DNA of 64,000 nucleotides, taken from NCBI RefSeq assembly GCF_036588685.1, contig NC_086381.1, positions 34,534,001 to 34,598,000 of the forward strand. Reading direction: 5' to 3'. The stretch is from Mytilus trossulus (Eukaryota). The notes under the pieces are model-generated. The model saw only the letters and a program-made list of their open reading frames with translations. It had not been told where the DNA came from and did not search any database. Below, piece after piece: positions 1-64,000 of this stretch; position 1 is the first letter of the stretch, and every line of letters starts with the position of its first letter. The position numbers and the translations under genes are program-made.

Positions 1-784
1 CTCACCAGAGACATAACTTGAGACTGTTACCAGTAAATATAAATGTGCATATTGTTAATATTGAAATGAATGGTAACCCTTTATTCGAGGTAGGGGTAAT
101 AAAGAAAATTTGTGTTAGTTTAAACTCTGAGAAAATCAGGTCATATAAAGATTGAAAATATGCCGCACAGCAATATATTTTGATATTTGAAAAAAATTGT
201 AGTGCATATGAACTTTCAATTCTAGGATAATTCAAAACTTCATAGTAAAAGTGGTACAGTTTTAGCCGTAAAAGGAGTTCCTATGGGAAATTGCATTGTC
301 AATATTTACAGAAATGCAACCTACAGTTATCAACAATGTGCAAAACCCATAAGTCATAGAAAGCCATAAAAAAAGCCTTGAAATTACAATTGCAAAACAT
401 GAGAAAACTGATAACTTATTGATGTACAAAACAATATACATACTTTTTGCCAATTTTGGTATAATTCTCTGTTGATTTGAAATCTTCAAAATGACTACAA
501 AATCTCATAAATATCAAAAATGTTTATCAAGTCAAATTTATTTATTGCATGTAAGTCACTTGATCAAAAACAGTAAATTACCATTATTGAAGTAGTTGCA
601 GGTTTAGACTATTTTAACATTATTTTATGTGTCAAATATTTTTATCTCGTAAAACTTATGAATCAATCCAAACCAAACTTAAATCCTAAAGTCCTCAATT
701 GCCTTTCTTTCACTTGACTGACGGGAAAAGCTGTTTATTTAAAAAAGCCAAAAATAAATGTCTCCTTGTGTATTGGATGTTTTT

Positions 785-930
785 ACCAGGGGTTGAAGTC
801 ATAAAACTTTTCTCATTGCTCGGAGCACAAAAATCATGCTCGAAACATGAAATCCAGTTATTTGATTGGTTGATTTTTGAGTCTGGGTACAAAAATCGTG
901 CTCAAAAATTTTATGACCGCAAGCCCTGGT
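785..930. mobile_element. ~146-bp foldback MITE
   Basis: The left end ACCAGGGGTTGAAGTCATAAAACTTT is an imperfect inverted repeat of the right end AAAATTTTATGACCGCAAGCCCTGGT. Internal GAGCAC/GTGCTC symmetry is also present. Confidence 0.55.
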
Positions 931-1109
931 CAGCATTTCAGGAAGTAACTTCCTTGCTGCGCTTTCATTATGAAACTGAAGAGTTTTCTTATTGTCCTGA
1001 GTTTTATCTCTCCATGTCAGAATCAACAGCATAACATAGAAATGCAATTACTGGAAGCGGCATCACCAATTTGTTTATTTTGTGATAAGTGGTTTAAATC
1101 AATTAGATT

Positions 1110-1810
1110 CGACATGCAGTTGTATAAATATTGGCACATCTCATTTTCATGTAGACTAGAAGTCCATGCCCATTGGTCATGGTCTATTGACTTACAAACT
1201 TTTGAATGGTTTATATGTTACAGCTTGTGATGAGGTTAGTTAAAAAAAACCACTAATGATACTTAAGTGATAATTGGTATGCAGTTGTACAAGTGTTTTT
1301 CCAAATCTTTTTCATGGAGATAACTTGGCTCCTTTCTTTCAAGTGTATTGACTATGTAACCTTTGCATAATTTACATTTTTCGATTTGTGATTAGGTCAG
1401 TATAATGACACTATAAAGGGAATCACTAATGATAAGTAAATGATGAATGGTATGCGGTTGCACAAACATTGTTACCAGTGGTGGATCTAGGTGGTTCATT
1501 GGGGGTTTCAACACCCTTTTTTTGGATGATGAATGACAATTTCAGTGGGGACATATGATTAGAATCCCCCATTTATCCTGGTGGACCCCCTTTTTTTTAA
1601 ATTGGCCAGATCCGACACTGTTAACGAGATAACTTGGATCTGTCCCTTCTGTCATGGTTATTGGCTCTGAAACTTTTGTAGAACTTACAAGTTAAAGCGT
1701 TTGTGTTTAGTTAAAATTTTGTATGCAGCTGTAAAAGCATTGACATATCGCTTTTCAATGGAAATTATTTGGCCCTGTTATCTTATTTATAGTCTATTGA
1801 CTTTGAAACA
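1110..1810. repeat. Degenerate ~170-bp tandem array (3-4 units), possibly the internal array of a non-autonomous Helitron/Helentron-type element
   Basis: The motif ATGCAGTTG...CATGGAGATAACTTGG...TATTGACT recurs near 1114, 1279, 1452 and 1723. The third unit is interrupted by the 1476-1620 MITE. Class assignment is inferred. Confidence 0.4.
1476..1620. mobile_element. hAT-like MITE
   Basis: Termini CAGTGGTGGATCT...AGATCCGACACTG form imperfect TIRs with CAG/CTG ends. It interrupts one unit of the surrounding tandem array. No clean TSD. Confidence 0.5.
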
Positions 1811-2084
1811 GCACGGCTAATTCATAGCCCCATTGCTTTCTACCACTACAAGCATTCATAGCTACTTCGTCTCAAGTTGGAATAAATTCGCAATCATTTC
1901 ATTAAACTCAACCTGACTTTTGCTGAAACAAAATCAAAATACCTTTTAAAGGGGCACTAGCTGTCAAATTCATGTTCTCAGATTTGACTCAAATTTTCAT
2001 TTTTGATTTAGATAAACAATATAAAACATTAATCCAAATTATAAAAGTCTAACTGAATAAACAATCTACAGGACATGTGCTCAA

Positions 2085-2395
2085 TGGTTATCAAAGATAC
2101 CAGGATTATAATTTAGTACGCCAGACGTGCGTTTCGTCTACCTTAGACTCATCAGTGGCGCTCATATCAAAATATTTATAAAGCCAAACAAGTACAAAGT
2201 TGAAAAGCATTGAGGATCCAAAATTTCAAAACGTTGTGCCAAATACAGCTAAGGTAATCTATGCCTGGGATAAGAAAATACTTAGTTTTTCAAAAAATTC
2301 AAATTTTTGTAACCAGGAAATTTATAAAAAAAAATGACCACATTATTGATATTTATGTCAACACCGAAGTGTTGATTACTGGGCTGGTGATACCT
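2085..2395 (-). mobile_element. Hammerhead-containing short retroelement (retrozyme / Penelope pseudo-LTR-like), copy 1
   Basis: Homologous, in reverse orientation, to 62468-62787. Contains the hammerhead at 2119-2160. It interrupts a TTAA-AGGGGCACTAGCT MITE that begins at 1950. Confidence 0.75.
2119..2160 (-). ncRNA. Type I hammerhead ribozyme, intact core
   Basis: Minus strand reads CGCCA-CUGAUGA-GUCU(aaggu)AGAC-GAA-AC(gcac)GU-C-UGGCG. This gives a 5-bp stem I, 4-bp stem II, 2-bp stem III, canonical CUGAUGA and GAAA boxes, and a GUC cleavage triplet (cut between 2124 and 2123). Confidence 0.85.
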
Positions 2396-2659
2396 TATAA
2401 TGCGTAGTTTCTTTTCATGTGTGTCTTAATCTTGACGCCATCGTATTAACTGTCGAATTGACTTCCAAAGACCTCTGATTGTCATATATAGAGATATTAA
2501 TAGAAAGCCATGGGACTCGTGCAATTGGATTTTTCTAGGCCTGTTTGATTCCATAAAGATTAAATATGTGTGTTAATTATCGTTTTTACCTGTATAAAAA
2601 TCCTTTTTTGTGGATCGAATCAGTCAATCAAATGATTTGCCTCTGTTTAACTTGCAATA

Positions 2660-5600
2660 TGTTAACATTATTTTTCTTTTAATAACCGAACACGCATAAT
2701 GCATGCGTTATCCATCTCTAGGAAAGGGATCAAAAATGAATTTTAATACTCGAAGTAATGAGATACTGACACAAACAAAACCATCTTCAACATGCACTAT
2801 TCATTATGATTATCTTCCGATACTAATCCTGTTTGAGCGGATAATGAAAAAAAAAGATTAAGCCGGAATTAACATTTAAATGTCAGAGAAAAATATAACA
2901 AGCTTGAAAGTCAAGTTAATTAAATGTTGAAGTATATTTGCATAGCGGTATCAGAGAATATCAGGTTAATAATGTCAATTCGCCATATAAATATATTCCG
3001 ACGCTAGTTACTACTTTGTCTTGCAAATGATCTTTAAATTGACGTTTTATTTTGTTGTCAAAAAAGCTTATATTCAATTTTCTCTTTTTTAACTGAGCTT
3101 ATGTAGCCCCATAAGATTTATACACGATTTTAAAGTCAACTTATTTATATATAATATACTAAAGATGAAGTAATAAAATTGATTTATGACTGCAACAAAA
3201 ACAAATACGAGATTATATAGAGGTAATACAGAGACGATAGCTTTATTTTGGCATTCATCATAAGCCAAAAGAGCAAGTAATAAATCACTTGTTTCCAAAA
3301 AAAAAAAAAGAACTAACTAAATAAATTATACACAAGTTACTATCATTTCATGGACCTCATTAATATGGGATTGTAATTTATTTATATAGTATTCCAACAA
3401 TAACATTCCCTGTCGCTTTCATCTTCTTAAATTTGTAGGTGGTATGAGCTTATAAAAGTGGCTGCCAGCTTAAGTCTGATGTATGAGTAGGGTTTATTTG
3501 AATTCGTCTTCAAGCCGCAAAATATTTTATATACATATACCCATGGATTGTTTGAGACAACCAAGGTCATAAAATAGATACAATAACCACATACAGTTAC
3601 AAGCGTAAAATCAGACAGGGACTCACCCCCTTATACATATAATACAAAGCTAAAATTACAATCATTTATTTGTCAAAATATGGCATACTTACTCTTAATT
3701 TTCAGGGCTATCCCCCCTCCTACACACATAAAATCATAAGCCTACGCATGAAACCTGTAAGCGGTCTAAACTCAAGGCTATCCCCTCCTACACACACATA
3801 AAATCATAAGCCTACGCATGAAACCTGTAAGCGGTCTAAACTCAAGGCTATCCCCTCCTACACACACTTAAAATCATAAGCCTACGCATGAAACCTGTAA
3901 GCGGTCTAACCTGAACCATACTTTTTGACAGATTTTAAAACACCATCAACATGCAAAATAGTTAGCAATGGTACCAAAACAAACTCGTAAAGATCGTTTT
4001 TTGACACATAACCCACACTGCCTTATATTATTTTCTGAAAATAGGTTTCGCCTGACATATCTAGAAAATTTCATTTTGTAAGATTGTTTAAAAGGAATCT
4101 TGCGGAACGTTATGAAAAACAAGCAGCCACAGATTGAAGAAAGAACTATTCATCCTATTCTATAATAATAAATCTACCAGTTTATGGAGGAAAGAACATA
4201 TTTATGATGTATTGAAATGTCAGCCCAGGCTATACATGTAGGTGTCTATAATGATATTACAAGATCATGTAACTTTTGATTTAAAGTTCTTCTCGAAAAA
4301 AATCGATAAATTTATTTTTGGAAAGATAAATAATATAGTTACAGACTTTATCAGGAACATACTAAAAATGTCTGAATATTCGGCACTGATCGAACCATTT
4401 GACAAATTGATTTGTGTTCGAATAAACTTTAGATAACGAACTTAAACATGCTGGTAGTTTGGAATAAAGCGATGTTAAGTGCATGTTTTAAAGTAAACTA
4501 CGAATAATTTGTATCTAGCACTGAGGGCACAACTTACGTTTGTTAGGCAGATCTATATTATGTTCTATAGTTAATGTTTGTAAGCAATGTTGGATTTGAA
4601 AAAAAACCTGAAATTTTGAAAATGAGCATTAGTTGTTAAATGCATTTTCATTAATTTGACTCAAATTCTCTTATTTGATAAACAACATACTAAGACGTAT
4701 ATTCAAATGGCAAAAAAAATATAAAATGAACTATTTATGATGCATGGACTCGATAAATGTATTAACATGGCGTGTTTATGGTCTAGGCGCCATCTAACTA
4801 ACCACCGATATGCCATCTGTAGACTGGTAGCTAACGTACAACCCGATATAAACATAAACATAGATATAAATTCGGAGCGAACTCATGGAATTTGATTTTG
4901 TTCAGGTATGTTAGATTTCATACTAAAGGTTTGAAAAAAAAATATGTTAATAATCGTTTTTACCTGTATAAGAATGAGTGTTTGCTTTAATACTAATGTT
5001 GGCATTCTTTTCTTTTCAAGAGATAAAACACCTATTTAACGCGTAACCCATCTTTAGCTGAAATGTTCAATCTAAGTTGACATGAATACGGATTTAATGA
5101 AGACGAATTAATTACTTGCAAGTGATTAATTCATTAGTGATGTTTTCTTTGCTTATTTTGACAAAACCAAACAAAAGAGACTGCGAAAGTTAATTTTAAA
5201 TTCACAATTTCACTTTCACTAATGATTGAATAAAAGAAAATCATATTTTAATTTTTCTTGTCCATTTTATTGCATATATAAATATAGTTTTTTTCAATTC
5301 CGTAACTAATAAGTGTAAGGTAAGACACATGTCATGCATCCAGTTTAATCAGTACCCATTTTAAAGAAAGACGATTTTCATTTTACCAAATTTAAAATAT
5401 TCTAAAGGATAATGTGCGAGACCAGAGATTTTTCTTTAAAAAAAAGCTTTTAAAAAATATGAAAATTCGTTTAAGGCTGATATTGGTGACATAAGTTAAT
5501 TTTCTAATCTCATAATCAAAGTATTGATAAACTTTGTACAAAAGCCACTTTCTGAATAAATTTGCATGTCTAATATTTTATCACGATCAGAAACAAAATA

Positions 5601-5900
5601 ATGTAACGATTTACTGATTGATAAGTTGGCAAATGATAATAGATTAATACATAAAAGATGATCTGCACACCTAGAAGATGAAGTGGTCAAATTGAGAAAA
5701 TGTATATCTTTTTCCTTTCGAAACTAATACCTGAATATATATATGAAATTAAATTAAAAATACTAAGCTTAAGCACAATTTTTATTTTTTCTACAATTTA
5801 TTTATAGATATACGTCATTTTTACAGACTCTATCAATAACATATTCATGATACAGTATACATAACAACAGAAATTTCTGAATAATCCAAATTTCTATCCA
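2660..5900 (+). repeat. Segmental duplication block A, copy 1
   Basis: Colinear diverged matches to ~9400-12960, 13400-15420, 22240-23620 and 56640-60300. Examples: AAAAGTGGCTGCCAGCTT at ~3454 and ~10891; GGCACTG(A/G)TCGAACCATTTGA at ~4383, ~13726 and ~22580. Confidence 0.8.
3706..3909 (+). repeat. Three-copy tandem repeat, 70-bp period
   Basis: The unit GGCTATCCCC(C)TCCTACACAC...GCGGTCTAAACTCAA starts at 3706, 3776 and 3846. The copies are nearly identical. The paralog at ~11105-11170 has a single unit. Confidence 0.95.
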
Positions 5901-6896
5901 TTTGATAAATGGATATGTCTTCAAATGAAGCTAATTTTACAAAGGTCTCCTAGTTTCGCTTACTAGCTTTTTTTTGTAGCATAGTCATCCACGCAGCCCA
6001 AGTCACAAACAAAACAAACTGCAGCTTTTTGTTTGGTCAGATAATTTTTAGTCCAGATTGGCAAAAATGATGGCTATGACTTCTGTATCCCGAGATATGT
6101 AGTGATTATTGTTGATACATTATGGAATATGAAGGATAATATAGAGAGATCAAGAGAAATAGAACAATACGGATATGGTAAATACCAATCGTAAAATGAA
6201 ATGTCTTCTATAAATTCTAAATAACACTTATATTGTGAATGAAATATTGATTCAAGTCCTGTAGCATGAAATTGCAGTTTATAAGTCAGCTGCAGCTAAA
6301 GTCTGTATAAGTATTAAGCAGATGAACGCAAAGGTTTACGAAAGAGTATAGTGAATATGACATGTTCATTAGAATTGACATACAAGATATAACAGATCCG
6401 GCAAGGTAAAAAAGTATCTATAACACTAACCATTATCTATATCAAATGTTTGTGTGTGTTAGAAAAATGCTCATCTTATTTTTGATACGCAGACGGCTAA
6501 ATCAATTTTAATGTTGTGTTTTTGTTGTGTCGTAGTTCTCTTCTTATATTTGATGTGTTTCATTCAGTTTTAGTTTGTTACCCGGATGATTTTTTTTGCT
6601 CAATCGATTATGAATTTCGAACAGCAGTATTCTACTGTTGCCTTTATCTATGTATTTTCTAACCATTACACCAATATTGATATTGACTTGTCTTATTGTT
6701 GATGTATATTTTGTTGGACTTTCGTCTAAATCATAACAATGTAAAACAAAATATCTTGTGCATACTAGTATATCTATTGTTGCTTTAATGTACAATGTCC
6801 AATTAAAAGAATCTGAGTAATTGCATTCCCAAGACGAATATATCCCTTACCATTTGTATCAGTTCATTTTCAGATTTAATGATACTATATAGATAA

Positions 6897-7212
6897 AGGA
6901 AGATGTGATATGAGTGTCAATGAGACAACTCTCCATTCAAATAACAATTTATGAAAGTAAACCATTATAGATCAAGGTACGACCTTCAACACGGAGCCTT
7001 GGCTCACACAGAACAAGAAGTAATAAATGGCCCCCAAAATTAGTAATGTAAAACCAATAAAACTGGAAAACCAACGATCTAATCTATATAAAAACGAGAA
7101 ACAAGAAACACGTATGAACTACATAAACAAACGACAACAACTGTGCATCAGATGCCTGACTTTAATAGGACAGGTGCAAACATTTGCAGCGGTATTAAAC
7201 GTTTTAATGGAA
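6897..7212 (+). repeat. Short interspersed repeat, GAAGATGTGGTATG...CAATGAGACAACT family
   Basis: Related copies lie at 56085-56350 (+), ~45190-45500 (-), ~47860-47950 (-) and ~18810-19030 (-). Confidence 0.7.
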
Positions 7213-7882
7213 CCAAACCGTCTCCCTTTTATATTTTTATATTAATTTTGTATCAATGTCTCAATATTTCTGTATATTATTACACTGTTTGTTCATCACA
7301 CGCATCATTTAATCATGTAATCTATGACTAGTCATTCATTATGTTTTTATAATGCGGAATATATTTTTTATCTAAGGATTTTTCTTTTGCAACTCAGATA
7401 ATAAAAAAAAATTAATGTCATGTCTGTCATATTGTTTTTGTTAAGTTTTTTTGTTATGAATTACGCCGTTAGTTTTCTCAATGGAATTGTTTCATATTTT
7501 TTATGTTGGGGTCTTTTATAGCTGACTGTACGGTTTAGGAACTTTTCATAGTTGAGGGCAACCATATCTCATTGAACTATTTTTAACCTAAAGAGAAAAG
7601 TTAAGGTGATTTAAGAATGGTTTGTTTCCTTTTTTACTTGTTTGATAGCACCTAAAAATAAAACGGTTGAGAAGATACATTGAATGTACAATTAAATATC
7701 ACTTAAAGAAACATACAAGAACTCTTTCCGAAATTCAACTTTTGTTTTTGCTTCCATTAATTTCTAGGAAAAGATGCATATTGATTTAAATTGTAATTAT
7801 TTTGTATGTTAAGGTTTCAAGTTACAGTTTAATTACATATGAAATGGAATTACGCGCAAAAAAATTGTATAAAATAAGTCGA

Positions 7883-8015
7883 ATGTCTCTAATTCGTAAC
7901 TTCCTACTGCGTTTCTATCCCAGTTTTGTCGAGGATGAAAATCTTCTATCAGTAATGGTGTTATATTTGTAATGACAAATTGGACAAATATTTGCAGCTT
8001 GCAAGAAAGGTAAAG
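7883..8015 (+). pseudogene. Putative decayed first coding exon (signal peptide region) of the C1q-domain gene
   Basis: ATG at 7883 follows a TATAAAA-like motif. Mosaic frames give MSLIRNFLL/AFLSQFCRG*KSSISNGVIF/QIFAACKK. Phase-1 GT donors at 8010 or 8016 match the phase-1 acceptor at 8821. Frameshifts and stops are present. Confidence 0.4.
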
Positions 8016-8821
8016 GTAATCGATTAAGGATATCTCTTTAATGAAGTAGTTGATGTATGTTAAGAACTACTGAAAGCTGTGTGGTCTGTTATGTTTCTAT
8101 TGCTTATTGAAAACATTTCATATTTTCACTTTGTTCGTAAGACTGTGTTGAAGATCTGTACATTGTAAGAATGCTAATTACACAAAATATCATACTCCCT
8201 GACATCTGAGCTAAAAGTTTTCGTCGACTTCAAAGAAGAGTCTTACCAAGATTTAGAGGACCCCTAATTGTTTATCCCCCACTTTCAATATGAGTAAGAT
8301 CATCTATTTAATTGAACCTTCATGTTGTATCCATGTCGCATTATTGCTGTGTATTATTTTGTTCATCAATGAATCTTTTTGTCAGCTTACAAGACTAGTA
8401 TCTACGTTTGCGAATTTATTCAGCAGATAAAAAGAACATTTTTTAAATATGTTATTATGATGCAAATATGTGTAACATTTAATGTCATGTTTTAGATAAT
8501 GATTTATCTGAAGACCTGCTGAACCTGTTATGTCGATCACGAAAACACTCAACTCAAATTGAAGGTTTGTAAAATTTTGTTGGATTTTATTTTGTATGTA
8601 GATATAAGAAGATATTTTACATAAAATTAAGAATGGAAATGTATACATGTATATCATTTCTTTTGATTTTCAAAGCATTCAAGTTTTATATTTCATTACA
8701 CCGAATAAAAAATATTCAAAGCAGACTTTTTCTAAAAATGATTTTTACTAGTTTAAGGACCTTTTTTTATTTACTATGATTTAAATAAGTGCAATTCATT
8801 TTTGTTTTAATTTACTCTTAG

Positions 8822-9216
8822 GATTTACAAGGAAAACCCTTCCTGCATTTACTGCATCGCTGACAGCAACAAAAGCACTTGGAGCAAGAGAATTTATAAA
8901 GTTTGACAAAGTCTGGCTGAACACGGGGGATATTTATAGTCCATCAACAGGCGTGTTCACAGTACCAATGGATGGTCTATATTTGGTGTCAAGTTCTTTG
9001 ATGTCTGTTAAAGGAAAACATCTACACTGTCACATGTGGAGGAACGGTCAGTCCAATGTCGGAGCGTTTGGTACAGGGTGGTCTCAAGGGACTCTAAATG
9101 CTGTTATGGACTTGAAGAAAGGTGACACACTGTCAATACGTCACCACAATTCCAGTGGTGAGGATGTTTAAGGTGGACACTGGTCAATGTTCTTGGCGTA
9201 CCTCATATCTGAATGA
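8822..9216 (+). pseudogene. C1q-domain-containing (C1qDC) gene, terminal exon with premature stop
   Basis: A polypyrimidine tract and AG lie at 8820-8821. Translation: GFTRKTLPAFTASL...IKFDKVWLNTGDIYSPSTGVFTVPMDGLYLVS...LKKGDTLSIR...EDV*GGHWSMFLAYLISE*. This contains the gC1q motifs AFTA, FDKVxxN, YxxxTGxFTxPxxGLY and LxxGD. In-frame TAA at 9169-9171; the natural TGA is at 9214-9216. Confidence 0.92.
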
Positions 9217-9223
9217 AAGAAAT

Positions 9224-9229
9224 AATAAA
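9224..9229 (+). promoter_or_regulatory. Candidate polyadenylation signal of the C1qDC gene
   Basis: AATAAA immediately downstream of the natural stop codon. Confidence 0.45.
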
Positions 9230-9822
9230 AGTTGAACAATGCCTTTTTATATTTTGTCATTATTCTTGGCATGGTTGTCATATAAGGGCATACATTCATA
9301 TAAAGATGTTTTTTTAATAGTATACAGATTAGCTAGTTGTAATAAAAACAAATGTTTTTGTTGATTCAAATTATTTACCTTTGTTTAACTTTAAATGATG
9401 GCATTATTTTCTTTTTAATAATTAAACACGCATAATGCATCCGCCAAGTGGTCAACATGTTTTTTTTTATCCTCGAAGAAACGAAGATACCGACAAAACC
9501 AAATTAAAACTATCTTCAACATGCACTATCCGTTATGATTATCTTTCGATACTAATCCTATTATTTGAGAGGATAATGAAAAGAAGGTTAAGCTGGACTT
9601 AACATTTAAATGTCAAAGAAAAATATAACAAGCCTGAAAGTCAAATAAATAATATGTTAAAAAAAATCGTTCGAAGCTAATTACTAGTTTGTCTTGCAAA
9701 TGATCTTTAAATTGATGTTTTACTATATTGTTTAAAAATCTTTCATTCAATTTTCTCTTATTTTAACTGAGCTGATATAGCCCATAAGATAAACACAGGA
9801 CTTTAAAGTCATCTTGTATATA

Positions 9823-10593
9823 TGTTCCAGGCCATATGAGTATTTGGACCGTACGCGTACGGCCCGGACCGTATGCGTATACTCGTACGGTCCGACCATA
9901 CGCGTACGGTCGGACCGCATGAGTATACGCGTATGGTCCAGTACGAACTGACCATACATGTTATTTGATCATATGGGTTAAACTAAAACAAGCGTTTATT
10001 AAAATCTTTTTTTATTAGTTTTACAAATTGTTATTGATAATTTATTACAATTAGATAGATAAAATGAACAAACGAACAATTGAAATTAATTATTTGTTTA
10101 ATTGTATATCTGAATCCTATTTTGGTACTCTCGTCCAAGGTGAAACAATTCAAGTAACGTAATATTTTTCACATTTCCATGTATACTGTTATGCATGTTC
10201 CTTTGCATTTGCATGTTTTGGTAAAGTTGCTAAATATGCTAAAACAAATGTCCCCCACATTATGTTTACTTCAGATATCTTCAATTTCAGTTATCATAGT
10301 TCAATTAATGTACTACTGATCGACAAGAGATTACCAGATTTAATTAGCGTGACGTTTAAACAAAAGTTAAAATATAAAGTTTTTGTTTCTATTGCAATTG
10401 AACTTTTTTATATTAATTTGATAGTTAAGTTATGTTGATCTAACTATATGCATTTGTATCTAATAAACCTTTACCAACTTTTTAATATTAGTCAGACCGT
10501 ACGCGTACGGTCCGACCGTATGAGTATTTTGAAAAGTACGCATACGGTCCAGACCGTACGCGTACGGTCCAAATACTCATACGGTCTGGAACA
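9823..10593. mobile_element. 771-bp TIR element inserted in a (TA)n tract, with subterminal palindromes
   Basis: ~40-bp TIRs: TGTTCCAGGCCATATGAGTATTTGGACCGTACGCGTACGG / CCGTACGCGTACGGTCCAAATACTCATACGGTCTGGAACA. TATATA flanks both sides. The empty site is visible in the paralog at ~3140-3165. Confidence 0.9.
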
Positions 10594-11730
10594 TATATAC
10601 ATAATAAAGATGAAGTAATAAAATCGATGTATGCCTGCAACAAAGGTAATACGAGTTTATATAGAGGTAATGCAGAGATGATAGCTTTATTTTGGCATTT
10701 ATCATAAGCCAAAAGAGCAAGTAATCAATCACATGTTAACAAAAAAAGAACTATCTATATACAGTATTCACAAGTTATTATCATTTCATGGACCTAATTT
10801 ATCTGGGATTGGAATTATTCACCTAGTATTCCAACAATAACATTTCCATGTCTCTTTCCTCTTTTTGATGTTTGGGTGGTATGATCTTATAAAAGTGGCT
10901 GCCAGCTTTAGTCTGATATAAGAGCAGGGTATATATATATATATGTCTTTAAGCCGCAAAATAAAACCCAAGGTCATAAAATAGATAGAATAACCACATA
11001 AAGTTACAGACGTAACATCTGACACCCCTTAATAAATAGAATTAATATCTAAAATTACAAACCTTTTTTTGTCAAAATAAGATCTCCTTACTCTTAATTT
11101 TCACGGATATCCCCCTCTTACACACACATTAAATTATAAGCCCACGCATGAAAATTGTTAGCGGTCAAACCTGAACCCTACTTTTTGGCAGTTTTAAAAA
11201 AAAATACCAACATGCAAAAACTATTTAATCAATAAAATTGAGAAAGGAAATGGTGAATATGTCAAAACGACAACCACCCGACCATAGATCAAACAACAGC
11301 CGAAGGCAACCAATTGGTCTTCAATGTAGCGAGAATTCCCGCACCCGTAGGTGTCCTTCAGCTGGCCCCTAAAATATGCATAATACACGGAAACAAAATG
11401 AACCTGACATCAAAACTAAATAAGCCTATCAACTAAAACATAAATTATGTCCATTTCAAATCAGTCGAGTTTTCAAAATAAGTGAAAGGCAATTATTATA
11501 AAGATCGTGTTTTGACAAATACCCCACACTGCCTTTTATTATTTTCTGAAAAAAGGTTTAGCTTGGCATATCTAAAAAAATCACATTTCGAAAGATTCGT
11601 TATATATGGAATCTTGTGTGATGTTATAAAGAAGCCATAGATTGAAGGAAGAAGTATATCCTATTCTATAAAAAAATATTATATGGTTAATGTCCTCTGA
11701 AGATCATTATATATATATGATCAATTATAT

Positions 11731-12099
11731 ACTTAAGAATTGAATGCTTCTTTTTGTAAATTCATTGGTGGTGTAAAAGCGTTGACCGAAGTACATTTTG
11801 TATGAAACGCGGAAGCGCTTCATTCTAAAAATGTGCGCACGGCCAACGCTTTTACAACCCTATGACGTTACAAAAAGAAGCATTCAATACATAATTACAT
11901 TTTTTTAAGCTCTGATCATGAAAACACGAATGTTATAACTTTTTTATTCAATTCACCTGTGCACTTTATTGGGACCACGTGTTTAACAGTTATCATGAAT
12001 GAAAAGTTTTATTGACTGATGCAATTGCTTGACGAATAACATGTGTTGTGCAGTTAGCCAATCAAAATAAAGTATTATAATGAAACATACATCTAATGT
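11731..12099. mobile_element. ~370-bp insertion with a ~150-bp hairpin at one end
   Basis: ATTGAATGCTTCTTTTTGTAA...TGTAAAAGCGTTG pairs with CAACGCTTTTACA...TTACAAAAAGAAGCATTCAAT (11739-11888). AATTATAT flanks both sides. It is absent from the paralog at ~13925. Confidence 0.75.
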
Positions 12100-12425
12100 A
12101 ATTATATTAATATACAACTTAATTTGTGTTCGAATAAAGTTAAAAGGGCAACATGTCTCCTAGTTTCATTTTTTGTAGCATTTTCGATAATGAAGCCCAA
12201 GTTATATATGCATGTGATGTGTCTTTGGGCTTATATTTATATTTGAACGATGAACGAGAACATGCTGTTGGTCTGGTTTAAAGCTTTTTTAAAATAAATA
12301 AATTCACTACAAATTTGAAGAGCATTGATGAGACAAAATCCAAGTTTGGAAAGCAGATTTAAATCATATTCTATTATAAATGATTGTAAGTAAAATTGGA
12401 CAAGAAATGGACCCTATCATTTTAA

Positions 12426-12951
12426 AGGGGCATTATCTGTCAAATTCTTGTTAACCGATTCAACTAAAGTTCTTATATTTTATATAATTAGTTATCAAAA
12501 GTACCAGGCTTATAATTTAATACGTAAGAAAATATATTAAGATGAACATCCAAAGTACAGAAAGTCTAGAACAAACAAAAACATGTTAAATGTGCTAACA
12601 TTTCGTGTTTATTTTAGTCTATTTGCTATTTAAATAACCATCATGATGACCTCCAAAGTTAGTCAACGATCTCATAACTCGATATAGACATAGACGTGAA
12701 TATGAATAGATAGCGAACTCGTGCAATTGAATCCTTCTATGTCGTTTAGATATCACTCCTGGATAGGTTTATAAATATGCTAATAATAGTTTTTGTTCAC
12801 TTCTAATTTTTCATTAGCGATGTTTCTTTTTTTATTTTGACAAAACTGAACCAAACTTGTTGCTAAATGCGAATTTTTATATCACTATTTCACCTTCATA
12901 GATGATTGGAAAACACACGTAATATGTGCTTGCTTTATTTCGTGTGTCCCT
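12426..12951. mobile_element. Kolobok-type non-autonomous element (TTAA TSD), old and co-duplicated with block A
   Basis: Ends are TTAA|AGGGGCA...TGTCCCT|TTAA. Relatives lie at 1950, ~4640, ~14380, ~22920 and 56649-59347. Confidence 0.6.
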
Positions 12952-14749
12952 TTAAATGCCCCCATAAAACCTATTTTTTTCAATTTCCTTAGTAATAAGT
13001 ATGAGATAAAACATTCTTTTTGAAGTAACATAAACATAATGCAATCACACACAATGTGATCTAACTGATACTTGTATACGTCCAATCATAATCATAAATT
13101 GACGTCATCCATTCAGATATCGTTTAAGTGAAACAGATAAAAAAACACATTTGCTAACAAAATGATAATACACAGACACAAAATAAAACTGCAATCGAAT
13201 GATTTTTCCAAATAACAAAACATTATTAATGTACAGTCTAAATAGGCCGAGTTTTGAAAAACATGTAAAAGCAAATTTTTCTTAATATCATATTTTGATC
13301 TTTAAATGTATTTGGATTCACTGTTGTTTATTTCTGAATTTATGAAACATACCAAACACGTAGTCAGACTTTTAAGTTTTCTGAAAATATATTATATTCG
13401 ATATATTAAGAAAATACCTCGTAAGATTCTTTATATATGGAATCTTGCGTAACGTTATAAGATATAAGAAGCCATAGATTGAAGAAAGAACTGTATATCA
13501 TATTCTATAAAAAAAATTCTACTTATTTATGGATGAATGATCAGATTTATGATGTATTGAAATGTCAGCCTAGGCTATACATGTAGGTGTATAAAATGAA
13601 TTTACAAGATCATGTTACTTTTGATTTAAAGTACTTTCTACAAAATTCAATAAACTGATTTTTGGACAGATAAACAATGTTGTTACATACTTTATCAGCA
13701 ACATACTAAAAATGTCTGAACTTTCGGCACTGATCGAACCATTTGATATATGGATTTGTGTTCGAATAGAGATAATTAGACAACAGATGTCACAGTTTCG
13801 GTGTTCTTATATTATACACAACAGGCCTTTTATTATATTAGCTTAACATTAAAAAAATTTGATCAGCTAAAATGTGATGAAAAATTTATATGGTTAATGT
13901 CCTCTGAAGATCATTATATATATGATCAATTATATACATTGATATACAACTTAAAGAATGAAAAGTTCAAATTGGTGAATACTTAAATTAAATAACTTCT
14001 CTTGTAATATATATGTTTCATTGCTATATGCATCTGTTTTCATGTTCCCTTTCCTATGCCATTTTATATCTATATTCATAACTTTATCAATATTGTACCA
14101 ACCCATATTGAATTTTGTGTTTTGTATAAGATATGCTTGTATTGGAATTTATATTTTAGCTCCATTCTGGGCGCTCATTGCAAAATAAAATAATTTGTAT
14201 TTGTACTTTCATTGTGTATTAAAACGATCAATGAGAACGTGCGTGGGGTTTGTTCAAAAGCTATGTTTAGTAAATGAATGAACGATGAATTTGAAGAGCA
14301 TTGAATACAATTGATCCATATCATGTTCTATTATTTATGTTTGTAAGCACGGGCTTGAAAAAATCCCCTCACATTTTAAAAGACGCATTAACCGTCAAAG
14401 TTATTTTTATAGATTTAACTCAAATTCACATTTTTGATATACAACGTACCAATACGTATATCCGAATTATGAAAAATTATTTAAATAAACAATTTCCGAT
14501 GCACGTACTCAATGAATGTATTAACATTTCTTATTCGTTTTAGTCTTGAAACCATCTAGTTAACCATCGATATGACATCCGAAGACTGTCGACGTTCATA
14601 TAACCAGATATAAACATGTAATAAATAGAGAACCAATTCATGGAATTTAAATTTCCTAGGTTTGTTGAATCTCACTCTTAATGTTTGAAAAATATGTTAA
14701 TAATCGTTTTTAACTGCAGTTTTAAAAATATCACAAAATCGAGTTGAGA

Positions 14750-14905
14750 CTAACACGAACCCCACAAAATACTAGGGGTGATCTCAGGTGCTTAAGAAGG
14801 GTAAGAAGATCCGGATCCACATGTGGCACCCATCGTGTTGCTTATGAGATAACAAATCCGGTAACTATTCTAATTCGGTAGGTCACATTTATGAAAAGAA
14901 AGAGG
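14750..14905 (-). mobile_element. Fragment of the Penelope-like 3' region
   Basis: The reverse complement matches ~39425-39560 (TGTGACCTACCGAATTAGA...ACCCTT...ATCAC...GGTTCGTGTT). Confidence 0.7.
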
Positions 14906-16426
14906 ACATAGATTCAATTGAAGGTCACATCCATACGGATTTTATAAGGTCGAATTAGTTAAGTACAAGTGAACAATTCATCAGCCATATATCTTTGCTT
15001 ATTTTGACAAAAATAACCTAAGTTTGTGACTAAAAACGAATTTTTCTTTCACTTTTATTAATGATTGAGCCAAACGAAATAATATTTTAAGATTTTTTTT
15101 CATATCTCGTAGCTTTTGCTCCATTACCACAGAGCTTTCTACAATGTCAAACCAGTTTAACCAGTACCCATTAAAAAATCATATCTGTTTAATTGACAGA
15201 ATATAAAACATTGAAATTGGCTTCAATAATATACTTAAAATTTCTTTTAAGACTCAGATTCGTGACATAAGGTATTTAAGCGACCTTATAGTCATAGTAT
15301 TAGCTAACTTTATATATCAAAAATCCGATAAATCCTTCGCTAATTCATCTTCTAGAAAATTTAACATATCTACCATGTCGTCACGATCAGATACAAACTA
15401 ATGTCACTATAAACAAATTAATGAGTTTGGCCATATATTTAGATTTTGTTTTCACAAAAACATAAAAGGTAATTCAAAGCGTAGGATGTGTAACATTAAA
15501 CGATTGATTGATGCTGATGGTGAGATTTTTAACGACATAAACTTGTAATACAGTTCTCGCACGGTCAAAGAAAAGCGAAACGATATCAAAGGGATGGTTT
15601 AACTCATGGGTCAAAAACGGACTGAATGGGACAAAATCAAAAAAACAAAAAACAAAAAAACATGTGTATTTTATGTATGAGACACTAGAGGCAGTGGGTA
15701 GATTTTGCAATCGCTACAGCAGGTAAATAAAACATTTCATTATGAATAAATGGGTCTCTTGCTACCCTTTTAAAGAAACAGTATTTTTCAATTTACATAA
15801 TATGAAACACTGAAAGGAAATTGCAGAGTATTTTCGTTTTAAATTATACAATTCAAATTTCTTTTGAGAATCATATTCGTGGCATAAGGTAATTTTGATT
15901 GCGTTATAAAGACAGTATTAACAAACCTATTTTGAAAATTAGATAAACTCTTTGCAAAGCTATCTTCTTGATAAATAAACATATCTACCATGCATGTAGT
16001 CTCGATCAGATACACGCTAATATCACCATAAACTTTTTAATGAGTTTGACTATGATAATAGATTTACAATTGTTTTTCATTAGCACAAAAAAGATTATTC
16101 AAATCATTGAATGTGACATTAACCGATGGATTGATGTTATGTCTAACGTTTCCGTATGTACTATGGCAGAATATTCAGAAGAGAACATTTGTAAAAAGTG
16201 TAATTTAATTTAAAAAAGCACATTTTTTTTCTACCGTAAATTGTTCATACATTGTTTTTTTAAAGGTTTATGTACCCTTCTGTCGCCATTTTTGTACGAA
16301 TTTTTCAAACATCAATTGTATCAAAACAACAGACATAACTAATAATAGAGACAGGCCATTTTGAACATATAATAGGGGGAAACTTGCTGCAAAGCATAAT
16401 TGTTTACTGTTGCATTGCATTTAATA

Positions 16427-17430
16427 GAAATAAAGGCAACAGTAGTATACCGCTGTTCAAAACTAATAAATCCATGGACAAAAAACAAAATCGGGGTAAC
16501 AAACTAAAACCGAGGGAAACGCATTAAATATAAGAGGAGAACAACGACATAACACCGAAACGTAACACACACAGAAAGGGACCAAGCATCAGACAAAACA
16601 CCACGAGAATAACAAATATAACATGAAAACTAAATACATGAATTTGGGATAGACAAGTACCGTGCCACGTCTTATCTCAATATCTCAAAAATAAGAGAAA
16701 ACACAAACGACTCAACGTTAAAATGCAACACACACATAAACGAACAATAATATAACAATGGCCATCTTCCTGACTTGGTACAGGACACTTTTAAAGGAGA
16801 ATAAAAGTGGTGGGTTGAACCTGATTTTGTGGCATGCCAAACCTCGCACTTTAATGGCAAAGTTAAATATAACATTGAGATGAGAACATAATATTACAGG
16901 ACTACAATACAAATAAATAGGAGAACATATTAGACAAAGAAAAACATGATTAATAGATAACAAAAAGCATCAGGTTTAAAATTCAATACGCCAAAAACGC
17001 GTCTTGTCCACACAAAAATCAACAGTGACGCCCAGATATAAAAGATCGAAAGTGAAAAAAGTACAAAGTCGTACAGCACTGAAGATCAAAAGTTGAAAAG
17101 GTTTCTCCAAATACGGCATTGTTTTTATGCCCGGGATAATAACATTCTTATTATATAGAACAATTCATGCTATTGCAAACAGTAAATTTTATCAAATGTA
17201 TATGAAAGAGTTAACATAAAGAAACTGAAGTATTAACTAATTACAGAAAACTAAACCCGAATACATAACGCCAAGATATAAAATATCGAAAGTGAAAAAG
17301 GTACAAAGTTGTACAGCACTGAAGATCAAAAGTTGAAAAGGTTTTGCCAAATACGGCATTGTTTTTATGCCCGGGATAAGAACATCCTTATTATATAGAA
17401 CAATTCATGCTATTGCAAACAGTAAATTTT
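16427..17430 (-). mobile_element. ~1-kb composite repeat with a decayed hammerhead and a partial tandem duplication
   Basis: Reverse-orientation homolog of 48340-49170. A decayed hammerhead lies at ~16986-17030 (minus: CGTCA-CTGTTGA...GGAC...TGGCG). Segment 17030-17190 is repeated at 17270-17430. Confidence 0.7.
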
Positions 17431-18189
17431 ACGTCAACGTAATTAAAACAATGTGACGTCACATACGATGGCGAAACGGCACAAACGTTATGCCACATTT
17501 GAATTTATGAAATTTAGAAACAGCATGACGTCACACATGAAAAACTATCAAAGTGAGATAGAATTAGGATTGATTTAAGACTACATTAGAACCCAACACT
17601 AATAATTCATTCAAACAAAATGCATATTGCAATACTTATCAACAGCAATCAACTGCAAGATATATATATGTCCAGTCTGCCATGAATCCAACCTCAAACG
17701 CAAACAATCGTTCAAAATTGTATATAATTAACAAAGGCGGTGATCAATTTTTTTATCCGCAACACCCAAATAAAAGAAAGAGTACTTTGTGGCAAATAAA
17801 CCAAGATTTTTATAGAAAATCCACAGCCTTTAATAAAGAGATTTATGTTATAAAATTTGAAATATAAATTACTCACTTGCTTTTTCTATGATGTGATAGT
17901 GTTTATTTTTTTTACAAAAAGTTCTATCCAACCTGTAAACTCCAAAATACCTCGTGCAGAGTAACTAAAGTAGAGCGGTGTACTTGATTTGGTCCATATT
18001 TTTATTTGTTCTAACCAATAACTACATGTTTAAACTTGTTTTAAGGAAATCAATACTAGCACTGCATGCACTAATCCTATATCTATCGGTCAACAAATTG
18101 CCAAATATCTTTATTTTTATTACAACAAGAAATGTGTCACTATACTTTTGAGGGTGAATAATTTTTTCCAAGTCACTTTCTAATTCAAG

Positions 18190-21100
18190 GGCCAAAACAT
18201 TATCTATTTCCAGTAAGCAGAAAACAACGTTTTAGTGCTCCGTTTTATGAAGCCCCCCTCGCAAGTTTTCCGTGTTGCATATTATGCGACTTCAAATAAT
18301 AAAAAAAAATATAATAATTCACTTGTATATGCTTTTTTCTTGTAATACTATATGCATGTTTAAAAAAATCCGGCTTTTGGTAATTTTCCCCGTCTGATTT
18401 ACATGTATGAAGAAATGAATTCCTATCATCGAATTTAGCTATTTGATAGTTTCTGAGTAACATTTCATTAGTTTTAAAATAAAAGGTTATGTGTCGCTCC
18501 GGCTTTTGGTAATTTTCCCCGTCTGATTTACATGTATGAAGAAATGAATTCATCAGATAGTTTGTAATTTTAACACACCTAGTCTATAGTGATACATCTT
18601 TATTATCATAAGATAATATTCATAATGGACTAGAAAGCATTTCAAATATACTTGATAATTAATTAATTGTATGTTCACTCTTACACATTATGGTATTTAG
18701 TAACTTTTGTAATGTTATCAATACAAATAAAATTATAACTTGTAGCCTGATATAAAAAAATCACTTTTGACCATTACGCGAGTCTGTCGCAAATACAAAA
18801 TTCAAACCCAGGTATGTGCCTGTCGCAAGTCAGGAGCATGTAATTTAGTGGTTGTCGTTTGTTTATGTGTTAAATATTTGTTTTTCGTACATTTTTGTTG
18901 ATATAAATAAGGCCGTTCGTTTTTTCAATTATTTTATATTGCCATTTCGGGGCCTTTTATAGCTGACTATGCGGTATGGTCTTCAGTGACCTTTATTTGT
19001 TAATTTCTGTGTCATTTTGGTCTCTTGTGTAGATTATATATCTTTGATGAGTTTATTTATGACTATTATCGTAAACAATCGTGATATTGAACGGTTATTT
19101 GTCTTTGTTTAATTTAAAATTTGTGTTGCCATATTTCCCTAGTGTTTGCCTATCTTGTAGTAAAAAACATATATGTAAATTGGTAAAGGAGAAAACTTAC
19201 GCTATAGAATTGTAAATTTTGAAAAACTGTAAACGAATAATCTTTTGTAGGTATTTGGAAAATATTTAAATTCAAATGGTAAACTTGTTTTCGTCACCGA
19301 TAATAACAATTATAATGCTGGATGCAATATCCCTTTGTATGGAATTTCCGCTAACGGGAATCCTAAATTCGCACCATGTCACAAAGCTTGTTATACATCT
19401 AATGTGCACGTAATGTATTTGTCAGATTTTTTTCAACAAGACTGCCATTTTACCGTTTAATCATTTTGAAGATTGTGCTTTGCTGGAATTTACCCGAAGA
19501 ACACCGGTCGATTCAGTTGTTACATACGAATGAATGACGTCTTTGGCCAGTATCCCAACCTAACATAACACTTAATACATCTTGATGTCAGCATAGTTAC
19601 GGTAGCCATAAAACAATACGTTTCCAGACATTATGTCAATATGTTAATCAGCTCTAGTCTAGCAAATGTGTAAATAAATTGAACAAGTACGCTAAGGATT
19701 ACCAAGGTAAGGTATGGAAATTTTTGTCAGATGTTCGGATGTCGTGGGTCTTTAACATTTGATACAAGGCAAACTATTTTGCCCATAACACCCATTCATC
19801 TTGCAAATATAAGGAAAAAGTCCGAGTCAGCATTTTCTCACCATATTTTAAAAATCAAATATCTCAAAAAGGAGCTCCATGACCATCAATATTTTTAGCT
19901 TATTTTGTTCCTTAACGAATGCACTTCTGACGTATAGTATCAATTTCAAATTCTTGTTTTTCTTTCTATGGTCACACTACAAAGTCGGATAAATGATGTT
20001 ACAGACGACGAAATGTTAAAAAAACCCGTTTCATTCCAAGAGTAAATTGTTGAGTTAATTGATATTGGAAATAACAGATAGTAATATACATTCGATTGAC
20101 TCTCTGTCGATTTAAATGTGTTATTTGACCAATATATTTCTTCAAATTGACCATAACTTTCCTGCAAGTTAATTAGTACAAGTTAGTAGAAATGTGTTTA
20201 GTGGCTCATCATTTCTATTAACAAAAGATTACAATAACTATACATTATTATTCATATATAGCCATGTTATTGCAAGATAGCTGTTCCTGTTTCTTATTAG
20301 AAAAGATTACTTGATCACTGGGAATAATAACTGACCTAATATAAATGGCATGCTCCAGCCAAAGTTTATAGTCGGTTGTAACATTAATAGGCATGGTGTA
20401 ACGAAGTTTCGGAGATAAAAGCATCCAATTACTTTTTCTTTATTCTTTTTATAATTATGTAATATAATCGGATAAGTGAAAATGAGAATGCAGGACTCAT
20501 TGTAGTTCTTAATACATATCAAATAATATTTTCAGAAAATAGTTGTGATGATATATTCAAATTCTTTAAAATTAACATTTAATAATCGATATTAGATAAA
20601 CGTAACATTCGTTTTGAAACAACGATTGCCTACGATAATGATACCTCACTGCATCAATTTGGATTAAAGTATGGTAATATGCGTTAGCTAATTTGTTATG
20701 GATATTGAGTTCGTTTTATTTATACTTTTTTTGGTCTTGCTTTTGTGATCCGGCTAAATGAAACATAGAAAGCATTACCCAGCAAATTATCATTCCCTTA
20801 TCGTCAGTATGGCAACTGACGAACCTGGCTAATAAGATAACTAGTATAAATACAATTGAATTCTAACAACATTTACATCACGTTACGCTTGTGCCAATAT
20901 TTACAGATCACAAAAAGAAATTAAGAAGTTGAACTGTTACTTGAAAGTATAAAGCATATATGTTTAGTCAAACGACATTTGAAATAAAAAAAAAAACAAC
21001 CCTACTGTGATTAGTATATAGTAAGCAATGTGAATTGATTGAAAATATTACCGTGATTTTGAATTGCTGATACGTAGAATTGAATTATTAAACTCTAACA

Positions 21101-21414
21101 TTAGCTATCTAATTGTATAGAAAGTCATTTGATAAAAATCCCGTGGTTCTAATCAAAATGTTTGAAATGACATTTACGAGGAATAACATTAGCGATTGTG
21201 TGAAACTAAGAATTGAAAATGAATTTATAAGAAAACAGATTGAAAACTTGAGATTTCAAATTAGAGAAATGATTATCTGTTCCAATTGAAGTTTGTCTAA
21301 TATTTACAATTTGTTATAATAATCAGTCATTTTTCTGGCTGAAAATTTATGTTCGAAATCAGGCTATTCTTTGTCCTAAACATTAACAAAACGATCACAA
21401 ATGAAGAAAGACAT
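18190..21414 (-). pseudogene. Degraded Toll-like-receptor-like gene (LRR-TM-TIR), copy 1
   Basis: Minus-strand frame fragments include a signal-like SFVIVLLMF, LRR-like DNHFSNLKSQVFNLFS, PCLLMLQPTINF...FP and IDIMSGNVLF, and a juxtamembrane NKFTI..KYLQKII. It is interrupted by repeats at ~18770-19040 and ~19705-20040. Net length is about 2.6 kb, with many stops and frameshifts. Confidence 0.55.
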
Positions 21415-24400
21415 AAAGAGGGATATGATCATTACACATTTCGAACAATAGACTTCTTTGGAATTCATCCGTCACGGTAAAAAAAACTCGTCAATTATGC
21501 ACGCCGTTTTGACGTAATTTAGTAGATAGAGGGAATCGCCTGTATCCCTGCACTATTACCGTTCAGTAAGCGTCTTAGTGATCGCCATTATGCAGGATAA
21601 ACTAGAAATAAATTGTTGGCCTACTGAAACTAGTAAACCGTTACAAAGTAAAAGTTAAATATGATTTTACACCTGTCTATGATCTTTTTAACTGAAAGGT
21701 AAAACATTATCTTACAAAGAATAGATAACCATTAAAAGGTGAACGTTTAATGAATATATTACTGAGAACACCCCATGACCTTACACAGTAAAAGGTCAAA
21801 GTTGAATTTATTAAGACCAGACCATGAACTTACAAACTGAACGATTTATCGCCAAAAATAGTGGCAATTTTCATTAAAATGACGAACGTGAAATGTAATC
21901 TAAAATAATAATTGTCAAAGCCAGTATATATTTTTCTCATATTAGGAACTTATTCAAATGAATGTCAGTTTTCAGACCAAAACTAATGATATTTATTTAT
22001 TGCGTACACAACTTTGGCTTTTTTTAAAATAGAAATGGTTTTCTTTTCCAGGAATAGATTACTTTAGCTGTATATGGCAAAAGCCTTCAACTTATTGATT
22101 CTGAAAGCACTTAAACTTTGTTCTCTGTGCAGGCATTTTAAAATTTTTGTGAAGATTGTATTTTAATCTATAAAGATTTTTTTATAGAGTGTAGTTTATT
22201 TGCTGTCTTTTGACATATAACACACACTGCGTTTTATTTTTCTGGGAGAAGTATTAATTTGACATAATCTAGAAAATTCTTATTCGCAAGATTCTTTAAA
22301 TGGAATCTTGCTTATGTTATACATTGTATTAAGCCATAAATCAAATAAACAACAATATATCATTTTCTATAATAATGAACTTATCTATGAAGAAAAGTAC
22401 AAATTCATGATGTATTATCAAAACGTCAGTCATTCTAGGCTATACCTGTAGGTGTATATAATGAGATTTCAAGATGTTGTTTGTAATATAAAGTTCTTCC
22501 AGAAAATATTCGTTAAACGTATTGTTGGATAGATAAACAATATTTATGACTTTATCAGAAACATATTTAAAAAACTTTTGGCACTGGTCGAACCATTTGA
22601 TAGATGGCTTTGTGTTCGAATAAAGATAATTAGACAACATGTCTTCTAGTTCTCCTTTTTTCAATTTGTGTAGCAAGTAGTGTTTGCACTTAATTGGTAT
22701 GTGGACATTAAGTGTAACAATTTACAACACAGTCCTATCGTTATGTTTAAACGATGAACGATAAAATGCTGGTGGTTTGTTAAAAGCTATGTCAAGTAAA
22801 TGAACAAAATACGAATTTGAAGAGCATTAAGATACAAATCATGTTTGTAAGGCAGATCTCTTATATGTTTTATAAAAAATGTTTGTAAGAAAAGTTTGAC
22901 TAGAAAAAAAAACTTTTAAAGGGGCATTGGCCGACATATTCATGTTCACCGATTTGATTGTTAAATTACTATTACACTTTCATAAATGATTGAGCAAAAA
23001 CAAATGGGATTTTTTTTCTTTCTCTTGTATCATTTAATTGCAGCCATAGAGAGATAGTTGTTTACAATTCCCTTACTAATACGCACATGTCGTATAACCA
23101 CTTTAATCAGTATCCATTTTAAAGAAAGACGACTTTCACCTGACCAAATCTAAAATTTTCAAAAGTATAATGTGTGATCCAGAGATTTTTTCGTTTTATA
23201 AAAAGCTTAGAATATATAAATATAATTCTTTTAAGACTGAAATTCGTAACATGAGGTTATTTTCCAAGCCTTATGATTGACCGAATGAATAAAGTCTGTA
23301 CGCAGGTCATCTTCTGAATAAATAATAAATAAATAAACTGATTGTTGGCATTTGAAAAAAAAGATTAATACTTTAAAACAACATGCATGGATTGGTGTTC
23401 TTTCTGAAATTTTACGGGAAAAGACTTTCTGAACATCCAAGTTCTAAAATTAAGGAAATGTATATGAATATAATATACTACTGGAATTTATAAAATTCAA
23501 TTGTTATATTTTCATAATTTATTCAAAATCATAATATTTTTAAGGTAGTCAGTATTGTGACATACTTTTTCAGCAACAAATTCATGATACAGATTGCATA
23601 ACATTAAAAATGTTGGAACATTCAAAAACTATGTTTATTGAAGGTACAATATATGACAGGGTTAGAGGTATAAAAAACCTCTTTATCTGTTTTTTTTAAA
23701 GATATTTTCATCAACAAATGAAGTGTCTTAACAAGGATGGTCAATATATGAAACATATTCAATATAGTGAAGAAAAAAAACCCTGTTGATTGTGTACTAT
23801 GTTTAAAACAACGGTTTTGTCACTGTGTTGCTTATCTAATGTAGAGGTGTAGTAGTTTTTATACCATAATAGGTAGCATAGACTATATCTATTGATAAAA
23901 TATCAACTTGCCTTCATGCCAAACCATTTTTGCATTGGATATTCTGTATTCATCATGCTTTCACCTAGAAAAAGGTCACATTCCCAGAAGAAATATGTTT
24001 ACATTATTAAAAGCTATCATTTAGTAATTATCTTCAAAAATAGATGTATACCATTAGACTAACTCCCTCATGAGTATAACTTAATATACTTAATGTGTAT
24101 GTTTATTTTGTATTTTGTTCGTTATGTTTTCACGACAAAGACAAAACAACAGCTGTAAATATTGTGCCTTTAAAAAAAGAGGAATGTGGTATTTGGTGCT
24201 AGTTAAAAAGAAGGATAGCAATAAACGATCAGAGTCCTGCCTTATTGGTTTATGTAGAACATTTATTTATACGATAACAAGCATCGCAAAACAAGATATG
24301 AGTTACTATACGTTAAGGGTTAATGATTTTTACCAAGGCACTTTCGAATTCTGTGGAAGGACCAAAGCCTGCTAGAGTTAAAACATTACTTTTAATATAC

Positions 24401-27400
24401 CAAACAATCAAAAGAAAAACAACAGTCTTCAAAACACAACCTATGACATTTAAATAATAACACTATTGGCCATTGCCAGAATTTGTAATCGTTACAGCTC
24501 GTAAACGAACCTTTTTGTAGTGAATAATTTAGCATTGTGTTAATCAATCTACGAGTTTATTAGAGACTATAAATATTTTTTTTTAACTTTTAAACAACTA
24601 AAGGTGTTTTCGAGTGGTCTCTTCCAACAGATGACTTCACACTCAGCATTGTTGTTCTTAAACTGGTGTTTGTCTTTTGATTTTTTGTATGTTGGTCAAG
24701 ACCGTGTAGAACGTTACATGAAGGGTGTAAACTATGTTTGAAAAGGGATGGCGAATTTGAAACGGAGAAAAAGAGAAAAATGTAATCAAAAGTATAAAAA
24801 TTTCTTTTTGAAAGCATCAAATAATATATTGCACGGAGGGACCAAACCAGAATCTATTTCAAGCGAACGTTTTAGTGCTTCATTTTCTAAAGACCCCTCG
24901 CAAGTTTGCCGAGTTGTAGATTTTGAGACTGCATATAATGAAAATAATAATAATTTCTTGGTGTTTGTTCTCAGTCTGATCTATGACGAAATAAATTCCT
25001 TTATCGGTAATTCGTATATTTTCCATTTGGTCTTCATCTGATAGTTTGTAATTCTAGCACACCTATTGTATTGGTATGACTCTTTATTTGTCATAAGTTG
25101 ATATGCAGAATGGAATGGCAAGCATTTCAAATATACTTTTATCAGAATTGTATGTTTAGACTTACACATAATTGTTTTTAGTAACCTTTATGATGTTGTT
25201 ATTTCATCTTTTTCTTTACAATTTCCTGCATGATTTACTAGGAACCACTCATGACCATTATCGTAAAGAATCGTGATATAAAACAGTGATTTTCTCACGT
25301 TTTATGACAAATTGTGTCTTTCTTTCTTGTATTGAAACAAATATGAAAATTGTTTCAAGAGAAAACTTACGCTATTGAGTTGTAAATACTAAATTACTGT
25401 AAACGAATAATTTTTTGTAGGTATTTAAGAATATAAGTTCGAATGGTAAACTCGTTTGCGTTACAGATATTACAAAATTAGATATTGTTTGTAATATCCC
25501 TTTTTATGGAATTCCCGCTAACCGGAATCTTACATTCGTTCCATGTGTTAATATTTGCTATACAATTAAATATGACCACTTTTGTGATATAATCGCGACA
25601 TGTATTAAGTCAGATTTATTTCAACAGGACTTCCATTTTATATTTGCTTCGTTTTTTTGGTAAAAGAAATTAATTTTTTGTGTACATTATTATTTTGAAC
25701 ATTGTGTTTTTCTGGAATTTACTCGGAAGAACACCGGTCAATTTTAGAACGAGAGAAGACACACTTCTCTATCTCAGTTGATACATACGAATAAATGACA
25801 CGTCGCTGAGGCAGTAACTCAACCTAACATAGCACTTTAAACATCTTAATGTCAGGATAGATACGGTTTCCATACACAAATACGTTTCCAGGAATTATGT
25901 CAATCTGTCAATCACTTCTTATCTAGCAAAGGTGTGAAGAAAATTTATCAAGCACGTTTGGATACTTTCCGTCAACGTCAAATTCCCGAAAGATGATAGA
26001 AAAGTGTTGTTACCTATCATAAATTGAGCAGCTAATGACGGAAACGTAACAACAAAACTGACATTGGAAAAAACATATACACATGAAACATTCGATTGTG
26101 TTTCCGTCATTTTAATATGTTCTATTTGATCAAAATAACAATTACTTTTCTGCATGTTCATTAGAACAAATTAATAAAAATGTGTTTGGTGGCTCAGCTT
26201 TTCTATTAATAAAAGGTTTAAGTTACGATACATTATCATTCCTATATAGCCATGTTCTCTCTAGATAGCTGTTCCAATTAATCATTACTTGATATTTGGG
26301 AATAATAACTGACCTAATATAAAAGGCATGCCCCAGACGAAAGTTTATGGTCGGTTTAAGTATTTATAGGCATGGGGTAATGAAGTTTCGGAGATAAAAG
26401 CATCCAATTACATTTACTTTATTCTTTTTATGTAATTTAATCTGCTGATAAATGAAAAATACAGGCAACACGTAATTGCTTAATACATATTATATATATA
26501 TATATTATTTTCAGAAAACAGTTATTGCGTTATACTTAAATCCTTTTAACATTCAGTAATCAATATAAAATCAAAGTCACTTTATTTTGTTTTTTACAAC
26601 GACTGCCTACTATAGAGATATTTTACTTCATTAATTTGGATCAAATGATGTTTATGCATTAGCTAATTTGTCATGCATATTGGATTCGTTCTTTCTATTA
26701 TGTTTTTGTTTTTCGTCTTAACTAAGCCATGAATGCATAACCTAGCAAATTAGTTTTCCTTCCTCGTCAATTTTTTAAGCAATTGCGAAACTCAACTTAT
26801 AGAAAATAAAAGTATTCTATTCGAAGGTTTGCTGGCATCAATTTGTCATGGAAATTTTGATTCGTTTTATCCATCTTGTTTTGTTTTGTTTTCCAGCTTG
26901 TCTTAGCAATGAAGGCATGACCTAGAAAATTATAATTCCACTTTCGTCAGTGTCTTGAGTAATTGGTTTAATTCAACTTATAAGAGAACAAAAGTTTGAA
27001 ATTTCCTAAAATCAATTGACAATTTGAATGTATGTGTCGAATTTGTAAACATTAAAAACGTATTTGATTGAAAATTCAGATAAAAAAATACGACACTGTA
27101 ATCACTGTTCTAAAGCAACCAAAAATAAATCCCCTTTCAATCATGATAATATTCTCACATCTTTACATGATGTTACGCTTGCGCACACCATTACAGATAA
27201 ACACACGAAAATAGCATTACAAACAGTGTTTCGCTGTAATTAAAAGTTAAAAGCATACATTTTTGTTTCGGAGACATATGAAGCTGGCTATCGGGGCGTG
27301 ATTGTCTATCTGTGTTGAGGACTCATTGGTAGATTTAGGTTGTTTTTGGTTTTTGACCGGTTTATTGTCTCTTTGTCATATTCCCCATTTCTATTGTCAA

Positions 27401-27969
27401 TGCTTTGAATATTAAGTCTTGGAATTACTTGAAAACCACACCAGTATATAGGCTGCGATGTAAATTGTTTGAAAACATTTTTTTTTTTTTTTTTAGACTT
27501 GAAATACATTTATTGAAAATCACCTGATTACATTTTCCTTGTATAACTCAGGGAAGAATACACAAGGGGCCCTGTGTTTACAATGATCCAACGTCCAGGG
27601 ATAAACGGTGGACTCTATCATAAAAAAAATCTATTTAATATTTTTTTCCATACATAAGTTATACATTCATATTAATTACACAGATTGAGTTTGCGTATAA
27701 AATGTTCACAATATTCTACAGTAAATAAAATACATTAATAAAAGTCCCCCAAAACACACTACAATCTACACAATAATTTACCTTTACTTATATAATTGGC
27801 TTTTAATTTTTTGTACTTTTAACACCTGGATTACATTGTTATGTGTCGGTCAGTGGTTTTATAGGTCACATGCTCGACCTTGTAAATGCGTGTATTGTAT
27901 ATTTCTATCGTTGGATGTATTATGTTCTAAAAAGGAAAAGAAAGTAAGTACAAATTATTTCGTCACTTA

Positions 27970-30633
27970 CTAATGTATAAGATTTATTATAAGTTTTATT
28001 TCAGCTGCAAAATTTTCTTTTTTGGATGATAATGATTTGTCCATAGATTCAATTAAACTTCCCAGTTCCCGTTTTGCATATGCTATCAATTGGCTGGAAG
28101 TAAAACTTTTAGACTGATATTTGATTATATTCCTACATTTCCAAATAATCCATTTAACTGTATTCATAATCGTATTAGTTATGACATTGTACTTTTTTTT
28201 GTAATCGTACATTCCTAGCATGATAAGTTCTTCGCTCAATGGAATATATACTGTGTTATTTAGTACATTATATGTTTTAAGCGCATCAAAAATGTGTTCC
28301 CAAACAACCATTATAATGTTACAGTTGTGAAAAAGGTGTGTGAGAGTTTCGTTTTCTGTTTTACAAAAATGGCATTTGCCATTATTTGATTTGCCCATTC
28401 TAAATAGTTTTTGCTCCGTATAGATAATGTTATGAACAATTTTCCAGCTAATTTGATTTGCTTTCCTAGAGGACATACTTTTATTTAAATTTATCCAGAT
28501 CTTTTTCCACGGTAATTCCGAATTATACTGAATATTCCATTTTATTTGACAGTTTGGAACTATATCTAAATTTAACGAATATTGGATTAATTTCAAAGAT
28601 ATCTCACTTGGGATTACTACTTTATTCTGTTTATCGTAAAATTCAAATGTATTTTTAATATAATAACCATTTTTGGGGGGTTCTGGATCAACGTGGACGT
28701 TTTTTAGTCTGTCCTTGAACAATTTAGGAATAGCTAATTTCAGCCTTGCCCATTCCGAGATCCAGTTTCTCTTATCTTTAAGAGTATTGTATATAAAGTT
28801 GTCGCTTTTGATGTTTTTCGTTTCTTCATCCCAAATATCTTTTATTGTATGAATTCCACTTTTTCCGAAGTTAGGGAAAAAAATAGGTTTTTTATTGTAT
28901 TGAATTTTTATGTTTCCAAAAAGTTGTTGGTTTAGGATATCGTTTTTATTTATTGGACTTTGTATACTTAAAAATTTTGACCACGTTTTAATTAAATCAA
29001 GATAGTATTTTGGAAAATTTTCCATTTGCAATCCTCGTAAGTCCGAACACTTTGCTAAAAAATTATTACAATTATATTTGATATCAAACTTCTGTAGCCA
29101 CCATTTGGCTATTGTGTTCCAGTTATCGGTTTTTGATCTTAAAATCTTTTGCATACTTTTGATTTGTTTGGATTTAATGAACGAGTCTATATTGATCATA
29201 CCAATCCCCCCTTCTTCTAACGGTAAGCAACACACGTCCCTTTTAATTAAATTTACTTTCCCCTCCCATATAAAATTCCACATGACATTGTTTATTTCTT
29301 TTTTATATTTTTCAGGTATACCTCGCATTTCGATTTCGAACCCTATTTTAGAAATGATCAATGATTTTAATATTAAGACTCTGCCCTTCAATGTTAGGTC
29401 ACGAGATTTCCAAACCTCAAGACACGCCTTAATCTTCTTTATTTTTTCTAACCATATAGCTTCTATATCAACACTATATCCATGCATGACTCCCAATGCT
29501 TTAATTGGTTCGCTAGACCACCTAATTTTTTTATATTTTGGTGTTTTATTTTTCCAACGACCCAAATATACCCCTACAGTCTTTTCATAATTTATCTTAG
29601 CACCCGATGCTTTCTCGTATATTTCTAAAACCTTGAATGTTTCCTCTATTGATTCCTCTGTTCTATTAAAAAATTGTGTATCGTCTGCAAACATGTTAAT
29701 CTTAACCTCTTTCTTTTCATTTTCTATGTCAGGGTGGGGTAAATTTATTCCTTGAATTTTCGGATTAGCCCTAATTGTGGCTGCCATCGGCTCTGCTTGT
29801 AAAATGTAAAGCATCGGCGATATTGGACAGCCCTGACGGATTGATCTAGAAATTGGGACGTATCTTGATTGAAAACCGTTAGTCATTAAACAAGTTTTAG
29901 CATTTTTTAGTAACATTTTAACCCATTCCCGAAAATTTTCCCCAAATTGAAATTTTTCTAAACATGCATCTAACCATTCCCATTCTGCATAGTCAAAAGC
30001 TTTTGTTTGATCAAGAAAAAGGATTGATCCTTCCTCGTCTTCCATATCTATAAAATCGAAAATATCTTGCAGCATTCTATTAGAATCAAAAATATTTCTG
30101 CCCTTAACAAACCCTTTTTGATCTGTTTCTATAATTGATGGTAGAACTATTTTCAAACGTTCAGCCAGAATTTTTGAGCAAATTTTATAGTCTACATTTA
30201 ATAATGTTATAGGTCGCCAGTTTTTAATATCCTCCCTCTCCCCACTTTTATATAATAGGCTTATCATTCCAAGTCTCTGCGATTCGGAAAGTGTTTTATC
30301 AAAAAAGGTTTCTTTTAATATTTGCGTAAGCTCATCCTGTATCAAAAACCAATATTCCTGATAAAATTCTGCAGTTATGCCATCTTCCCCTGGTGATTTA
30401 TCCCTTTTCATTAATTTAATTGCTTTGAAAATTTCATCTTTTGTAATTTCACTATCACATAACCGTTTTTCTGCTTCAGATAGAGTTTTACTTACATTAT
30501 ATAGTAATTTTCCCCCAGCCTCTCTATTACAACCCCCCGAGGTAAAAAGTTTCTCATAATATTTTAATTGCTCGCCTAAGATTTCATTAATATTATTTTT
30601 GTATGTGCCATTTTCGGTTTTATTTTTGACCAT
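27970..30633 (-). CDS. LINE ORF2, reverse transcriptase and C-terminal zinc-binding part (after the frameshift)
   Basis: Motifs KSPGEDG, WRPITLLNVDYK, QKGF, DQTKAFD, RQGCPISP, FADD and INYEKT, plus C-terminal CHFC...ETLTHLFHNC. Confidence 0.97.
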   Translation of the reverse strand: MVKNKTENGTYKNNINEILGEQLKYYEKLFTSGGCNREAGGKLLYNVSKTLSEAEKRLCDSEITKDEIFKAIKLMKRDKSPGEDGITAEFYQEYWFLIQDELTQILKETFFDKTLSESQRLGMISLLYKSGEREDIKNWRPITLLNVDYKICSKILAERLKIVLPSIIETDQKGFVKGRNIFDSNRMLQDIFDFIDMEDEEGSILFLDQTKAFDYAEWEWLDACLEKFQFGENFREWVKMLLKNAKTCLMTNGFQSRYVPISRSIRQGCPISPMLYILQAEPMAATIRANPKIQGINLPHPDIENEKKEVKINMFADDTQFFNRTEESIEETFKVLEIYEKASGAKINYEKTVGVYLGRWKNKTPKYKKIRWSSEPIKALGVMHGYSVDIEAIWLEKIKKIKACLEVWKSRDLTLKGRVLILKSLIISKIGFEIEMRGIPEKYKKEINNVMWNFIWEGKVNLIKRDVCCLPLEEGGIGMINIDSFIKSKQIKSMQKILRSKTDNWNTIAKWWLQKFDIKYNCNNFLAKCSDLRGLQMENFPKYYLDLIKTWSKFLSIQSPINKNDILNQQLFGNIKIQYNKKPIFFPNFGKSGIHTIKDIWDEETKNIKSDNFIYNTLKDKRNWISEWARLKLAIPKLFKDRLKNVHVDPEPPKNGYYIKNTFEFYDKQNKVVIPSEISLKLIQYSLNLDIVPNCQIKWNIQYNSELPWKKIWINLNKSMSSRKANQISWKIVHNIIYTEQKLFRMGKSNNGKCHFCKTENETLTHLFHNCNIIMVVWEHIFDALKTYNVLNNTVYIPLSEELIMLGMYDYKKKYNVITNTIMNTVKWIIWKCRNIIKYQSKSFTSSQLIAYAKRELGSLIESMDKSLSSKKENFAAEIKLIINLIH

Positions 30634-31769
30634 AGTTTTTCTTTTCCTCGTTTTTGTTCTAATCTGAAAAAATAATTTGCGGATTTTTCACCTTTTTCAT
30701 ACCAATTTATTTTTGATCTTATGCGTGCTGCTTCTGCTTTTTGTTCGTAATATTTATATATATCTTTTTTTAGTTTTTCAACCTCATTCAGATTTTTTTG
30801 TGTTCCATCATTTTCTAACAGATTTTCTAATTTATCTTCCCAATTTTTAACTTCATTTTCATTTAATCTAAATTTCTTTGAAACCGTTATTGTTATGTCC
30901 TTTATTTTAGTTTTTGTTAAATCCCAGAACTCCTTTTTATCTTTAAAATTATTTATGTTAAGTTTCCAAGATTTCCAAAATGTTTCAAAAGTATTTTTGA
31001 AAAGGTCGGTTTTAATTATACTATTGTTCATTTTCCAGTAACCCGGGCCTCTTTCTGGTTCGACGATGTTCATAGTAATTGTTACGCCGTCGTGATCGCT
31101 GAAGGGAAAATAAACAATTTTTGCATTGTTTACTCTACAATCGATATTCTCACTGGTGAATATATAATCTATTCTCGAGTATGATTGACCCCTTGAAAAT
31201 GTATATTGTTTTTTGTTTGGATATCTGAGACGCCAAATGTCCGTCAATTCATTTTTTTCAATGAAATTTTTTAGTTCATAATTTCCCGCATCTTCACGTT
31301 TGGGCATATGTTTTCTATCTAATTTCCTATTTAGACAACAATTAAAATCTCCCATAACGTAATTCACAATATCATTTTCTTTATCTATTTTTAACTTATT
31401 AAAGAAATGTTTTCTTTCTATGCCATTATTAGGGGCGTAGACATTAAAAATTCTAATAGTTTCGTTCGAGTCTAATTTGAATTCAACTATTAATTTCCTT
31501 CCCTCTGCATCTTTATATTTTTCAGTAATGTTTATATCTAAATTTGGTTTCACTAAAATTGCTACCCCTTTGGAAACGGAAGTCCCGTTACACCAAAAAC
31601 TTAAACCTCCCCATTCTTTTTTCCATTCATTTTCAACAAATTTTGTGCAATGAGTTTCTTGCAAACATATAAAATCAAAATTCTTTTTTTGACACCATTG
31701 AAATAATGCATTTCGTTTTGACTTATCTCCCATACCGTTTGCGTTTAATGAAACTAAACGAATAGACAT
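30576..31769 (-). CDS. LINE ORF2, APE-type endonuclease part (before the frameshift)
   Basis: Motifs LNANG, LQETH, NVYAPN, GDFN, DIWR, SRIDY, SDH and PGYWKMN. It joins the RT frame if one A is added in the run at 30618-30621. Confidence 0.97.
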   Translation of the reverse strand: MSIRLVSLNANGMGDKSKRNALFQWCQKKNFDFICLQETHCTKFVENEWKKEWGGLSFWCNGTSVSKGVAILVKPNLDINITEKYKDAEGRKLIVEFKLDSNETIRIFNVYAPNNGIERKHFFNKLKIDKENDIVNYVMGDFNCCLNRKLDRKHMPKREDAGNYELKNFIEKNELTDIWRLRYPNKKQYTFSRGQSYSRIDYIFTSENIDCRVNNAKIVYFPFSDHDGVTITMNIVEPERGPGYWKMNNSIIKTDLFKNTFETFWKSWKLNINNFKDKKEFWDLTKTKIKDITITVSKKFRLNENEVKNWEDKLENLLENDGTQKNLNEVEKLKKDIYKYYEQKAEAARIRSKINWYEKGEKSANYFFRLEQKRGKEKLWSKIKPKMAHTKIILMKS

Positions 31770-32208
31770 ACTTTATGGGGAAAATATATATTTATATTAT
31801 TGTCTTCAAAATTCTGAATATTTAGTTTGCTATACAGTTCACCGACTTCATTTATGTTATACAACATAATAAAAGTCCAACCTATATTCAATATATTTAC
31901 AATAAATGAATTTGCATGTACACTTGCAATGCATTTTTTTTTAGAGTTATCTCCCATACCATATATTTCATATATAATTATTATCTGCCTACTTATTTCA
32001 CCAACAAATACACATATTTGTATCACTAACATAATACAGTTCAAAAATTTTCCAAAATATTTACAATAAATGCAAGATTTTGCATACACAATAATAGCAT
32101 GTATTTTTTGTAAGTTTTTCATTATATGATAAAAATTTATAATAATATATTATATACATTTTACACAAAGTTCTCCATAAGCTCGTTTAAGGAATATGCC
32201 GGGATAAT

Positions 32209-33384
32209 TTACTTAGAAACAGTTTCTTCCAAAGAAGAGTTTTGTCTTTTGGATTGCTGTTTCTCGCCTGATCCTGGTGTTGAAGCTGAACTTCGAGTTC
32301 TCTTTTTACCACATGGTGTTTGGTATTCGCCTAATCTGTCTATACTCATAAAGTTCTTGACAAGAGAAACCAGCTGTTTTGCTCCTTCTGGATTGATATG
32401 TACCCCGGATGGGTCATTTTTATCAAACAATGTTTTAATGGGGTTGACACCCATGCCTGGTCGACAAAAATCATCCCAAAGATCGATAAAAGATAGCCTT
32501 TGGTCTTTTGAACATACCTTTTCCATATACAAATTAACAGAATGAGATGTTAAATTACATTTTGTTAAAGTTTGACCTTTGCCCTTTCTTGGCAGTATAC
32601 TGAATATGCATATATCCGCATTTGGAAACTCTGCTTTAACTTTATTTATAGCATTTGTCATATTAACACAAATCATTTCTTTATCTGTCATGTTTCTTGT
32701 GACGTCGTTTGTACCCAAACAAAAGATGACCTTCGACACATAATTTTTATCAACACTTTTGTCCAGTGTGACTAAAAGTTTGTCAATGTCTTCTGCTGTA
32801 CTACCAGAAACAGATGCATTGTGTATTCTGTTGTCAGATATCTTGAGACGGCAACAGTTTGATGCACCTAAAATGATTGTAATAGGGGGTAATGGTAAAC
32901 AGTTGTCTTCGTTTTCAGGAACAGATTGTTCATAATTCGAGTGTTTGGTGGTATCGTTGTCAATGTAGACATTCAATTCCTCGATCTGATCTTGTTCCGT
33001 AGTTTCTCGTCCCTCCCTAATTTCATGAACATAGTCCCCGTATTCATTATCTTCGGTTATTTTCTCATTTTGCTCGTCTTTTCTAACGGTTTGTTTATTT
33101 CGATTGCAATTTCGTTTGATATGACCTTCTTGACCGCATTCGAAACATACGTTATCTGTGTGCGGACAGTCTCGAATAATATGGTCGTGGCTACTGCAAC
33201 GAAAACAGTATCGCTGTCTTTCTTGTCTTTGTGGTTTCATATCACAACGGTATGAAGGGTGGTCCGTTCGACTACAGTATCGACATTGGGTTCTATTGTT
33301 GTCAGCGAAAAGTCGGATTTCAAATCTTCCGAGTTTGGTGATATTGGGGATGGTTGGGACACAATTTATCAGCTGAATATACCG
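32209..33384 (-). CDS. LINE ORF1 (5'-truncated): three CCHC zinc knuckles plus an SGNH/GDSL hydrolase-like domain
   Basis: The frame is open upstream of the ATG at 33240 to the truncation point: RYIQLINCVPTIPNITKLGRFEIRLFADNNRTQ-CRYCSRTDHPSYRC...CFRCSSHDHIIRDC...CFECGQEGHIKRNC. It continues with ILGASN, VSG, LGTNDV, SILPR, FIDLW and DPSGVHINPEG. Confidence 0.9.
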   Translation of the reverse strand, partial: RYIQLINCVPTIPNITKLGRFEIRLFADNNRTQCRYCSRTDHPSYRCDMKPQRQERQRYCFRCSSHDHIIRDCPHTDNVCFECGQEGHIKRNCNRNKQTVRKDEQNEKITEDNEYGDYVHEIREGRETTEQDQIEELNVYIDNDTTKHSNYEQSVPENEDNCLPLPPITIILGASNCCRLKISDNRIHNASVSGSTAEDIDKLLVTLDKSVDKNYVSKVIFCLGTNDVTRNMTDKEMICVNMTNAINKVKAEFPNADICIFSILPRKGKGQTLTKCNLTSHSVNLYMEKVCSKDQRLSFIDLWDDFCRPGMGVNPIKTLFDKNDPSGVHINPEGAKQLVSLVKNFMSIDRLGEYQTPCGKKRTRSSASTPGSGEKQQSKRQNSSLEETVSK

Positions 33385-33759
33385 CGTTTGAAAACATTAC
33401 CGTTTTCTTTGACTTTGCTGACACGTAGACCAGAATTGTTAATCCTATACATGAGCCATCTAATTGAATTCGGGTTTTGCAAAAGTTGTTGCTTTATATA
33501 TGAATTTAATTTCACACAAATGAATTCATGAATTCTTCTTATCATGAATTTATCGTAAATAATCAGATTGGAAAGTCATTTGATAAAAACTGCATGCCTC
33601 TATGATATTTAATAAGAACAATATTAGCTATGTGTGGGACTAATCACTGAAGGCATTCATTAGAGAACAGATCGAAGACTGAGATTTCGTATCACAAAAA
33701 GGATTATCTGTTTAAAATGAAGTTTGTTAAGTTTTTACAAATTGTTAATTTAGAAATAC

Positions 33760-34024
33760 AACAGGTTTGAAGTTTTATCATTAGGTCTGCATTTTCGAAA
33801 TTTTTGCGTCCGAACTTCGAGATATCGGAGTCATTTTACTTAAATTCTATATCGACGGAACGATATAATATACTCGACTTACGTAGTATTTGATTTAATC
33901 AAGTTTGACTCTTCAACGATATTTATGCTTTGATTAAACGGGAATTTGACTGGGACCTGTTTATTATTTCGACTCATCCGAGTTTTCGACACGACCGAGT
34001 TTGACACAACGAGGCTCGACTGTA
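33760..34024. mobile_element. Tc1/mariner-pogo-type MITE remnant
   Basis: The right end CGAGGCTCGACTG|TA is a CAGTCGA-type TIR with TA. Internal TCGA-rich motifs are present. The left TIR is not recognisable. Confidence 0.45.
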
Positions 34025-34269
34025 CTTATAATTCTCGCAGCGTTGAATGCTTCATTAATTTCAAAACGTGGTTCAATATGAAAATAAAAGTATTGAATTC
34101 GACAGATTACATTATCAATTGACAAACTGCTGCTCGTAAATTCAGTTTATTTGCGTCGCATTAGTTCAGCTACTGACCGGATATTTGAAAACATTTCATA
34201 CAAAAATGATGACATATTTGAACAAACGGTACATTAATCACAATTATAATGCAACAGAGAATAACCTCC

Positions 34270-34970
34270 CAATAACAATTACATTCAAACATCAATTGCA
34301 TGACATTACCCTTTCGCCAAAAATACAGACACACGATAGAAATTAACGGTATAAACAGTGTCTCATAGTAATTTGAAAGTTTTAAAGACATTTTTTAGTC
34401 ATACGATATATGTTGTTTTCAATTTGAATATAACTTAACCCACTGTGCATATGTGTGATTATTTCATAGTCTGCCACGCAAATTGATTGAAAATATTCCC
34501 GTATTCTTTGGCTTTGCTGATACGTAGATTTGAATTTATTTAACTCTTATATTATCTATCAAGTTTTACTCGGGTTTTTCCAAAGCTTTTGCCAAATACA
34601 TGTATATATAAATTAAATTTTCCACAAATGACTTTATGAATTCTTCTCATCATGAACTTTTCGTAAACAATTATATAAGAAAGTCATTTGATAAAAAGCC
34701 TGTGGTTCAAAATGTTTGAAATCATATTTACAAAAAAATACATTACTGATATTGTGGAACCAAGTAGCGAAAATAAATACATTACAAAATAGATTGAAAA
34801 TGAATTCATTAGAAAAGAGATTGAAAACTCAGATTTCAATTTCGGAAATGATTAACAGTTTCAAATGAAGTTTGTTTAATATCTACAAGTTATCATAATT
34901 CGTTATCATCACTGGGTAAAATTTATGATCGAAATTGGGCTATTAGTTTTGACTTTAGAAACATTAACAG
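34270..34970 (-). pseudogene. Partial 5' (LRR) duplicate of the TLR-like gene
   Basis: Matches ~20880-21390 and 33399-33745. The minus frame reads DFKHFEPQAFYQMTFLYN, which is LRR-like. Confidence 0.5.
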
Positions 34971-37509
34971 AATGAGTGTAAAAAAGACCGATAGGAAGTG
35001 GGATTAGATCGTTACAAATTTCAAAAAATAAAAAAAAATATTGTAAATAAGAAAATACTGTTCGTTGTGAGACAATGCTCCGTGTTGAAGACCATACGTG
35101 TTATAATGATTTACTTTTACAAATTGTGACTGGAGAGTTGTAGACGTATTTGGCACAATCTTTTGGAATTTGTCTGGCGTATCAAATTAAAAATTTAAGC
35201 CTAGTACCTTTCATAACTATTTTCTCATTGGTACCCACACCACATGTTTTTATATCAATTATATAATTATACATTATCAAACACAAAATACAAAAGTTGT
35301 ATTATATTATTTCATCATTTGAATATAAAATCGAAATATGTTCTGTGGAAAAGTTCACAACCGATCATTATTTGAAAACCGTCAACATTAAGATCCTTAT
35401 CAGATTTCTTTATTAATGAATTAAAACTCGTAAATAAACCAGACGAATTTTATTCTTATACAGAACGGGGAACATATATAAGTTTTAAAGTCAGAAGCTT
35501 AACTTAATTTATAATATAAAACTGTATGGAGTTTTAATAGTTTAAATAAGTCAGCAATGATTTGTTTAAATTTAATCACATTTTTGTAGCATATAAATAA
35601 ATATATTTTTTTATTCAACAAAGCCAAACACAAATATCTTTCTAAATCTTAAACTAAATGAATCAAGGGGATAAGTTTCAGTCATAAAACCATAACTAAG
35701 AGATGATAAGAATTCGGTGAACACCTAACCAACCATGTTAACAATGAGAACAGAAAATGAACAACAACTGATCTCATCTGTGATGATCAAACATCGGAAG
35801 ATTAATTATATCACAGGTTATTATTATAAATTGGAAGGAAATTGAATAACACATTTAGTAAATATCAAATAAAAATCATCAGTGGGCCATCAGTGCTTCC
35901 TTTGTCGAAACATCTGAACGGCTTCCTACTTGGTGGCATATCAACAGTAGGCTCTTGCAAAGTGTTGTAGAAACTGACGTTGTCTATTACGGCATTATAA
36001 AATATTTAGACGTGTGAATGACAACAATCAAACTTTGTCAATGAAAGAAAATTAAAACATGAAAGATGCAAATACTGGCACCAAGATGACATATATAATA
36101 AAACATAGGTAATTCGCATTTATATTTACAGTTTTGCATGATTGACCTTGGGTAATGATACTGACATAATTGAAATATTTGAGGAGATATTTGTAAGTGC
36201 ATGCTCAAAAGTATAAACCGGTTGTAACAATCAATCGCCTATTGCTCTACTGGGATCGTGCAAAAAAAGTCTAACTGGGAAACAGTATATATACGTCTTG
36301 GCTTCTCAGATTATCAGTCCTCGATGTAAGGTATATTTGTTTCTTTGTCTTGTACAGATTTCCCATTGACTTTCGGTAAAGATAGAAATGAAAGGCAGGC
36401 GATACAGTTTTGATCCAACGATGATTTTTTTCACCAAAAAGGTGCAAACAAACTTATTTCCACTATATCAATTCAAATATTTAATAAAATCTTTATATAC
36501 CTTTAATCGCTAAATAAAGCGTTAGTGTTGGTCAAAATTTAAGACATTTACTTGGTTTCTTTCACTTCCCTATCCTTTAGAAAAAAGTAAAATCACAAAA
36601 GTACTGGACTCCGAGGAAAAATTTAAATGGGAAAATCCCCAATCAAATAACAAATCAAAGGATAAAACAACTGTCATTTAATTACTTTTGTGTTTCAAAA
36701 GATACGCACATGCAACTTGTTATGTAAAAAACAAAAAAATTGAAATATATGTTTTACAAAAGCCTACTCTAAATTTGTGCAACAAGCTGAAAAAAAAATC
36801 AGGTTGTTATATAGTATTGTTATATAATTAAGAAAAACCGAAACAAGTTTTACCTTAAAACACATACATATATAACGATAAATCGGGTATTAACTTTCTA
36901 TCCTATTGTTTTTGTAAAATATGAGCGATAAAGCTAAGTTTTCATAAAATTTATTCAATGCGCCTAACCGACAAAAGCAAAAGCGTCATCTTATGACTCT
37001 CAACTCATATTTTACGCCGTCATTGAACAGAAAACATTTGGTACATCCCACAACTTTGTCATCCTAAAATGTAGTTTTTAAAGTAACGTGAAATGATATA
37101 ATAAAACAATTACCTTCCTTTATAACAAAACAATAACACTTACTTTCCTCATACGTCATCAAAATAATATTTTTACATTTTTTCATAAGCAAATCTGAGA
37201 ACATTCTTGAATAAGATACAAATTTAGAAGCATGATTATGACTAAAGATATAAATCGTCAATAAAAAATCGGAAATTGACGTCATGTTACTACTTCTTCC
37301 AATTAAAACATCAAAAAGGTTTAATAGTTCTGCTTTAAACATAACATAATTTCCTTTATAAAGTTAATATTTCAAAGACTCGCACTATGGCAAAGAAATC
37401 AAGACGCATTTTGTATATGAGCAATAAAAAACATGACATATTGATTTACCAACACTTTTTTTCGTAGTAACTACAATATTTTTAAATGGAAACATCCATG
37501 TTTTGTTCA

Positions 37510-37750
37510 TACATCGTTGACAATGTAATGGAATTTGATGCGACTGTCATACAAGTGAGAGGTTTAGCTAGCTATAAAACCAGGTTCATTCCACCATTTT
37601 CTACATTAGAAAATGCCTGTACCAAGTCAGGAATATGACAGTTGTTATCCATTCGTTTGATGTGTTTGGACTTTGATTTTGCCTTTTGATTTTTGATTTT
37701 CCTTTTTGAATTTTCCTCGGAGTTCAGTATTTTTGTGTTTTTACTTTTTA
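37510..37750 (+). repeat. Short interspersed repeat with the CCTGTACCAAGTCAGGA core
   Basis: A second copy lies at ~42460-42675 and a minus-strand fragment at ~36585-36680. Confidence 0.75.
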
Positions 37751-39164
37751 CTAGTTTATAAGATAAAGATAAAAAAAAAATGATTTAGAAGCTTAGTAAT
37801 ACATCTCGCATGTCTTGGTTGGAAATACAATCGAAGTGAAAAGACATGGCAAACAGTTTCTAAACCGTGGCAAAACTTCTGTACCACACGGAGTCTAGAC
37901 TTTTTAACATTATGAAATATCTACAGGAAAAACCGAAAGTTTCAGAGGTTGGATGATATAATAGTTCTTAGTTGCTTACGCAAAAAAAAAAAGAAAATTT
38001 GAAAATTATTTAAAATTTAAAAAATAAAATAGAGATTTGGACATTTGAAAATTAAAATTGAGATGTTAACATTGAATTATAAAAAAAAACCCAACACAAT
38101 GTTAAAATTCTGTTTGAGGTCTAATTCTTCGTCAATCTTTAAAATTTGACATCTGCATTGGACTAATTCTATAAGTTTGGTTACATTTCCGAAGAGGATA
38201 ACCAGTCAAAAAAGTATACAGTCACTATTTTTCGTAACACGAGATGAGATAAATTTAAATTTCTTTTTGAAATTAGGAGTCATGAACCTAAAACCGTTAT
38301 CCGAAAATTTTAATATTATTTGTAGCATTTGCATTTCGGAACACTTGTTGTCAGAAATAGGAAATTCTTTTTTTTAATAAAAAATGTTAACTACCCCATA
38401 CACTTTTTAATTATATATCATGAAATCATTTCAGTATAAGTTTACTGACAAATTAATCGATTGAAAATGCCAAAAACTGATGAAAAAAAATCATATAGAA
38501 ATAAGGCTACTAACATGAGGAATTCATAAATGAATCTTGAAACGAAATTAGGAAGAGAAAACCTCCATGGATCTAAACAACCCTTGTGGAGGTCTTTTAA
38601 TGTCTACATTAACTTATTAGGTTTCACTTTCACATAAAATTTAATAGTGATTAAAAAAAACAAAAATGTGTCGTTGTGCAAGGTAATTATAACATGCGTC
38701 TTTTTTCTAAATCAGGACAATGTTAGTTTATTTTTCATCAATCGTGTAATATAAAGAAAACTAATGTGTCTGTAGAAATGTCATAATCCAGACAAAATAA
38801 TATACATAACTATTATGGTAAAATAATGATGTTGTTTAGTCCAATCTTATTTGACCGAATTTTTTTTCATATGCTTTTGATAATGAGTTCATTTTTCAGA
38901 TAAAAACACTCAATGTACAGACGAGTCTGGGATATAGCCAACCTTGATTAACGATAAACTTTACAATTTCTTTCTTGTTTAGAACAAGAAAACAAAAACA
39001 TTTGATATATGGTTCATGCTGAGAAATAGTTGTGTTCTGATTTTAAATGTAACTGTTGATATATGTATTTGTTTGGAATTATTTTAGAAAACATAGTGTA
39101 GATAATTGTCTGATGACTGTTTGTTTCCCTTGCTGAGATTTTCTTATACTTTTGTACACTAACA

Positions 39165-39703
39165 GCACCTGCATACGGGGTATATATCTCCCAATTGATA
39201 CGATATTCCGATGATTGTATTACCTATCATGATTTTCTTGAAAGAGGGTTGCTGCTCAAACGGAAGCTATGAAACCAAGAGTTCCAAGTGGTGAAGTTGA
39301 ACTCATTCCTTCGTAAATTTTACAGACGCCATCACGAGTTGGTTGACTATAATGGAAAAACTGTTTCACAGATGATATCAAAGATGTTCCTTACGTCGTA
39401 ACTATAATCTCTTCCCTTTTATGCATGTGACCTACCGAATTAGACTATTTACCAGATTTGTTATAACATGAGCAACACGACGGGTACCATATGTGGAGCA
39501 AGATCTGCTTACCCTTCCGGGGTACCTGATATCACTCCTAGTTTTTGGTGGGGTTCGTGTTGCTTATTTAATTTTCTATGTTGTGTCGTCATGTGTATTA
39601 TTGTTTGTCTGTTTGTATTGTTCAATTTTAGTCATGGCGTTGTACGTTCATTTTCGATTTATGAGTTTGACTGTCCCTCTTGTATCTTTTGTCCCTCTTT
39701 TAC
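39165..39703 (+). mobile_element. Penelope-like retroelement 3' fragment (RT thumb end plus 3' region)
   Basis: 39165-39401 translates to APAYGVYISQLIRYSDDCITYHDFLERGLLLKRKL*NQEFQVVKLNSFLRKFYRRHHELVDY...VSQMI...*. This is the AYGVYISQLIRY thumb motif of Penelope-like RTs. Confidence 0.85.
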
Positions 39704-40041
39704 GCATATTTGTTTCCTTATCATTATGGTAAGACATATTTATAAAGGAACACTAAATTCGAAACAAGATTGAATAAAAAAAACAGTATTTCCTGTATTA
39801 ATTTGTGACATAAACGTTTATAAGAATCATATCAGTAATGTTAAGTTTAAAATTAATGTAAATCCTTGATATTAACATGCAATTCAATATTAGACATCAG
39901 ATAAAAATACAGTAAGGAGGAAATTATCAAAATCTTAATTCTTTTGTCTGTCATTCGACAAATCAAATTGTTAATGCCTGTTTTAAAACTATTTTATAAA
40001 TTTGAATAAAAAGTGGTAGGGGAATAATATAACAAGTCCAA

Positions 40042-40480
40042 CAATAAAATTGAGAATGGAAATAGGTAATGTGTCAAACAGACAACAGCCCGACCATTGA
40101 AAAGACAACAGCAGAAGGTCACCAAAAGTTCTTCAATGCAGCGAGAAATTCACGTACCAGGAGGTGTTCTTCAGCTGGCCCCTAAACAAATATATATACT
40201 AGTTCAGTGATAATAAGCGCCATACTAAACTCCAAATTATACCCAAGAAACTAAAATTATAAATAATACGAGACTTACAAATGCCAGAGGCTCCTGACTT
40301 GGAACAGGCGCAAAAATGCGGCGGGGTTAAACATGTTTATGAGGTCTCAACCCTCCTCTAAACCGCCAATCTTAAATTCAGTTCAGGAGAACCCTGAGTC
40401 TGATGTCAGAAGATGTAAGAAAAGAAAATAAACAAAATGATAATATTGCATAACTAACAACAGACTACTAGATTTAACTG
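40042..40480 (+). repeat. Short interspersed repeat, AATAAAATTGAGAATGGAAAT family
   Basis: Related copies lie at 11230-11376, 44032-44480 and ~27300-27400 (-). Confidence 0.7.
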
Positions 40481-41057
40481 ACCAGTAACGGCTAATATTT
40501 ATTTGTTAATTTATGTTTTATTGTCATCTTGCTTAGTTTTTATTGTTACCTATTCTGACATCGGACTAGGAATTTCTTTTACTATACGTACCACTGTGGT
40601 TTTGTGTTTTCATAATTGGCATGAGGTAAAGGGAGAGGTTTGATATCTCACAAAATATGTTTAACTCTTTCGCATTCTTTAATTCAAGAGCCTTTCGTAT
40701 TTCTGAGTTTTGTATGATTTTTAATTTAAGTTCCTTTATATGATTTGGAGCTTATCTTTGAAACTATTAGGTGATATGTTTTACAGATTAAGGAGAATTT
40801 ATAATCCACATTAAATTTTAGTTATATATGGCAGCATTGGTTTTATACTTGTTCTGATTAAAACTCAATGGCAAAGACCGCCTTTTCTTCTTTTTTGACA
40901 TAATTTTTTTTTTTATCAAATCCCATGGGAAAGTATGAAAGGTTTTGTAAACATGTGAAGAGTTTACCAGAGGCAATCCTTAATTGTAATTACCTAATAA
41001 GTAAATAGTTTCGACCTTAAAATTACATTGAAAAATGTGGTTCGTTTTGTCCATTAA

Positions 41058-41676
41058 GGGCATACGATACAGTTACAGGGGAGGTAATGACGTTGCTAAC
41101 GTAAAATGTTGTTTTTGCGACGTCAAACTGGGACATATCGGGAAAAGATGCATTTTTCGACTGATTTTTATCATTCAAACTGATTTAATTTGAAAACGAA
41201 TTCATGTACCACTATTTTTAAAAACATCAATTTGTTTCATTTTGCAGGGAGATTATGTGACCCAAATTTTATAAAACTGTAAATAGAGGATTTTTTTTAA
41301 TTTTGAAAAACATGCAGCAAAAAATGACGTATTTTCCTCAATTCCTGAACATTTAATAAATATAAGTTATTTCTGAACAAAAAAATGCATAATTTTTTAG
41401 AATACTTTTAAAATACAGAAATTACCGATTTTTCACAAAAAACAATTTTTGTTTATCTTTTATAACAAAAAAGTTAGGTCTTTCTTTCGAAAAAGAAATT
41501 ACGGCCACAAATCTGAATTTTGAGCAAATATACAAAATTTCGACCTCATTTTACTCAAAAAGTAGTACATGAAGGTATATTTTTTATTACATATTTGATT
41601 TCATCAGGTTAAAAATAGCCTATTTGCAAATTTTCACGAACTTGTAAATACAGGAGCAAAACTGTATCGTATGCCC
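41058..41676. mobile_element. 619-bp Kolobok-type element with TTAA TSD (MITE or solo LDR)
   Basis: TTAA|GGGCATACGATACAGTT ... AACTGTATCGTATGCCC|TTAA forms perfect 17-bp TIRs. A diverged left-end fragment of a relative lies at ~44510-44600 (-). Confidence 0.92.
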
Positions 41677-44600
41677 TTAAGCTGTTTACTTACTCGCAAT
41701 TTGAGAAAATAGTAGTTAATCTTTTTTGAACTTCGATATTGTGGGATTCAGCGATCTGATGACGGTAAGTCAAGACAAGCGTTTCGGATGCAACATATTG
41801 GTAGGTTTTGTAAACATTCCATTAGCAGTTTTTTTTTAATTTGAAAACTAATATGCATATAAACGTATTACAACTAGATTGATGAAAGTGACATGTATTT
41901 ACGATGTTGCCTTCATAAAGTAAGCAATAGACTTTTTTTTTTATAAAAATACAATAAAACACATGTTACAGGATAAAATTATGTTTCCATATTTCGTACC
42001 TTTTGAAAAAAAACTTACAATGCCACTGTTTCGAAAAAAAATCGACGAAAAGACAAACAACAGTTCACAAAACATAACAGAGAAAATTAAACATTTAGCC
42101 AATTGAACCACAAATTTGATAAGATGGTCCTGATTCAGAATGATTGAAGTACAAACCCGTGATGAGTGTATTTTGATAGCTTGTATTCAAACACAAGGGA
42201 AAGTGATAATGTCGGATGGTCTCAAAATTATGATGACAAGTTTTGTCCTTAATCGACATGACGTATTAGATAGTTTGATATGTTCACAATTTCAGATCAA
42301 TTTTTTTTCAGAAATTAAACAATGCGTTGACGAATTATTTTTGAAACAATGGTTATTTCAGTCCAAAAAACATAAAAAAAGAAATTATTGTTTCTTTCTT
42401 ATTGTGAATATTTCACACACAAAAACATAATAGTCAGTATAAATAAACACTTCAAAACAATTTGATGACACTGTTGTACAAGTGAGAGATTTAGCGCTCT
42501 AAAACCATGTTCAATCCACCATTTTTTATATTTGAAAATGCCTGTACCAAGTCAGGAATATGACAATTGTTGTCAATTTGTTTTAGATGTGTTTTGTCAG
42601 TTCATTTTGCTATTTGATTCAGAACTTTCCGATTGAATATTCCTCGGAGTTCAGTACTTTTGTGGTCTTTTTTTTTATAAGTTTAATATTGTTAAATCTG
42701 GATAAGCAACTCACCAGTATATACCCGAAAATAAAATGTTAAATAGGAAATTATTTAATTTGAATAAAACCTCAATTGTTCCTGCTGATGAAACGAAAGG
42801 CGTAACCTCTTCGTTTTCAAAGAATACATGCTATTCCATGGATGATGAAGGGATAATTTTTTTCTGCTTAATTGATTTTTTGTCTGATACCTTTCAGTTA
42901 CGTATGTGAAACATATTTCTATAAGAACAAATTCGAGACACCACAAACAATAACAAGAAAACTCGATATACATGTAGCAGTCTTTATAGAAATGTTACAC
43001 TACTCAAAGTGCAAAATGACATTAGATTAGTTAAACTTACATTTTGTCTATCAAAGAAATATTACTGTATTCGATTTCTACAAAAAGAAATCATCTGTAT
43101 AAGGTTTAGTTGTTATGAACATTATTGAATAAAACATAATTCACCCACTCACAATTTCATTCAAACTTCATTTGATGTCTGAAAGGATCTCATAGATAAG
43201 ATATATAAAAATCAATTCAATATCTCATTTTGATAAACACAATAAGCTATCCTATTTAATCAAATACTGTTATGTCTTGAAGCCGTTTTATCTAATAGTA
43301 CTACATGTATATTGATTTAGCTGATTGAGCAACGAAAACAACATAGAATACAAAGACTACTCCAATTACCCATGTCAAATTATTTCGTAACGTAGGAGTA
43401 TGGCAATATCATAAGGCATAACTATGGGTATGGCGTGTTTTTGTGTTGTATAATGATCGACACAATGTCCTTCAATAGGTGCATTAAGGACATCTGAAAT
43501 ATTTAACATTGGAATACTAGTTTGCTAATAACATATCAGGCATCATATCTTAAAACATGACTTTAAAGTATTAAAGAAATAAAATATTATTACATACAGT
43601 ACTGGGTAAACTTTCAGGATGCCTTTGGAAAATAAAAGGATGTTAGAGAAATTTGACAGTTCCTTCCCAAATGATATACTTATCTAGCTATTCAAACTTT
43701 TGTTTTAAGTTTTATTTGAACGAGGTTTTATAAAAACGCCACACAAATCATACAGTTGTTATCTGCTTCATTTGCTTTGGTCGTGTATAATAGAAAAGCA
43801 ATTACTCTCAAGCAAGCTGATACCTTTTTCCTTGCCCCTTTGCTATTTGTTTTATCTTGTTGCTTTATATCAATCTGATGAGCTGTAACCCTTTTAAACT
43901 GATTTAAAGTTTTATCTTATGTTGCGGGTGTAAAACTCTGTTTTTTTAGAAGAGGGCAAGCACTTCATGAAATCGTTCTCGATTTAAATAAATAAGTCTT
44001 AATGATAAAAATTAGTCGACAAATTAAACAAAAATTGAGAATAGAAATTGAGGATTGTGTCAAAGAGACACAACCCGATAAAAATAGAAAACAGCAAAAG
44101 GCCACGAATGGGTCTTCAACACAGCCAGGAAATCCCGCACTCGAAGGCGTGCTTCGATAACCACTATACAATACGTGTACTAGTTCAGTAAAAAAGGAAG
44201 TCACACATAATTCCGAAATATATAGATGCAATAAAGGTAAAAAAATACCCTTACAAAAGCCAGAGGCACCTGAATTGGGACAGACGCACAAATTCCGCGG
44301 GGTTACACATGATTTGTGAGATATCAACTCTCCCTTATACCTCTACGCAATGTAGAAATAACAACCACACAGCAATGCACACTGTAAACTCAGTACAAAA
44401 GAAGTCAGAGTCTGATTAAAGAGAAGGTAAGCAAAGAAAGTAAGTGAAATGACAATGACAATTGTATATACATTAACAGGGGACTACTTTCAGTTCCTTA
44501 CAGTATTAATCTTTTGCTGATATGTCACAATTTGACGTCCCGAGATAGCATTTGACGCTACCGAAGTTTTCACCTCCCCCTTTAACTATATCGTATGCCT

Positions 44601-47600
44601 TTAAGTGCGAGCTGGCAACGGTTAGATACTGTTATTAAGTTGTATTTGTTGTTTTTTGTCTTCTTACCTTTCTAGTGTAGTTGTATTAATCAGACTTGTT
44701 TTCTCTTCTCACAATAAAATCAAATATTATCCAGTACGTTTTGGTGTATGGAGTATAATTAATAAACAAATTTGCCCAATTATGAGATTGCATCATACAG
44801 TTTTCAGCTCGCCGATCTTGCTCCGTTTGGAGTTTATGCGACTACCTTCGGTTTCTTATCTGATCATGTTTTTGTATCTTTAAATCGATTGATGCGATTT
44901 TTACATACGGTCGTCTTCAAATAACAAGTGTTAAAGTTACAAATGTTATATATATGTACCGTTAAGCCTGTTTCCATTATTCAAATGGTATAATCTGTCG
45001 TTGTTTTTAAGTATTTCTTTTGTTTTTAAGAACACAAATCGGTTATATGGTGACATAACAATACAATTGTACCGACCTCTGGATTGAAATCAAGTATATG
45101 TTATTGATTTTAAGAAAACATGCATTTGTCTTTATATGTGGTGATGTTACACTTTTGTTTGATATAAGGGTGCAGGTTTGGTACTATATAAAAGTTTAAA
45201 CCCGTTGCAATTGTTTACATTTATTCTAAGTCAGGAATCTGATATTCAGTAATTGTTGCTTGTTAATGTGATCAAAAAAATTATCTTAATTTTTGTTTTT
45301 CATATAGATCAGACCGTTGGTTTTCCCGTCTAATTGGTTTAACACTAGTATTTTTTGGGGGGCCCGTTATAGCTAGCTGTTTAATGTGAGCCGAGGCTCC
45401 GTGCCGAAGACTGTACTTTGACCAATAATTTGTTATTTTTATAAATAGTGACTTAGAAGGAGAGTTGTCTCATTGGCAATCATACATCATCTTCTTATAT
45501 CTAAATATGTTATTGAAAATTAGAGTGGTAATATCGTTTTTTCTAAGTTCCTATAGACATCGTTAAATGCGTTTTATATGTTATAAATAGTAACCAATAT
45601 CACATCTGATTTTCCATTTTCAATATTCTTTGAAGGGTAACGGCTTACACAATGATCTTCCTCTATCATAAGCCTGCCATACTCATGTACTAATTATCGT
45701 GCTTCTGTACACATAATTGTCCGTATTTGGCTATACTTTAGTTTATTTTTGGTATTGTCAGCTCATCAACGTTTATATCAAATTTTGGATTTAAAAACAG
45801 TTTAGCCATAAGCCTTACTGCAAAGCAATTAATCGTAGAAATATGCACCTGGTGCATTCAAAAGGCTACCGCAAGCGTTAATACTTATATAATTCATTGC
45901 AAAAATGTTTTGATTTAGATTTAGCGATTTAGGAAACTGTCTCATATAAGGATGGTGGATTTTATATCTTATTTTTGTTATCATTTCCGAAGAAAAAGTA
46001 AAAAAGTATATTACCAGACAAAAAAGAGAAAAACAAATAGTGTGAATAAATTCATTAAGAATTATGGGAAACATCAGTATTAAGTTATAGCCATACAAAT
46101 GTTATAAAACCAGATTAAACCAAAATCAAAAGAATCTCTTCATATTGCTTTTTTAATATTTTGCTTAATTTCTTACTTGAACAGCTTTAATCTTCATTCA
46201 CGGCTTCAATTCTTTTGTATCCTACTTCCTGAATATCAAAAGCAAATATAATTAACGAGTCATAATTCATCTTTCATTTGGGTTGTTGGACATGGGTGTG
46301 GTTAATCTAAAGCGTATTACACAAACATACTCGTTTAAATGTAAATGATAAAACTGGACAGACTGATGCAAAACAAAATATATTTTTGATGGTATTAGAG
46401 TCAGATGATCAAATTGAGAATGCATATGTTAATTCATGTGTACTATTATTTGTCTGTTTGTCTTTTTCTTTTTTTAGCCATTGCGTTGTCAGTTAATTTT
46501 CGATCTATAAGTTCGAATGTCCCTCTGGTATTTTTTCCTTGTCATACAACATACATTGGACGTTAGGATTGCACAAAGTGTCTCCGTGACGGTCAGCGAT
46601 TAGTTTCAACAATCAAAACAAACTTCATTAGTGTATTATACATAAAGACAAACAAAAAATATGCTTTATCTATTATGAAAATGTGGTGAGTCTAAATAGA
46701 TTTTCTGTATTATCTTCCTCAAGAACGCTCAAATCTCCAGTACTCTTCAGTAAATATATTAGAAAAAAGGGACCTACAAATATACGCAAAATCATATTTA
46801 ACTAGTGGAAATGGAACAAGTGGAACTGTAGTTTACTTTATAATTTCGAAAATTTGTCAATAAGGAATGGTATGTTTTGAATTATATCAGTAACTATTGA
46901 CCATGAGCTGATGATACCGTCGAGGACTAGTAACAAAAACTCAAAAATGTCTACCATTGATAAAAACAAAACATTATCATTTACGCCCGTCGTCTATCTA
47001 TCTATCATCTGTCCTTCTGTCGTTAGGCGATTAATATTATCACAATATCAAATTAAACCAAACTCGTCAGGAATATAATATGGAATATCTTGAAGACAAA
47101 GAGCATATTTAATGTATTTCTGAAGAAAAGTATACTACAAATACCGAACACATGCAAAATTCCGAAAAAAAAAGACCATAAATAGAGGCAACAGTTGTAT
47201 GCCAGTATTTAACAGTCATGGATCGAAAAATATAATATAAAATTCAATAAATGTAGCAGATATAATTAAATGAAACATTACTTATCCACTCACATTTCTA
47301 CTTCAATTTTCGCTCAAACGTTATTCGATGTCTAGAATGATCTGGTAGATAAGATATATGGACTAATCTAATATCTCATTTTTGATAAACACAATAATCT
47401 GTCGCATTTAATCAAATATAACCAGAAGCCTTCTTATAAGTGGTATTGCATGTCAATTTGCTTTTCAGAAGAAACAGTTTAAAAATGTTAATGGCCTTCG
47501 TTATTCACTCAACTAAGGGGAACGCTTAGAAGCATATTGTTTGAGTTGCAAAGATGTATTATTGATCGTACAACACCATTTTTGTGTGCCTCCATTCCGT

Positions 47601-48339
47601 CACTGAAAGAATATTGTAACGTAGGTCTATACTTGGAAGAATTAAGGGTCTGTTCATATGAAGGTATTAACGACACGTCTTTAAGATCAGTACATTATAT
47701 TAAAACTTATTTATAGAAACCTAAAGACGTAGCAAATAATTCATAAACCTGGTTAAATTGAAAGAATTAAGAATAAATTACGTGTATATTTTGTTTGGAA
47801 TTCACAAATTTATAAATAACAACAACACTGTATGTTCAAATGATAAGCACATCGTTTCAGACCGTACCGTGACCTATAGTTGTTCATTTCCTTGTTAGTT
47901 GGTCTCTTGTAGATAGTTGTCCCATTGGCAATCATACCAAATCTTCTCTTATTTATACATATGAAAATAAGTACGTCCTATCTTTTATCTAACCATTTAC
48001 AAACTATGTTATCCATTCTGTGTAAAAATGGATAAGAAGAATAATCTGTTTTTGAATAAATGCAGTTATTAACAAGAAAACTAATCTTAAGAAGGTAAAA
48101 CTTAAGTATATAAAAACCAAAGGTTTCTAAAAAAAAGTTCAGTAGTATACATTAAGTGTATATCAAAAAAACAAAATCTACAATTTTGCATTATATCTAT
48201 TGTGGATTTCATATGACGACTAAAAACAGTTAACATGCTTGGAAGATAGACGCATAGTGATCACTCAACGGCCATTGGCTAATATGTCAAGAAAATTCAG
48301 GATTACGCAATTATACGATAAAATCACGGTGATGACAAG

Positions 48340-49170
48340 GTGACTATATACTTCAGTTTTATCATGTATGTCTTTTATATAGTCATTTTATTAAATTTAC
48401 TGTTTGCAAAAGTATAATTTATTCTAAACAAAAGAGATGTTCTGGTATTTAACAGAAAACCATTGTCATTTTGCCACAGCTTTTTGAACTTTTAGTCCTC
48501 GATGCTTTTTATCTTTGTACTTGTTTCGGCTTTCAAAGCTTCTCAAAAAATGTATCTGGGCGTCACTGGTGTGTCTTGTGTGGACAAAATGCACTGCTGG
48601 CGTATTAAATTTTAAACCTGTTACCTTTTGTTAGCTATTATTCGTGTGTTTCTTTTTCAATTGTGTTCCCCTATTTATTTGTATTGGAGTCCTGTAATGT
48701 TGTGTTGTCATTTTAATGTTATATTTCACATGGCCGTAAAATAGGGAGTTTTGGCATGCCATAAAACCAGGTTCAACCCATCATTTTTTTTCTTTAAAAA
48801 ATGTCCTGTACCAAGTCAGGAAAATGGTCATTGTTATATTATAGTTCGATTCTGTGCGTGTTACATTTTAACGTTGTGTTTCTTTTGTGTCGTTTTTTGC
48901 CTCTTATATTTAAGTGTCAATTTACATTATTATGAGACCTGTCACGGTACTTTTCTATCCCAAATTCATGTATTCAGTTTTGATGTTATATTTGTTATTC
49001 GACTCGGATTTTGTCTAATTCTTAGTCCGTTTCTTTGTGTGTTACATTTTAATGTTGTGGCGTAATTTTCTTGTATTTAATGCGTTTCCCTCGGTTTTGG
49101 TTTATGACCCGGATTTGGTTTTATCTATCGATTTATGAGTTTTGAACATCGGTATACTTCTGTTGCCTTT
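48340..49170 (+). mobile_element. Composite repeat with decayed hammerhead, second copy
   Basis: Reverse homolog of 16427-17270. The decayed hammerhead CGTCA-CTGGTGT-GTCT...GGAC-AAAAT...TGGCG lies at ~48561-48602. Confidence 0.7.
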
Positions 49171-49778
49171 TTCCTTTCTTATATATATATATAACGAGCA
49201 CCAGCATATGACATAGTATGAATGGCATCTTCATTTTATTATTTTGGCGTTGCAAATATTGAATTTAGGAAGTATTTTTTTTCTTCTAATTATTTCTGAG
49301 GGAAGTGGTATTTTCTTAGGTTTAATAATTAATGCAACATTGTCAATAATTTTGAAAGGGGTGGGGGAAGGTTTTTGTTTACTACCCTATATTTATGATA
49401 TTTTGTAGAGTTACCTCTTTTCACCTGGCGGTATTATTTTTTTACCAATCGTACGTCTCTAAATCCTATGTAGATATATATCTCACGACAAATATTATTT
49501 TATTAGTGTCGTTGCATGTATGATAATAAGCATAAACTAGGATGGAATGCCATCGAAGTTCCATTACGATTTTTTAAGAATGTCAGAATAAAGGATCATG
49601 AAAACGAGTCTTACGTTTGATTCGTTTCGTCAAATTGTACGAAAGCTCAAATAAAACAAAAAAACAACATGACCTTTACCGGAAACTACTAACATTCACT
49701 CGTTACAAGTACATTTCGTTAAATCTTCCGTCCTTGTTGCATGAACAAAATTAAAATGTGTTGCAAGTGGAATGTTAT

Positions 49779-51038
49779 GAGGGACTGGACAGGGGGTAAG
49801 TTTTTTCCTGCTCTCGGCACTCTTCTCCCTTTACCCGCCCCTTCTCCTTCTCCCTCCATTTTCTATCTCCCTTACCTTTTTCGACATACATTTCATTTAA
49901 ATACATAAAACATTCAGGAAGAGTTTCGCTTCGAAGATTAGTAATGCTGTATATTAAAGTAACGAGTATCTCCCCTTTAACATTTAGAACTTACGCGAGT
50001 AAATATTTCATTAATATCCATCTAGTTGTTCAGGAGGAGATGCGATGAAAATGAGATACATTGACAAATAGGGTGATTCTTATATGTACTTAGTTTCTAA
50101 AGAAAAGAGTTCTGTCAACCGGTCATTGAATCAGCAACAACATGGATGTAATGTTTGAAGTGATTGCATATACAGAACACTGACGACTTCTAGACACTCA
50201 CTTAGCATAGACCTCACAGTTTACTTGTCGTATTTGGTTCTTCTTGATTGGCGCTTATAGTGACGAATTGTACGGACGGATGACAATAGACATAAATGGA
50301 CATATATTCCAATCCTTCCCTAGTAGGTTCTGTTTTATCACAAAGTCTATATGTCAGCTATAAATAGTAGGTCTTCATTGACTTTATAACTGGCTGTGGG
50401 GTTCATGTCGTTGAAACCGTTTACTCTTAATTCCTTAATTGCAGGTTCATTTTCTGTTCTAACTGGCCCGTCAATATCCATTACTTCAGTCAATCTATGT
50501 CTGAAGTGTTTTAATAGTCGACTTCTCAGGAAAATATAATGTTTCACAGCAATGATGATCACACAGATGAGATCACACTTTAAAAGAGTGCATATCTCTT
50601 ATAAAGAAGTTTTGTTTGCCTTTGATATTTCCTGTTTTAATGTTTTCTTGTGATCAATGTAGGCGATCCTTTTCTTGCCACTTTCGCAGACTATCAGTAC
50701 ACCAAATATTTGTACTGCTTAGTATTTGGCAATTAATTTAACTTCTGATTGATAATGCAATCTAGTATAACACACACAGCCACTCCTATCAGCTATGAAA
50801 AACCATCGCAGCCCAACAAATTTCGAGTATTGGCTAATTTGTGGTATCATAATATATTTTTTTCTTATGAATGTTTATCATTTTAGATGTTCTGATCTGT
50901 TTTATACGTTATAGTCGTTATAAATGAAGTTTTAAATTGCTGTTGCCTTCTATCTCGTCTCGCGTCTCCCTCCGCCCGCCCCTCCCTCCCTTCTTCCGCC
51001 CCTCTCTTATGATTACAATACCCTGTTCAGGCCCCCTG
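49779..51038. mobile_element. ~1.26-kb TIR element, possibly Sola2-like, carrying a decayed coding fragment
   Basis: Ends are TTAT|GAGGGACTGGACAGGG ... CCCTGTTCAGGCCCCCTG|TTAT: imperfect TIRs, a 4-bp TSD and a GAG start. C/T-rich subterminal tracts occur at both ends. Confidence 0.55.
50347..50850 (-). pseudogene. Decayed reading frame resembling an NHL/beta-propeller protein
   Basis: 168 codons with only two internal stops: ...FFIADRSGCVCYTRLHYQSEVKLIAKY*AVQIFGVLIVCESGKKRIAYID...LLFIADI*. The xFIAD and LIVCESG..RI segments resemble NHL blades. Confidence 0.4.
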
Positions 51039-51045
51039 TTATTGT

Positions 51046-51830
51046 CAGTGGCGTAGTAAGGCCATTTTTAAGTGTCCGCCTGAACCTCGACCTTATTTCA
51101 AAATCAGATTACAGACACTACCAGGCTTGAACATTGTGTCTAAACTTGTCCAAACTGTTCATGGATCAACCTCTGTGGTCGCATTAGGCTGAGCTCAGTG
51201 CAGAATTTTATTTTCAAGTGTATTCAAGACTGTAATTTGGATCCCAATAATCTAAATGTTTTGTTTGAGTTTCGATTAAGTGTTTTGTTTCTTTCCATTC
51301 CTGTTGTAAAATGTGTATGAGCTTTCTATATTTATAACATGCCAAGAAATCCTGGCTCATAACTCCGGTTAACATCCTACGGCACCAGTTCATAGCTAAA
51401 GATTTGATTTTAATCAACAAATCAATATATGACCTGAATGTACGTGTCACTTATGCAATGTACAAAATGGTCAACATAAATCAACGGAGGCAATTTATTG
51501 CATGCATAAATAAACAAATAAGTAATTGCACATTTCACTATAATGAAGGGTTTGCCACTTTTCTCGTTCTTTCCATACTGCCATCCGCGCAAAGTTTTGT
51601 ACTTTTCGACAACTGGTTCCCAACAGGTACTTGTTTTTGTTTTGGATTGTCAGCATATGCCCGAACAGTCCTCTAAACACAGAAATGCTGGATGTAACTT
51701 TACCAGAGAATACCAGAGGCTTACTCTGTGACCAGTTTGGCTTTCTTTTTGTTATCTCCATGGACAATTATAATAATGGAGATCTACGTGATAAGAAGTC
51801 TAAAGTATTCCATCTCGTTTGGTGTACATA
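51046..51830 (-). mobile_element. hAT transposon relic (ZNF862-like transposase N-terminal remnants)
   Basis: A CAGTGGCGTAG terminus lies at 51046. Frameshifted minus-strand fragments include NWSQSKPLVF, NKYLLGTS, RTFRSYIDLL and YEL..DVNRSY..FL. Confidence 0.35.
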
Positions 51831-53984
51831 GGGAGTTAACACTGCGAATGCTTCAATGAAGTGAAAGTTACGTTGCTAAGGTACTTGTTTCTTAAGAGTG
51901 GTCGTAAGATTAGACGTAAGATTTAGACGCAAGAGCGGTCCTAAGTTTAGGATTAAAATTTACGATATGCTTTGTGAAAAAGTCATAGAAGTTTACTTAG
52001 GAAAGTCTTAAGTGTAACACGTAAGACTTAAACTTTGAAATTGATTCCAGGTACTTACATAAACAACCCAGAGGCATGTGGTATCAGTTGGTTAAATGAC
52101 AGATGTTAAACATCCTGTTGCAAAATTAATTGCCATTCTTTTTAAGACGATATCAAAATGAGTTAAAAAATGAATTTACCAAAGATGGCAACAATTGACA
52201 TGCCGAAAGACAGACACAAATTTACACGACAAACTAATCGGGAATAATGATGATGATATGACAATATCCTGCAAATCAATCTGAAATGTTGAAATCAACA
52301 ACAGCTTTTTTCAGTATACAGTATAAATAATGCTATAGCATTAGCTTACTGTTTTAGCATCAAACCATTTATTATCATATAGGCAACAATTTAGTGACAG
52401 ATACACAGTGATAGATCTGTGGATGTCTTTTAGTGATTTGTCTCATTGCTTTGTTGTTTAATTAACGTACACGCCACAACTCCTATAATTCATCCTTACT
52501 TTCCTCCGGATAACATAGACTGTTTCTTAATTACTTAATCTTCAGTTCATGGTTGTTTTTCGTAGTATTTAATGGTGTATCTTTTGGGAGTGGGTGACCT
52601 AATGCAATTGAAATCATGGTAATTTCATTCATATGTCTCATTTGCTGGTCTATGGTAAATTATATTTGCAATGCAGACATTCTGATAGTCAACTTGTCAG
52701 CTATGAACAATTCCGACTTAATTCGACATTGGGAGTCAGAAACGGTTAAAGTCTCACAAATTGCTATACATCTGTCTTCCTTATCAAATTAGGATTATAT
52801 ATCATGAAAACATAAGAAATAGAACTTCTCAATTTAATATAACTTCTTACTAGGTTTTATTTCATTTTTACATATATGTCCTTACAAATATTTATCTTAA
52901 GTTACATTTAACGTTATTTAACAACCACCTCGGCGATTCTTGAAAATTGAATAGTCCTGAAGATGTGTATACATCCATTCCGAACTAAATTGTAATGAAA
53001 AATAGGAGATGTAAATTGAAAAAAATATAGTAAAATATGCAAAGTTCACAGAATGATACCCCCACATTGCTTAAAGATAAAGATTTTGAAACAATTCAAT
53101 TAGATCTTTTTGTTGGTTAAAGAGGAGAAGGGGATATTAATTTGGTGTTTGAATAATTGGTTATGTTCGGTTGAAGTATAATACAACGAATGCAAGCTAA
53201 GCCTTATGAAATCAATCCAACTTAGCTATCACATTATCAAAAGGAGCCTTAATAACGAAACAATATTTTGTGGACTTGCTTATCTGTTCGTCATCTTTCG
53301 ATTTTTGGCTGTATCGTTGTTTATTGTCAATTTGACTTAGAGTTTTGAATGTTTCATTGTTATCAATAACCGTCATGTAAAAATAAAGTTTTGATGCCTA
53401 CTTGAAAAGTTTAAAACTTATGTGTAATTTGTCACTGTAAATGTAGGCAAAATGTGGAATACCGATGTTTAAATCTAATAATTGTTTTATGAAGAAGAAA
53501 AAGAGATAATGAACACATATTAAGAGATCGTATGAACATATAAAGAAACGAGTTCGGGTGCACTGACAGGATAAGCTGAATTTAATTATCACATATCTGT
53601 ATGCTTATGAATGCCTATGACTCTTTGACATTAAAATGAACTAGGTTTGCAAAATAACAGTGTGGGCCCTACACAATGTTTGTTCATCTGCTTTTTCTCT
53701 TTTATGATTTCTGATGACGATTTTCCACTTTTCGCTCTCAACAACATAGGCTTTAAAAAGACAAAAAGAAGGTAAATATATGTTGTAAAAGATTAATCTA
53801 CTTTTTTTTAAGACATAATTTGTTGAGTTTATACAAATTTAATAAATATCAATCGGTTTTGCTTTCGTGAAAGGAAGATTTCAAAGGAAACTACCTACTA
53901 GTTTTAAGATTGCTCATTTTACTGAAAGTGTATTGTCTGTTCTGTGATAGTAATGTGTTTCATTAACTGTAATACATTAGTAAT

Positions 53985-54780
53985 TTACTCCAGCGTTGGT
54001 TGGAAATGCTGCCGTATAGTGGCATAAACTGGGTCGTTTTCGTAATCTAGAGTATCTTTTACGTGCGAGAGATATTTAGCTCTCTCAACACGGACCAACC
54101 ATTTATCGCCCCCTTCCGACGGACTAGTATCGTTTCTCAAGACCATTTTGCAAATGAAGGATCTCATTCGAATCATAGACACAATTGTGGTTTGATTGCT
54201 GGTTATGATACTCGGAAGATGTCAAATGATTCTTCTCTTTGATATCTCTTGTATTCCAAAGTTTATTCACTGTTGATTTATAGACCAAATAGACCAAATG
54301 TTCCTACTTCATCTGGTACAGTTGACGACAAATGAATTTCACTATATTGTAGGTCCCCTTTGAATATGTTGAACATATAGCTTTGCAGGCGTTTATGATG
54401 AAGTTGTTTTGATAATACCCTTTCACTAAATTTCAATCTTATTTATGGTAAGGTCTTTTGCCAATATATAAACAGTTTTATGTAGTTTTATTTCCTTTCC
54501 AATGGCAATGATGGTGCATGCCTTTTTTTAGATGATAAGCGCTTCATTGTCTCTTGGAATTTTCTTACGTTTGTATGTAAAATATAATTATCATTAATAA
54601 TGGGATACTTGAAAATCTGTTTATTTGTTATTCTTTACAGTGAAGACGTTTTTTATGAACTGTTGTTTGTTTCCTGTATGTTTTCTGTTGACCAAGTATT
54701 TTATATTTTCGACTGAGTTCTAAGTACTTAATAAGGTGAACCAATATCAGGTATGCTCTTTGTAGAGCGTTTAACATAAT
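53985..54780 (-). mobile_element. Decayed non-LTR retroelement 3' end with a Deu/Nin-SINE-like conserved core
   Basis: The minus strand at ~54050-54130 reads ACTAGTCCGTCGGAAGGGGGCGATAAATGG...GCACGTAAAAGA. Upstream fragments IKYLVN and NYILHTNVRKF resemble RTEX/CR1-group ORF2 C-termini. Confidence 0.4.
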
Positions 54781-56781
54781 TACAAAAGTTCAAGTGAATG
54801 ATAATTTAATTTTTTTACGCTGTAAAAACCGATTGATTTTACGCTGAAAACTATTAAGGTTTATTGACGTCAATTAATAAACTTCATGATTGTTTTCTTG
54901 CAATAAGAGAATTGTCATCAGACAATAATTTAAACTGGAAAGACATTATGGTTAGCAATGCATGAATTAAGCAATGTTATGAACATGAAATATTATAAAC
55001 CTGTTACTGGGTACTTCATTTCACTTTCTACATACTATTTTCGGAGCAATTGTTTTTATTTTTTTAAATTTTATTTAAAACATAGGCATATTTACGAAAA
55101 CTTATATGATATGAGTTATGCTTTCCAACTTAGGCATCTTTCGGATCACATCCAACGAATATATAAAAAAAATAATTGTATATAAATAAAATATATTGTT
55201 TAGCTGCCATGGACAGCGAGACTTCGAAGGCTGTTGTCATAATGTTACGTCCATCGTCTGTCTGTTTGTCGTCTGTCCATTTGTCGTTAGTCGATACACA
55301 TTTATACAATATCAAATTGTATAACATATGCCATTAGATACAACCTTTGATTATGAAATGCTATTTAAAGATTCTCGTAAAATTTAAAACAATATGAATG
55401 ACATGAAAATGTACAAAGGACTTTCGTTTAATGTATTTCTTTTGTCAACCATGGTAGCATTGGTTGTTGATAGTTCCCAGAAAAAAAAACTTATTACATT
55501 TGCACCTTTGTTCTTTAAGAACTTGATATTTATATGAATTGTAGGCACATTTAATAGAAAAATATATATTCAATATAAAGTTACACTACCGGATTAAAAT
55601 CATTGACAGTGATTGACCATGTTTGTTATTCAGAACCTAAGTCATGAGATAAGGGAGCATCGCAAAAATAGAAGGTACTTTGTCTTGTTGAAATTAACAA
55701 CACTGATTAGATTATAAGTCAACGTAATACCTTGTTACCAATGCAATAACTCTGAACACATTAGTTATACAGATGTATATATATGCATCTTAAAAATGTA
55801 TGGTTGCAAAGTATTTGTGATTGCACTTTTTCGTCTGATTAACAAGACTTTATAAGCAACTTACATTATTTGGTTGTTTTGACTGTCTGTCTGTCTTTTC
55901 TTGTTATTGTGCCTTCAGATCATGATTATAAAATTATATATAAAAGGATTACACTTAAAACTGAAATGAGAATTTAATTGGTAGTGTCATCGTATCGTGA
56001 AACACGGAAGTTCAAAGTGTAAAACCATGCACACTTTCTAAAAATGCGAGTAACCAACTGCTTGTGTGTTTTATAACATATAAAAAGAAGATGTGGTATG
56101 ATTGCCAATGAGACAACTATCCACAAAAGACCAAAATGACACAGACATTAACAACTATAGGTCACCGTACGGCCTTCAACAATGAGAAAAGCCCATACCG
56201 CATAGTCAGCTATAAAAGGCCCCGATAAGACAATGTCAAACAATTCAAACGAGAAAACTAACGGCCTTATTTATGTAAAAAAAATTGAACGAAAAACAAA
56301 TATGTAACACATAAACAAACGACAACCACTGAATTTACAGGCTCCTGACATGTTCAGTTTCACGTAAAATAATGAACCAAAAGACAAAATCCAAACTTTT
56401 TAAATAAGGATAAAGATGAAAGTGTGTTAAGACACCTAATTAGTGTCCTAAAGTGAGGACAAAAAAAGCGATATATCCGAAAAATCTTCGTGAAAACCGC
56501 TCTATACAAAACCTTGTCCTAAAATGGTCTTAGGACACGACCTCATCCTAAGATAGCTTCAGGAATACCAGTAGGATATATATCATGTTCTATAATAAAA
56601 AAAAAAGTAATAAGCAAAGTGGGATTAGAAAAATCCTAACATTTTTAAAGGGGCTTTAGCTGTCATATTCATATTCTCTGATTTGACTCAAATTCTCATA
56701 TTTGATATAAATCATACTAATACGTATTTCCAAAATACAAAAAGTCTGAAATAACCAAAACCCGATGCATGGACTCGTTAA

Positions 56782-58928
56782 GGTGTAATACCACCAAATC
56801 ATGATACGCCACATCCGGTTGCATGTATGTTGGGTGTCTGAAAGCATCATTCTTTTTTTATTTGATGGTCTTATAAAATATTTTGGAAAGTTAAGGTTAC
56901 ATAGTTGCCAAAGCAGGTAACCAGTAAATAACCTGGTAAAAAATGTGATTGTTTACTTCCGGTGCAGGTTACTTTCTTATATGCAATGAAATGTAGTGTG
57001 AAATTTTCACTGTAGCACTGGAAAGGATTAAACTTTATTCATGCAAAGTATTTCTTTGGTTGAAATAAAGGTAAATTCTGTACAAATTTTTTAAAAGTAC
57101 CAATTTAACAAAGACTAATAGGGAAAAATCAATGGTGGTATTACACCTATTTAGGGAAACTACATGTGCACTCGTGACCTTATTGTACTTTCATTTTTAA
57201 AAGTTATTAATAAACCAGTTCATACATTGTAAACATGGACTATTCGGAATGGATTGAGACACAGAAAGCACGTTTGAGGTAAAATTGCCTTGAAATGGGG
57301 GTTTACGGGTGTTTTCTAAGTCAAATGGGTGGACAGACAAAGCTGTATTTAGTTTACTGTGTTAAATTTTAAATAATACCCTAACAGTTTTGTTTATACA
57401 ACATGTGAATTTTTTATTTCAGTGTTCACATGTTCTGAAGAGCATTCTGTTGAAAAATCTTATATGTGAATTGGTCTGCAGATGACACTTCAGCATTAAA
57501 GTAAGTATCAACTATCATCATGTTTTTTGTGTTTTTTTTGGCCGCAAAAGTTTACAATTTGCCATTGTGCCATCTACATTTTGCACAGACAATAAATCAT
57601 CTAAACACTTATTTGCCCTAGATTTATACACATCAGAATCCAGTCTCACATACTTAAACTTTATAATTCTTACCAATTTTTTTTGTACCAGCATTCCAAG
57701 GGACATAACCCTTTTTAAAAACATTTTGAGGTATTTTTTATTACTCTTTCTCCCCATTTTCTAATGTAAAATACAAGAAAGTGGACACTTTGTGTAAATC
57801 TATTAGAAATATACTGTTATGAGTAAATAAAAAGACTTTGATACCAGTAACAATAAATGGTTGACTGTAAGGGAACCGTTATTTGTCACACTAGGCGAAC
57901 AGACTAAAAACTCGAGTTACACATAAGGGCTTCTAGAAACTTCCGTGTAGACTGTTAACATTTATAGAGACAGTTCTTTCAGCTAAAACACTTTAATTAT
58001 TGATTTAACATTACATTTATATCATTTTTGTGGGGAAATAATCACATTTGTTTTATTTTTTAGACAAAAGATATCAAGTTTTGATGAAAAAGGAAGGAAG
58101 GAGGAAAAATGGACCAAAACAGACCAAAACAGACCTTCAAATGAACTCTAAAAGGTGCAATAAAATTGTTTATCATCTAAAAGTTGTCTTTTGTATTCTA
58201 TTTAATTGTTTGAATGCATAGATCATGAGTTTTTGATCAGATATTAGTCAACACTGCATTTTATAATGATACACTGAAATTTGGATTTGTCGAAGAAATT
58301 AGACTGAAATTGCCGTAGGATATGGCCTAACATTGCAGTGATTTTCTCTGAAACTATAGATCTGACTGAGACAAAACTTGGCAGTTATATAATTATGCTT
58401 GAAATAACTTGCAATTGGAGGGAAAAAAATAACATTAAGTTTATTTGACATTTAGGTGTTCTTTAGGTGTAATACCACCAAATCATGATACGCCACATCC
58501 GGTTGCATACGAAAGTAGGTCAAAAAAAATATTCCCTTGAATTTGACAGTTGTAGAAAATTAACCCTGCATTTCAATGCATTTAATTTTTTCTGAGTCAT
58601 AAACATGTATGTTGGGTGTCTGAAAGCATCATTCTTTTTTTATTTGATGGTCTTATAAAATATTTTGGAAAGTTAAGGTTACATAGTTGCCAAAGCAGGT
58701 AACCAGTAAATAACCTGGTAAAAATGTGATTGTTTACTTCCGGTGCAGGTTACTTTCTTATATGCAATGAAATGTAGTGTGAAATTTTCACTGTAGCACT
58801 GGAAAGGATTAAACTTTATTCATGCAAAGTATTTCTTTGGTTGAAATAAAGGTAAATTCTGTACAAATTTTTTAAAAGTACCAATTTAACAAAGACTAAT
58901 AGGGAAAAATCAATGGTGGTATTACACC
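56782..58928 (-). mobile_element. KolobokP-like composite DNA transposon, internally deleted
   Basis: TTAA lies at 56778-56781 and 58929-58932. Long direct repeats span 56782-57147 and 58466-58928, each bounded by perfect 15-bp TIRs GGTGTAATACCACCA/TGGTGGTATTACACC. The 1318-bp interior has an ORF remnant on the minus strand. It is nested in the older Kolobok-type MITE at 56649-59347. Confidence 0.9.
57400..57757 (-). pseudogene. Frameshifted N-terminus of the composite element's protein (putative transposase)
   Basis: Mosaic frames read MGRKSNKK / FKKGYVPWNAG / YVRLDSDVYKSR...CKLLRPKK / TYKIFQQNALQNM. No catalytic domain remains. Confidence 0.55.
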
Positions 58929-61900
58929 TTAATAGCATTAGTATTTCAAGTTTTTTTAGTCTAGACGCCATCTTATTAACCATTGAGATGATCTACGACG
59001 ACTGTTGACGGTCATATTACCCGATATTTTACATAAACAATGATATAAATAGAGCACGAATTCGTCGAAATGATTTTTCTAAGTCTGTTTGATTTCATAA
59101 AATAGGTTAAAAGAAATATGGTAATACACGTTTTTATCTGCATAAGAATGATTTTTTGTTTAACTTCTATTCTTTACTTTTCGAAAGCTGAACACGCCTA
59201 GTTGATGCGTAACTCATCTCTAACTGAAGGGTTCAATAGAAGTTCACATGAATACGGATTCAATGAGGTTAGTATAATTATTATATCACTATTTCACTGA
59301 TTGAACCAAAACAAATCATATTTCTGTTTTTTATCTCATATGTCCCTTTAATTGCAGTAATAAAAGATAATTATTGTTATTTCCCTTGCAAATAAGTATG
59401 AGGCACATATTATACAGCCAGTTGAATTAGTACCCATGTTAAAGAAAAACGATTTTCAATTACCGAATCTAATATATTCAAAAGAAGAATGTGCGATTTC
59501 AGAGATTTTTCGTTTTATAGAAAGCTTTAAATACAAGGTAAGAATTCTTTTGAAAGTGAAATTCGTGACATGAGATAAATTTCTTAGACGTATTACTCAA
59601 TTTATTTCACTTGACTGGGCGCAGCTTAACCGGTTCGCTCATAATAAACCTGTCCATTTATACATAGGTGTTTTAAAATAAATTCATCAATAAAGTGTCC
59701 AGTCATTCATTTGTAAATTCATTTGGTGACACTGATATGTGATTAGAAATCAGTTATAATTATAACGGCAATCATCCTTATCACACACATCTTCAAATAG
59801 ACTGTTCTTATGCAAATTAAAACGTAAGCGCCGCCTGATCAGTTGAAATAACATTGGTAAAATGATCGACGTATTAATAAATGCCAGTTTCTGAATAAAT
59901 TTACTCGTGTAACATGTAGTAACCATCAGAAACAAAATAATGCAACGATAAACAGATTTGATAAGTTTGTATATGCAAATTGATAAATACTTCAAAGGCG
60001 CGGATTGGTGTTCTGTCTTAAATATTATTTGAAAAGATGATCAGAATATGAAGTTGTAACAATGTGGAAATATATATGTCTTTTCCTCTCGAATATCATA
60101 CCTAAATATAAGAAATTGGATTCAACATACCAGGCTTAAGAACATTTTTTTTTTCATAAATTATTCATAGAGTAACAGTAGTGTTACAGCATGCATACCA
60201 TGTGATATTTTTGCACACTCTGCACTGTTCGAACCATTTGATATATGGATATGTCACATTTGAGATAGTAAAGAAAAAAATCTCCATGCTTTTTAAATTT
60301 TTGTAGCATATTTAGGAACAAAGTCCAAATAAAGATGGGTCTTTTTGTAGTTGTATATATTATAAAAAATATTTGTAATTTATGTAATAAATCTATGAAT
60401 AATACAACAATATATATAGGAAACTTTATATGCAAAATTAAGAAAAAAGAAGATTTTTTTTTGTACAAGTGAGTTTAATTCATGTTGTCACTGTATAGGT
60501 TATAAAAAAGGTTTAAGTATTCAATCATGCATTTTTGAAATAATGCATTAAATATGCATGACGAATCACAATAATCCATCAACTTATAAATATTTGGGTT
60601 TAAGTATGAAAAGGAGAATAAATAATTAATAAGATAATTTGTATAATTTATACATTTTTTTTAGTGTAATTGATATAAATAATCTTATGACTATCATAAG
60701 ACAATCCTAAGACACCTCTCGTGTAGTCTTAACTTTATGACAAACTTAAAGAGATTTTCTAAACTAAGACCACTTTGTTAAATCCACTTAAGATATGTCG
60801 AAATACCATCCGAAGACAGCTTCGTGAAACTGGCCCAAGAACTATGTATGTTGATGTTGAGACGATGAACAAGCATATGTAGATGGTTTAGTTAAAAAAA
60901 AATATTCTGAGAATAGGTACAGTATGTGGCAGTGATAAATGTGTCCTTCATGAGCGGGGTCATTTTCAACTTGATATATTTTTGATGATACTGATAGTAT
61001 GTAGTAATATAGCTGTTTTTTTGGTAGCACAGTTAACCTAGGAAAAAAAAACAACATACACTTTAGTAATTGCACCTGCATTGCTTTAATCATAAGTACT
61101 ATTTAGTACTACGTTCAACCAGCTAAACCAATACCCACTTTAAGGAAATACATATTGTGTTTGAATTTACAGCAGAGGCTTTATTTCGTTTTATGGAAAG
61201 CTTCAATTAAAGAATTAAAATTTGTGTCAAGGCTCCGATTCGTGATGTGAGGTAATTTTACTTGCCTTATGATCAACGTATTAACAAAACTACTTAAAAA
61301 ATCAAAGAAAAACTCGTTGCAAAGCCATGTTATAAACTAACATATCTACCATGTAGTCACGAGCAGATACAAACTAATGTCACTATGTGTTTTGTTCGTT
61401 ATGTTTGGACGACAGAGAAAAAACCGCTGTAAAAAAATGTGCCTTAGAAGTTTGAAATAGTGGTGTTAGTTAAAAAGAATGATTGCAACGGTGAGGGACC
61501 TGCAATATTGATTTTTGAATAAGATTTATTTTTTATGAAAAACAAGAATTGCAAACAAAGTTATGTTATGAGTTACCATACTTTTGAGGGTGAACAATTC
61601 TTACCAAGTCACCTTTGAATTTAGTCGAAGGTCCGAAGCCAAAATGTAAATCTAAAACATAGTCCACATTTGCTTAAGATAATTTTGCCTGCTGGAGTTG
61701 ACATATTACATTTATTACAATTTTATTTATTTTGAAACATTTAGAACATAAAAGCAGAAGATATCAAAGGAATAGTCAATCTCTTTATTTCGAGTGGTAT
61801 CTTCCAAAAAACGCCTTCACCCTCATCATTGTGGTTCGTAAACTGATGTTTGTCTTTTGATTTTTTGTATGTTGGTCATGACCGTGAAGAACGTCACATG

Positions 61901-62467
61901 AAGGGTGTTGGCTATGTTTGAAAAGGAATGGCGAATTTCAAACGGAGAAAAAGAGATAAATGTAAACAAAAGTATCAAAATGTCTTTTTGAAAGCATCAT
62001 ACAATATATTGCACGGAGGGAACCAAACCAGAATCTATTTCAAGCAATCAGTAAAAAAAACGTTTTAGTGCTACATTTTCTAAAGCACCTCTCGCAAGTT
62101 TGCCGAGTTGCAGATTTTGAGACTGCATATAATGAAAATAATAATAATTTCTTTGTGTTTTTTCCCCAATCCGATTTATGAAGAAATAAATTCCTATCAT
62201 AGGAATTAGCCATTTGCAAGTTTCTTATTCTAACTTCATGGGTTTTAAAGTTGATTTGCAATCTAAATGATATGTGTCGATCGGGCTGTCGGAATGTAAG
62301 TCTCAAAGTGGTGAGGCATTTATTAAAACAACTATGTATTTGCCTTAAATTCGGCCTTCATCTGAGAGTTTATAATTCTTGCACACCTATTATTTTGTTA
62401 TGACTTTTTATTTGTCATAAGTTGATATTCAGAATGGAATGGCAAGCGTTTCAAATATACTTTTATA

Positions 62468-62787
62468 GGTCGATGCCACTGCTGGTGGACGTTTCGTCCC
62501 CGAAGGTATCAGCAGCCCAGTAGTCAACATTTCGGTGTTGACATGAATTTCAATAATGTGTTCAATTTTATAAATTTTCGAAAAACTAAGGATTTTCTTA
62601 TCCCAGTCTAAGATTACCGTAGCCGTATTTTTCAAAACCTTTTGGAATTTCTGGAGCCTCAATGCTCTTCGGCGATTTAATTGTTCGGCTTTATAAAGAT
62701 ATTTTGATATAAGCGTTACTGTTGAGTCTTATGTAGACGAAACGCGCGTCATGCGTACTAAGTATCATAATCCTGGTACTTTTGATA
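62468..62787 (+). mobile_element. Hammerhead-containing short retroelement, copy 2, inserted in TLR-like copy 3
   Basis: Flanked by ACTTTTATA (62459-62467 and 62788-62796). It is absent at the paralogous site near 25135. Confidence 0.85.
62714..62755 (+). ncRNA. Type I hammerhead ribozyme with mutated core, probably inactive
   Basis: CGUUA-CUGUUGA-GUCU(uaugu)AGAC-GAAAC(gcgc)GUC-AUGCG: an A-to-U change in CUGAUGA and a mismatched stem I. Confidence 0.7.
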
Positions 62788-64000
62788 ACTTTTATAAGAA
62801 TTGTATGTTTAGACTTATACATAATTATATTTAGTAACGTTTTTGATTTTTTTGATAATTTTTTTTTATAATTTGCGGCAAGATGTTATAAGAACCACTC
62901 ATGATCATTATTGTGATATAAAACAGTGATTTTATCACGTTTTATGAAAAATTGTGTTGCCGTATTTCCCTAGTGTCTTGTATTGAAAATTGGTCCAAGA
63001 GAAAACTTACGCTATTGACTTGTAAATACTGAAATACTGTAAACGAATAATCTTTTGTAGGTTTTTAAGAATATATATAAATTCGAATGGTAAACTCGTT
63101 TGCGTTACAGATATTACAAAATAAAATTTTGAATGTAATATCCCTTTTTATGGAATTCACGCTAACCGGAATCTTACATTCGTTCGACGTGTTAATACTT
63201 GCTATACAATTAAATATGACCACTTTTGTGATATAATCGCGACATGTATATATTAGGTCAGATTTATTTCAAAAGGACTGCCATTTTATATTTGCTTCGA
63301 TTTTTTTGGTAAAAGAAATTTTATTTTTTGCACATTATTATTTTGAACATTGTGTTTTTCAGAAATTTACTCGGAAAAACATGGTCGATTCAAGAATGAA
63401 AGAAGACATAATTCTGTATCTCGGTAGATAAAAACGAATTTATGACACGTCACCTAGGCTGTACTCCAGCATAACATAGCACTTTAAACATCTTAATGTC
63501 AGCATAGATACGGTCTTCATACACAAATACGTTTCCATGAATTATGTCAATATGTCAATCAACTCTAGCAAAGGTGTGAAGAAAATTTAACAAGCACGTT
63601 AAAATACTTCCGTCAACGTCAAATTCCCGAAAGATGATAAAAAAGTGTTGTTACCCATTATAAATTGAGCAATTAACAACGGAAACATAATAACAAAACT
63701 GACATTGGAAATACCATATACACATGGAACATTCAATTGTGTTTTCGTCATTTTAAAATGTTCTATTTGATCAATATAACAATTACTTTTCTGCATGTTC
63801 ATTAGTACAAGTTAATAGAAATATGTTTGGTGGCTCAGCATTTTTATTAATAAAAGATTAAAATTACGATACATTGTTACATTGTTATTCATATATAGCC
63901 ATGTTCTCTCTAGATAGCTGTTCCAATTACTCATGAGTGAGGATTACTTGATCTCTGGGGGAAATAACTGACCTAATATAATTGGCATGCCCCAGACGAA

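What the first reader, a model, noticed from the sequence alone, without database searches (positions are those of the whole stretch)
56782..58928. Eukaryotic composite transposon: two TIR-bounded direct repeats moving together as one unit
Seen: TTAA occurs only at the two outer ends (inner junctions are TATT and TTTA), and the host MITE is continuous across the outer TTAA. The whole 2147-bp unit therefore inserted as one event. The LDRs appear identical except for a 98-bp deletion at CAT microhomology and one A. Known: this matches the KolobokP architecture (DDE transposase plus His-Me finger nuclease, LDRs, solo LDRs). Inference: it is a recently mobile non-autonomous derivative retaining only the protein N-terminus, nested in another Kolobok-type element.
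Basis: partly seen in the sequence, partly recalled or inferred. Interest (0 to 1): 0.7.

Follow-up and report, generated by a model that had tools for sequence, protein, structure and literature searches.

The report
Defective KolobokP transposon with swapped ends
This is a gene-broken, likely young copy of an already described kind of animal DNA transposon (KolobokP), and its subfamily carries the interior of one lineage between the end repeats of another, which suggests that these elements likely re-make both end repeats from one template, a step that is still untested.

Summary
Confirmed and mostly ordinary. 56782-58928 is a non-autonomous KolobokP monomer: two 463-bp direct repeats (LTDRs; 15-bp inverted tips, GG..CC; left copy lacks 98 bp) around a 1.3-kb interior. 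The interior is the 5' ends of two tail-to-tail genes fused by deletion: a His-Me homing-type nuclease (intact in a sister subfamily) and a DDE transposase (broken full-length relative elsewhere). The genome holds monomers, solo repeats, dimers and a 132-kb, 78-unit array. TTAA is not special: 42 of 56 two-ended insertions have a 3-5-bp T..A duplication, and only 3 of 35 four-base ones are TTAA. Two points are not in the 2022 paper's main text. The two repeats of one copy share their mutations (10 private changes on both sides, 10 on one side, in 12 young copies). The window's subfamily is a chimera: its interior comes from the deleted lineage (82 vs 6 sites), both repeats from the nuclease-intact lineage (17 vs 1). 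No intact transposase of this family was found in the assembly.

The parts
56778..56781 (.). Left target-site duplication TTAA
56782..57147 (.). Left LTDR, 366 bp (98-bp deletion at CAT 56822-56824, one extra A); 15-bp inverted tips 56782-56796 and 57133-57147. It is the 3' LTDR in the paper's orientation (transposase strand).
57148..58465 (.). Interior (INT), 1318 bp; 98-99% identical to other young copies (1309-1312 bp as a rule)
57235..57369 (+). 5' remnant of the His-Me (His-Cys box) nuclease gene, 45 codons from ATG with a stop at 57280-57282; catalytic part deleted
   Evidence: intact sister protein P0001 matches PF05551 and I-PpoI
57357..57369 (.). Deletion joint (13-bp imperfect overlap) where 388 bp of the nuclease-intact sister interior were lost
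57357..57757 (-). Frameshifted 5' remnant of the DDE transposase gene (about 125 codons from the likely ATG at 57757); no catalytic residues
   Evidence: (62-64% aa to P0004, E 1e-20; 85% nt to L105)
57758..58465 (-). Non-coding interior upstream of the transposase remnant (promoter or leader likely; untested)
   Evidence: 85% nt to L105 over 57357-58068; 92% to L078 over 57357-58928
58466..58928 (.). Right LTDR, 463 bp, GG..CC termini, 15-bp inverted tips
58929..58932 (.). Right target-site duplication TTAA
56650..56777 (+). 5' part of the older host repeat (begins after TTAA at 56646-56649)
58933..59420 (+). Continuation of the host repeat (62-78% identity to other copies; its 3' tip was not located)

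Best explanation
This is a non-autonomous KolobokP DNA transposon, two long direct repeats with their own inverted tips around a deleted transposase-plus-nuclease interior, that was likely cut and inserted as one unit by a transposase made elsewhere. Shown: the anatomy, the two fused gene remnants, the T..A target duplications, the solo, dimer and array forms, the shared mutations between the two repeats of a copy, and the mismatch between interior and repeat ancestry. Inferred history: a full-length element (about 4.6 kb, estimated from L105) lost about 2 kb of transposase, giving a nuclease-only subfamily (H, about 2.63 kb). Loss of a further 388 bp gave the gene-less N interior. One N interior then acquired H-type repeats at both ends and spread at the same time as H (both about 1% diverged). 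Inferred mechanism, to which I commit at about 55%: both repeats are reset from a single template around the time a copy is mobilised, most likely through a one-repeat LTDR-INT unit (circle or head-to-tail concatemer) from which the transposase cuts repeat-to-repeat pieces; after insertion the two repeats age independently, as this copy's one-sided 98-bp deletion shows.
For: Anatomy. Interior always beside repeats or other interiors in the loci examined. Nuclease: P0001 PF05551 E 7.5e-13, I-PpoI E 0.002-0.003; 8 of 15 H-type starts translated give a full 124-aa frame, 7 of them with the catalytic Asn. Transposase: L105 pieces match PF20700 (E 6.5e-29, 5.5e-16) and lie tail-to-tail with the nuclease; by eye 44 of 71 residues match KolobokP-1_BaPl across the zinc finger and second Asp. 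Target sites: 35 four-base, 4 five-base and 3 three-base duplications, 14 none, of 56 two-ended insertions; all 42 begin with T and end with A. Solos: 20 of 20 unpaired repeats fetched had no interior nearby. Pair identity: over 31 elements, 49 private and 22 shared variants are on both repeats, against 4 shared on one side only; pairs group as sisters in the tree wherever they carry changes of their own. One-sided changes are spread evenly, not piled at the outer tips (mean position 245 vs 243, p 0.44), as expected from whole-repeat resetting rather than repeated crossover. Swap: 82 vs 6 interior sites and 1 vs 17 repeat sites, Fisher p 9e-14; rooted trees place the young interior inside the old N lineage and the young repeat inside the H lineage, AU p 1e-10 and 0.005. 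A likely empty allele of this site is joined in one contig of run X2.
Against: No intact transposase of this family was found: the only close copy (L105) is frameshifted and lacks one repeat, the next (50-60% aa) are broken, and open frames belong to other families at 30-38% aa (150 of 263 candidates scored). So the mobilising enzyme is assumed. 14 of 56 two-ended insertions have no 3-5-bp duplication. 102 private variants are one-sided and 8 are mixed, and two of the three dimers with differing repeats have a middle repeat that fits simple unequal crossover after insertion, while the third is a patchwork; conversion or crossover in place therefore happens too and could account for pair identity alone. 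The AU groups were defined from the same sequences before the trees, so the p values are not fully independent. Groups are small (12 young, 5-6 H, 12-13 old) and drawn from best hits. No contig bridged either end of this insertion by the tool's 31-base rule.
Confidence: 0.92

Rival explanations
1. Same element, but the two repeats are homogenised in place after insertion by gene conversion or unequal crossover (possibly induced by the nuclease, as Kojima and Bao propose), and the swap was a single ectopic conversion between an H and an N copy. No special intermediate is needed.
For: Multimers and a 78-unit array with near-identical units exist. The middle repeats of the C19 and C10 dimers carry the left repeat's 3' variant, as unequal crossover predicts. 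8 mixed variants in old copies. Intact nuclease frames exist in H copies of the same age.
Against: One-sided variants show no excess at outer tips. The ancestry switch maps within 37 bp of one repeat-interior border and within about 126 bp of the other although H and N interiors are about 90% alike and could carry a tract further. Old pairs keep up to 17 differences, so conversion in place is not fast.
Confidence: 0.4
2. At this locus a solo repeat inserted first and made the TTAA duplication; an LTDR-INT circle recombined into it later (model 5b1 of the paper), so the unit did not insert as one piece.
For: Solo repeats with their own duplications are common. The outer duplication cannot tell the two orders apart. 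The swap shows that interiors and repeats can change partners.
Against: Such recombination gives hybrid repeats; here the two repeats share the variants T401A and T402A and have no substitution between them, and both interior and repeat group with the same sister copy on C15. The only alternative allele seen is the empty site, not a solo (one contig).
Confidence: 0.1
3. Two independent MITE insertions that happen to flank 1.3 kb of host DNA.
For: Each repeat has its own inverted tips and occurs alone elsewhere.
Against: The same interior lies between the repeats at dozens of loci, consists of transposase and nuclease remnants, and the inner junctions carry no matching duplications.
Confidence: 0.005
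4. A miniature LTR retroelement (TRIM) whose LTRs are copied by reverse transcription, which would explain pair identity, solos and tandems.
For: Direct repeats, solos, tandem arrays and identical pairs look like LTR elements.
Against: Termini are GG..CC with 15-bp inverted tips, not TG..CA; the interior derives from a DDE transposase and a His-Me nuclease; precise repeat loss leaves INT-INT joints. Primer-binding site and polypurine tract were not tested.
Confidence: 0.01
5. Assembly artefact: collapsed or polished repeats make the pairs identical and inflate the array.
For: The C6 array contains one 100-N gap. No laid contig spans the element.
Against: The two repeats here differ by a 98-bp deletion; pairs elsewhere carry one-sided changes; array units carry patterned variants, two joint types, an inversion and a private insertion. 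Exact-match contigs of the young interior are far deeper than flank contigs in four runs (the tool warns that depth is no copy number).
Confidence: 0.03

Closest known systems
KolobokP lineage of Kolobok DNA transposons (Kojima and Bao 2022, PMC9587614), non-autonomous families such as KolobokP-4N1_CorFlu and KolobokP-N5_CGi
   Same: LTDR-INT-LTDR, repeat length in the ~450-bp class, short inverted tips, RR..YY ends, 3-5-bp duplications, solos, multimers, INT-INT joints, one-repeat forms, transposase and nuclease tail-to-tail.
   Different: This family's tip sequence is absent from the four supplementary files as held (file 4 is cut). The paper's main text does not report shared mutations between paired repeats, exchange of repeats between subfamilies, or an inverted monomer in an array (parts 1-5 read; word search). 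INT-INT joints here lose 6 or 2 bp, the paper says 3 or 4.
KolobokP-1_BaPl (transposase) and KolobokP-1_PaGe (repeat start)
   Same: BaPl transposase matches the L105 pieces by eye at 44 of 71 residues in the core; the PaGe repeat begins almost as our repeat does on the minus strand.
   Different: Different families: repeats of 470 and 471 bp with other inner sequence. Only 1 of about 30 parts of the protein alignment was read, so a nearer listed family may exist.
KolobokP-H1_MyEd (2,664 bp, Table S1)
   Same: Similar size to the nuclease-only sister subfamily here (about 2,630 bp); that it is nuclease-only is my reading of its name.
   Different: Unrelated repeat sequence.
Bacterial composite and IS26 pseudo-compound transposons (as described in PMC9587614)
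   Same: Two mobile ends move an interior; a one-end-plus-interior 'translocatable unit' is the model for the proposed intermediate.
   Different: Here the enzyme genes lie in the interior and the ends are non-coding.
LTR retrotransposons / TRIMs
   Same: Paired repeats start alike and then diverge; solos and tandems occur.
   Different: No reverse transcriptase descent, inverted tips, GG..CC ends, DDE transposase of the Kolobok type.

Membership tests
KolobokP | Interior flanked by two long direct repeats of about 450 or 660 bp | tested here: met
   463 bp
KolobokP | Each repeat has its own short inverted tips | tested here: met
   15 bp perfect
KolobokP | 5'-RR..YY-3' termini | tested here: met
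   GG..CC
KolobokP | 3-5-bp target duplications without strict sequence | tested here: met
   42 of 56 two-ended insertions; all T..A; 35 are 4 bp
KolobokP | Interior derived from a DDD/E transposase gene (whole in autonomous, deleted in non-autonomous families) | tested here: met
   5' remnant in the window; catalytic region only in the broken relative L105, PF20700
KolobokP | His-Me finger nuclease downstream on the opposite strand | tested here: met
   Remnant in the window; whole in H copies; tail-to-tail in L105
KolobokP | Solo repeats, (LTDR-INT)n multimers and INT-INT joints | tested here: met
KolobokP | Transposase falls inside the KolobokP clade in a tree | not tested
   Published proteins were not available to the tools; by-eye comparison with KolobokP-1_BaPl only
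One of the 228 named KolobokP families | Repeat sequence present in the paper's Data S1 | tested here: not met
   0 hits for four 14-17-base terms; 8 of 9 hits of a shorter start motif seen, none at a repeat start. Later Repbase entries could not be checked.
Canonical Kolobok (Kol0) | TTAA-specific target duplication | tested here: not met
   3 of 35 four-base duplications are TTAA
LTR retroelement / TRIM | TG..CA termini and retroelement-derived interior | tested here: not met
LTR retroelement / TRIM | Primer-binding site and polypurine tract | not tested
   Not examined
Host repeat as Kolobok-type MITE | TTAA duplication with RR..YY inverted ends | tested here: inconclusive
   5' end TTAA then AG in the window and most homologues; a matching reverse end in L195, L198, L140; the window copy's 3' tip not found; no transposase link tested

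The most novel reading that the evidence does not exclude
KolobokP is a DNA transposon that regenerates both long end repeats from one template at each round of spread, LTR-style but without reverse transcription: a single repeat plus interior is amplified head-to-tail and the transposase cuts daughters from the concatemer. Repeats and interiors are therefore exchangeable modules, and a dead interior can take over the ends of the currently active lineage, as the window's subfamily did.
Probability: 0.35. Interest if true: 0.7.

Novelty: new member of a known kind. Interest (0 to 1): 0.42.

Why it matters
The element itself is one more non-autonomous family of a lineage described in 2022. Its value is as test material for that paper's open question, how the two-repeat structure is kept and what the homing-type nuclease does. 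This genome holds three subfamilies with diagnostic variants, intact nuclease genes of the same age as the young wave, an exchange of both end repeats with borders close to the inverted tips, and a 132-kb array with excision footprints and an inversion. These allow direct tests of copying from one template versus conversion in place, and they show a transposon turning into satellite-sized tandem DNA.

Tried and rejected
Search for an intact parent: DNA search with the L105 transposase core found only decayed pieces on C3, C9 and C14; protein search found long open frames only in other families, at 30-38% aa. BLASTP of the window's 79-aa minus-strand ORF against the intact transposase of another family was not significant (E 1.2); the assignment rests on L105. 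TTAA specificity: rejected. Outer-tip excess of one-sided variants, predicted by crossover-driven homogenisation: not seen. 'Scraps of interior' outside the outer repeat (lead from e1-9938817): 3 of 56 right flanks begin with the interior's first six bases (L161, L180, C5:4.20); only L180 has a duplication enclosing the scrap; too few to support the claim. Reads: all runs offered were short contigs; none spans the element; the X1 contig over the right end has only 23 bases inside the repeat, under the 31 needed, and X1 may be the source sample. A repeat-to-repeat joint skipping the interior in one X1 contig may be a genomic tandem like L116 and is not evidence of a circle. The first multiple alignment misplaced the window's deletion (27 false differences); pairwise projection corrected it to 0. 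Five loci with a missing or uncaptured end were left out of the duplication count (C4:47.36, C6:84.43, C5:3.27, C4:41.66, C1:7.89). Three of 24 unpaired repeat hits and the 43 unlisted junction hits were not followed as such. Look-ups of earlier findings for look-alike stretches and for a swap returned nothing. No structure was predicted.

Full report
1. Observation. The unit spans 56782-58928 (2147 bp). The left repeat (56782-57147, 366 bp) and right repeat (58466-58928, 463 bp) differ only by a 98-bp deletion at a CAT microhomology and one extra A on the left. Each has perfect 15-bp inverted tips with GG..CC ends. TTAA flanks the outer ends; the inner joints read TATT and TTTA. The flanks belong to an older repeat (62-80% identity between copies) that is co-linear across the site in 10 of 11 homologues examined. 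One contig of run X2 joins 56780 to 58959 through 30 letters that resemble this locus's own right flank, a likely empty allele (one contig, depth 6.9).

2. The family. The repeat and interior recur genome-wide; the 22-base repeat-to-interior joint has 143 exact matches against 0 for the control (first 100 listed). I fetched 31 isolated places from that list plus array ends, nuclease hits, four further copies and 20 of 23 unseen unpaired repeats. They fall into a young subfamily with a 1.31-kb interior (the window's), older copies with the same interior and deletion joint (old N), and copies with a 1.71-kb interior (H). All 20 unpaired repeats are solos. Of 56 insertions with both ends, 35 have a 4-bp, 4 a 5-bp and 3 a 3-bp duplication and 14 none; all 42 start with T and end with A; 3 of the 35 are TTAA. 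Dimers, a hexamer, LTDR-INT-INT-LTDR and one-repeat forms occur.

3. The interior. H copies carry a 124-aa frame matching PF05551 (E 7.5e-13) and I-PpoI (E 0.002-0.003); 8 of 15 H-type starts translated are whole, 7 with the catalytic Asn (the window's row not counted). The window keeps its first 45 codons with a stop (79% aa over 52 residues). L105 (C8:21.41 Mb) is a decayed longer relative: one repeat at 89%, the nuclease, and on the opposite strand a frameshifted transposase whose pieces match PF20700. The window matches it at 85% nt on both sides of a joint at 57357-57369 and keeps about 125 codons of the transposase 5' end on the minus strand. So the interior is two gene starts fused after two deletions (about 2 kb, then 388 bp). 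No intact transposase of this family was found. The mobilising enzyme is therefore inferred.

4. Paired repeats evolve together. In a tree of 74 repeats the two repeats of an element group as sisters wherever they carry changes of their own. Projected on one reference, 31 elements show 49 private and 22 shared variants on both repeats, 102 private on one side, 4 shared on one side only and 8 mixed; in the 12 young elements, 10 private variants are two-sided and 10 one-sided. Plain cut-and-paste of two independent repeats predicts left and right lineages and no private two-sided changes (inference). One-sided changes are spread evenly (p 0.44), which does not favour crossover-driven homogenisation, but two dimers have middle repeats that fit unequal crossover. 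I therefore put reset at mobilisation at about 55% and homogenisation in place at about 40%.

5. The window's subfamily is a chimera. At sites where the three majority sequences differ, the young interior sides with old N at 82 sites and with H at 6; the young repeat sides with H at 17 and with old N at 1 (Fisher p 9e-14). Mean distances: young to old N 4.5% (interior) and 7.2% (repeat); young to H 8.3% and 2.2%. With L105 as root and 20 of the copies, the young interior nests in old N (sister to C2:86.70, 100/98) and the young repeat nests in H (98/92); holding young with old N in the repeat tree is rejected at p-AU 0.005, and young with H in the interior tree at 1e-10. The switch lies between interior position 1693 of 1707 and repeat position 23 on one side, and between repeat position 355 and interior position 18 on the other. 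Both repeats were replaced, close to the inverted tips. Young and H copies are each about 1% diverged, so they likely spread together.

6. Array. C6:34,527,045-34,658,802 (131.8 kb) holds 78 interiors and 60 repeats, units 0-3 substitutions from a reference unit, 18 INT-INT joints (15 losing 6 bp, 3 losing 2 bp), one inverted LTDR-INT-LTDR with 4 and 3 bp lost at its joints, a 1,794-bp insertion in one repeat, no repeat at the right end, and one 100-N gap.

7. Comparison with what is known. PMC9587614: I read parts 1-5 of 6 of the main text (the rest is references), part 1 of 2 of Table S1, part 79 of 106 of supplement 3 and passages from supplement searches; supplement 4 is cut as held and Figures S2-S5 were not read, so array sizes or pair identities shown there could bear on my novelty claims. 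The paper defines KolobokP by exactly this architecture and reports solos, multimers, INT-INT joints and non-autonomous families of 1.5-3.7 kb; it leaves open how the composite form is kept. Its main text has no 'homogen', 'recombinant' or 'chimer'. Our tip sequence is not in the supplements. PMC13565253 (one passage) says the nuclease model awaits confirmation. PMC8268682 (one table passage) lists two 2,414-bp oyster satellites classed as Kolobok, so Kolobok-derived tandem DNA has been seen before. Searches: 'KolobokP' gave 2 papers; searches gave no further paper on this lineage (listings only for the others). The library lacks most subscription journals and Repbase. The organism is likely a mytilid mussel; this rests on genome size, the nearest listed family seen and earlier notes of the scan, not on a label.

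8. Earlier notes of the scan (unchecked AI notes). Several KolobokP copies were filed before, one in this genome with a different repeat length. Note e1-9938817 reports repeat re-copying and cutting from arrays in another genome. I had measured pair identity before reading it; my novel case reuses its array-cutting reading; its 'interior scraps' claim gets only weak support here (3 of 56).

9. Verdict. A real, correctly read, non-autonomous KolobokP copy of an unlisted family: new member of a known kind. The chimeric ancestry and paired-repeat data add a testable handle on the unresolved mechanism. Interest 0.42.

Noticed in passing
G000:C6:34527045-34658802 (L142-L155): 132-kb tandem array of this subfamily: 78 interiors, 60 repeats, 18 INT-INT joints of two footprint types, one inverted monomer, right end without repeat, one scaffold gap.
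   Followed up: yes
G000:C6:34629108-34630901 (L152): 1,794-bp insertion inside one array repeat, CCC..GGG ends with about 44-bp imperfect inverted repeats, TA on both sides, no long frame; family not identified.
   Followed up: partly
G000:C11:15.71 Mb (L111): Apparently intact autonomous KolobokP of another family: 468-bp repeats, TTAA duplication, 670-aa transposase frame, nuclease opposite.
   Followed up: partly
G000:C4:92.10-92.14 Mb (L112, L113, L117): Array of that second family with a 3,623-bp period in which only 161 bp of each repeat remain, preceded by at least eight 441-bp tandem copies of other sequence.
   Followed up: partly
G000:C8:72.90-73.12 Mb; also C1:22.31-22.38 Mb, C48, C303: Long head-to-tail arrays (over 50 units at about 3.6-kb spacing on C8, with strand switches) of other transposase families with open frames of 591-716 aa.
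   Followed up: no
G000:C11:11.81 Mb (L107): Related KolobokP copy (468-bp repeats with similar tips, intact-looking nuclease at 47% aa, broken transposase with an internal 1.4-kb duplication) that resembles KolobokP-1_BaPl by eye.
   Followed up: partly
G000:C5:4.20 Mb (L116): Divergent copy (81%) with the layout LTDR-6 bp-LTDR-INT-LTDR and a shorter interior.
   Followed up: partly
L180 (C14:70.97 Mb), L161 (C18), L116: Right flank begins with the first six bases of the interior; in L180 a TTAA duplication encloses the repeat plus three extra bases.
   Followed up: partly
window about 58385: 8 bases present in this copy's interior and absent from one contig laid; the interior is 1318 bp against 1309-1312 in most sisters.
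   Followed up: no
window 1944-2611, 4615-5342, 12420-13005, 14372-14718, 22914-23081: Five further old copies or pieces of the host repeat in the window.
   Followed up: no
window 56071-56350, 56387-56570 and 59500-59950: Other repeats beside the element: a very high-copy ~270-bp repeat with six more pieces in the window, a ~190-bp repeat with at least 30 copies at 72-77%, and pieces of a third.
   Followed up: no
L087 (C7:59.43 Mb), L105: A copy of this family interrupted by a ~3.9-kb insertion with open frames of 281 and 336 aa; L105 lacks its other repeat and lies beside reverse-transcriptase-like frames.
   Followed up: no

Follow-up and report, generated by a model that had tools for sequence, protein, structure and literature searches.

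A predicted RNA rod shared by mussel retrozymes and a Naiad element, and its hammerhead-like image on the opposite strand

Two retrozyme copies and their families

The window analysed here is a 64,000-nt stretch of Mytilus trossulus DNA (contig C9, 34534001-34598000), and the genome searched comprised 1.30 Gb in 541 contigs. One repeat occurs twice in the window, and in both copies Rfam recognises a type I hammerhead. Copy 2 (62468–62790, plus strand) is a near-full unit matching dispersed and tandem copies at 78–85%; its 5′ end lies inside an outer helix that is present in full copies, and its 3′ end is the usual family terminus. Copy 1 (2083–2395, minus strand), which aligns with copy 2, is truncated at its 5′ end inside the conserved rod described below (match to our model R1 at 2354–2401). 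Both belong to what we call family A. The hammerhead of copy 1 (2118–2161, minus strand) has an intact core and scores 32.3 bits against RF00163 (E 0.0004). That of copy 2 (62713–62756, plus strand) is damaged, scoring 21.1 bits (E 2) where the gathering score is 34; its core reads CUGUUGA, with U at position 6 in the conventional hammerhead numbering, and its stem I is mismatched. The cut site of copy 2 would come after 62750, leaving a 40-nt tail (62751–62790) up to the 3′ insertion end, which the ends of other family-A copies suggest to be the start of reverse transcription. Neither retrozyme copy is overlain by a reading frame of at least 120 residues.

Elsewhere in the genome the repeat forms long arrays of 354–355-nt units, and an exact 21-mer from its conserved motif gives 8,605 matches (none for the reversed control). 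It is a non-LTR retrozyme of ∼350 nt, and by size, ribozyme type and abundance it fits the mussel non-LTR retrozymes of PMC7229834, which in the available text of that paper are likewise tandem units of ∼350 nt with one type I hammerhead and thousands of copies. The same text describes two families with similar ribozymes and proposes Penelope-like elements (PLEs) as the mobiliser; it names no second conserved domain, insertion end or specific partner. Homogeneous family-A arrays of 354–355-nt units, long ones, lie near a contig start (C1:113000-332000). Outside this genome, family A was found in one metagenome contig and in no viral contig. A loose pattern gave 120 viral matches, and none of the 80 fetched was convincing.

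Pattern searches uncovered three sister families, B, C and D, the first of which had been hinted at by loose ends in RNA reads. Exact genome matches number 1,195 for the apical hairpin of B, 2,486 for C and 125 for D (a 20-mer of hairpin H2). The hammerheads and bodies of the sister families differ, and C and D are two families beyond those in the accessible part of PMC7229834, with different hammerheads. When one unit per family is compared, identity is 78–93% over the first 60 columns and 58–78% over the rest of the unit. Arrays of family C reach 15 or more units. In the C and D hammerheads (L190, L320-L323) stems II and III are unlike those of A and B, and that of D apparently has a very short stem II.

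The minus-strand motif and the fold of the hammerhead strand

A first-pass annotation had described the minus strand of 62481–62542 as a second hammerhead-like fold, antisense to the canonical ribozyme, and had proposed from it an ambisense, viroid-like architecture. Rfam and the sequence confirm that the motif is antisense to the type I hammerhead at 62713–62756, and its letters read as described, except that the proposed CC(UUCG)GG-GGAC needs five G where the sequence has four. The separation from the hammerhead, given as about 200 nt, is 171 nt in the linear copy 2; round the unit, the motif begins 48 nt past the cut site. The GCUGGUG strand attributed to copy 1 is present, but copy 1 ends ahead of the GAAAC half, and it can therefore support only one strand of the proposed helix. 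Rfam did not report a hammerhead over the motif with E thresholds as loose as 5–10, and its best match there had E 1.9.

The catalytic boxes were counted in 86 distinct family-A copies selected independently of the variant letters; loci L031-L090 and L215-L231 were excluded because they had been selected on letters inside the motif. The annotation had itself remarked that a full CUGANGA box is missing, and indeed the box is present on the minus strand of only 1/86 family-A copies, 0/52 B copies and 0/15 C copies, with 9/12 in D. Most family-A copies read CUGGUGA (58/86), the window copy reads CUGCUGA, and A6 is missing in 85 of the 86. The other half of the core, GAAAC-GUH (the GAAA box plus a UH cut site), is confined to family A (59/86, as against 0/52 in B), and no B, C or D copy (52, 15 and 12, respectively) has CGAAAC on the minus strand. 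The nine D copies with a box, which read CUGAUGA, lack GAAA, and hence none of the four families combines both boxes. The G10.1–C11.1 pair closing stem II was found in one of the 86 family-A copies, minus-strand stem I is mismatched past a single pair, and a genome-wide pattern found no family-A copy of the motif with A6 and G10.1 together, all six matches with G10.1 having G6. A second genome-wide pattern, CUGAUGA plus GAAACGUC, gave 210 matches. In the 30 loci inspected, the match came from an isolated single change or from a variant of the true hammerhead; a hidden CUGAUGA subfamily was rejected, there being no linked compensation in these loci and the change being no commoner than other C-to-T changes (2/86).

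The proposed helices fare no better when pairs are considered. Across the genomic copies, stems I, II and III of the supposed minus-strand hammerhead show two-sided changes at 0/12 pairs, and whole families break the stems; the proposed stem I, for instance, has a G-A mismatch in 26/52 family-B copies. A pseudoknot built on that stem was rejected, since it is broken in the same proportion of family-B copies (26/52) and in the Naiad element discussed below. For the antisense strand of an intact copy, the proposed three-way fold has an energy of −26.0 kcal/mol against a minimum of −37.9 (11.9 above), and a geometry of the catalytic type reaches −16.9 kcal/mol, 21 above the minimum. Readings as HDV-like, twister or pistol ribozymes, on either strand, were set aside by inspection against the layouts of these classes.

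A different picture emerges for the hammerhead strand. For one typical copy of each of the four families, the minimum-energy fold is the same on this strand, a bulged rod followed by hairpin H2, and lies 2.7–7.2 kcal/mol below that of the opposite strand, whose fold varies. In copy 2 the rod (helices P1, Pa, Pb and Pc) occupies 62468–62521 on the plus strand, with the 5′ strand of P1 mostly lost; model R1 matches 62462–62545 (plus strand, 82.9 bits), the window copy being among the rows on which R1 was trained. The rod is capped by the apical hairpin Pc (62487–62499, plus strand; 5 bp, UUU loop) and followed by H2 (62523–62542, plus strand; UUCG loop), in which 3/8 pairs have changed on both sides. 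The five pairs of the apical hairpin are kept with different letters across the families: the loop is closed by G-C in A, by A-U in B and by U-A in both C and D, with C-G or G-U as the second pair.

Pairing was scored in the window copy and in five copies from each family that had been selected as typical. In these 21 real copies 97.5% of 650 cells are paired, as against 37–47% in slid controls, and the consensus energy is −37.85 on the hammerhead strand against −19.9 on the opposite strand (in a second alignment, with a shifted gap). Both sides have changed at 5/31 pairs of the rod and H2 across the four families, a count matched in 122/500 shuffles; this control is inflated by the relatedness of the families, and four related families plus one Naiad family amount to few independent events. 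The choice of strand is also indicated by G-U pairs, fixed at the level of families or subfamilies at six positions, each of which is a mismatch on the minus strand. The U-G pair closing the H2 loop in the window copy is likewise a minus-strand mismatch, and the C(UUCG)G loop sits on the hammerhead strand. One outer pair gives the contrary sign, since its U-G wobble exists only on the minus strand. Elsewhere the departures divide about evenly between G-U (105) and A-C (85; p 0.17), which is what decay following insertion would produce. Fold z-scores are −4.2 (sense) and −3.7 (antisense) for intact copies, and weak, −2.4 and −1.9, for the damaged window copy.

Thus, the conserved element is predicted to fold on the hammerhead strand as a bulged rod plus a hairpin: a structured RNA, as the annotation had suggested as one option, although on the strand opposite to the one proposed. 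By the tests made here on the sequences, the minus-strand feature (62481–62542) appears to be the reverse-complement image of the rod and H2 rather than a ribozyme. Its resemblance to a hammerhead arises because the UUU loop of family A is closed by G-C and its mirror reads GAAAC; the reverse complement of Pc is precisely the GAC-GAAAC-GUC that had been read as core and cut site. A UUU hairpin closed by G-C can, then, mimic a hammerhead on the opposite strand, and the negative result removes an apparent ambisense, viroid-like animal retroelement. Ambisense viroid-like circular RNAs, as presented in the available text of PMC7761336, are also small circles with hammerheads, and two cores on opposite strands would be partly complementary. 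The present element differs in having, by its sequence, no working core on the second strand and no conservation of such a core between families, and in being encoded in the genome with retrotransposon ends.

In two RNA-read runs of one study, first mates over the motif are more frequent on the minus than on the plus strand (4–5 times in X6, about 8 times in X7), which corresponds to RNA of the hammerhead strand if the usual library chemistry is assumed. In the remaining six runs the direction is balanced, mixed or ambiguous, and single-end runs, which look oligo-dT primed, were left out for strand. Sharp read ends occur at the antisense GUC in 0/8 runs and likewise at the true hammerhead cut site in 0/8, which means that the read-end test has no power on cleavage. 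The available text on the Poseidon element PAc (PMC11167929) similarly reports no RNA-seq ends at its ribozyme site. Reads run round the unit junction, as they would on circular RNA and equally on tandem transcripts.

The rod in a Naiad element and the position of copy ends

A protein search found many frames of 1056 residues in 4.28-kb tandems. The frame has an N-terminal GIY-YIG domain (PF01541 at 183–273, E 5.7e-7), a weak RVT_1 match (824–907, E 0.033) and a DKA motif. In the accessible text of Craig et al. 2021 (PMC8557442), the DKA motif is diagnostic of Naiads, which share the N-terminal GIY-YIG domain, form tandem units of 3.4–4.4 kb, are abundant in bivalves and have no canonical hammerhead. 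By its GIY-YIG domain, DKA motif and tandem units, the element can be assigned to the Naiad PLEs. A second, more distant Naiad-like RT family was seen at L325:4856-6295 (minus strand).

A homologue of the rod lies on the coding strand in 9/10 fetched Naiad loci, the tenth being truncated. Its alignment with family A scores 54.5; the best of 300 shuffles reached 41.1. The outer helix retains 7/7 pairs through three two-sided changes, and the second helix 6/6. The Naiad version carries an extra hairpin at a bulge and no H2, and its minus strand has neither hammerhead box. A model built without Naiad gives the Naiad copy a modest 23.5 bits, where an unrelated GC-rich viral locus scores 19.7. In L386 the homologue stops 10 nt short of the first ATG. 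The 3′ ends of two truncated Naiad copies gave no link to the rod, a result that full-length copies reversed. In 8/8 terminal copies (five rows from related families being left out of the count) the Naiad ends at or within 2 nt of a T-run 6 nt ahead of the rod. Since the loci all come from a single family plus a close subfamily, their weight is about that of one observation; with one Naiad family compared, Naiad may not be the sole carrier of the rod among Penelope-like families. At L392:6268-6514 a family-A retrozyme lies directly past the 3′ end of a full-length Naiad, as a chimeric insertion or by chance.

The retrozyme ends behave in the same way. Measured from the cut site, 55/76 family-A ends fall at +31 to +49 (mode 41), with 18 tandem and 3 elsewhere, and 27/35 family-B ends fall at +42 to +52, with 7 tandem and 1 elsewhere; these counts are from contig C1 with an exact tail pattern and include two near-duplicates. 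By eye, the ends of C lie close to +33 and those of D close to +40. The rod starts 6, 7, 6 and 5 nt past the ends in A, B, C and D, respectively, and hence the spacing from end to rod is 5–7 nt while that from cut site to end ranges from 33 to 46 nt, with an uncertainty of about 2 nt since the ends lie within T-runs, and with most samples from contig C1. The constancy of the first distance and the variation of the second indicate that the ends track the rod and not the ribozyme. In the four retrozyme families and the one Naiad family, the rod thus lies 3′ of the inferred internal start site.

A candidate start signal and competing explanations

From this position, and from its sharing with Naiad, we infer a role for the rod: the predicted 58-nt structure, common to the Naiad start, probably recruits the Naiad reverse transcriptase and fixes the point at which copying begins. 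In such a scheme the Naiad protein would bind the rod within multimeric or circular retrozyme RNA and nick AT-rich DNA, and the cDNA would begin just 5′ of the foot of the rod, so that the tail and hammerhead would be copied first and the rod last. Late copying of the rod would explain why truncated copies, including both in the window, miss its 5′ part. A precedent for several of these steps is the Poseidon PLE PAc from Anolis (Frangieh et al. 2024, PMC11167929), for which the accessible text describes an internal start downstream of the hammerhead (+111-118), non-homologous AT-rich nicks and a requirement for RNA 3′ of the start site (to +172).

A broader proposal, which we advance more hesitantly and would rate a little short of evens, is that the mussel retrozymes are chimeras of a hammerhead and a start signal of ∼60 nt from a Naiad that itself lacks hammerheads. 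By itself the rod would then serve as a ruler, enough to turn any RNA into a Naiad template copied from 5–7 nt off the rod foot. Telomerase RNA offers an analogy, in that its structure sets its template.

The strongest competitor, although unlikely, is that the element is a captured 5′ piece of Naiad with another job, such as that of an internal promoter, an endonuclease site in the DNA or a signal for translation or stability, the ends adjoining it for a separate reason. Several features would suit this explanation: the element stands directly ahead of the first ATG of the Naiad frame, its primary sequence is conserved as well as its pairing, one 11-nt stretch resembles the consensus of the RNA polymerase III B box, and the Penelope endonuclease reportedly requires tail DNA, according to work cited in the available text of PMC11167929. 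However, the G-U pairs favour a single strand, as expected of RNA, the retrozymes probably encode no protein, and the fixed spacing of 5–7 nt would require a second explanation.

Less probable again is descent from a hammerhead in inverted orientation, whether a former minus-strand ribozyme or an inverted pseudo-LTR, which lost its function and was then co-opted as the sense rod. The annotation had named a dead hammerhead relic as the outcome should its fold fail, and a mere relic is unlikely because no other part of the unit is as well conserved between families as the motif. A relic origin nevertheless draws some support from a weak likeness between the family-A antisense strand and the element's own hammerhead core, 17/26 positions being equal with the same spacing, a level reached in 7/3,000 shuffles for a window chosen post hoc (local score p 0.03, 400 shuffles), and from the CUGAUGA restored on the minus strand of 9/12 family-D copies. 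It is opposed by the lack of any family with both boxes or any match with both A6 and G10.1, and by the Naiad version, which has neither box; Naiads are moreover reported without canonical hammerheads in the accessible text of PMC8557442. An ancestor carrying the two boxes together costs about four changes on the unrooted tree (A,B),(C,D), as against two for separate gains.

The same complementarity could instead have been gained by family A, with the 3′ half of the rod pairing with the ribozyme and silencing it in the circle. We consider this marginally more doubtful than the inverted origin. The predicted duplex of core and rod 3′ half has −20.9 kcal/mol in A and about −9 in B, and the mussel circle is a published exception whose predicted fold leaves the ribozyme not free (available text of PMC7229834). 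Yet the rod alone reaches −28.5 kcal/mol, families B, C and D have spread without the complementarity, and a ribozyme-blocking helix was not favoured in circular folds, the expected number of rod–core pairs being 0.00 in three family-A circles.

That the minus strand is an active atypical hammerhead, dimeric or minimal, in an ambisense element like a viroid is very improbable. In its favour, GAAAC-GUC, whose 15.2-16.2 pair is palindromic, is compatible with the minimal Penelope-type ribozymes in the accessible text of PMC4209133, natural variants at A6 retain some activity in that of PMC7151607 and PMC3088659 (CUGCUGA, the window reading, is in the former a natural variant active in Mn2+), and some reads run in the minus direction. 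Against it stand the loss of A6, the missing G10.1–C11.1 pair, the mismatched stem I, the energetic cost of the catalytic geometry, the lack of GAAAC in every B, C and D copy and the want of a single covarying pair among twelve.

The chimera proposal, with the rod as ruler, would if true identify the mobiliser of an animal retrozyme and supply the first defined start signal for Naiads. The available texts of PMC7229834, PMC11167929 and a 2026 preprint (Li, Clavereau and Pollet, bioRxiv 10.64898/2026.07.22.740005) leave open both the identity of the enzyme that copies the circles of animal retrozymes into genomes and the way in which Penelope-like reverse transcriptases pick an internal start. 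A shared structured element at a fixed distance from all ends turns the two questions into one direct assay. A general link between PLEs and retrozymes is already published (PMC7229834 and the preprint, in their accessible parts). The preprint reports that animal retrozymes share PLE-terminus sequence and argues that they use PLE enzymes; its available text centres on Xenopus, has no mussel and no hairpin, and mentions Naiad only in a coral survey. What sets the present case apart is that the shared sequence is limited to a short signal and that the partner has no hammerhead. In the available text of PMC8557442 there is no 5′ RNA rod, and the link to retrozymes is limited to a remark that they may exploit autonomous PLEs. 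The literature covered, mainly open-access papers, gave no account of this rod domain or, for mussel retrozymes, of a ribozyme on the minus strand.

Some further features were noted in passing. Another hammerhead-like core, distinct from these and longer in stem II, occurs in several copies (L133, L140 and L154, at C1:71053964, C2:17761835 and C2:93718777), apparently within an intron of a repeated gene-like sequence. In the window, frames of 395, 398 and 905 residues at 27970–33396 (minus strand) have, by eye, the look of an L1/Tx1-type retrotransposon (zinc-knuckle ORF1, endonuclease, RT). GC-rich palindromes of short repeats at 9871–9940 and 10491–10571 gave weak matches to microRNA families that are likely spurious, and a 128-residue frame at 8785–9171 (plus strand) resembles, again by eye, a C1q-domain exon.
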